Shown: positions 1 through 38,096 of the stretch, one piece after another
How positions within the stretch are numbered: position 1 is the stretch's first letter
How the letters are laid out: each line of letters begins with the position of its first letter
NCBI RefSeq assembly: GCF_002087085.1
Contig: NZ_MWQY01000017.1
Location: forward strand, 62,001 to 100,096
Length of the DNA: 38,096 nucleotides
Direction: 5' to 3'
Position numbers and translations under genes: made by a program
The notes under the pieces: generated by a model
The model's input: only the letters and a program-made list of their open reading frames with translations
Databases searched by the model: none
Told to the model about the DNA's origin: nothing

Positions 1-1
1 A

Positions 2-946
2 TGAAGCCTGCTGTTTTGAGGTAATGCTTTTGTAACTGATACCGAGAAGCGGATTTCCGTTTTCATCATAGTCAGGAACCATTCTCAGTTCAAGTCTCTC
101 TCCGTTTCTCTCGACGGTAAGGCCGAAGCGTAAAGGGTGCCCCTGCAGGGCCTGTAGAAAATCAAGATGGTTACTGACCGGATGGCCCTGGACGGCTACA
201 ATACGATCCCCCGGACGAATACCTGCAGCAGAAGCGGGAGATCCGGGGCTGACCTCTTCAACCACCGCTTCGATCCAGGGGGATACTCCGATTATTCCAC
301 CGCCGGTCTGAGGGTTCAGCATTGGGGTAATGCTCAGGTTTAAAACTTCTCCGTTACGTTCCACAGAGAGGTCGGTTGTCTTGTCCGCCCGAATGGAGAT
401 AAGCTCCTGAATATCCCGATAATAGCTGACCTTCTCTCCGTCGATGCTGAGAATTCGGTCCCCCGTCTCGAGGCCTGCAATGTCAGCGGGATACCTGGAA
501 TCTCCGGAAGCGACGCTGCCGTATTCGGAAACGAGTATGATGCGGTTCCCGAAGGTCTGTATGCTGTAGCCGATTCCCCATATCAGGGAGAGGATAAGAA
601 CCGAAAAGAGAAGGTTGCTTACAGGGCCTGCCAGGAAGGTAATTATACGTCTCCAGGGGGCGACGGAAAAGAGAGAACCTTCTTCGGTCGTGATTCGAGC
701 GCTATCCGGACTCTCCCCGGGTTGAAGGTTTTGTTCTCCCTTCAGTTTGCAGTACCCGCCTATGGGCAGGGAGGATATTCGGTACTCGGTACCCCTGAAA
801 CTGAAGCGAACAAGAGGATTTCCCCAGCCAAGAGAAAAGGCCTCAACCTCGATACCCATAGCTTTGGCAGCCAGGAAGTGGCCGGTTTCATGAACAAAAA
901 TTACAATTCCCAGGCCGATAAGCCCGGCTACTATGGTAAAAAGCAT
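2..946 (-). CDS. rseP: RIP/site-2 zinc metalloprotease RseP (3' part runs off the window)
   Basis: Not in the ORF track. Hand translation from ATG 946 gives MLFTIVAGLIGLGIVIFVHETGHFLAAKAMGIEVEAFSLGWG, with an HExxH motif followed by PDZ-like segments; lies directly downstream of dxr. Confidence 0.92.
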   Translation of the reverse strand, partial: MLFTIVAGLIGLGIVIFVHETGHFLAAKAMGIEVEAFSLGWGNPLVRFSFRGTEYRISSLPIGGYCKLKGEQNLQPGESPDSARITTEEGSLFSVAPWRRIITFLAGPVSNLLFSVLILSLIWGIGYSIQTFGNRIILVSEYGSVASGDSRYPADIAGLETGDRILSIDGEKVSYYRDIQELISIRADKTTDLSVERNGEVLNLSITPMLNPQTGGGIIGVSPWIEAVVEEVSPGSPASAAGIRPGDRIVAVQGHPVSNHLDFLQALQGHPLRFGLTVERNGERLELRMVPDYDENGNPLLGISYKSITSKQQAS

Positions 947-952
947 TAAGCT

Positions 953-2098
953 CTATACTCCTTGTGCATCAAGCAGCTGTTCCGTGACTGCTCGCACCCG
1001 TAAATCGACTTCAAATACGTTTTGAAGGTCCCGGGGGGCATCGCTCCAGTCATGCTGCAGTACTGCTTCCACAACCTCGGCAATTTGAAGATATCGTATC
1101 CGCTCCCGAATAAAGCCCTCCACGGCAATTTCGTTGGCGGCGTTGTAGGCTGTCGGATAGGCGGCGGATTTACGGGAAGCTTCAAATGCGAGTTTCAGCA
1201 TCGGGTAACGCCGATAATCGGGTTCATAAAATTCCAGATTTTTACCCGCCAGGTCAAGAGGGGCAAAATCACTGACCAGGGTTTCCGGATACGAGAGGGC
1301 ATTGATAATCGGGTTCTTCATATCCGGCGCACTTACCTGGGCATAGAGAATGCCGTCACAGGTCCGGACCAGGGAGTGAACATAGGATTGCGGGTGGATA
1401 AGAACGGAGACCTTGTCGGTTTCCATATCAAAGAAACGTTCCGCCTCAATTACCTCAAGACCTTTATTGGCCATGCTCGCTGAATCGATGGTGATTTTTA
1501 TACCCATGTTCCAGGTGGGATGATTCAGGGCTTCCTGAACACTGACCCCTGCCAGCTCCTGAAGGGGGGTATTGCGAAAGGCTCCCCCCGAGGCGGTGAG
1601 AATAATCCCGCTTATCTCGGAATGCGGTCGTGACTTGAGAAGCTGAAAAACAGCGGCATGTTCCGAATCAACAGGAAGTACATTAACACCCTTTTTGCGT
1701 GCCTCCGGCAGAAGTATCTCCCCGGCCATGACAATTGTTTCCTTGTTGGCCAGAGCAAGGTGCATGCCGGCTTCAATCGCGGCGGCCGAGGGTGCGAGTC
1801 CGGCGGACCCCATGATGCCGTTAACCACAATGTCGGCGTCGAGGGATTCAATGAGCTGTACCGCAGCAGTGCTGCCGTAAAAATCGATTCCCTCCCGCTG
1901 TTCCGCCAGAATCCCGGTCAGAGCTGTCCTGGCCCCGGGATGGTTCCGGGCAATCTGAAGCAGTTTATCACTGTTGGTATGGGCGCTTAATCCGACAATC
2001 CGGAATTTCTCCGGAAAGGACGACAGTACATCCAGGGTGCTTGTTCCTATTGAACCGGTGGCTCCAAGTAAAATGACGCGTTTTGTTTTCATATTCAT
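953..2098 (-). CDS. dxr: 1-deoxy-D-xylulose-5-phosphate reductoisomerase
   Basis: LGATGSIG, LANKET, LPVDSEH, HPTWNMG, ITIDSASMANKGLE and NAANE motifs. Confidence 0.97.
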   Translation of the reverse strand: MNMKTKRVILLGATGSIGTSTLDVLSSFPEKFRIVGLSAHTNSDKLLQIARNHPGARTALTGILAEQREGIDFYGSTAAVQLIESLDADIVVNGIMGSAGLAPSAAAIEAGMHLALANKETIVMAGEILLPEARKKGVNVLPVDSEHAAVFQLLKSRPHSEISGIILTASGGAFRNTPLQELAGVSVQEALNHPTWNMGIKITIDSASMANKGLEVIEAERFFDMETDKVSVLIHPQSYVHSLVRTCDGILYAQVSAPDMKNPIINALSYPETLVSDFAPLDLAGKNLEFYEPDYRRYPMLKLAFEASRKSAAYPTAYNAANEIAVEGFIRERIRYLQIAEVVEAVLQHDWSDAPRDLQNVFEVDLRVRAVTEQLLDAQGV

Positions 2099-2934
2099 CA
2101 GGCAAAATACTTTAGGATAAGAAAGTATAACGGAGCGCTGAAAATGATGGAATCAATGGAATCCAGTATTCCGCCCCGTCCGGGAATAACATCACCCGAA
2201 TCTTTTATTACCGCTGAACGTTTTAATGTAGATTCAGCCAGGTCTCCTATGATAGCGGTCAATCCCACGGAAAAACCGGCTGCGGCGGCGATAAGAAAGT
2301 TGGAAAAAACCATCGGCAGCAGATAATGAATGAGCAGGGCTATCAATATGCTTACGACAAAACCGGATCCAAAACCGACCAGGCTTTTATTCGGACTGGC
2401 CTTGAAAAGACGGCGGGATTTCCTTCCGAAAAGGGAACCGAAGATGTAGGCCGCCGTATCGTTGGCAAAAACGAGAATCAGAAAGGAGAAAAGACGAATA
2501 CCGGGGTGATCCAGGCCGGTAATGCGGACGGCATAGATGGAAAAGAATGCAGGGTAGAAGAATGTGGTAAGCGAAGCGCCGATCCTCAGAAGGGACGAAC
2601 TGAAGTCGCTGTCTTCTGTACTGTTGATCTCCAGCATCAGGATAAGCATGATAAAAAGAACCGCATAATACTCAACGACAGAGGAAGAATAACTGTAATT
2701 GAGGCTGAGCCAGGTAATGAGAGGCAGCAGGGCGGCACAAAAAGGAACGACCCCGTGAACTGCAAAGCCCTTCTGCTTGAACAGATTTGCTGTTTCCAGA
2801 GAACCGAGATAGATAAATACAACCGCCAGCAGATTGAACGCCAGGTGGTTGGCCTGGGGAAGAAGAAGAATTATTGCGGAGATCCCGGGGACTCCAACAG
2901 CAAAGGTCAAAACTCTGGATTGTATGCTAGTCAT
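2098..2934 (-). CDS. cdsA: phosphatidate cytidylyltransferase
   Basis: Hydrophobic protein with SPNKS, GDLAESTLKR and IKDSGDVIPGRGGILDSIDS; lies between uppS and dxr. Confidence 0.95.
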   Translation of the reverse strand: MTSIQSRVLTFAVGVPGISAIILLLPQANHLAFNLLAVVFIYLGSLETANLFKQKGFAVHGVVPFCAALLPLITWLSLNYSYSSSVVEYYAVLFIMLILMLEINSTEDSDFSSSLLRIGASLTTFFYPAFFSIYAVRITGLDHPGIRLFSFLILVFANDTAAYIFGSLFGRKSRRLFKASPNKSLVGFGSGFVVSILIALLIHYLLPMVFSNFLIAAAAGFSVGLTAIIGDLAESTLKRSAVIKDSGDVIPGRGGILDSIDSIIFSAPLYFLILKYFA

Positions 2935-3632
2935 TCCGCTCCGCCGTAACGCCGTGTTCGGCCCTGATAGTCTTCAATGGCCTCATCAAGGTCGTCTCCG
3001 CGCCAGTCGGGCCATAGTTTCTCTGAAAAATATAGCTCCGCGTAGGCGGATTCCCAAAGAAGAAAATTTGAAAGTCTTTTTTCTCCGGCTGTACGAATAA
3101 TGAGATCCGCGTCGGGTAACTCGGGATTGTCAAAACAGCTTCTGAGACTCTCTTCGTCCACTCTTTTTTCTCCTTTCTCGAGGAGTCGATTAATGGCACG
3201 AAGTATCTGGTCCCGTCCGCCGTAATTGATGGCTATATTGACGGTAAGTCCGGTAAAGCCTGCGGTATCCTCCCCGACGGATATTAGTTCCCGCCGGACC
3301 TGTTCGGGAAGGTTGTCGGTGTCTCCGGTGTGTATGACCCGAATCCCCTTTTCCCGGTAAAAATCCATCTCTTTCCGGAGATATACATTTATAAGATTAA
3401 AAAGAAAATGCACTTCTTCCTGGCTGCGACGCCAGTTTTCCGTGGAAAAGGTGTAAAGGGTAACGAATTGTATGCCCAGCTCCGCCGCGCGCCCGATCAC
3501 CGCTTTGGCGCTCGTGAGTCCTTCTTTATGGCCTGCGGTCCGCTGCATCTTGCGCATTTTCGCCCAGCGTCCGTTACCATCCATTATAATGCCAATATGC
3601 TTCGGCAGGCGAGCCGGGTCTATTATGGCCAT
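2931..3632 (-). CDS. uppS: undecaprenyl diphosphate synthase (cis-prenyltransferase)
   Basis: HIGIIMDGNGRWA, FSTENWRR and IRTAGEKRLSNFLLW motifs. Confidence 0.97.
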   Translation of the reverse strand: MAIIDPARLPKHIGIIMDGNGRWAKMRKMQRTAGHKEGLTSAKAVIGRAAELGIQFVTLYTFSTENWRRSQEEVHFLFNLINVYLRKEMDFYREKGIRVIHTGDTDNLPEQVRRELISVGEDTAGFTGLTVNIAINYGGRDQILRAINRLLEKGEKRVDEESLRSCFDNPELPDADLIIRTAGEKRLSNFLLWESAYAELYFSEKLWPDWRGDDLDEAIEDYQGRTRRYGGAE

Positions 3633-3640
3633 GAATGAGT

Positions 3641-4195
3641 TTAGATCTCTAGGATCTCTTTCTCCTTCCTGTCGAGCTTTTCATTGATCTGCTCAATATA
3701 CTGATCCGTCAGCTTCTGGATGTCATCGGTTCCGCGCTTGACGTCGTCTTCCGTAAGATTTCCCTCTTTCTGCTGCTTTTTCAGATCATCGTTCGCATCC
3801 CGGCGGATATTGCGTACGGCGACCCGACCCTGTTCCGCGGTGCTTTTGGCAAGTTTAACCAGATCCTTGCGTCGTTCTTCCGTGAGGGGGGGGATGTTGA
3901 TGCGGATAACTTTACCGTCGTTGTTGGGGTTTACCGACAGCTCTGATTTGAGGAGGGCCTTCTCTATTTCGCCGAGAACGTTTTTATCCCAGGGCTGAAT
4001 AACTACCAGCCGGGCTTCCGGTGTTGAGATCGTCGCCACCTGGGAAAGGGGTGTAGGACTGCCGTAATACTCGACCTTCACCTTGTCAAACAAAGCGGCG
4101 GATGCTCGTCCGGTCCTGATGGCACCGAATTCGTCCTCCATGGCGGCGAGGCTTTTTTTCATGCGGTCTTCAGCACTCTTCTTTATTGAATCCAT
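3641..4195 (-). CDS. frr: ribosome recycling factor
   Basis: IRTGRAS, IPPLTEERRKDL and AVRNIRRD motifs. Start reassigned to ATG 4195 (MDSIKK), which follows a GGAGG Shine-Dalgarno. Confidence 0.97.
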   Translation of the reverse strand: MDSIKKSAEDRMKKSLAAMEDEFGAIRTGRASAALFDKVKVEYYGSPTPLSQVATISTPEARLVVIQPWDKNVLGEIEKALLKSELSVNPNNDGKVIRINIPPLTEERRKDLVKLAKSTAEQGRVAVRNIRRDANDDLKKQQKEGNLTEDDVKRGTDDIQKLTDQYIEQINEKLDRKEKEILEI

Positions 4196-4224
4196 TTTTC
4201 CTCCCTGCTGCTCTGCGGATAATC

Positions 4225-4251
4225 GGAAAGGCCCCACGTAAGGTGGGGCCC
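4225..4251 (-). terminator. GC-rich hairpin between tsf and frr (weak terminator or processing/stability stem)
   Basis: On the minus strand, GGCCCCAC-CTTAC-GTGGGGCC is a perfect 8-bp stem (4230-4250), followed only by TTTCC. Confidence 0.5.
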
Positions 4252-4270
4252 TGAAAGCATAAGCAGTCTG

Positions 4271-5110
4271 TTATTCAGCGCCAACGGCGTAATATACGTA
4301 CTCTTTTATGGTAATCTTACCACCGGCCTCTTTGGATACTTCGTCCATGACCTGGGAAACGCTCTTTTTCTCTTCTTTGACGAAACCCTGGTTTAAAAGA
4401 CAGATTTCCGCAAGGTGCTTGTTCAGCTTGCCCTTGACAATTCCCTGCACAACATTGTCGGGTTTATCAAGGTTCTTTGCCTGGGCGGTAAAAATATCCT
4501 CCTGCTCCTTCAGATACGCGGGGTCGACCGCGTCCTTGTCCAGGTACAGGGGGTTATATGCCGCTATATGGAGGGCAATATCGAAGGTAAACTCCTTTAC
4601 CCGCGAATTATCGGACAGTTCAGGTTTTTCGAGACCGAATTTGACCAGTACGCCGATATTTCCTTCGCCGTGAATATAATCGACGGCAAGCTCGTCGTCT
4701 GCAACTGACAGGGTTTTGAAGCGAGCTATGGTGATATTTTCCTTGATCTTGCTGACGACCTCGGTTACAAGGGCGTCCAGTTCGGGAGTTTTTTCGTTCA
4801 GCCCGTCTTCGGAGATCTTGCGGATAATATTTTCACCGCTCTCGATAAATTCCTTGTTCCGTGCGACGAAATCCGTCTCACATCCCAGCTCGAGAATGGC
4901 TGCCCGGGAGTCGCTCACCAGGGTGAAAACCCGGCCTTCGTTGGTAGCCCGGCCGCTTCTTTTGGCGGCGGCGGCAAGACCGAGTTCCTTAAGGATTTTT
5001 TCGGCCTTGGCAAAATCTCCGTCGGATTCGACAAGAGCCTTTTTACACTCCATCATGCCGGCGCCGGTTTTGTCACGTAATGTTTTTACATCTGCTGCGC
5101 TAATTGCCAC
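4271..5110 (-). CDS. tsf: elongation factor Ts
   Basis: VKTLRDKTGAGMMECKKAL and ELGCETDFVA motifs. Start reassigned to GTG 5110 with GGAG upstream. Confidence 0.97.
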   Translation of the reverse strand: MAISAADVKTLRDKTGAGMMECKKALVESDGDFAKAEKILKELGLAAAAKRSGRATNEGRVFTLVSDSRAAILELGCETDFVARNKEFIESGENIIRKISEDGLNEKTPELDALVTEVVSKIKENITIARFKTLSVADDELAVDYIHGEGNIGVLVKFGLEKPELSDNSRVKEFTFDIALHIAAYNPLYLDKDAVDPAYLKEQEDIFTAQAKNLDKPDNVVQGIVKGKLNKHLAEICLLNQGFVKEEKKSVSQVMDEVSKEAGGKITIKEYVYYAVGAE

Positions 5111-5120
5111 GTATATGCTC

Positions 5121-6083
5121 CTAATCTTCGTAAAGTTTGTCTTCGTCAACCAGGGCGACGGTCTCTTCTTCAGTTTCCTCTTCGTCGACGGTTTCGGTTT
5201 TTTCCTCTTCCTCCGGACTGTAGTCGGAGTAGTCCGCGTCGGTGAAGGACTGGTCGGTGCTGTCGTCTTCGTTATTGACCGCAGCGGCGACAGAGACGGT
5301 CTCTACCTCTTCGCTGTACTCAGCGTCATCCTTGTTGGGCGCTTCCTCGGAGTTCAGGTCCTCATCGTCGTCCTGCAGGGTCTCGATGACTTCGAGTCCG
5401 ATCTCGTTATCCGCTTCAACGACGGCATTGGCAATAATCTGGGTAAACAGTGTTATCGCGCGAATTGCATCATCGTTGCCGGGAATGGGGTAGTTGATAC
5501 CATCGGGATTACAGTTGGTATCGACAACCGCAATAATAGGAATCCCCATTCGCTGGGCCTCTGCCACTGCGATGGATTCTTTCTTCGTGTCGATGATGAA
5601 TACTACGCCGGGGAGATCCTTCATCTCCTTGATACCGCCGAGGTTTTTCTCGAGGCGGGCGCGCTCTTTATTCAGTTTCGATACCTCTTTCTTCGTCAGG
5701 CTTTCAAAGGTACCGTCGATTTCCATCTTCTCGATCTTCTTGAGACGAAGGATGGACTTCTTGATGGTTGAAAAGTTGGTGAGCATACCGCCCAGCCAGC
5801 GGTTGTTTACATAGTACATTCCGCAACGCTGTGCTTCACGCTCAATTGCCTGCTGTGCCTGTTTCTTGGTCCCGATAAAAAGGACCGATTTTCCATCATG
5901 AACCGATTTACGGACCACCTCGTAGGCTTCGCGAATAGCGGCGATGGTCTTCTGCAAGTCGATGATGTGGATTCCGTTCCGCTCGGCGAAGATATACTTC
6001 TTCATGCGGGGGTCCCAGCGCTTGGTCTGGTGGCCGAAATGGACGCCCGACTCAAGCAGGTTCTTCATAGTAACTACTGCCAA
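5121..6083 (-). CDS. rpsB: 30S ribosomal protein S2 with long acidic C-terminal tail
   Basis: [19 protein letters not shown] and IPGNDDAIR motifs. Start reassigned to TTG 6083 after GGAGGG. Confidence 0.97.
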
Positions 6084-6098
6084 GGTTTCCCTCCTAGG

Positions 6099-6177
6099 CG
6101 CGGCTTTCACGCCGCTTCCTTCTCTTTAATTCTCACACCCAGTATAAGCCGGGGCCGTACACTGATATGGTGTGGAA
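6099..6177 (-). promoter_or_regulatory. structured rpsB 5' leader (candidate S2 autoregulatory element)
   Basis: Minus strand: nested stems CACACC/GGTGTG and CAGTGTA/TATACTG (6134-6174), then a GCGGC-GTGAAA-GCCGC hairpin just before the SD. Confidence 0.45.
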
Positions 6178-6180
6178 GAT

Positions 6181-6828
6181 TTACCGCTTCAGCATATGAA
6201 ACGGATAATTGAATGACCTTAACATGCCATAAAACGTCTGTATTGGCAAGCCCACCACGTTGTGGTAACTTCCTTTTAGGGCATGAATAAACAGCGCTCC
6301 CCGTTCCTGTATCCGGTAGGCGCCGGCGGCACCATCCCACTCCCCGCTATCCAGATACCATTCGATCTCTTCATGGCTCATGGAAGAAAACGCCACCTCG
6401 GTGCATACAGCTTTCATGGCTGATCTCTGTCCAAGGGTATCCAGGAGAACAATTCCCGACCATACCGTGTGAATCTCTCCCTCCAGAGCAATGAGCGTCT
6501 CCCGGGCCTCATCCCTGTCTGCGGGTTTTCCCAGAATTTGCGAACCGATACCCACCAGTGTGTCTACACCGAGTATCCATCGTCCATGATCCTTTCCTGA
6601 CAGACAGGATTCCGCCTTCAGACGGGCCAGGCGCAGGGCTTCCTCGTCAATTCTGTCTGAAACAAGGGACTCATCTATATGCTGAGGGCGCTGCAGAAGA
6701 GGGAAGCCCAGGCCGGACAGCATGGCCGAGCGTTGAGGTGAAGCCGATGCCAGGCTTATACGAATGTCCGGGGGAGGATTTTTCTGTTCCGCAGGAATAA
6801 TTTGCTGATTCATATTACCATATTGCAT
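6181..6828 (-). CDS. maf: Maf-family nucleoside triphosphate pyrophosphatase
   Basis: LASASPQR, GVDTLV, ILGKP, AGAYRIQ and GSYHNVVGLP motifs. Confidence 0.92.
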   Translation of the reverse strand: MQYGNMNQQIIPAEQKNPPPDIRISLASASPQRSAMLSGLGFPLLQRPQHIDESLVSDRIDEEALRLARLKAESCLSGKDHGRWILGVDTLVGIGSQILGKPADRDEARETLIALEGEIHTVWSGIVLLDTLGQRSAMKAVCTEVAFSSMSHEEIEWYLDSGEWDGAAGAYRIQERGALFIHALKGSYHNVVGLPIQTFYGMLRSFNYPFHMLKR

Positions 6829-7065
6829 TCAAAGGGATTTGAAAAGAAGCCAGGCAGCGGGCAGTCCCGCCAGGGTCCCGGGATTGACGCGAACCCAGAA
6901 GGATACAACGTGAATGTCAAAACCCACGGGACCTGCTTCCAGGCTGAAGGAAAAGCCGAGAAGGGACAGCAGCATTTCCAGGAGTGCCCAGGCAAGGGTT
7001 CCGGTAAGGGCACCCAGGAATAAGAGCCGGTAGAGGACGGGTCTGTTTTTCGCAGTCCACTTCAT
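6829..7065 (-). CDS. small membrane protein of unknown function
   Basis: 78 aa with two hydrophobic segments; overlaps the ABC-F stop and abuts maf. Confidence 0.7.
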   Translation of the reverse strand: MKWTAKNRPVLYRLLFLGALTGTLAWALLEMLLSLLGFSFSLEAGPVGFDIHVVSFWVRVNPGTLAGLPAAWLLFKSL

Positions 7066-9041
7066 TGATATACCGGGTTGATCAGTTTCTCGATGGCGGC
7101 TTCGGTTTCAGACAGTTGATGGGCAAGGGTTTCCCACTTTTCCTGGGCCTCTTCGATTCGAGTCCTCAGTCTGTTTATATTCGCCTGTACCTTTCGGGCG
7201 GCCTCCGGATCGGAATATACCCGGGGGCTTGCCAGGTTATCCTGGTCAAGGGAGATCTGCCGTTCAAGGTCCTCGATTTCCTCGAGAAGGGCTTCTTCTT
7301 CCCGGGAAAGCCTCCGGGAAGCCGCCTGCAGGTCCTTGAGCTGCTTCCTTTGAAGGCGGCTGTCGCTTATGCCGCCCTCCGGCGGCACTGCTGTATCTTC
7401 CTGCCTGGAGAGTTCCGCTGTAGCGGGCGATTCCCTCTCCTTGAGGGAACGATAGTAGGCGTAATCTCCGGGAAAATTTCTGCCCCTGCCGTTCTCTATT
7501 TCGAAGACCCTCGTTGCCAGCTGATCTATAAAGTAGCGGTCATGGGAGACAAAGATAAGGGTTCCTTCATATTCCTTCAGAACGTTCAGCAGAACGTCCT
7601 TGGTCTGCAGATCCAGATGGTTCGTCGGTTCGTCCAGGATCAGCAGGTTGACGGGATTCAAGAGAAGCTTGAGAAGGGCAAGCCGGCTTTTTTCTCCTCC
7701 GCTGAGGACGGCGAGCGGTTTGTATATATCGTCTCCCCTGAACAGAAAGGCTCCCAGAAGACCGCGAAGGGAGGGAATCAGGGCTGTAGGGGAGGAAGCC
7801 TCAATCTCGTCATAGATGGACCGCTCTGTTGTGAAGCTGCTCTCGAGATCCTGGTCAAAAAAACCGATCCGGACTCCGCTGCCGAGTTTGAGTTCACCTT
7901 CAAAGGCTGTATCCATCCCCGCCAGGATTCGCATAAGGGTCGATTTTCCAGCGCCGTTCTTTCCCACCAGGGCGAGCTTTTCCCCCCGCTGAATTTCAAG
8001 CTGAAGATCCGAGAAAACCAGATGATTCCCGTAGGATTTTTTCCCTTCGTAAAAACGGATAACCTGCCTGCCGCTGTGAGGAGGCTGGGGAAAGGAGAAG
8101 CGGACCTGCTTCATGTTTTCCGGTATCTGGATGGGTTCAATCTTTTCAAGCTGTTTAATACGGCTTTGAACGAGGGCAGCCTTGGAGGAGTTGTAACGGA
8201 AGCGCTGAATAAAACTCTCGAGGCGCGCGATCTCCTCCTGCTGTTCCTGGTAATCCTTATGAAGCTGTTCAAGTTCATGACTGCGCTGTTTCAGATAGGC
8301 GGAATAGTTACCCGTATACAGGGTGAGTTTCCCAAGAAAAAGCTCCGCCACCTTGTTTACGCAGGAGTCGAGAAAATACCTGTCATGGGAAACCAGGACA
8401 ATACCTCCGTCAAAACCGGAAAGAAATGCCTGCAGCCAGTCCCTGGCTTCAAGGTCCAGATAGTTGGTGGGCTCATCCAGAAGGAGAATATCCGGGGTCG
8501 TCAGCAGAGCCCTGGCCAGGGCAATGCGCATCTGCCAGCCTCCGGAGAAGGTTCCGCTGTCCTTTGAAAAATCATCCTTCGAGAATCCCAGTCCGGAAAG
8601 GACCTCATGTATCTTCTGCTCCCGCTGATAGTAGCCGCTGTGGGCTATCGCCTCTTCCAGCCGGTGCTGATGATGAAGAAGATCCTCGACTTCCGGATCT
8701 CCTTCCTTGCTGGATGCCAGACGGTCTTCAACCGCTGCTTTCTCCTCAAGCATGACATGAACATAGGCATAGGCCTTTTCTGCCTCGTCACGCAGGGAGA
8801 CACCCGAGTGTTCAAGTCCTGTCTGTGGAAGATAGGTCACCCGGGCATGAGGGCTCAGGAATGTCTCGCCGCTGTCCGCACTCACCAGGGCGGCGGCTAT
8901 CTTTAAAAGAGAGGACTTTCCCGAACCATTGGCCCCGGTCAGGGCTATACGATCTTTTGAATCAATGCGCAGGGTGACACCCTCAAGAACGTCCCGGTCA
9001 CCGTAGGCGAGGGATATACTGCTCAGCTGAAGAAAAGACAT
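7062..9041 (-). CDS. ABC-F family ribosome-associated ATPase
   Basis: Two NBDs (GANGSGKS/FSGGWQMR/DEPTN and GKNGAGKS/LSGGEKSR/DEPTNHLD), an inter-domain linker, a C-terminal coiled coil and no TM segments. Confidence 0.95.
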   Translation of the reverse strand: MSFLQLSSISLAYGDRDVLEGVTLRIDSKDRIALTGANGSGKSSLLKIAAALVSADSGETFLSPHARVTYLPQTGLEHSGVSLRDEAEKAYAYVHVMLEEKAAVEDRLASSKEGDPEVEDLLHHQHRLEEAIAHSGYYQREQKIHEVLSGLGFSKDDFSKDSGTFSGGWQMRIALARALLTTPDILLLDEPTNYLDLEARDWLQAFLSGFDGGIVLVSHDRYFLDSCVNKVAELFLGKLTLYTGNYSAYLKQRSHELEQLHKDYQEQQEEIARLESFIQRFRYNSSKAALVQSRIKQLEKIEPIQIPENMKQVRFSFPQPPHSGRQVIRFYEGKKSYGNHLVFSDLQLEIQRGEKLALVGKNGAGKSTLMRILAGMDTAFEGELKLGSGVRIGFFDQDLESSFTTERSIYDEIEASSPTALIPSLRGLLGAFLFRGDDIYKPLAVLSGGEKSRLALLKLLLNPVNLLILDEPTNHLDLQTKDVLLNVLKEYEGTLIFVSHDRYFIDQLATRVFEIENGRGRNFPGDYAYYRSLKERESPATAELSRQEDTAVPPEGGISDSRLQRKQLKDLQAASRRLSREEEALLEEIEDLERQISLDQDNLASPRVYSDPEAARKVQANINRLRTRIEEAQEKWETLAHQLSETEAAIEKLINPVYQ

Positions 9042-9042
9042 A

Positions 9043-10347
9043 TCAGCTCTGAAGATTCATGAAGAGGACAAGGGAATTGTATCCGATCTCATCTACCATG
9101 AAATCCTTTACGTTATCCTCAGGGATCATGGTGAAACGGATTCCCTGGGGTTCAAGGCTGTAGAGGAAACTTATCCCCTGCTCAGGACCTGCTCCCTGAA
9201 ACCTGAAAGTCGCTGCACCTGTGTAATCCCGCATCAGCTTCGGGGAGATATACCGGTCAAAGCGGATACTTCCTGTATCACCGAAACCTGCCTTGATCGT
9301 ACCAGGAACGAGGCGTTCTTTTCCGGTCCAGTTAAAAGACCCGTCGGGAAAAATCTCGATGGTTCCATAGGCGCTGCTCATGAAGCGCTCACCCATTTCG
9401 ACAATCTGCTGAAGGGCCTCTTCACGGCGGAGTTTTTCCTTTTCTATTATCTCTTCCAGATCAGGAATTGCGATAAAACGTGCGGTGATCTCTTCTGGTC
9501 CGTTCTGGAACTGGGCAAGTATCGAGGAAACCGGTGGGGCAGGGTTTTCCAGTGTTACATAGACATTGCTGTCCGTTAGATAGAAACGGTTGGTACCGGC
9601 TTCTTCAATTCCGGAGAATTCTCTGGAAAGCCGGTATTTTGAAGAGACTATGGTAACGACTCCCTGCTCTCTGTCGGGGAAAAACCCGAATTCGGGATTC
9701 AGCACCTGCAAAGCCGGAGTTCCCCGGCGGATAAGGTGAACAAAGCGTTCAGGATAATAGGAACGGGTGAAAAAATCATCCACCCGGGGATCTACATTCT
9801 GTACAGACAGCACTGCTTCCCGTTCACCTTCCTGGTACACAGTGAGTTCTTTATCGAAGCAGTAGCCCTGTGTGCCATCCCGGGTGAGAACCTTGTACCA
9901 GAATCCCAGGTATTCGCCTACCTGGACCTCTTCCGTGGCTTTTGAGAGGACTTTCAACTCCTCATGCTGCCGGAGGCGGTAGACCCGGTCGCTCAGGGCA
10001 TCAGGTTCGGAACGCACCGGAAGTCCAACCCTGGATGAGAGGGCCATGGTATTCGCAAAGGGCCTGTAATTCTCGGCTGCCCTGCGCGCCTCATTTTCGT
10101 TATTGTAGTAATCGACCCTCCAGCGTTTGAGACTGAGATTTTCTTCAGATCTGGGGTCTTCAATTATGTATGATTCTTCTATATTGGATTCACTTATAAT
10201 CCTGACAACATCGGCACTCTCAAGAGAACTGCCTTCCGGAGGCCAGAGGATAACACCATAGCCGATTCCGCCGGAGGTGCAGGAGAGAAGCAGAAGGATG
10301 AAAATGACCAGAACACTTGCTGACGAATAGATTTTACCGACTCGCAT
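9043..10347 (-). CDS. SH3-like domain lipoprotein
   Basis: From ATG 10347 there is a signal peptide with lipobox LLLLSC; bacterial SH3-like segment (LPVRSEP...FWYKVLTRDGTQGYCF). Confidence 0.75.
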   Translation of the reverse strand: MRVGKIYSSASVLVIFILLLLSCTSGGIGYGVILWPPEGSSLESADVVRIISESNIEESYIIEDPRSEENLSLKRWRVDYYNNENEARRAAENYRPFANTMALSSRVGLPVRSEPDALSDRVYRLRQHEELKVLSKATEEVQVGEYLGFWYKVLTRDGTQGYCFDKELTVYQEGEREAVLSVQNVDPRVDDFFTRSYYPERFVHLIRRGTPALQVLNPEFGFFPDREQGVVTIVSSKYRLSREFSGIEEAGTNRFYLTDSNVYVTLENPAPPVSSILAQFQNGPEEITARFIAIPDLEEIIEKEKLRREEALQQIVEMGERFMSSAYGTIEIFPDGSFNWTGKERLVPGTIKAGFGDTGSIRFDRYISPKLMRDYTGAATFRFQGAGPEQGISFLYSLEPQGIRFTMIPEDNVKDFMVDEIGYNSLVLFMNLQS

Positions 10348-10429
10348 AGCTTTGAATAGACCATATATACCGGGATAAGTCAATAATTCCCGGATCATCT
10401 GCCCGGACTGCGGGCTGAACAGGAAATGC

Positions 10430-11254
10430 TTAATCGCCAATCACGAAGGCGATTTTTCCCTGCTGCAGGATTTCCCCGGCCCGGGGAGAATTAAGAAGGG
10501 AGAGGGCATCGGAGCGTGGAATAACGGGATCCGAAGGGGCAATGCCAAAGAGACCCCTTGCGACGATTCGCAGGGGACTTGGGCCTACGCGATCCTCCAG
10601 TTCCACGGAAGACAGTGATCTGAAGTATCCAACCGGTCCCCGCTCAAGGAGAGTCTCCCGGTCCATCATTTCCGGTTCAAACACGATATTCATCTCTGTA
10701 TCCCAAATACGGGGAAAAAGAACCGGGACAAGATTCGAATCTCCCTCTTCACCGAAGACGGGATACGTATCCTGGGCGTATATAAGAACGCCCGTGTAAT
10801 TTGCGCTTGGTGCATGAAATAGACCGGGGGGCGGTGTGTATCCTCTGGAATGATCAAGGAATACTGCAGCCAGATCCGGAAACAGGGCTAATCGGAAGGT
10901 GAAGGTCAGCTCGCCGAATTCCCGGGAAAAACTGCTGGAGACAGGCTCTATTTTGGTAAGCGCGTCGAGTAAATCGGAAATCCTGCGGGGATTGCGGCTG
11001 ATCCACTCCTCGAGGGAGAGGGATGATGAAATACGCAGATCCCCGGCAGCGGATATAAACCGCTCTCCCAGATTACTGAAGGTTTCACGCCTCAGTCGGG
11101 ACCGCTCTTCCGGAGAGAAATCGTCCACCCTGTGTACGACGGAGAGTCCTATAATCCCGTTCTGCCAGTCGACATCGACCCGGGACCCCGGATCCGGAAA
11201 GATGTTTACCGCACATATAACAAGAGCCGCAATAAGCGGAAAAACTCTTTTCAC
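10430..11254 (-). CDS. secreted hypothetical protein
   Basis: 274-aa ORF with an N-terminal signal-like sequence, translationally coupled to the mltD-like gene. Confidence 0.75.
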   Translation of the reverse strand: MKRVFPLIAALVICAVNIFPDPGSRVDVDWQNGIIGLSVVHRVDDFSPEERSRLRRETFSNLGERFISAAGDLRISSSLSLEEWISRNPRRISDLLDALTKIEPVSSSFSREFGELTFTFRLALFPDLAAVFLDHSRGYTPPPGLFHAPSANYTGVLIYAQDTYPVFGEEGDSNLVPVLFPRIWDTEMNIVFEPEMMDRETLLERGPVGYFRSLSSVELEDRVGPSPLRIVARGLFGIAPSDPVIPRSDALSLLNSPRAGEILQQGKIAFVIGD

Positions 11255-12642
11255 CGCTTCTCCTCCGGTGCAGACTTCCCCAGGGGAACCTTGAGTACCA
11301 TCCCCGGATGAATCAGGGAGTTGAGACTGAGCTGATTATTGTAAGCCAGTTCAGCGGCGCTGGTGTTATAGCGGCGACCGATGCTGCTGAGGGTGTCCCC
11401 GGGCTGAACTTTGTATTGAGTAACGGTGTTATACTGCACAATACCGGCGTTGTCTTCTGGTCCTGCATAGGGCGGCATAGGTGCCGCAAGGGGGATGATC
11501 ACTTCCGAGCCGATCATCAGGCGCCGGGGATCCAGCCGGGGATTGAACTCAAGCAGAAGATCCGTGGAAACTCCGTAATGTCTGCTCAGAGCGTACAATG
11601 TATCTCCCTGCTGTATTGTATAGGTATCAAGATCCATTAATGCCAGTTCCTCATCGTTCAGGGCCCTTGTAATACTATCGGCGTATTCCTGTGGAACTTT
11701 CAGTCTGTACCCCTTTATCTGCGGGGGTGTTACAGGCTGGTTCAACTCCTGGTTGGCTTCCGCAAGAATTCGAAGGGGAATATCCGCGGCTTCAGCCAGC
11801 CGGCTCAGGTGGACCGGACCGCTGACTTCCACACGGGTCCACAGATGGTCTTCCCACTGGAGAGGAAGCCGGTAGCGGCCGGGATAGGAGGCAAAACGGC
11901 TGACGGCGAGAAAACGCGGAACATAGGATACTGTTTCTGCAGGAAGATACCCGTTCCGTGCAAGGGTCCAGAAATCCCGGGTCCCGGCAGCCTCAAGCGC
12001 CCGCTGCATGCAGCCGAGGCCGCAGTTATAGGCTCCTATGGCCAGGAGCCAGTCTCCGAGCACGTCATAATTCGACTTGAGTTTCTCCAGGGCTCCAGTG
12101 GTGGACTTCCAGAAGTCCCGTCGTTCATCCAGCCACCTGTTCACCTGGATATCGTAAGGATGGATGCTGTTCAGCATGAACTGCCAGAGTCCGGAAGCTC
12201 CTGAACGGGAAAGCGCCGAAGGTATAAAGGCGGATTCTATAATCGGCAGATAGGCCAGTTCCCAGGGGAGACCCATCTGGCGAATTTTCGAGTGGATGAA
12301 GGGCAGGTAGGGTTCGCCCCGCCGCAGAACCCGATCAAGATACTCCTGACCGGTTTTTCCGGAATAGTGAAGATAGTGGGCCTTTACCTCCGGAATATCT
12401 TCGAAATCCGATACATTGAGGGATTGAAAAGCCGGTCCCTTGTGGCCCTGTCTGGTAGGGAGGGGAGCGCCCTCTCTATTGAGTAAGTCAGACGGCGGGT
12501 GGGTTTCGTAACTCAGCATAATTTTCGAAGCACCCTTCCAATGCTCGACCCGTGCAGGCAGAGGACCGGAATACAGATGAAAGGTCATGCAGAGCAGGAT
12601 ACAAAGAGTTACATTGCCTCCGGAGAGGCGGCTTTTATCCAT
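11251..12642 (-). CDS. mltD: MltD-like lytic transglycosylase with two LysM domains
   Basis: LPIIES, GASGLWQFM, AYNCG and ETVSYV SLT motifs; LysM repeats YTIQQGDTL and YKVQPGDTL. Start uncertain (12642 or 12702). Confidence 0.9.
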   Translation of the reverse strand: MDKSRLSGGNVTLCILLCMTFHLYSGPLPARVEHWKGASKIMLSYETHPPSDLLNREGAPLPTRQGHKGPAFQSLNVSDFEDIPEVKAHYLHYSGKTGQEYLDRVLRRGEPYLPFIHSKIRQMGLPWELAYLPIIESAFIPSALSRSGASGLWQFMLNSIHPYDIQVNRWLDERRDFWKSTTGALEKLKSNYDVLGDWLLAIGAYNCGLGCMQRALEAAGTRDFWTLARNGYLPAETVSYVPRFLAVSRFASYPGRYRLPLQWEDHLWTRVEVSGPVHLSRLAEAADIPLRILAEANQELNQPVTPPQIKGYRLKVPQEYADSITRALNDEELALMDLDTYTIQQGDTLYALSRHYGVSTDLLLEFNPRLDPRRLMIGSEVIIPLAAPMPPYAGPEDNAGIVQYNTVTQYKVQPGDTLSSIGRRYNTSAAELAYNNQLSLNSLIHPGMVLKVPLGKSAPEEKR

Positions 12643-13738
12643 CACTGCTCCCGGCGAAGGGTTTTTCTCCAAAGTAAATTCCCGCCCATTCCCATTGACC
12701 ATGAATTTCGGGATCCGCGGGGAAGTTAACCCGCCTGAAATAGAGGTACCAGGTTTTAATCCGGTAGGACCAGCCCCAGGTCCTTAAATATGCCTCCCTG
12801 CTGTTGGACCCCTCATCCAGCTCCCGGGAGTAGTAGACATTACCCTTGAGAAAGATGCCGATGTCCGCCAGAAAGTCGATATTTGCCTCGGTCTCTTCTT
12901 CTTCCCAGGAAAGGGCGAAAAAATTGACCTTGGCCATATACTGACGCAGCCTGCGGGGGTCCTCCCGCCAGATGGCAGCTTTTATGTTGTTCACCAGACG
13001 ATCCAGATCGGCCATGGTCCAGTCCTTGTCCCTTCGATCGTAGAAGGTAATCATGGAAGTAATGTCTTTATGGGCTTCCGGTTTACCGGGAATGCTCGTT
13101 TCGGGATACAGCAGAAACTGCTTGTAGGCCTGGATTGCCAGTTCCCATTCGCCGACTTCCTCGTAGGTTTTTCCCAGAAAATAGTAGGCCTCGCCCATAT
13201 CTATTTCGCCGGAGAAACGGGCGATCAGTTCCTTGTAGTACTGAATGCGTACCTCCGGATCTTCCACCAGATTAATGAGGCTTTTCAGACAGAGATAATG
13301 TACCGAGCTGTCCCGGACCAGCAGGTCCGAGTAGTTTTTCAGGATACGTTCGTAATAGTGTACGGCGAAGGGAAATGCCTTGCTGTCCCGGTAGTTCTCC
13401 GCAATGACGAGAAGATAATAGGCGTTGAAAGGGTCCTGGGGGTTTTTCTCCACATAGGTGGAAAGAAGAAGGTTCAGCTGTTCCACCGCTTCCCGCTGAT
13501 AAAGCTGCTTGATTATCTCGTTGAGCAGAATGAACCGGGCTTCAAAGCGCTGGTTCTCAGAATCCCGCAGCTGGATTAAAAGATCCGCCAGCTCCTCTTT
13601 CTGTTCCCTGCTGCCCTTGAGAAAGTAGGAGAGTTCTCCGTACTTCAGGGAATCGATCAGGGAACACTGAGTAGAAGAGAGGACGAGGGTGATAATCATC
13701 ACCACGAAAAAAGCCGTTACGCCTATGCGCTTTCTCAT
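12635..13738 (-). CDS. TPR-repeat envelope protein
   Basis: N-terminal hydrophobic/lipoprotein-like signal; TPR repeats (AYYFLGKTYEEVGEWELAIQAYKQFL). Confidence 0.85.
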   Translation of the reverse strand: MRKRIGVTAFFVVMIITLVLSSTQCSLIDSLKYGELSYFLKGSREQKEELADLLIQLRDSENQRFEARFILLNEIIKQLYQREAVEQLNLLLSTYVEKNPQDPFNAYYLLVIAENYRDSKAFPFAVHYYERILKNYSDLLVRDSSVHYLCLKSLINLVEDPEVRIQYYKELIARFSGEIDMGEAYYFLGKTYEEVGEWELAIQAYKQFLLYPETSIPGKPEAHKDITSMITFYDRRDKDWTMADLDRLVNNIKAAIWREDPRRLRQYMAKVNFFALSWEEEETEANIDFLADIGIFLKGNVYYSRELDEGSNSREAYLRTWGWSYRIKTWYLYFRRVNFPADPEIHGQWEWAGIYFGEKPFAGSSDG

Positions 13739-13749
13739 ATATGAATCAG

Positions 13750-13778
13750 ATACTACCAGACCTGTATGGACTTGACAA
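13750..13778 (-). promoter_or_regulatory. sigma70-type promoter for the TPR-mltD operon
   Basis: TTGTCA-17 nt-TAGTAT with TGn extension; predicted start site only about 4-6 nt before ATG 13738. Confidence 0.55.
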
Positions 13779-13878
13779 TATTGGCCCGAGGTAAGGAGCT
13801 CTGCTTACTTGTCCGGCGGACGTATATTTGATAATCTGATAATCGCTGAACAGCGATTATTGTGTACCAGGAGAGGAT

Positions 13879-15087
13879 ATGGCGCAAAGTATTACCAAAA
13901 CCGGAGATAAACTGATTGTTCCCGACCAGCCGATAATTCCCTATATTGAAGGTGATGGAATAGGTCCGGATATCTGGGCGGCTTCAGTTCGCGTCTTCGA
14001 CGCCGCAGTGGCGAAAGCCTACGGCGGAAGCAGAAAGGTCGCCTGGAAAGAGGTGCTGGCGGGTCAGAAAGCCTTCGATGTCACCGGCAACTGGCTGCCC
14101 GTGGAAACCGAAAATGCTTTCCGTGAATACCTGGTCGGAATAAAGGGCCCTTTGACCACCCCGGTCGGCGGGGGCTTCAGGAGTCTTAACGTTACCCTGC
14201 GTCAGCACCTTGACCTTTTCGTATGTCAGCGGCCTGTCAAATATTATTCCGGAATACCGTCACCTGTAAAAAAACCGGAACAGATTGACATGGTGGTTTT
14301 TCGGGAAAACACCGAAGATGTCTACGCCGGTTTCGAGAGTCCCATGGGGGATGAAAAAACCGCCAGGCTGATAGAATTCCTCAATCATGAAATGGGCTGG
14401 CAGATCCGGGAAGATTCCGGTGTGGGAATCAAACCCATCAGTGTTTCCGGCACAAAAAGACTGGTCCGGGCGGCCATACAGTACGCCATTGATCATAAGC
14501 GGAAAAGCGTAACCCTGGTTCACAAGGGAAACATCATGAAATACACCGAGGGAGCCTTCCGGGAATGGGGATATGCCCTTGCCGGAGAGGAGTTCAGCGA
14601 TTCCGTGGTCTCCTGGGACGACTGCAGAGGAGATGTCCCGGATGGGAAAATCCTTATCAAGGATGTTATCGCCGACGCTTTTCTCCAGCAGATTCTTACC
14701 AGACCCGCCGAATACGATGTTATCGCCACCATGAACCTGAACGGTGACTACGTTTCCGACGCCCTGGCGGCCCAGGTCGGAGGAATCGGTATAGCCCCCG
14801 GTGCGAATATCAACTACGACAATGGAATCGCGGTTTTTGAAGCCACCCATGGGACGGCTCCGAAGTATGCCGGCAAAGATATGGTGAATCCCTCCTCGGT
14901 GATTCTGTCCGGCAGCATGATGTTCGAATACATGGGATGGCAGGAGGTGGCTGACCTCATCGAAAAAGGAATGACCGGTGCTATTTTGCAGAAGAGGGTA
15001 ACCTACGATTTTGCCCGGCTGATGGAGGGCTCAACAAAGGTTTCCACCAGTGATTTCGGCAACGCGATTATCGAAAACATGGGATAA
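13879..15087 (+). CDS. icd: NADP-dependent isocitrate dehydrogenase
   Basis: [45 protein letters not shown] and HGTAPKY (KY = NADP-type); SD AGGAG. Confidence 0.97.
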
Positions 15088-15093
15088 GCAGAT

Positions 15094-15624
15094 ATGAAAA
15101 AAGGGAGGGTACGGGTTCCGCACAAACTTTTACTGGGAAGCGTCTTCTTTTTTCTGGTGGGCATCGGTCTGCTGCTGGTTACCACCGGACTGCTTCCCCG
15201 TTACGAAGATCTCTGGCCCATCCCTCTTACCCTTCTGGGTTTGCTGTTCATCTATCTGGTGCGGGTCAACAGTGCTCCTCCCGGATACATAGTACCGGGT
15301 ATTCTCTTCTCCCTGGGAGGTCTGCTCCTTACCCTGAAGAGCCTGTTAATGCCCGATCTGACCATGGAAAGAATATGGCCCCTCTTCATGACCTTCGCAG
15401 GCGTTTCCCTGGCCATCTACGGCAGAGGATTCAAAGGCAGTTTCAGGGTTAAAATACTTGTTCCCGCTGTTGTCATGATAATCCTCTCCCTGTTGTTTCT
15501 GCCGTTCAGTCTTGAACTCGTCAGGGAGAATTTTTCTTCCGTCGTAACAGTCTGGTGGCCGCTTCTCTTCATTTTTCTGAGTCTGGGACTTTTCGGAGAA
15601 TACCTGCGCAAGAAGAAAAAATGA
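15094..15624 (+). CDS. multi-pass membrane protein (LiaF/DUF5668-like WP repeats)
   Basis: About six TM helices with three repeated 'xWP(L/I)' motifs (LWPIP, IWPLF, WWPLL). Confidence 0.7.
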   Translation: MKKGRVRVPHKLLLGSVFFFLVGIGLLLVTTGLLPRYEDLWPIPLTLLGLLFIYLVRVNSAPPGYIVPGILFSLGGLLLTLKSLLMPDLTMERIWPLFMTFAGVSLAIYGRGFKGSFRVKILVPAVVMIILSLLFLPFSLELVRENFSSVVTVWWPLLFIFLSLGLFGEYLRKKKK

Positions 15625-17297
15625 CCATACTTCGGCGATTCATGCGTATTCTGATCCTGCTGACAGTTGTTCTGCTTCTTTCCGGATGTTTTTCCACTCC
15701 GGAAAATCCTGATGAACCCGTCGCACCGCCTCAGATCAACAGAAACCAGGGTTTCGTGGTCGATGCCTTTCGGTCCCTGGCCAATGGATCTCCCGGGTCG
15801 TTGCGGGAAGCCTACAGGATTCTGGATGAGGCCGAAGGCCTGTCGGATTATGCCATGGATCTTAAATACTTAAGCAGCTGGCTCTACAACAGCCTCTATT
15901 CTTCCCTGCCTGAGAATCTGCCGGATCTTGAAGCTGTACCGAACAGTTATTTTTCATCCATCGTCGATGACATTGAAAACGGTGTATACCCGGTTACCAG
16001 GATCGAGGAGAGCAGTTACCTCTTTTTCATTCTTCCTCCCATGTCTGTCCTGTATACTGAATCAGATGACACTCTGGAGATAGCCTTCGAATCCCTCACG
16101 GTCGGTCATGATCTGAATCCGGAGGGTACGCTCCCGCTCTATCTTCTCGGATACGTGGAAGAACGCAGGGGTAATTACGACGAGGCTGTTACCCGGTACA
16201 TCAGCGCTCTCCAGCAGTCCCGGGAGTGTTACCCCGCTGCCTACGGCATGGTACGGATATACATTGAAGAAGGACGCTACGAAGATGCGGAGCTTATACT
16301 CTCCGAGGCGGCGGAACTGGTTCAGCCTGATGCCGAATATCTCTATCTGCGCGGCCGGGTTTATCTGGGAACACAACGTTTTACCCTTGCCCGTGAGAAT
16401 TTTGAGAAAGCCCGGGAGCTTCTGGGCGAGGATCCCAGACTTCTCATGGGTACTGCCCGGGCGCTTTTTTCACTGAACGAGCCTGAGGAGGCTCTGGAAA
16501 CAGTGCGGCGAGCCCGCAGACGCGGAGCAGGAACGGTGGAAACTGCCCTGCTGGAAGCGAATATTCTGCGCTCCCTGGAACAGAGAATCAAGGCATTATC
16601 GATTGTTGAACAGGCCCAGGAGCTGTTTCCTGACAACCAGAGGCTCAAGGACCTGAAAGCCCAGCTCCTGCTGGAAACCGGCCGCAGCGAAGAGAGTCGT
16701 CTTCTTCTGGAGGACGTCAGTTCCCAGGGGTATGCGGAAACCCTGGAGCGGGATGTTCTGCTTATGAAGAGTGCCATTAACGCATCCCTCTGGCGGGAGG
16801 CGCTGATCTATTTCCAGCATGCCAGTGAGCAGTCCAGGGATCAGGAGATCCTGAATCTGGGAGCAGTTATTTACATGAACACCGGAGAAGCCGGGAAGGC
16901 ACTGGAACTCTATCAGGAATTGAACAACCGGGATCCGCAAAATCCTGAGTATCCCCTGAGGGCCATGGAACTCTCCCGGGAAGAAAACAACCGGGAGCTT
17001 GCAGCTGCCATGATAGAGCGCCTCAGGACGATGGAACTGAACGCCATGCAAAAAAGCAGGCTGAAGGTGGGGGAGGCTTTTCTCGTGGCTGGTACTCCGG
17101 AGGAGCGGAAAATCCTGGAAGAAGCGCTTTTTCTTGATGTCCGCAACGAAGAGGCATTGCTGGGGCTCGCGGAATATCACCTGCGCAGGGGAGACAGGCG
17201 CAGGGCGGACCTGTATCTGCGCCAGCTGGAACGAATGTCCGGACTTGATCAGAAAACCCTGGACCGGATTCTCATACTCAAGGAGGAGCTATATTGA
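15621..17297 (+). CDS. TPR-repeat lipoprotein
   Basis: Start reassigned to ATG 15621, which overlaps the upstream stop; lipobox LLLSGC; multiple TPR repeats. Confidence 0.85.
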   Translation: MTILRRFMRILILLTVVLLLSGCFSTPENPDEPVAPPQINRNQGFVVDAFRSLANGSPGSLREAYRILDEAEGLSDYAMDLKYLSSWLYNSLYSSLPENLPDLEAVPNSYFSSIVDDIENGVYPVTRIEESSYLFFILPPMSVLYTESDDTLEIAFESLTVGHDLNPEGTLPLYLLGYVEERRGNYDEAVTRYISALQQSRECYPAAYGMVRIYIEEGRYEDAELILSEAAELVQPDAEYLYLRGRVYLGTQRFTLARENFEKARELLGEDPRLLMGTARALFSLNEPEEALETVRRARRRGAGTVETALLEANILRSLEQRIKALSIVEQAQELFPDNQRLKDLKAQLLLETGRSEESRLLLEDVSSQGYAETLERDVLLMKSAINASLWREALIYFQHASEQSRDQEILNLGAVIYMNTGEAGKALELYQELNNRDPQNPEYPLRAMELSREENNRELAAAMIERLRTMELNAMQKSRLKVGEAFLVAGTPEERKILEEALFLDVRNEEALLGLAEYHLRRGDRRRADLYLRQLERMSGLDQKTLDRILILKEELY

Positions 17298-17740
17298 AGC
17301 TGAAACGTGCTGCTCTGCTGTGCCTGTTCGGAGCCTCATTTCTGTATGCCGATAATCCCGATTACGCAGCCTGGATCGGAATGGACCCTGCCGGATCCCA
17401 CGCTGTATTCGGTCCGCCGAGCCACATTTACGTGCACCGGGGAGAACGCGCTGAGGAAGACAACGTGGTATTCTATCGGGACGGTATCTACCTTTTCTGG
17501 TTCGAAAACCGCATATGGCAGATCCGGGCGGACAGAAACTCCGGCGCTGCTCTGGCTGGTATCGGTATAGGGGACACCAGGGACAGGGTAATCGCTATGC
17601 TCGGTGAAGCCCTCTATACAGAAGCTGACGGAAGCCTCTATTTCGAGATTTCCCGGAGAAGCTATCCCCTGCGTCTCAGGGTAGTCCTTGACTCCGGCGA
17701 TACCGTGGAAGATCTCTATCTTTACCGGGGAGACTACTGA
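17294..17740 (+). CDS. secreted hypothetical protein
   Basis: Signal peptide (…ASFLYA); coupled to both neighbours by overlapping start/stop codons. Confidence 0.7.
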   Translation: MKLKRAALLCLFGASFLYADNPDYAAWIGMDPAGSHAVFGPPSHIYVHRGERAEEDNVVFYRDGIYLFWFENRIWQIRADRNSGAALAGIGIGDTRDRVIAMLGEALYTEADGSLYFEISRRSYPLRLRVVLDSGDTVEDLYLYRGDY

Positions 17741-19176
17741 TGATCTGTCTCTCCCTTACCCGTGAAACCCTTGCTGAAAATCTTAAGGAAATAGAAAGGT
17801 ATAAAAAGTATCTGCAGCTCTGCGAGCTGCGGGGAGATTGTCTCACAGAATGGGATACCGAAGCACTTCGGGATTTTCCCCGACAGGCCGGAGTACCTCT
17901 GATCCTGACCCTTCGCAGAGCCGGTGACGGTGGTAACTGGAGGACTTCGGAAGAAGAACGCTGTTCAAGATTTATGGAGCTCCTTTCATCCGGTTATGCC
18001 TGGGTGGATCTTGAGCATGTTTCTGCAACCGAATCAGTTGCCCGTGCAGCCCGGAAAAAGGGCATCCGGATTATCCGTTCCTTTCATGATACCCGGGGAG
18101 TCCCCGAAGATCTGCCGGAACGTTTCAGGGAATTGCCTGAAAGGGAAGGAGAGATTCCCCGTATTGTAACGACTCCCCGTTCTGTTGCCGACCTTCGGAT
18201 CATTCTGCAGACCCTGAGGGAGACTTCGGGACCCGGAATTATCCAGGCCATGGGGGAGTGGGGGTTCCCCGCAAGGATACTCTCCGGCCTTTACGGTTCG
18301 TATTTTACTCTGGTGTCCCCGGAAAAATCCCCGGATGATCCGGTGCCTCTCTCTCCTGAATCCCTGGAAAAGTTATACCGATACAGTACCCTCTCCTCGT
18401 CTACCTCGATATTCGGGATAATAGGGAACCCCGTGCTCCACAGCCGTTCTCCCCTGATCCACAACTCCGGATACGCAAAGCAGTCCCTGGATGCTGTGTA
18501 CCTGCCTTTCAAGGTCGATGATGTGGGAGAATTCTTCTCCCTGGCAGAGGAGCTTTCCATCCAGGGCTTCTCGGTAACCATTCCCCACAAATCTGAAGTA
18601 ATCCCCAGACTTGTCCAGACCTCGGATGAGGTCGCAGCCATCGGCGCCTGCAATACCGTTGTACGAAGCTCCTGCGGCTTCAAGGGATACAATACTGATG
18701 TAAGGGGATTCATGCTGCCCTTGAAAAAGCTCTGCGTTGCCGGGTTCCCGAAGCGGGCGGTCGTTATAGGAGCCGGAGGAGCCGCCCGGGCTGTTGTCTA
18801 CGGATTAAAAGAGGCCGGAACGGAGATCCTGATTGTCAACCGGACAGAGTCAAAAGCCCTGGACCTGGCGAGGGAGTTTAAATGCCGCGGCGCCGCACTG
18901 TCTCCCGGGATATACAGTGAGATGGCGGAATACGCCGAGCTTGTGGTTCAGACTTCCGCTGCGGGCATGCATCCTCTTGAGGAGATTGATCCTGTTTCGG
19001 GATATCCCTGGACTGGAAAGGAGATCGCCTACGATCTGATTTACATCCCCGAAAAGACCCGTTTCCTGTCCGCAGCGGAAAATGCGGGGTGTCGGATACT
19101 GAACGGAGCTCCCATGCTGCAGGCACAGGGAGAGGCGCAGTATAAACTTTTTACCGGCACCGAGTATCCCCGGTAA
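17740..19176 (+). CDS. aroE: fused type I 3-dehydroquinase-like domain + shikimate dehydrogenase
   Basis: N-terminal AroD-like motifs (ELRGD, ILTLRRAGDGG, VDLE, SFHD, MGEWG..AR). C-terminal AroE motifs (HSRSPLIHN, VTIPHK, GACNT, NTD, GAGGAARA, NRT). Confidence 0.93.
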   Translation: MICLSLTRETLAENLKEIERYKKYLQLCELRGDCLTEWDTEALRDFPRQAGVPLILTLRRAGDGGNWRTSEEERCSRFMELLSSGYAWVDLEHVSATESVARAARKKGIRIIRSFHDTRGVPEDLPERFRELPEREGEIPRIVTTPRSVADLRIILQTLRETSGPGIIQAMGEWGFPARILSGLYGSYFTLVSPEKSPDDPVPLSPESLEKLYRYSTLSSSTSIFGIIGNPVLHSRSPLIHNSGYAKQSLDAVYLPFKVDDVGEFFSLAEELSIQGFSVTIPHKSEVIPRLVQTSDEVAAIGACNTVVRSSCGFKGYNTDVRGFMLPLKKLCVAGFPKRAVVIGAGGAARAVVYGLKEAGTEILIVNRTESKALDLAREFKCRGAALSPGIYSEMAEYAELVVQTSAAGMHPLEEIDPVSGYPWTGKEIAYDLIYIPEKTRFLSAAENAGCRILNGAPMLQAQGEAQYKLFTGTEYPR

Positions 19177-19188
19177 AGCCGCTCTTCA

Positions 19189-19333
19189 GGGCAGCTCTAA
19201 AAACTACTCTTTTGCCCATATCCTGCGTCGTCAGGATTTCCCGCGCTCCTCAGCTCTTGTTAAGAGCTTGCGGGCGCTACAAAATCTTCACTCCTTGACT
19301 ATGCTAAAAAATACCACGTTTTTAAAGCCGCCC
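19189..19333. mobile_element. 145-bp MITE-like non-autonomous element, copy 1
   Basis: 16-bp TIRs GGGCAGCTCTAAAAAC / GTTTTTAAAGCCGCCC (2 mismatches), flanked by direct TCA (19186-88 and 19334-36); second inverted copy at 37932-38065. Confidence 0.8.
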
Positions 19334-21322
19334 TCAATAAAACACCGAGCGTCGGCGTTTGCGTATTCTGCTGGCCCGCCGAATCTTGAAGGTATGTTCT
19401 ATCTCTTCCGGCAGAAGAAGAGCAGTCAGGCTGGGATCCCCCGGGTCCTTGGTCAAACTTAAGGGATACACCAGGGCGCTTCCGTCGGGAATCTCGGGAG
19501 ATTCAATCTCCAGAAGGTCTTCCCGGTTGTCCAGGACATCCTCGATGATTCTGAGCTTGGCATGAAAATCGATTCCCCGCGCCTCTATGCGTCCGATCCG
19601 GCAGACCTCGGGGCTCAACTGACGGGGGAAAATCAGCAGTTTTCTGGCAACCTTGGCTTCCAGCTCACGACGCTGTTCCTGAGTGAGCTCAAGACTGTTC
19701 AGGTGAGCAATAAGCTCTTTCTGTATACGCCGGGACTCCTTATCGGCATCCATGACGATCTTTCCTGTCTCTTCCGGTTCAGGGGCTGTTCTGGTGGAGA
19801 TGGAGGGGATATCTGGAAGCCTGGGGGTGTAATCAAAAATTCCCTCCGCGTCTGCCTGGGAGAGAAGGTTCCGCACTTCTCCGGGGTCAGAGTAACCCAG
19901 GGCCCTCCACTTGGTGATGAAGGGACTCAGTTTTTCCGGTCTGACAAAATAGACTCCCGGCGCAAGGGTCAGCAGGATCATGGAGCTGAACTCCTTTTGT
20001 ATGACGGTAACCAGCTCCGGTACAACCTTGATAACCGTGCCCGTGGCTATTTCGATCTGCTGAACCCGTTCCATCCAGCCCTGAAGGGTTATCACCACGT
20101 TCTGAGGGGTTTTCCCCTCACAGGCCTCTTCAAGCAGACCGGGGATATCCGTATCTTCTCCGCAGGTCCGCAGGGATTCGATAAAATGCTGTTGCTCGAT
20201 CTCAAAATGAGAAACCCTGTCGTAACGTTTAAGCCTGCAGTAGAGGGCGGCAAAAAGGCGTGCCGCTGCCGAGGCTCCGGGGGGAAGAAGGACCTCAAAA
20301 CTGGGTTGCAGAATCATGGGCATCGTTTCTGCTGCCTTCGTAGAATTCGCAGATACAGCGAATCGGACAAAGCCGTCATCCTCCTCCATATAACCGGCCA
20401 TAATCAGACGGTCAAAGGACTGGGATATCCTCTTCGGGGTAAAACGCTGATCTTCCCGGGAAAGCTCGGCGCTCAGGAGTTTAATCAAAGGCTCCCGTTC
20501 ATAACCCAGATGGCCGGAGGTGTTTTTCCTGAGGGCATTGATTATGGTATGTCCTGCCGCGAAAGCCCTTCGGGGAGGAGATTCCCGCCAGCCCCCTGCG
20601 GTCAACCCGGCAAGAAAAACAGTAAACCGTTCCTTCCCGGGAAGAGAGATGAATTTTTTCAGCTGTTCCGGATACACCGAAAAGCGGTCTCCCCTGTCAT
20701 GGATGATCCCCAGATAGACGAGGCTTTCCAGGCAGAGCATGAATCGGGCATCGTCACCGCTCCCGGGAAAGAGATCGATGAAACTGCTGCGTACACTCTT
20801 CTTGAGCTCGCCGCTCTGCTTGCATGGGGAGGAGTTATCCTGCAGAAATGAGAGAAAAGCTATCATCATCTCTTCGGTAAACCATGCTTCTCCGGTCCTT
20901 TCCGGGAAGGCTTTGACTGAAATTGTCTCCTCCGTACGCTGTTCCAGCTCTTCCTCCAGGACGGGATTCACGAAATAAAAGCCGGATTCGTCCCGGTAGA
21001 TAATGAGTCGCTCCTGGAGGTTTTCCATCAGGCTTTTAAACCGCAGTTCGCTGTAGCTGTCATGAAAATAGCGGTACAGATGATCAAAGTCCGATCCCCC
21101 GGAGCGAAGTATAAAAGCCGTTACAGCGCTTTCATCATCATTCAGGAGGGCAAGAATCCGTGATCTGGTCTCCGGATTCAGGAGAAACTTCTCAATGCTG
21201 TTGATTATGGAAGGTTTGTGATAAGGGGTCTGCACTTTGCCCAGGTGGTTCTTGATCAGTTCAAAAAATGGTTCATCTTCGAGGGTAAGGAGTGTGCGTT
21301 TCCAGTCATCTACTGAGGGCAT
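19334..21322 (-). CDS. XPB-associated protein (Helicase_C_3-like domain, possible WYL-like C-terminus)
   Basis: 662 aa; ILQPSFEVLLP...PQNVVITLQGW resembles the XPB N-terminal/Helicase_C_3 domain; no Walker motifs; co-transcribed with XPB. Confidence 0.75.
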   Translation of the reverse strand: MPSVDDWKRTLLTLEDEPFFELIKNHLGKVQTPYHKPSIINSIEKFLLNPETRSRILALLNDDESAVTAFILRSGGSDFDHLYRYFHDSYSELRFKSLMENLQERLIIYRDESGFYFVNPVLEEELEQRTEETISVKAFPERTGEAWFTEEMMIAFLSFLQDNSSPCKQSGELKKSVRSSFIDLFPGSGDDARFMLCLESLVYLGIIHDRGDRFSVYPEQLKKFISLPGKERFTVFLAGLTAGGWRESPPRRAFAAGHTIINALRKNTSGHLGYEREPLIKLLSAELSREDQRFTPKRISQSFDRLIMAGYMEEDDGFVRFAVSANSTKAAETMPMILQPSFEVLLPPGASAAARLFAALYCRLKRYDRVSHFEIEQQHFIESLRTCGEDTDIPGLLEEACEGKTPQNVVITLQGWMERVQQIEIATGTVIKVVPELVTVIQKEFSSMILLTLAPGVYFVRPEKLSPFITKWRALGYSDPGEVRNLLSQADAEGIFDYTPRLPDIPSISTRTAPEPEETGKIVMDADKESRRIQKELIAHLNSLELTQEQRRELEAKVARKLLIFPRQLSPEVCRIGRIEARGIDFHAKLRIIEDVLDNREDLLEIESPEIPDGSALVYPLSLTKDPGDPSLTALLLPEEIEHTFKIRRASRIRKRRRSVFY

Positions 21323-21336
21323 CTGAACATCCTACC

Positions 21337-23010
21337 TTAAATATCCGTGTCCCACAACTCAATGTGATAGCCGTAGCCCTGTTCGGTCAGGAATTTCTGA
21401 CGGTTAAGGGCGAACTCTTCCTCCAGGGTGTAGCGTGAAACAAGGGAGTAAAAATAGGAGTTCCGCGCCTTCGGTCTGAGAATTCGTCCCAGACGCTGCG
21501 CCTCTTCCTGTCTGGAACCGAAGGTCCCTGAAACCTGTATGGCCACCGAAGCATCGGGAAGATCGATGGCGAAGTTCGCCACTTTTGAGACCACAAGTAT
21601 TGTAATCTCGCCGGAGCGGAACCGCCGGTAAAGATTTTCACGCTCGCTGTTCGGGGTTTTACCGGTTATCAGGGGTGCCTTGAAAGCGGCGGCAATCTTT
21701 GTGAGCTGATCGATATACTGGCCGATAACCAGGGTGCCCTCTCCTGCGTGGTTCGCCGCCAACTCCCGGGCAATTTCGATTTTTCGGGGATTTTCGGCGG
21801 CAATCCGGTATTTCCTTCGTTTGTCCGCCGTTGCATAGGGAATACGGTCCTCCTCGGGCAGGTCTATCCGAATTTCCGTGCAGTAGGCCTCTGCTATCCA
21901 TCCCTTCTGTTCAAGCTCCTTCCAGGGGACATCGTAGCGTTTTGGACCGATGAGGGAAAAAACCTCTCCCTCTTTTCCGTCCTCCCTGACCAGGGTCGCA
22001 GTAAGCCCCAGGCGGCGCACAGCCTGTATTTCGGCAGTGACCCGGAATACCGGAGCCGGCAGAAGGTGAACCTCGTCATAGATTATCAGCCCCCAGTCCC
22101 TGGCCCGGAAGAGGGCAAAATGAGGGAAGGGTGGATCCTGTTTCTGTCCGTAGGAGAGTATCTGGTAGGTGGTAACCGTTACGGGGCGGATCTCCTTTTT
22201 CCCGGAGGTGTATTCGCCTATTTCATCGTGATCGAGTTCCGTTTTGTCCTTGAGTTCATCCATCCATTGATGGACCGCCGCCACATTGGTCGTTACTATC
22301 AGGGTGCTGGTCTGTAGCAGTTCCATTACCTTGAGACCCACGATGGTTTTTCCGGCCCCGCAGGGCAAAACGATGACGCCGAAACCGTTGCCTGGAAGTC
22401 CCCCGCCGTGGAAGCTTTCCGCCGCCTCGGCCTGATAATCCCGGACCGTAAAGTCCCGGCCGTCAGATGTGCTGGCGCGCAGGATAATGGGTGTTTTTTC
22501 TCCTTTCCGCAGGGGAACCCTGTCGTCCACGGGATAATTAATCCTGATCAATGCGCTCTTGAGGCTACCGCGGTTTACCAGGGAAACCATGAAATCATCT
22601 CCCAGGGGAACAAGGAGCTTCATTATGTCCCTGCGGGCAAGGATTTCCCGTCTAAGAGCCTCCGAGGCGATCTTCAGCACCAGGTAGGCAGGATCATCGG
22701 AGGGTTCAAGAACGATGCTGCCGTAGCGGCCCAGAAGGTCCCGGACATTGAAAAGAACGTTATCAGGCACCGGAAAGCGGGACCACTTTTTCAAACGTTC
22801 CTCGATCTCCTGTTCCCGTAAGCCGGCGGAGGCGGCGTTCCAGAGAGAAATGGGGGAGATCCGGTAGGTATGCATATGTTCCGGTGACTTTTCAAGTTCT
22901 GCAAAGGGGGCGATATCGTCCCTGGCCTGGGAAAAACCTGGATCATGAACATCCAGCAGCAGGGAGCCGTCACTCTGCACTATAAGAGGGGTACTGTTAA
23001 TCGACGACAT
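21337..23010 (-). CDS. XPB/Ssl2/Rad25-like SF2 DNA helicase
   Basis: PLIVQSDGSLLL, KSPEHMHTY, LPCGAGKT, DEVH, GLTAT, RED and QRLGRILR motifs; start reassigned to ATG 23010. Confidence 0.93.
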   Translation of the reverse strand: MSSINSTPLIVQSDGSLLLDVHDPGFSQARDDIAPFAELEKSPEHMHTYRISPISLWNAASAGLREQEIEERLKKWSRFPVPDNVLFNVRDLLGRYGSIVLEPSDDPAYLVLKIASEALRREILARRDIMKLLVPLGDDFMVSLVNRGSLKSALIRINYPVDDRVPLRKGEKTPIILRASTSDGRDFTVRDYQAEAAESFHGGGLPGNGFGVIVLPCGAGKTIVGLKVMELLQTSTLIVTTNVAAVHQWMDELKDKTELDHDEIGEYTSGKKEIRPVTVTTYQILSYGQKQDPPFPHFALFRARDWGLIIYDEVHLLPAPVFRVTAEIQAVRRLGLTATLVREDGKEGEVFSLIGPKRYDVPWKELEQKGWIAEAYCTEIRIDLPEEDRIPYATADKRRKYRIAAENPRKIEIARELAANHAGEGTLVIGQYIDQLTKIAAAFKAPLITGKTPNSERENLYRRFRSGEITILVVSKVANFAIDLPDASVAIQVSGTFGSRQEEAQRLGRILRPKARNSYFYSLVSRYTLEEEFALNRQKFLTEQGYGYHIELWDTDI

Positions 23011-23092
23011 AAACTTGAGGATATCTGATTGTGCCTCTCCTGAACAGACCGTAAGGAGAGATAAAAAGAAAACCATGGAAAGAAAAATCAGC

Positions 23093-23121
23093 TTGACCGA
23101 AAATGAGCTTCCCTATAGTCT
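23093..23121 (+). promoter_or_regulatory. sigma70 promoter giving a leaderless prs-like mRNA
   Basis: TTGACC-17 nt-TAGTCT-6 nt (TTTTTT)-ATG 23128; no SD. Confidence 0.65.
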
Positions 23122-23127
23122 TTTTTT

Positions 23128-24294
23128 ATGGGCAGGTTACTGGTCGTCGGAAACATTGCGGAGAGTCCTTTTTCAGCGGATATCGGGTATTACCTGAGGC
23201 AGGAGGAGCACTATTCCGATCTTGTCTCGCTGAAAAGCTTTCTCAACGGTGAATTCTGCCCTCGCTTTATTGTAGATGAGGCCTCCTGGGAAAACATCGG
23301 GCGCAAACTGGAATCCTATACCGTCATGATTACCAGTACCGCCATGTCCGGTTTCAGCCGGGATGAGCTTGCCATGAGGAATTTTCTGATTTCCAGGGCA
23401 GCCAAGGATAACGGCGCCGACCGGGTCATTCTCCTTGAACCGGACCTGTTCTACAGCGCCCAGGACCGGGGGCCCCGGCCGGAACATGGTGCGACCCCGG
23501 TAAAACGCAGTATCCAGGACTACAAGAAGTTTGACGGACAGCCTTTTTCCGCCCGGCTCTACGCCGATCTGCTGAAAGAGTCCGGGACTGACGAAGTGGT
23601 GACTGTACACAACCACTCCCCGTCGGTGGAGCATATCTTCATGGACAGATTCTCCGGCTATTTTACCAACCTTCTTCCCTGCGATGTGTATGCGGATTAC
23701 CTGAGGGATTCGGATATAGCCGAGGTGGACAATATGGTGCTCTGTTCTCCGGATTCGGGGGCTTCCGGATTCTGCCTGCGTCTGCATAAGGCCCTGAATA
23801 ATCCCGGGGTAAAAATGCTGAAGATGAACAAGCACCGCAGCGACGAGCGCACCGTGGACGTCTCCCTGGCCGAGGACTCGCCGGCGGATATAGGCGACAT
23901 CGCCGGCAAGGATGTAATAGTTGTTGATGATATGGTTCGAACCGGGACGACCATTATCGAGTGCTGCCGTCTTCTTAAAAGCGGAAATCCCCGGCGGATT
24001 ATCTTTGTGGTGACTCACTTCTACTCGAGCAGGGAGGGGCGCATAACCCTCAACGACCCGATTATAGACGAAATAGTGACCACCAGCACCATACCCCAGA
24101 TTCTGAACCGGGACATGCAGGGCCGGCTGAGGCACAAGATGGTGGTCCTGCGACTGGGCCGCTGGATCTCCAATGCTGTAACCGGTCTCCGGGGCATCGA
24201 TCAGGCCTCGCTCCCGGGACCCCTTTATACTGAAGACATCTCATCCAAACATCCCCGCTGGAAAGGCCGGACAGGCCCCATCTGCGGACAATAA
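23128..24294 (+). CDS. divergent ribose-phosphate pyrophosphokinase (PRPP synthetase)-family protein
   Basis: FLNGE, YSAQDR, HNHS, SPDSGA, VVDDMVRTGTT (PRPP-binding loop), VTH and TSTIP; 388 aa with an insertion after QDR. Confidence 0.85.
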   Translation: MGRLLVVGNIAESPFSADIGYYLRQEEHYSDLVSLKSFLNGEFCPRFIVDEASWENIGRKLESYTVMITSTAMSGFSRDELAMRNFLISRAAKDNGADRVILLEPDLFYSAQDRGPRPEHGATPVKRSIQDYKKFDGQPFSARLYADLLKESGTDEVVTVHNHSPSVEHIFMDRFSGYFTNLLPCDVYADYLRDSDIAEVDNMVLCSPDSGASGFCLRLHKALNNPGVKMLKMNKHRSDERTVDVSLAEDSPADIGDIAGKDVIVVDDMVRTGTTIIECCRLLKSGNPRRIIFVVTHFYSSREGRITLNDPIIDEIVTTSTIPQILNRDMQGRLRHKMVVLRLGRWISNAVTGLRGIDQASLPGPLYTEDISSKHPRWKGRTGPICGQ

Positions 24295-24315
24295 TGCGGT
24301 ATTCGGAGGCATACA

Positions 24316-25713
24316 GTGAGCTCAGGCTTTCGTATCGGAATAATTTCCGGAAAACTCGGTGATGTCGACGGGGTTTCCCTCGAAGTCGACAAGTGGATCA
24401 GGATTCTCGGCGAGATGGGCCATGAGGTCCATACCATCGCCGGAAAATACGGTACTCCCCTGGTAAGCCTTCCCCAGGAACGGCAGTTTACCCTGCCGAA
24501 CATCCGTTTCGACAGTCGGGAGCAGAAGTGGTACGAGAGCCAGGTCTTTCCATTTCTGCAGAAGCACCCGCCTCATATAACACCGAAGCGGAAAAAGATC
24601 ATCCTTGACCGCCTGCAGTTCGAAGGCAAGGAGGTGGCCAACCGGCTCTTCGAGTATGTGCAGAACAACAGTCTGGATGTAATCGTGGCCCAGAATACCA
24701 ATGCCATGCCCATGACCCTGCTGGGAGGGATGGGGGTCTACGAGCTGGCGACTCAGCGAAGGGTGGCTACAATTTTTCATCACCACGATTTCTGGTGGGA
24801 ACGGAGTCGTTTTTCCAACAGCCATATCGAAGGTCTGCTGGGGCGGATCATGCCGCCCACGGACCCGGGACTGGAGCATATTGTGCTCTCCACCTACGCC
24901 GCCCATATCCTGCGGTCCATCAAGCGGGTACAGCCCAAGCTGGTTCCCAACTGCGAGGATTTTGACAACCCCGTTGTAAAGGATGAGTACAATGCGGATT
25001 TCCGCAGGGAACTGGGATTCAGGGATTCGGATATTCTCGTCGTGCAGCCCACCAGGATCGTCCGGCGCAAGAGAATCGAAGATTCCATTGGTCTCATGGG
25101 AAGGCTGATAGCCCTGCATCCTGAAATAGCCGACAGGGTCCATTTTATTATCTCCCTGTACCAGGGGGACGAACCGGACGAAAACTATATCGGAGAGATC
25201 CGGCAGATGGCGCAGGGACTGGGGGTCCAGGTACATCTGATTTCCGACCGCGTTGCCTCGGAGCGGGGAACAGATGAAGGGGGGCGGAAGCTCTACACGA
25301 ACCGGGATGTCCTGGCCAATGCGGATCTGGTAACCTATCTTCCCATCTGGGAGGGCTTCGGCAACGCCCTGCTCGAGGCCATGGCGGCAAAGGTTCCGGT
25401 TGTGACCACCACCTACCTGGTCTACAAGACCGACATCGGGATTCTCAAGTTCAGGAACGTGGAAATCCTTGATGTGTACGGCGACGACGGACACCTGGTA
25501 ATCCCCGACCAGGCGGTGGAAGAGGTCTATGAGCTGCTGACGAATCCCGCGGTCAGGCAGGAGGCGGTGGAACACAACTTTGAGATAGCCGCCAGGGAGT
25601 TCGGCTTCGGAAAACTGCGGGAGAGGATCGGGACGATCCTGGAGGATTACGGTGACGAGATCCGTGCCTCCCGCAAGCGTGTCGCCCGCAGCAAGCAGGC
25701 CTACTCCGTGTAG
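24316..25713 (+). CDS. GT4-family glycosyltransferase (mannosylglucosylglycerate synthase-like)
   Basis: DGVSLE, HHHDFWWER, QPTRIVRRKRIE and EGFGNALLEA (Ex7E). The subfamily call is recalled, not searched. Confidence 0.85.
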   Translation: MSSGFRIGIISGKLGDVDGVSLEVDKWIRILGEMGHEVHTIAGKYGTPLVSLPQERQFTLPNIRFDSREQKWYESQVFPFLQKHPPHITPKRKKIILDRLQFEGKEVANRLFEYVQNNSLDVIVAQNTNAMPMTLLGGMGVYELATQRRVATIFHHHDFWWERSRFSNSHIEGLLGRIMPPTDPGLEHIVLSTYAAHILRSIKRVQPKLVPNCEDFDNPVVKDEYNADFRRELGFRDSDILVVQPTRIVRRKRIEDSIGLMGRLIALHPEIADRVHFIISLYQGDEPDENYIGEIRQMAQGLGVQVHLISDRVASERGTDEGGRKLYTNRDVLANADLVTYLPIWEGFGNALLEAMAAKVPVVTTTYLVYKTDIGILKFRNVEILDVYGDDGHLVIPDQAVEEVYELLTNPAVRQEAVEHNFEIAAREFGFGKLRERIGTILEDYGDEIRASRKRVARSKQAYSV

Positions 25714-25726
25714 CAAACCCGCTCAT

Positions 25727-25754
25727 AAAAAACGGGGTCCCTGAGGGGACCCCG
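25727..25754 (-). terminator. Rho-independent terminator of the OMP gene
   Basis: Minus strand CGGGGTCCC-CTCA-GGGACCCCG followed by TTTTTT; lies between convergent genes. Confidence 0.9.
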
Positions 25755-25782
25755 CAAAGTAAACAGATATCTGCTATGTAAC

Positions 25783-26799
25783 CTAGAACTGGGCCCGCAG
25801 GTTCAGCTGGCCGCCGTAGGCCCCGGAAACGGGGTTGTAGGTTCCGGAAAGGTCCAGCTTGGCAAAGAGCAGCTCCACGGAGGTTCCCAGGTAGGCCCGG
25901 AAGGATGCGCCATTAGCTTCGGAGTAGACGGTGGCACCGTCGGAATCAATATCATCGAAATCACTGCCGTATTTATTTTTCCAGTCTTGAATAGTAACTC
26001 CATTGCCGGTGTCAGTTGTTACGTCAGCATCATATCCTCCACCAACTTCGGAAACACCATATGATACTCCAAAACCGATGTACGGGCGAAGTATAAATAA
26101 GAAGCTCTTGCTGATCTGAACCTTAGCGTCAATGACATTGCTACGCCATCCGAAGACAACGTCCGGGGAATTAAATGTCAGATTTCCCAAGTTATTGTTG
26201 GGTCCGATTGTCGGGTCAGGATCAGGGTCGGATATTGTAGTCGTTTCACCAACACTGGTGGAAACCATTCCATTAAGATACGTATAACCGGCCCCTACGG
26301 AGATCTCAGGCATCAGAAGGCCTTCTTTCATAACCCGGTAACGCATGTCGAAACCGAACATCTTGTAGTCCACGGAGACATCGTTAAAAGAGTCTTTGGC
26401 AAATTCGGGGATATATCCGGCCTTGATGCCGAAATCGAAGGGCAGGATAAGTCCGCCTAATCTTGCTTCCACCGAAGTTGCGGGGACAGGCAGCCCTCCC
26501 AGGTCCTTCAGCTCCTTCGGAACTTCCGTTACTCCGAGGTTTGTAAAGAAGCCTTCGATATCGTCCATGGGAACAACTACAAAACCCAGCGAGGTACCCA
26601 CGCCGAAATGGGGGAATCCGCCGATGTAGCTGTCGGACCAGCGCAGGCCTACGTCAGCCAGAATAGGCATCGAGGGTGCCGCATCGTCGGCGAAATCTTC
26701 AAAGGTGGCGATAAACTCGTCAAGATCAGGAGTCTGGGCCGTCAGAGAAAAATTCATAATTAACATTAAAACTGTTGTTATTGTCAGCAGGCGTTTCAT
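25783..26799 (-). CDS. putative outer-membrane beta-barrel protein
   Basis: Signal peptide (…SLTA), alternating amphipathic strands, C-terminal beta-signal LNLRAQF; SD GGAGG; own promoter and terminator. Confidence 0.7.
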   Translation of the reverse strand: MKRLLTITTVLMLIMNFSLTAQTPDLDEFIATFEDFADDAAPSMPILADVGLRWSDSYIGGFPHFGVGTSLGFVVVPMDDIEGFFTNLGVTEVPKELKDLGGLPVPATSVEARLGGLILPFDFGIKAGYIPEFAKDSFNDVSVDYKMFGFDMRYRVMKEGLLMPEISVGAGYTYLNGMVSTSVGETTTISDPDPDPTIGPNNNLGNLTFNSPDVVFGWRSNVIDAKVQISKSFLFILRPYIGFGVSYGVSEVGGGYDADVTTDTGNGVTIQDWKNKYGSDFDDIDSDGATVYSEANGASFRAYLGTSVELLFAKLDLSGTYNPVSGAYGGQLNLRAQF

Positions 26800-26833
26800 A
26801 TCTTCCTCCGTTGAAAAAAATCAGCTGAATACA

Positions 26834-26862
26834 AGTATAGTACGTTAATCCGGAATATCCAA
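26834..26862 (-). promoter_or_regulatory. sigma70 promoter of the OMP gene
   Basis: TTGGAT-17 nt-TATACT. Confidence 0.6.
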
Positions 26863-26875
26863 ATTTCAGGCGGTC

Positions 26876-27409
26876 TTAATCGCTGATTTCCTTATCTTTT
26901 TCGTCGGAATCTTCCGATTCGTCATCCCCATCCGCGTGTTTCGTTACCGGGCGTATGGTCTCCTGAATGCTTTTGCCCTTTTCCTGGCTCAGTTCATACC
27001 AGGCGGTTTTGGCTTTCAGCTCCTCATCCAGATCCTCCAGGCGGTTGTACTCTTCCGGGATCGTAGCCAGGCGGTCCTTTCCCTCGGCATAGATAAAGCG
27101 TACGAGCTTGTCTTCGGGGGTACGGATAATGCCTGCATGGGTAATCTGGTCCCACTCAAGGCGTTCCAGTGAACTGGTGGGAAAGCGCAGGGTTATCCCG
27201 TCATCATGGGTCATGATAAAGCTTTTAATGTGATTGAGGAGCATGCGGATCATCTGAAAGGCAAAGTAGCCGAAGAGAACCGCAATGAACATTCCCGCAA
27301 TCCCCGGCAGAATAACCAGCGGAGCGGCGGTCAGAAAAAGCAGCAGCAGAATAAGGCCGTAGGCTACAAAGAGCCTGCGGTTGCCTTTTACGCGAAAGGA
27401 ATAACGCAT
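26876..27409 (-). CDS. membrane protein (two N-terminal TM helices, soluble domain, acidic tail)
   Basis: ATG 27409 follows GGAGG; lies downstream of aroC. Confidence 0.75.
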   Translation of the reverse strand: MRYSFRVKGNRRLFVAYGLILLLLFLTAAPLVILPGIAGMFIAVLFGYFAFQMIRMLLNHIKSFIMTHDDGITLRFPTSSLERLEWDQITHAGIIRTPEDKLVRFIYAEGKDRLATIPEEYNRLEDLDEELKAKTAWYELSQEKGKSIQETIRPVTKHADGDDESEDSDEKDKEISD

Positions 27410-27438
27410 GAAAAAAATACCTCCAGAAATAGCATGAT

Positions 27439-28506
27439 TCAAGCCTGGTTTTTACGGCCCCGGGCTTCCTGGCGCATGAACTGGTCTGCCAGTACAATCG
27501 CCGCCATGGCCTCCATAACCGGGACTATACGGGGGCAGATGCAGGGATCGTGGCGTCCTTCGGTTACGATCTCCCGTTCCTCTCCCCGGATGTTCCGGGT
27601 CTTCTGTTTTACCGTTATGCTGGATGTGGGTTTTACCGCCGCCCGGAACACAATCTCCTGTCCGGTGGATATTCCCCCCAGAACTCCGCCGGCATTGTTG
27701 CTCAGGAATCCCTCCGAATCCATCCAGTCGTTGTGCTCACTCCCCCGCATGTCGGCGCAGGCAAAGCCGGAACCGAATTCGATCCCTTTTACGGCTCCCA
27801 GGCTCAGAATGGCATGGGCGAGCTCAGCGTCCAGCTTATCGAAAACCGGTTCTCCCAGTCCCGCGGGAACTCCCTGAATGCGGCATTCGATGATACCTCC
27901 GACGGAATCCCCGATCTCCGAGAGCTCCTTGACCCTGGCAACCATCTTTTCGGCAGCCACCGGGTCGCAGGCCCGCATGGGATTTTTCTCGATAACGGCA
28001 GGGTCGAAGCTTTCGCAGGAAATTCCTGCCGCCCGCAGGGTGTAGGCTGTAACGGAGACACCCCGCTGCGCAAGAAGTTTCTTCGCAACCGCTCCCGCGG
28101 CCACCCTTCCGGCGGTCTCCCTGCCGGAGGCCCGTCCCGAACCGCGGTGGTCCCGGATTCCGTACTTTGCAAGGTAGGTAAAATCGGCATGGCCGGGACG
28201 AAAGAGCTCCCGGATATCATCGTAGGCGCTGGGGCGCATGTCCTGATTGTAGAGGACTATTCCAAGGGGGGTGCCGGTAGTCAGACCTTCAAATACACCG
28301 GAGAGAATATGTACCCGGTCGCTCTCCTGTCTGGGAGTGGTAACCTCGGACTGGCCGGGTTTGCGGCGGTTCATCTCCAGCTGGATATCCTCCTCCGACA
28401 GAGGAAGCCCGGGAGGAACGCCGTCCACGATGACACCGACCCCGGGTCCGTGGGACTCACCGAAGGTGCTTATACGAAACAGGGTACCGAAGCTGCTACC
28501 TGACAT
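27439..28506 (-). CDS. aroC: chorismate synthase
   Basis: TFGESHG, RPGHAD, GRASGRET, KPTSSI and GRHDPC motifs; start ATG 28506 (MSGSSFG). Confidence 0.97.
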   Translation of the reverse strand: MSGSSFGTLFRISTFGESHGPGVGVIVDGVPPGLPLSEEDIQLEMNRRKPGQSEVTTPRQESDRVHILSGVFEGLTTGTPLGIVLYNQDMRPSAYDDIRELFRPGHADFTYLAKYGIRDHRGSGRASGRETAGRVAAGAVAKKLLAQRGVSVTAYTLRAAGISCESFDPAVIEKNPMRACDPVAAEKMVARVKELSEIGDSVGGIIECRIQGVPAGLGEPVFDKLDAELAHAILSLGAVKGIEFGSGFACADMRGSEHNDWMDSEGFLSNNAGGVLGGISTGQEIVFRAAVKPTSSITVKQKTRNIRGEEREIVTEGRHDPCICPRIVPVMEAMAAIVLADQFMRQEARGRKNQA

Positions 28507-29074
28507 TATCCATCTCCTGAAGACTCTTGCGTATCCTGGCCGCACCATCCTGAACATCCGCACCATTAAGTTCGACTACAAGGTCCGCCGTCGAACGGTA
28601 CAATGTGTCCCGGTGCCTGAAAAGTTCGAGAAAACTCTCCCAGGGGGCCTTTTCATCCAGAAAAGGGGGAATTCCCCTGGCGGCTATTCGTGAAAAGAGG
28701 ACTTCCGCTTCTTCGTAAAGGTACACCATAATCCCGAGTCCGGACAAGACGGGGAGGGCATCGGGATTGTCCGGGGTACCGCCGCCTAAAGCCAGTACAT
28801 ATAATCCGCCCTGTTCACTGAGCCTTTTAAGCGCCCCGATTTCAAGCTCCTGGAAACCGGATTTGCCGAGACGTCGATAGATCTCCCGGGGCTCCCAGGT
28901 TATCGCATCCGGTCCTCCCCGGTTTTCACGACACAGGTCAACCACGAGATCATCGAGATCATGGAACTTGAGACCCAGTTCGTCTGCCAGGCGACGACCA
29001 AGGGTGGATTTTCCGCAATGTTTGATTCCCGACACAATGATCGGGCGGGAAGGGATGTAATTCATAGGCGTCAC
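28496..29074 (-). CDS. aroK: shikimate kinase
   Basis: Walker A GIKHCGKST, DLD and LGGG motifs; overlaps the aroC start. Confidence 0.92.
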   Translation of the reverse strand: MTPMNYIPSRPIIVSGIKHCGKSTLGRRLADELGLKFHDLDDLVVDLCRENRGGPDAITWEPREIYRRLGKSGFQELEIGALKRLSEQGGLYVLALGGGTPDNPDALPVLSGLGIMVYLYEEAEVLFSRIAARGIPPFLDEKAPWESFLELFRHRDTLYRSTADLVVELNGADVQDGAARIRKSLQEMDNVR

Positions 29075-29102
29075 GGCAGAGTACCTGTCAGCAGACCGCT
29101 GG

Positions 29103-31196
29103 TCAAGGTTCAGAGGCGTTCAGCGGCGGTGCAGCCAGGGAAAACTGTGTCAGGGGGGAGGGGGCGGCGATTTCATACCCCTGGGCATAATCCACCCCGA
29201 TATCCTTGAGGAGCAGGAGAATTTCCTTGGATCTTACAAACTCCGCCACCGTTACCGTTCCGATTATATGTCCCAGATTGTTGATGGCCTCCACCATGGA
29301 GCGGTCGATGGGATTCTCATCCATATCGGAAACGAAGGTGCCGTCAATCTTCAGGTAATCCACGGGGAGGGTTTTCAGATAATTGAAGGAGGAGAAACCG
29401 GAGCCGAAATCATCGAGGGAAAAGGAATAGCCCTTGTTTCGCATCTCCTTGATGAAATTATTGGTTACCTGCATGTTGGAAATGGCCGCCGTTTCGGTGA
29501 CTTCGAAGCAGAGGTACTGGGAGGGAACCCCGGAGCTCGTCACCAGGTCCGCGATGGTCCCCAGAAACTGTTCATTCGCCAGGGTGCCGGCACTCAAGTT
29601 TATGCTGAACATCATATCCTCCTCAGGGGCTTCCCTGAGTATGGAGGATATTGCAGAAAGACTCTTTTTGACCACGGCCTTGTCAATGGTGGGCATGAAG
29701 TTGTAACGCTCCGCAGCAGGAATAAAGGCCCCGGGCATGATAAGGTCTCCCTCGGGACTGACTATACGCAGAAGGATTTCATTCTTGACTGTCCGGTATT
29801 TTCCGTTCAGAGGAACGATGGGCTGATAGTAGAGTACCAGTCGGTCCTCTTCGATGGCGGAATTGAGCTTGGAGATCCAGGTCATTTCGTTACGCCGGTT
29901 CTGGAAGATATTGGCCGTCGAATCGTAGAGCTTGATCTTGTTGCCCCCCTCCTCCTTGGCGGTAAAGCAGGCATCGTCTGCTGCTGCCAGAATTGCCTGG
30001 ATGTCCTTGGACTCGGTATCGATCTTTACCAGTCCTATGGAGGAGTTGATGGTGAAGACCTTGTCGTCCCAGACCATCTTGTGATTCACCAGCCGGTTCA
30101 GAAGCCGTTCAGAAATGAGTTTTGCCTGGCTGATGGATATGTGAGCCAGAATTACCCCGAACTCGTCCCCCCCCAGACGCGCGCAGAAATCCGAGGTCCG
30201 TACCATGGATTTGATGATGGAGGTGGCCTGCAGGAGCATCTCGTCCCCCGCGCGGTGTCCCAGGGTGTCATTGACCACCTTGAACTGGTCGAGGTCGATG
30301 TAGAGCAGGGCGTGGGTAATGGAGACGTCCAGGGTATTCTGGACCAGGCTGTTCAACCTCATGGAGAAAGCCTCCCGGTTGGCCAGACCGGTAAGAATAT
30401 CATGACTTGCCTGGTAGGAAATCCGGTCGCTCAGATGTTTTACCACCGAGGTATCGTGCAGGGCTACCACGCTCCCCTCGTTTTCTCCCCGGGGGCCGAG
30501 GATCATGGAAAAAGCTCCGTCCACGTGAATCTTGTCTCCGCTGCGGTTCATCAGAATTGTATCCTGGAACCGGAAGGGCAGGTCCTCGGCGGGAATGTTC
30601 GTCAGGTCCGTGAAGTCTATGCGTCCGGCCCGGGAATCGTATATCTCCAGAACCTCTCCCAGGGGATTTCCTGTCAGCTCATCGCTGCCCCGTCCGAGAA
30701 TGGAGACCGCCACGGGATTAACGAAACGTACCTTTCCATCGGTATCCGTGGCGATTATCCCATCCTCGATGGAGGAGAACATCGCAGAGTACCAGCGCTC
30801 CTGCCACTTGAGCTGCCTGTCGACGCTGTATTTATAGAGGGCAATATCTATACTCGTGTAGAGTTCTTTTTCCTTGAAGGGTTTCAGAATGTACCCCAGG
30901 GGCTCCACGTTTTTGGCCCGCTGCAGGGTCTTCTCGTCGGAATAGGCGGTCAGAAACATGACGGGAATCTCGAATCGCTCTTTTACAATCTCTGCAGTGT
31001 CGATACCGTCCATATCGCCGGAGAGCATTATGTCCATGAGAATTATATCAGGGGGCTCATTTTCGACGGACTCTATCGCCTGGGGACCGGTCGCGGCGAC
31101 ACCGGTTACCCGGTAACCGAAGTTTTCCAGTCTTCGCTGAAGGTCTATGGCGATGATCCGTTCGTCTTCAACTATAAGAATCTTCTCGTTGTTCAT
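29103..31196 (-). CDS. REC-PAS-GGDEF-EAL c-di-GMP synthase/phosphodiesterase
   Basis: Receiver domain (VEDE, LMDI, KP), PAS domain, RTSD I-site followed by GGDEF, and EAL domain (QPI, EILLR, DDFGSG, KID, AE, QGY). Confidence 0.95.
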   Translation of the reverse strand: MNNEKILIVEDERIIAIDLQRRLENFGYRVTGVAATGPQAIESVENEPPDIILMDIMLSGDMDGIDTAEIVKERFEIPVMFLTAYSDEKTLQRAKNVEPLGYILKPFKEKELYTSIDIALYKYSVDRQLKWQERWYSAMFSSIEDGIIATDTDGKVRFVNPVAVSILGRGSDELTGNPLGEVLEIYDSRAGRIDFTDLTNIPAEDLPFRFQDTILMNRSGDKIHVDGAFSMILGPRGENEGSVVALHDTSVVKHLSDRISYQASHDILTGLANREAFSMRLNSLVQNTLDVSITHALLYIDLDQFKVVNDTLGHRAGDEMLLQATSIIKSMVRTSDFCARLGGDEFGVILAHISISQAKLISERLLNRLVNHKMVWDDKVFTINSSIGLVKIDTESKDIQAILAAADDACFTAKEEGGNKIKLYDSTANIFQNRRNEMTWISKLNSAIEEDRLVLYYQPIVPLNGKYRTVKNEILLRIVSPEGDLIMPGAFIPAAERYNFMPTIDKAVVKKSLSAISSILREAPEEDMMFSINLSAGTLANEQFLGTIADLVTSSGVPSQYLCFEVTETAAISNMQVTNNFIKEMRNKGYSFSLDDFGSGFSSFNYLKTLPVDYLKIDGTFVSDMDENPIDRSMVEAINNLGHIIGTVTVAEFVRSKEILLLLKDIGVDYAQGYEIAAPSPLTQFSLAAPPLNASEP

Positions 31197-31222
31197 AATC
31201 CCTCAAATTACTCAATAACTCC

Positions 31223-31251
31223 ATGATACTTACTTGTGGAAGAATATGCAA
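31223..31251 (-). promoter_or_regulatory. sigma70 promoter of the GGDEF-EAL gene
   Basis: TTGCAT-17 nt-TATCAT. Confidence 0.6.
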
Positions 31252-31275
31252 ACCAAAATAATGATATATTTCATC

Positions 31276-31304
31276 TTGACATATTTCTTTCCTGTCATCA
31301 TGGT
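31276..31304 (+). promoter_or_regulatory. candidate sigma70 promoter of the dGTPase-like gene
   Basis: TTGACA-17 nt-CATGGT, ending 10 nt before ATG 31315; no SD. Confidence 0.45.
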
Positions 31305-31314
31305 TTAAGCAGAT

Positions 31315-32457
31315 ATGAGCAGTCTGTTTTTTTCTACACCCTTGAGCCGGGAAGAACTGACCCTCAGGGTCCGTCCCCGGGACAACGACGTGCGGGGGGC
31401 CTTTTTCCGGGATACAACCGCGATTATCCATTCAAATCCCTTCAGGCGCCTGAAACACAAGACCCAGGTCTTCTTTACCCCCCAGAACGACCACATCTGC
31501 ACCCGGATAGAGCATGTTCTGCACGTTGCCAGTGTGGCTGCCACCATCTGCCGTTCCCTGAACCTCGACGCGGATCTTGCCTGGGCCATCGGACTCGGAC
31601 ACGATCTGGGGCATACCCCCTTCGGCCATGTGGGGGAGAAAATCGTGGAAGAGATAATGGGTGCCCCCTTTGCCCATGAACTCTATTCCCTGCGGGTTGT
31701 CGACAAGCTGATCAACCACGGGCGGGGGCTCAATCTTACCTATGCCGTCCGGGACGGCATAGTCAATCACTGCGGTGAGCAGTTTGAACAGGCGATAGTA
31801 CCGGATTTTGAGCTCAAGGATCTTTCAGCCATACAGGCCCGGAACCGCTACCCTTCGACCTGGGAGGGCTGCGTTGTCCGGATGTCCGATAAAATTGCCT
31901 ATCTTGGACGGGATTTTGAGGATGCCGTCAAGCTGAGGATTCTTTCCAGGGATTCTCTTCCGAAAAAGGTGAGCAGCCTGCTTGGAGTCTCCAACGGGGA
32001 GATTATCGATTCCCTGGTAAACGACATAATCCAGTCATCCCTCAAGACCGGGACAATCGGTTTTACCAGGCCGGTATATGAGGCACTGCTGAGTTTCAAG
32101 GAATTCAACTACGAACGTATCTATCGACATGAACTTCTATCGGAATACCACAGTTATTTCCGGCGTATTCTCTTTGCCCTCCATACCTATCTGACGGATC
32201 TTTACGCCCGTTTCGGCAGCGAGTACAAACGTTATCCTGAAGAGGGGAATACCCTTGCCGCCCGCTACGGGGAGTATCTTTTAAAAATGGAGGAACTCTA
32301 CAGCAGTGAGAAGGCCTCTCCCTCTTCCATGGCCATCGACTACATCGCGGGAATGACCGATGATTTTGCCCTGGATGCGGTATCGGAGATCATGGTCCCC
32401 AAACACTTCCAGTCGAAATTCGACACCCTTCTGTTTGAAAGGCGGGGAAGAATTTGA
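31315..32457 (+). CDS. dgt: dGTP triphosphohydrolase-like HD protein
   Basis: FRRLKHKTQVF, TRIEH, GHDLGHTPFGHVGE, DKIAY and DYIAGMTD motifs. Confidence 0.92.
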   Translation: MSSLFFSTPLSREELTLRVRPRDNDVRGAFFRDTTAIIHSNPFRRLKHKTQVFFTPQNDHICTRIEHVLHVASVAATICRSLNLDADLAWAIGLGHDLGHTPFGHVGEKIVEEIMGAPFAHELYSLRVVDKLINHGRGLNLTYAVRDGIVNHCGEQFEQAIVPDFELKDLSAIQARNRYPSTWEGCVVRMSDKIAYLGRDFEDAVKLRILSRDSLPKKVSSLLGVSNGEIIDSLVNDIIQSSLKTGTIGFTRPVYEALLSFKEFNYERIYRHELLSEYHSYFRRILFALHTYLTDLYARFGSEYKRYPEEGNTLAARYGEYLLKMEELYSSEKASPSSMAIDYIAGMTDDFALDAVSEIMVPKHFQSKFDTLLFERRGRI

Positions 32458-32482
32458 CAAGCCCCGGCGGGAGTAGTATTTT
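32454..32482 (+). promoter_or_regulatory. sigma70 promoter of the small MshEN-like gene
   Basis: TTGACA (overlapping the dgt stop)-17 nt-TATTTT. Confidence 0.55.
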
Positions 32483-32551
32483 ATAAGCGCCTTGAGAATC
32501 AGCCGCATCCACAGACAGCTTTAAGAAACTTTTTCCGGGAGTTTCAGCGTG

Positions 32552-32815
32552 ATGTACCAGGAGAAAATTGGGGAATACCTTCTGCGCACGGAGGAGATGT
32601 ATCCTCGTCAGGTGGAAAACGTTCTTCTGCGGCAACAGTGCGGTGACAGGCGGCGTTTCGGCGAAATCGCGGTTGACCTGCGCTACATCGATCGAAAAAC
32701 CCTCGAAACCTGTCTTTCCGCCTCTGATCTTCCCCTCTGGACGAAACGGAAAACCGATAAAAGCCTCAGATCCTCAGCTTCCGACAGAGGCATTTCATCT
32801 TTTAAAGAGTCCTGA
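32552..32815 (+). CDS. small stand-alone MshEN/GspE-N-like protein
   Basis: KIGEYLL...VLLRQ-QCGDRR-RFGEIAV...L resembles tandem RLGxxLxxxG...LxxQ repeats; GGGAG SD. Confidence 0.65.
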   Translation: MYQEKIGEYLLRTEEMYPRQVENVLLRQQCGDRRRFGEIAVDLRYIDRKTLETCLSASDLPLWTKRKTDKSLRSSASDRGISSFKES

Positions 32816-32851
32816 AAGACAGCGGGACACCCCAAAAACTCTTTCCTGCCA

Positions 32852-32878
32852 ATGCAGCAGTGCAGGCGGCTGCTGTAT
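32852..32878. terminator. hairpin between convergent genes (MshEN-like and nrdG)
   Basis: ATGCAGCAG...CTGCTGTAT 9-bp stem with one G-U pair; no clear U-tract. Confidence 0.35.
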
Positions 32879-32890
32879 CGATGTGAACCC

Positions 32891-33589
32891 TTAATTGTTC
32901 CGCAGCTTCGTGGGTATCCCTGCCGATCGAAGCTTCTGTGCAACGGCTTCGAGGACCTCGGGGTTGTAGGGGTCTACATCGCTCCAGGCACTGTCCAGAG
33001 TTCGCTGGTTTCTGTATCCCGACAGAAGGTAAGAGTCCGCCCCCTGCACCTCGGGGATAATGTCGTCGAAATCCTTCTCATCCACGATGCCAGGGACCAT
33101 GGTTGTCCGGAGCTGATGGGGTATCCCGCTCTGGATCAGGATTTTCAGGCTCCTCCGTATCTGTTCTACCAGTTCTTCCGCCTTCGCACCCGGAGACAGA
33201 ACCCTGGGGTAGTTGGAGAAAGATGTCTTGATATCCATGGCGACAAAGTCAGGCCTGAGATTCTCCAGCACTTCGGGAAAACTTCCGTTGGTATCGATTT
33301 TTACCGGCAATCCGAGCTCCCGTATTGCCGTGAGAAGATTCCCGATATTCCGGTGCAGCAGAGGTTCCCCCCCGGTAATCACAACCCCCCCCAGCACGGG
33401 GCGCCGCTTTTCCAGAAACCTGAGGATCTCGTCAAAGGCGATAAAATCCTCCGGAACAGGTCCCTGGACGAGTTCAGGATTGTGACAGTAGGGACAGCGA
33501 AAATTACACCCCGGCGTAAAGAGGACTGCAGCCACCTTGCCGGGGTAATCAATTAGGGAGGTTTTGACCAGCCCCAGACGACGGATCAA
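32891..33589 (-). CDS. nrdG: anaerobic ribonucleoside-triphosphate reductase activating enzyme (radical SAM)
   Basis: SLIDYPG, GCNFRCPYCHN (CxxxCxxC), TGGEP, DTNG and MDIK motifs; last gene of the nrd operon. Confidence 0.93.
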   Translation of the reverse strand: MIRRLGLVKTSLIDYPGKVAAVLFTPGCNFRCPYCHNPELVQGPVPEDFIAFDEILRFLEKRRPVLGGVVITGGEPLLHRNIGNLLTAIRELGLPVKIDTNGSFPEVLENLRPDFVAMDIKTSFSNYPRVLSPGAKAEELVEQIRRSLKILIQSGIPHQLRTTMVPGIVDEKDFDDIIPEVQGADSYLLSGYRNQRTLDSAWSDVDPYNPEVLEAVAQKLRSAGIPTKLRNN

Positions 33590-34143
33590 CCGGCCGCCCG
33601 TTCTTTATTGAAAGTCCTGAGAAGTTCCTGGAGATTTGCACTGCGCAGGACTTCGTTGCCCGCGGAATCCCGGAAGATTACCGTCGGGGTAGCACAGACC
33701 GCAAGTTCTCCCGCCAGTTCAAAACCTTCATCCATGTCCACATTGATCTCGCTTCCCGGAAAGCCGAGTTCCGCAAGATATGTCCTGACGGGTGGACAGT
33801 TCGGGCAGGTAGTGCGGAAGAAATACTGATAGGAGGCTATATTGTTAAGATCCAAGGCCTCTCCGGACTGCTTCTGATCCCCGTCGATACGGCGGCGGAT
33901 TTCGTCTTTAGTTCCAGCAAGCTGCGCTTTTTCCGCGTACTCCCCGGGGAGCTCGAAGGTCCGTCGGTGGTTGTACTCCTCCCGTTTGCCCCGGTTCCAG
34001 TTTTTTACCGAGCGGTAGTATCCGACGATCCGGGTATAGACCTCTGTCTGACGGCCTCTGACGTCTTTGACTTCTCTGTTCAGTCTTTCTATCTCTCTGT
34101 CGATCTGTTCAATTGTCATTGTGCTGTCCGGTTTTTCCTTCAT
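33586..34143 (-). CDS. stand-alone NrdD glycyl-radical domain fused to a glutaredoxin/thioredoxin-like domain
   Basis: TEVYTRIVGYYRSVKNWNRGKREEY is the NrdD C-terminal Gly-radical motif; CPNC and ATP cis-Pro motif follow; own AAGGAG SD. Confidence 0.9.
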   Translation of the reverse strand: MKEKPDSTMTIEQIDREIERLNREVKDVRGRQTEVYTRIVGYYRSVKNWNRGKREEYNHRRTFELPGEYAEKAQLAGTKDEIRRRIDGDQKQSGEALDLNNIASYQYFFRTTCPNCPPVRTYLAELGFPGSEINVDMDEGFELAGELAVCATPTVIFRDSAGNEVLRSANLQELLRTFNKERAAG

Positions 34144-34163
34144 CTTTTACTCCTTTGCTGACT

Positions 34164-36263
34164 TTATGCGCTTTCCGAAACCATCTCGTTCTTCAGGGCT
34201 TCCAGGCGATGGATCTCCGTCTTCAGACGTGCGCGCTCCTCTTCCCGACAGCGGGGACACTCGAAGTGTTCTCCCGAAATGTAGCCGTGAACAGGACATA
34301 CCGAGAAGGTAGGGGTCACGGTGAAGTAGGGAAGGTGGTAGTTTGTTGCGATACTCTTTACGAGGTTCCTGCAGGCTTCGGTGTCTTCTATCGCCTCACC
34401 CACGAGCCCGTGAAAAACGGTGCCCCCGGTGTAGCGGGTCTGCAGAGCGTCCTGATGATCCAGGGCCTCGAAGATATCCTCCGTATATTCCACCGGCAGC
34501 TGGGTGGAGTTGGTATAATATACCTCTTCCTCGCCGCCGGTAATGATGTCGGGATAGCGCTCCTTGTCGTGCTTCGCCAGACGGTAACTGGTGCTTTCGG
34601 CGGGTGTAGCCTCCAGGTTGAAGAGGTCCCCGGTGCGTTCCTGGTAGTCCGCAAGGCGGTCCCGCATGTAGTCCAGTACTTCAAGGGCAAACTGTTTTCC
34701 CTCCGGGAGGGTGATATCCGCTCCGAGAAAGTTGAGGAGGCATTCGTTCATGCCGCAGATGCCTATGGTGGAGAAGTGGTTGTTCAAATGTTTCAGATAC
34801 CGCCTGGTGTAGGGGAACAGACCGTTCTCCATGAGCCGGTTAATAACCTTGCGTTTGATGGTGAGGGACTCGGCGGCCAGATCCATCATGCGGGCCAGGC
34901 GCCGGAAGAACTCCCCCCTGTTCTTTGAAAGGTACCCGATTCTGGGAAGGTTGATGGTTACAACCCCGATGGAACCGGTAAACTCATCGGAGCCGAATAG
35001 TCCTCCGCCCCGTTTTCTGAGTTCCCGCTTGTCGAGTTGGAGGCGGCAGCACATGGAACGTACGTCTCCGGGGTCCAGATCGGAGTTGATGAAGTTCTGA
35101 AAATAGGGTGTGCCGTATTTGGCTGTCATGTCGAAGAGCAGCTCCGCATTGGGGGATTCCCACTGAAATTCCCTGGTAATATTGTAGGTGGGAATGGGGT
35201 ACTGGAATCCCCTGCCGTTGGCGTCCCCGGCAAGCATGAGTTCGATAAAAACTTTGTTTATAAGGTTCATCTCTTCCTGGCAGTCACCGTAGGTAAATTC
35301 AGCCTCGCTGCCCCCGACAATGGCGGGTTTATCCGCCAGGTCCGGCGGAACGGTCCAGTCCAGGGTTATATTGGTAAAGGGCGCCTGACTTCCCCAGCGG
35401 GAGGGGGTGTTGACACCGAAGATGAAACTCTGGATTGCCTGCTTGACGTCATCCTCGCTGAGGGTGTCGATCTTTACAAAGGGAGCCAGATAGGTGTCGA
35501 AACTCGAGAGGGCCTGGGCGCCGGCCCACTCGTTCTGCATGATTCCGAGAAAATTGACTATCTGCTGTATCAGGGTAGACAGGTGCTTTGCCGGAGTCGA
35601 GGTAATCTTGTCCGGAACGCCCCCAAGCCCCTCCTGGATCAGCTGACGAAGGGACCAGCCGGCGCAGTATCCGGAGAACATGGAAAGGTCGTGGATGTGA
35701 AAATCCGCCTTTCTGTGGGCGTCGGCGATCTCGTCGGGATAGATATTCTTGAGCCAGTAGTTGGCGGTGATGGTTCCGGAATTGTGCAGAATCAGACCGC
35801 CCAGGGAAAAGTTGACATTGGCGTTCTCGTTGACTCTCCAGTCCGACTGGCTCAGGTAACCGTCCATGGTGGAATTGATATCCACCATGAGTTTCCTGGT
35901 ATCCCGCATTACCTCGTGACGGGCACGATATATAATGTATTTCTTGGCTATATCGCTCTCTCCGGACTCGATGAGTACGTTCTCCACGATATCCTGAATT
36001 TCTTCCACCGCGGGAGCGGAGTTGGGATGTCGGGTGCTCATGAAATCCAGGAGACGCTTTTCCACCCTGGCGGTAAGAACCTCCACCAGAGGCATGTTTT
36101 CCCTGTCTCTGGCCGCCTGTATGGCCCGGCTTATGGCCGAGGCTATCCGCCAGCGATCATACTGCTCAATGGCTCCGTCCCGCTTGACTATCTGTCGTAC
36201 CGGGTGTCCTTCAGTGTCGGTATGATGTTCCTTTAAAAAATCTTTCCAGCTGTTCTCGGGCAT
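34164..36263 (-). CDS. nrdD: class III anaerobic ribonucleotide reductase large subunit lacking the glycyl-radical loop
   Basis: ATP cone (IVKRDG), HIHDL, YCAG, RSMCCRL finger loop, EATPAE, YTGGT, CPVH...CPRC zinc site; ends without an RxxGY motif. Confidence 0.95.
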   Translation of the reverse strand: MPENSWKDFLKEHHTDTEGHPVRQIVKRDGAIEQYDRWRIASAISRAIQAARDRENMPLVEVLTARVEKRLLDFMSTRHPNSAPAVEEIQDIVENVLIESGESDIAKKYIIYRARHEVMRDTRKLMVDINSTMDGYLSQSDWRVNENANVNFSLGGLILHNSGTITANYWLKNIYPDEIADAHRKADFHIHDLSMFSGYCAGWSLRQLIQEGLGGVPDKITSTPAKHLSTLIQQIVNFLGIMQNEWAGAQALSSFDTYLAPFVKIDTLSEDDVKQAIQSFIFGVNTPSRWGSQAPFTNITLDWTVPPDLADKPAIVGGSEAEFTYGDCQEEMNLINKVFIELMLAGDANGRGFQYPIPTYNITREFQWESPNAELLFDMTAKYGTPYFQNFINSDLDPGDVRSMCCRLQLDKRELRKRGGGLFGSDEFTGSIGVVTINLPRIGYLSKNRGEFFRRLARMMDLAAESLTIKRKVINRLMENGLFPYTRRYLKHLNNHFSTIGICGMNECLLNFLGADITLPEGKQFALEVLDYMRDRLADYQERTGDLFNLEATPAESTSYRLAKHDKERYPDIITGGEEEVYYTNSTQLPVEYTEDIFEALDHQDALQTRYTGGTVFHGLVGEAIEDTEACRNLVKSIATNYHLPYFTVTPTFSVCPVHGYISGEHFECPRCREEERARLKTEIHRLEALKNEMVSESA

Positions 36264-36316
36264 AAAAAAATGTTCCCCTCCCAGTTTTACTTCAAGTATT
36301 TTGTTATATGCCTGCC

Positions 36317-36772
36317 CTAGCGGGTAAGCTTTTCGATCTCGTTTATGAACTCATCGACATTGTCAAACATGCGGTACACCGAGGCAAAACGCACATAGGC
36401 AACTCCGTCAAGTTCATAGAGTTTCTTCAGCACCATCTCACCGATCTCCTCGGCACGGATCTCCCTGCTGTTCTTGGATATCAAAGCTGCTTCGTCCTCT
36501 ATGGCGTGAAGCATCTCCTCGATATCCTTCTGGGAAACAGGACGCTTCTGCATGGACCGCTGTATACCCTGTTCGATCTTGTCCATGCTGAACGGTTCCC
36601 GGCGTCCGTCCCTCTTGATCACCATAAGAGGCTTTTCTTCTATGCGCTCGTAAGAGGTAAAGCGATACCCGCAGGACAGACACTCCCGTCGGCGACGTAT
36701 GGACGTACCGCTGGCATTCTGCCGGGACTCAACAACGCGATCTTCCACTTCGTGGCAATGAGGACAGCGCAT
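36317..36772 (-). CDS. nrdR: transcriptional repressor NrdR
   Basis: MRCPHC, IRRRREC..C..RFTSYE, ATP cone VIKRDG and VAYVRFASVY motifs; start ATG 36772. Confidence 0.97.
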   Translation of the reverse strand: MRCPHCHEVEDRVVESRQNASGTSIRRRRECLSCGYRFTSYERIEEKPLMVIKRDGRREPFSMDKIEQGIQRSMQKRPVSQKDIEEMLHAIEDEAALISKNSREIRAEEIGEMVLKKLYELDGVAYVRFASVYRMFDNVDEFINEIEKLTR

Positions 36773-36796
36773 ATTTCTGACTAATTCCTTACAGAG

Positions 36797-36827
36797 CCGC
36801 CATATATAGCGACCGTATATATAGTGC
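36797..36827 (-). promoter_or_regulatory. two adjacent NrdR-box-like sites in the leader
   Basis: TCGCTATATATGGCGG (36797-36812) and GCACTATATATACGGT (36812-36827), compared with consensus acaCwAtATaTwGtgt. Confidence 0.6.
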
Positions 36828-36846
36828 TTAATTACGGACAATCAGA

Positions 36847-36875
36847 ATAATAACACACTATATGTCGCGGTTCAA
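36847..36875 (-). promoter_or_regulatory. nrd operon promoter with an NrdR box in its spacer
   Basis: TTGAAC-17 nt-TATTAT with TGn extension; box ACACTATATGTCGCGG at 36855-36870. Confidence 0.75.
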
Positions 36876-36916
36876 TGGGCAGAAGGCAGAAAGAAGGGTA
36901 TTTTTATACATAAGCT

Positions 36917-37879
36917 TTACAGACGTTCAGTGGACTCCATATCGATCTCCGGAAAAGGGTTTTCCCACTGCCAGCCGGTCTTAGCGGTACTGCGAAAACG
37001 TTCGATACGCCGTATGCTCAGTTCGGCATAGACGGGATCAATATCCATGGTGCAGCAGGGGAGCTGTGCTTTTTCCGCAGCCAGGAGGGTCGTGCCGGAA
37101 TGAGAGAAAAGATCCGCCACCACGGAGTTTCCCGGCGGGGGTGATGCCGTAAGAATCCGTTCCGCCGAAGCCAGGGGTTTTTGTGCATACGCTCCGGGGA
37201 CGTTTTCCTCCATACGGTAGAACACCTGCTGCATATCCACCCAGATGTTTCCGGGGCGAATACAGTCGCTTCTGCTGCGTTCCAGGTTTTCCTGCCTGCG
37301 GCCCCCCACGGTTTTATAGTACCCCTTCAGGATTTTTGGAATATCCGTGTAGACAACCTTGAATTCCGGTTTTCCCTTTACGTAGTACAGAAGTTCCTGA
37401 CGCAGGCTCATCCAGTTCTGCTGTGTACCGTAGCCGCGCTGGTTCCGCATGCTTATAAAGCTTCTGGACCTGAGGTCCCCATACTCCCTCAGCAGAATCA
37501 TGATCTCCGGGAGGGGCTGGAACCCGTCGTTCTGGTCCGCTCCGAGCCAGAGGTAGAAATGGGCATCTTTGTCCAGAAACGAAAGACTCGCGTCAAGCCA
37601 GCGCCGGGTAAATTCAACATATTCATCCGCGCTTTTTCTGGAGAGGGCTGCAGTGGGACGCCTTCCTACGGCGATGTTGTAGGGGGGATCGTTCAGCATG
37701 GTACCTATTCTGCGTCCCTTGAACAGCCTGTCCAGGAAATCGGGGTTCCCCGCATCACCGACACCCACCCGGTGCAGTCCTTCGGGGTCCTGCCATATCT
37801 CGCCCTCCTTGAGCCTGCAGTGGGGCAGGATGCGTTTCTTCAGTTCATTGTCCGTGTCCAGGCGGGGCAGTTTTTCCAT
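36917..37879 (-). CDS. beta-class N6-adenine/N4-cytosine DNA methyltransferase (no adjacent endonuclease seen)
   Basis: Motif IV NDPPY precedes QKP and motif I DLFSHSGTT, which is the beta order. Confidence 0.88.
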   Translation of the reverse strand: MEKLPRLDTDNELKKRILPHCRLKEGEIWQDPEGLHRVGVGDAGNPDFLDRLFKGRRIGTMLNDPPYNIAVGRRPTAALSRKSADEYVEFTRRWLDASLSFLDKDAHFYLWLGADQNDGFQPLPEIMILLREYGDLRSRSFISMRNQRGYGTQQNWMSLRQELLYYVKGKPEFKVVYTDIPKILKGYYKTVGGRRQENLERSRSDCIRPGNIWVDMQQVFYRMEENVPGAYAQKPLASAERILTASPPPGNSVVADLFSHSGTTLLAAEKAQLPCCTMDIDPVYAELSIRRIERFRSTAKTGWQWENPFPEIDMESTERL

Positions 37880-37931
37880 ACCCCCATGGTACAGTACTGT
37901 TTGCCGGCATTACCAGTCCCCTTTTTATAAA

Positions 37932-38065
37932 GGACACCTCTAAAAACGTGGTATTTTTACCAAAGTCAAGAAGGAAAGATTTTGTAGCGCCCGCAAACTC
38001 TTGTCGTAACAAGAGTTGAGGACCGCAGGAAATCTTGACGACGCAGGATATGGGAAAAAGAGTAG
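37932..38065. mobile_element. MITE-like element, copy 2 (inverted; one end truncated)
   Basis: Its reverse complement aligns closely with 19204-19333; TIR GGACACCTCTAAAAAC at 37932; similarity stops after ...AAAAGAGTAG at 38065. Confidence 0.8.
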
Positions 38066-38096
38066 ACAATATGAAGTGACCCCCAGTTTGCGAATC

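Follow-up and report, generated by a model that had tools for sequence, protein, structure and literature searches.

By its sequence, the class III ribonucleotide reductase of this spirochaete and of hundreds of related species is a two-piece enzyme, and comparison across relatives supports an obligate separate subunit as the carrier of the glycyl-radical site. In textbooks, class III reductases are glycyl-radical enzymes of a single chain. The locus described here lies on contig NZ_MWQY01000017.1 of assembly GCF_002087085.1, and all positions refer to the window, the whole 38,096-nt stretch of DNA that was analysed (contig positions 62,001-100,096). The whole explanation, to which we assign a probability of about 0.75, is a functional class III reductase made of two polypeptides plus an activase, in which the two chains would pair through helices, the Gly41 radical would act in trans, a tethered domain would serve as reductant, and the radical subunit would be exchangeable because it is a separate gene product.

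Table 1 Features of the split reductase cluster, in the order of its genes
Feature	Position	Strand	Evidence
nrdR, transcriptional repressor of nrd genes, first in cluster	36317..36841	-	TIGR00244, 182.7 bits (cut-off 124.65); Pfam Zn_ribbon_NrdR and ATP-cone
NrdD large subunit, 699 aa: ATP cone, catalytic barrel, zinc site, helical tail; without glycyl-radical loop	34164..36263	-	PF13597, NF006126
ATP-cone domain, residues 24-117	35913..36194	-	PF03477, 68.7 bits
Finger-loop M-C-C-R, residues 404-407, double-cysteine type	35043..35054	-	Invariant in 13/13 large subunits
Zinc site C656-x2-H659 ... C669-x2-C672	34248..34298	-	Four residues invariant in large-subunit alignment
C-terminal amphipathic helix, residues 673-699, proposed docking helix	34167..34247	-	Heptad pattern, 63 distinct pairs
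Spacer, 20 nt, Shine-Dalgarno AAGGAG at 34155-34150	34144..34163	-	Sequence reading
Small radical subunit, 185 aa	33586..34143	-	PF13597 positions 531-562 and PF00462
N-terminal amphipathic helix, about residues 10-29, proposed docking helix	34057..34116	-	Heptad pattern; modelled helix 11-26, pLDDT 83-92
Glycyl-radical loop and canonical NrdD C-terminal segment, residues 30-64; Gly41 codon 34021-34023	33952..34056	-	Conservation
Variable linker, residues 65-104	33832..33951	-	No conserved columns; pLDDT about 50-70; dN/dS 0.37 (rough)
Thioredoxin-fold domain, residues about 105-185, CPNC at 33796-33807, cis-proline T-P-T	33589..33831	-	Conservation, AlphaFold2 model, PDB matches
nrdG, radical-SAM activase, 232 aa, TTG start 33589	32891..33589	-	TIGR02495, 174.2 bits (cut-off 131.15)

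The preliminary description of this DNA had reported an NrdD with all class III domains except the R-x-x-G-Y loop, a next gene 20 nt on in another frame with its own ribosome-binding site that carries Gly41, and nrdG after it. Pfam, NCBIfam and alignment bear out the domain content, and reading of the sequence the gene order. The large protein covers positions 1-532 of 562 of the NRDD family (PF13597; E 1.5e-178) in addition to an ATP cone, and scores 1090.5 bits against NF006126 (cut-off 548; positions 3-659 of 684). Its closest solved chains are 8p23, 4u3e and 4coi. At the sequence level it has the catalytic barrel with a finger-loop cysteine that is expected of class III enzymes, and the zinc ribbon lies ahead of the radical loop; metal binding at C656, H659, C669 and C672 is presumed from knowledge of the family. 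The C-terminal glycyl-radical motif that NrdD has in its own chain is here found only in trans: the 699-aa ORF is closed by TAA (minus strand, 36263-34164), R-x-x-G-Y is absent from it, and the motif is carried by the next gene product at residues 38-42.

The small gene starts with ATG at 34143, in a frame different from that of the large ORF, and a TAA stands in the small-gene frame two codons 5' of this ATG. Directly downstream lies nrdG, the dedicated radical-SAM activase of class III reductases, whose TTG start overlaps the stop of the small gene by 4 nt; the same 4-nt overlap is common to 6 of the 12 loci in our first set of related loci, and 26 of 28 related genomes have an NrdG-like ORF 3' of the small gene. 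A promoter and terminator scan gave a site count no higher than in shuffled sequence.

Residues 31-63 of the small protein match NRDD (PF13597) in Pfam, and NF006126 is matched at positions 648-682 of 684. Relatives of the small protein comprise 415 database proteins of 101-324 aa; small proteins from Bacillota and Methanobacteriota, seen in ESM Atlas rows, serve as leads only. All 40 aligned small-protein sequences share G30, E34, Y36, R38-R44, N48-N50, G52, K53, E56 and R60. Both the radical loop and the redoxin domain are under purifying selection: dN/dS is 0.13 for the whole small gene against its closest relative, 0.016 for the radical loop and 0.066 for the redoxin domain, all rough ratios with dS near saturation.

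The survey of relatives that had been proposed in the preliminary description found the split conserved in 27 related genomes and in all named species loci, with the proviso that related genomes are not independent samples. The small gene is separately encoded in 28/28 related genomes inspected, and in all 27 that have upstream DNA a stop closes the large gene, with differing spacing and frames. In the first set, the stop and restart were present in 11/11 loci with upstream DNA, the gaps measuring -8 to +35 nt and the frames varying, and likewise in 16 further genomes. Among named species, 80/80 loci have a separate small gene with stop and restart; their gaps range from -8 to +348 nt and both ORFs share one frame in 24/77. 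These loci include the cultured Treponema species T. bryantii, T. berlinense, T. porcinum, T. pectinovorum and T. socranskii. An Rfam search of the long gaps between large and small gene in Treponema loci returned no match.

That the in-trans radical subunit is obligate, as had been suggested, is supported by these stops and by its distribution. Wherever a split-type large gene occurs, so does the small piece (27/27 genomes), which is present once in each of 41 genomes searched. In one genome (G039) the two genes lie 603 kb apart. In the present genome no one-chain NrdD was found, the two pieces being the only PF13597 matches. Additionally, in one 99% complete relative (G022), which has no PF02867 or TIGR02505 match, the split enzyme is the sole reductase found. 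The present genome has a second reductase, so the function of the enzyme here is not forced by necessity.

The small protein resembles GrcA/YfiD in that each is a short free-standing protein related to the radical domain of a glycyl-radical enzyme and must act in trans. GrcA, however, is a spare that coexists with a full-length enzyme owning a radical domain, whereas here there is no cis domain and the small protein would be an obligate subunit; it also belongs to the NRDD family and not to the PFL-type radical domains. Phage copies of GrcA exist (T4 homologue). We consider it unlikely that the split was selected as a replaceable fuse, in which oxygen ruins only a cheap small protein that is then swapped, as GrcA/YfiD serves pyruvate formate-lyase (PFL). 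In favour, the small protein that bears the radical site is translated on its own from a strong ribosome-binding site, and translational coupling ties its gene to that of the activase. The phages with a lone small gene imply that a large subunit already present can accept a new partner, and GrcA, as far as the available text of PMC13450708 and PMC8683613 goes, sets a precedent. Yet the genome holds no self-sufficient NrdD to rescue and none of the 41 genomes has a second small gene, so that the small protein is no GrcA-type spare. Moreover, we see no link here between the split and oxygen exposure, and a coiled-coil anchor points to a stable, not a transient, partner.

Of 14 viral records with the small gene, 13 have no barrel, that is, no large subunit; completeness is 92% or higher in six of these 13, and two carry terminal repeats. 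NrdG was not found in any of five viral records tested, and tblastn of the radical loop against GenBank phages returned two records only. These lone small genes show that the radical part is portable, which favours exchangeability and says nothing on oxygen. Phages with the small gene alone presumably plug its product into the host large subunit. We tentatively extend this to a portable cartridge, a possibility somewhat below even odds: cells would renew the subunit without remaking the 700-residue barrel, and a phage copy with the same docking helix would be loaded into the host large subunit by the host activase, keeping or redirecting the dNTP supply. If true, an exchangeable radical subunit would be seen for the first time beyond pyruvate formate-lyase, and for the first time one would pass between virus and host in the service of DNA precursor synthesis. 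The phage small gene would represent a new kind of phage auxiliary gene.

How the two chains would meet is suggested by the break itself. Extra helical sequence had been noted on both of its sides, and in 63 distinct pairs the heptad hydrophobics are there. After the CxxC, the tail of the large subunit is hydrophobic at +8, +12, +15 and +22/23 and has Lys/Arg at +19; ahead of the invariant G30, the small protein is hydrophobic at -19, -16, -12, -9, -5 and -2. The predicted structure of a natural fused homologue (P0121) has a helix at 675-694, a 6-residue loop and a helix at 701-716 with pLDDT 76-88, while pLDDT is below 50 for the glycine loop plus linker (727-802) and for the finger loop (411-430). 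Charge covariation between the helices is weak: the best pair (tail +16/small -8) has r -0.68, equalled in 15/500 shuffles, and it is the one of the three strongest pairs that fits an antiparallel register, a comparison confounded by relatedness. In the two-chain enzyme that we propose, the tail helix of the large subunit and the helix of the small subunit would zip as an antiparallel pair and seat the glycine loop in the barrel, at the position it has in one-chain NrdD. NrdG would generate the Gly41 radical, which would move to a finger-loop cysteine; a turnover disulfide involving Cys200 would be reduced by the tethered thioredoxin-like domain, itself recharged by the thioredoxin reductase encoded in the genome.

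The same helices raise a doubtful alternative, namely that a helical hairpin inserted between zinc ribbon and glycine loop made a break tolerable, and that the break drifted to fixation without benefit. Among aligned one-chain relatives of the same clade, 9/18 have no helical insert, their CxxC being joined straight to G-x-x-T-E, and 9/18 have the insert, which favours this reading. Split and fused sequences mingle in a tree of 31 large subunits that leaves 10 of its 28 inner branches unsettled; the AU test does not reject one split clade (p-AU 0.50), which leaves room for one origin. The split class II NrdJa/NrdJb of Pseudomonas aeruginosa demonstrates that reductases tolerate fission (PMC9669993); there too a C-terminal functional module is a separate polypeptide, according to the available text of PMC9669993 and PMC4520616, although the enzyme is of class II. 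However, the split form is far commoner than the fused one (415 + 51 vs 22 database proteins), other small proteins show other break points, which suggests recurrent fission, and the separate piece is exploited by phages.

A thioredoxin-like domain, overlooked in the preliminary description, makes up half of the small protein. PF00462 matches the protein with 24.4 bits (cut-off 22.9) and is found in 36 of 40 members. The AlphaFold2 model of the domain has pLDDT 91-98 and the order strand-helix-strand-helix-strand-strand-helix; with a CxxC opening helix 1 and a cis-proline loop, it has the features of a thioredoxin fold. There are 176 PDB matches at E <= 0.001, and the best 50 of the 176 are nearly all thioredoxins. 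C113, C116, P117, P153 and T154 are invariant in the alignment of 40. The conserved CPNC thioredoxin fold is probably a tethered reductant. TrxB, a thioredoxin reductase, is encoded in this genome (379 bits), and a TrxB-like gene begins 4 nt after the gene of a one-chain relative that shares this C-terminal domain. The redoxin domain is missing in two relatives (G035 and G039), in 51 short database proteins and in most phage copies, and is thus dispensable for the split enzyme.

Y199-C200, the double-cysteine loop and E551 are all present in the large subunit. In the alignment, E551 falls on the Glu of the T. maritima F-N-I-E (4u3e), which we take to be the NrdD2 glutamate E495, and M-C-C-R aligns with S-C-C-R of T. 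maritima NrdD. Third finger-loop cysteine and active-site glutamate mark NrdD2, the thiol-dependent subtype, in the available text of PMC4493059, and the large subunit has both marks in C405-C406 and E551. The thioredoxin-dependent NrdD2 of Neisseria bacilliformis and T. maritima, so far as their available descriptions go, share with it the double-cysteine finger loop, the beta-A cysteine and the active-site glutamate. The split enzyme differs in that it keeps the finger-loop methionine (M404, invariant), and in that a covalent tether joins its redoxin to the radical subunit, whereas NrdD2 uses free thioredoxin. By the available text of PMC9669993, from section 2.5 of which our finger-loop motif classes are taken, clades without this methionine are thought to use thioredoxin only, and the methionine is linked to formate-dependent reduction. 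Given the methionine, formate may serve as reductant, replacing or beside the redoxin domain.

We regard it as improbable that the thioredoxin-like domain instead acts as a redox or oxygen switch, governing insertion or activation of the glycine loop and not electron delivery. Its tether runs to the radical loop and not to the barrel, and the Met-containing finger loop leaves room for formate; but the NrdD2 marks of the large subunit and the TrxB-like neighbour gene of the one-chain relative speak for a reductant, and redoxin domains fused to reductase subunits are known as such in the available parts of PMC6187632. There, a glutaredoxin fused to class I NrdB of Facklamia ignava acts as the reductant of its enzyme. 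Like the small subunit, that protein joins a redoxin domain to the radical-carrying subunit; unlike it, it is of class I, with the redoxin at the N terminus of a ferritin-like subunit.

An artefact has next to no chance. Assembly error, programmed frameshift and pseudogene, all named beforehand as ways in which the split could dissolve, are refuted: the junction, which had been marked for checking, has no indels in two independent DNA assemblies from two studies; the stop is kept across a wide range of gaps, with a shared frame in only 24/77 loci; a TAA lies 5' of the small ATG in its frame; the genes are unlinked in G039; and selection is purifying. One RNA-library contig spans 34077-34369; RNA contigs cover parts of the stretch, with possible DNA carry-over.

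The two-chain enzyme shares with one-chain NrdD and NrdG (phage T4 1H78, T. maritima 4U3E/4COI, P. copri 8P23) the family, the domain order of ATP cone, barrel, finger-loop cysteine, zinc ribbon and R-x-x-G-Y, and the adjacent radical-SAM activase. It differs in being cut between zinc ribbon and glycine loop, with an extra heptad helix at each end and a thioredoxin fold after the loop. Our literature search found no description of a split NrdD, although supplementary tables (e.g. Table S1 of PMC6187632) might list such genes. The available text of PMC6187632 lists one grx::nrdD fusion and no split NrdD, and a June 2026 review (PMC13450708), in its available part, knows stand-alone radical proteins only for formate lyases. 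The small protein would be missed by length-filtering surveys, one of which, by its available text, kept only sequences of 400 to 1100 residues (PMC9531940).

At the gene level, a whole bacterial lineage builds its class III reductase from two chains. This naturally occurring system allows the radical domain to be produced, labelled and activated on its own and then supplied to the enzyme, so that NrdG activation, loop insertion and post-oxygen repair become directly testable. The tethered redoxin would indicate, from within the enzyme itself, what acts as reductant for the common M-C-C-R enzymes. In public databases, the small protein goes under the names 'anaerobic ribonucleoside-triphosphate reductase', 'glutaredoxin', 'thioredoxin' and 'hypothetical'.

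Four consecutive minus-strand genes in the window encode NrdR, a 699-aa NrdD, a 185-aa protein and NrdG. The NrdD gene and the small gene lie in different reading frames with a 20-nt spacer between them; an AAGGAG sequence stands six bases 5' of the small gene's ATG, and the small gene's stop shares 4 nt with the TTG start of nrdG. In the frame of the small gene, a TAA is found two codons 5' of its ATG, so a frameshift could not join the two products without crossing a stop. By Pfam, the large protein contains the ATP cone and positions 1-532 of the 562 of the NRDD family, and residues 31-63 of the small protein supply positions 531-562. The NCBIfam profile NF006126 spans 3-659 of 684 in the large protein and 648-682 of 684 in the small one. 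The preliminary description had placed the glycyl radical of this class III ribonucleotide reductase on the separate small protein; since the reading frames, spacer, Pfam and NCBIfam matches all agree, that account of the split genes is correct, including the codon of Gly41 (34021-34023).

Features in and beside the nrd cluster of the window
Feature	Coordinates	Strand	Remarks
nrdR	36841-36317	-	passes TIGR00244
NrdD (large subunit), 699 aa, TAA stop	36263-34164	-	Pfam NRDD and ATP cone; NF006126
Small ORF (radical subunit), 185 aa	34143-33586	-	Pfam NRDD end segment; NF006126
nrdG, TTG start	33589-32891	-	passes TIGR02495
88-aa ORF	32549-32815	+	between HD gene and nrdG; without Pfam match
HD plus HD_assoc protein (dGTPase-like dNTP triphosphohydrolase)	31315-32457	+	converges on nrd cluster

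The C-terminal peptide of the HD protein also ends beside the nrd cluster in loci L001-L003, L006, L007 and L010, a dNTP-degrading gene thus lying next to dNTP-making genes. L002 and L003 have a similar ORF at the position of the 88-aa one, and a tRNA gene lies directly 3' of nrdG in several Treponema loci (L062, L059, L091, L090, L089).

The split is genuine and ancient. Two DNA runs, each from a different study, gave contigs over 33586-34600 that differ by substitutions and never by indels, and one contig from an RNA library (34077-34369) crosses the stop of the large gene and the start of the small gene. Of 41 genomes from the same class, 30 gave a match to the small protein. Among the 12 best loci, all 11 that include upstream DNA have a large ORF that stops about 20-30 residues past the zinc site and is followed by a separate start, with gaps of 20, 25, 22, 30, 25, 35, 14, -4, 15, -4 and -8 nt. 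The same stop and separate start recur in 16 further genomes, giving 28 in total, of which 27 show both genes. In the PF13597 search, every genome whose large piece ends near position 532 also had a separate 531-562 piece (27/27 genomes); one-chain NrdDs were found in genomes G034, G012, G025 and G024, and G040 has one as a second copy. An NrdG-like ORF follows the small gene in 26 of the 28 genomes (exceptions G009 and G038; for G001 and G005 our script listed only its C-terminal part). In G039, a single contig has nrdR with the large gene at ~0.71 Mb and the small gene with nrdG at ~1.32 Mb.

We found a relative encoded in 557 of at least 588 candidate stretches of a species-level genome collection. 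Script classification gave the split in all of the best 80 loci, whose titles include Treponema bryantii, T. berlinense, T. porcinum, T. pectinovorum, T. socranskii, Brucepastera and Marispirochaeta. Plausible gaps in these loci run from -8 to +348 nt, large negative values in the list reflecting early alternative start codons chosen by the script, and only 24 of 77 loci have a frame common to both ORFs. Relatives in a 90% clustered database number 415 (among 512 candidates) at 101-324 aa, 51 (among 54) at 30-100 aa and 22 (among 905) at 325-2000 aa. Residues 28-68, searched against 1.84 billion representatives, yielded 1907 matches at E <= 0.001, the best 150 of which are all 56-255 aa, with no full-length NrdD. 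Pattern scoring of these 150 gave the loop, CxxC and cis-proline in 77 and the loop only, in proteins of <=110 aa, in 41; 30 are longer without the full pattern, several having truncated or variant redoxin domains, and 2 failed the glycine pattern. One member of the small-subunit family (P0110, 171 aa, 42% identity) comes from the transcriptome of the anaerobic protist Anaeramoba ignava; its source could be a symbiont, contamination or gene transfer.

A search of full-text papers found no description of a split NrdD, and the small protein is unrecognised by its public names. According to a June 2026 review, formate lyases are the only enzymes known to have small spare-part proteins (PMC13450708). 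The passages on split enzymes in large phylogenetic surveys name class II only (PMC9669993); one survey kept only sequences of 400-1100 residues (PMC9531940), and the list of Rozman Grinberg et al. holds one grx::nrdD fusion (PMC6187632). The arrangement is a genuine, widespread two-subunit form of a known enzyme, apparently undescribed. Judging from sequence, its radical lies in trans, on a subunit to which a redoxin is also tethered. The adaptive reading of the preliminary description, in which the small subunit would act as a fuse against oxygen, is a hypothesis.

We aligned 18 one-chain relatives of the same clade, which fall into two forms. In 9, the zinc cysteine pair joins directly to G-x-x-T-E-(I/V)-Y-T-R-I-V-G-Y-Y; the other 9 carry an insert after the last zinc cysteine pair, which in the fused homologue P0121 forms a complete helix-turn-helix. 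Where the genes are split, the large protein ends with the first helix and the second opens the small one. Across 63 distinct pairs, positions +8, +12 and +15 of the large-protein tail are Leu/Ile, +19 is Lys/Arg (98%) and +22/+23 are hydrophobic; in the small protein, counted back from G30, positions -19, -16, -12, -9, -5 and -2 are hydrophobic. Both helices show a clean 3-4 heptad pattern. AlphaFold2 modelled the small-protein helix as residues 11-26 (pLDDT 83-92) and P0121 with helices 675-694 and 701-716 joined by a six-residue loop (pLDDT 76-88), the glycine loop being of low confidence in both models. The ends at the break look zipper-like, and we infer a putative antiparallel two-helix zipper that would hold the radical loop beside the zinc ribbon.

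The preliminary description recognised the radical part of the small protein and missed a thioredoxin fold at residues ~105-185. This region matches Pfam Glutaredoxin at 24.4 bits (cut-off 22.9), and 24 of the 25 weak PDB sequence matches are thioredoxins, their CGPC aligned with CPNC and their cis-proline with T-P-T. AlphaFold2, with 40 sequences, modelled it as strand-helix-strand-helix-strand-strand-helix (pLDDT 91-98); Foldseek gave 176 matches in the PDB (E <= 0.001), and the 50 ranked highest are almost all thioredoxins. C113, C116, P117, P153 and T154 are invariant in 40/40 relatives. In the large subunit, Y199-C200 aligns with Y124-C125 of T. maritima NrdD, E551 aligns with the Glu of F-N-I-E, and an M-C-C-R loop is present; NrdD2 is defined by a third cysteine and a glutamate, with methionine also in some members (PMC4493059). 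The genome also has a thioredoxin reductase gene, whose product scores above the family cut-off. MT835493.1, an unverified phage scaffold, holds a one-chain relative with the same C-terminal redoxin domain (802 aa, NF006126 family, L118 536-3856), and a TrxB-like gene lies 4 nt 3' of it (TIGR01292 296.9 bits, short of the cut-off of 343). In class I, a fusion of glutaredoxin to NrdB functions as a reductant (PMC6187632). Because of the NrdD2 marks, the thioredoxin reductase, the TrxB-like neighbour and the NrdB fusion precedent, we lean slightly towards the CPNC domain being a tethered electron donor. The domain is not essential to the split, since the small proteins of G035 (71 aa) and G039 (95 aa) and 51 short proteins are without it.

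We searched, over their whole length, the 14 IMG/VR records whose small ORF has heptad helix and loop, and found the barrel in only one, G041. Its large gene, which encodes the same helical tail, lies 10 nt upstream of the small gene; the other 13 hold the 531-562 piece only. Six of these 13 are 92-100% complete by CheckV, two with direct terminal repeats; no NrdG was found in five near-complete records, and one complete phage has the small gene between a DNA methyltransferase and thymidylate synthase. A phage with the radical piece only must rely on the large subunit and activase of its host. The phage copies retain I18, G30, Y36, R38-R44, N48-N50, G52 and R60. Phages with the small gene alone are the best evidence here for an exchangeable subunit, and exchange is plausible because they carry it. 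The 1022-aa large NrdD of G041 (L152 480-3548) has a ~325-residue insert exactly between the finger-loop cysteines that is intein-like, beginning with Cys and ending with His-Asn before Cys; no Pfam intein family matched it at E <= 0.01.

An IMG/VR scan returned 33 loci. By our own reading, 14 have a small ORF with heptad helix and loop, one of them also with the redoxin domain, and 9 have a 41-65-aa ORF reading M, one or two residues, K-C and then the loop, with a different break point; the others comprise 3 other small forms, 6 full-length NrdDs and 1 chance match. The K-C mini-ORFs (L138-L142, L144, L145, L147, L148; glycine loop R-V-C/T/S-G-Y-F) are a second kind of stand-alone radical mini-protein, without docking helix.

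Split and fused forms make up one well-supported clade (SH-aLRT 100), outside which the class's remaining one-chain NrdDs lie, with short branches inside, 10 of 28 unresolved. Forcing the 13 split rows into one clade cost 1.17 log-likelihood units (p-AU 0.50); the tree thus does not reject a single fission, nor does it demonstrate one. Other small proteins begin inside or before the zinc ribbon, and similar small proteins form Atlas clusters with the labels Bacillota and Methanobacteriota (leads only); break points and clusters alike suggest several independent fissions.

Several observations speak for a functional split enzyme, among them the G039 layout and the NrdG-like ORFs described above. 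The radical motif and the residues around it (G30, E34, Y36, R38-R44, N48-N50, G52, K53, E56, R60) are invariant in 40 relatives. In comparison with the closest relative, dN/dS rises from 0.016 in the loop and 0.066 in the redoxin domain to 0.23 in the N-terminal helix and 0.37 in the linker, rough figures because dS is ~1. Genome G022 (99% complete, 10 contigs), which has the split NrdD, gave no match to PF02867 or TIGR02505, and by these profiles no reductase besides the two-piece enzyme was found there. No second NrdD was found in the genome of the window, where a PF02867 reductase is present besides the split enzyme. This reductase (contig C45 117109-119256, 1163-aa open frame) is matched by its family in two pieces, 2-457 and 433-523, which suggests an insert near its C-terminal part.
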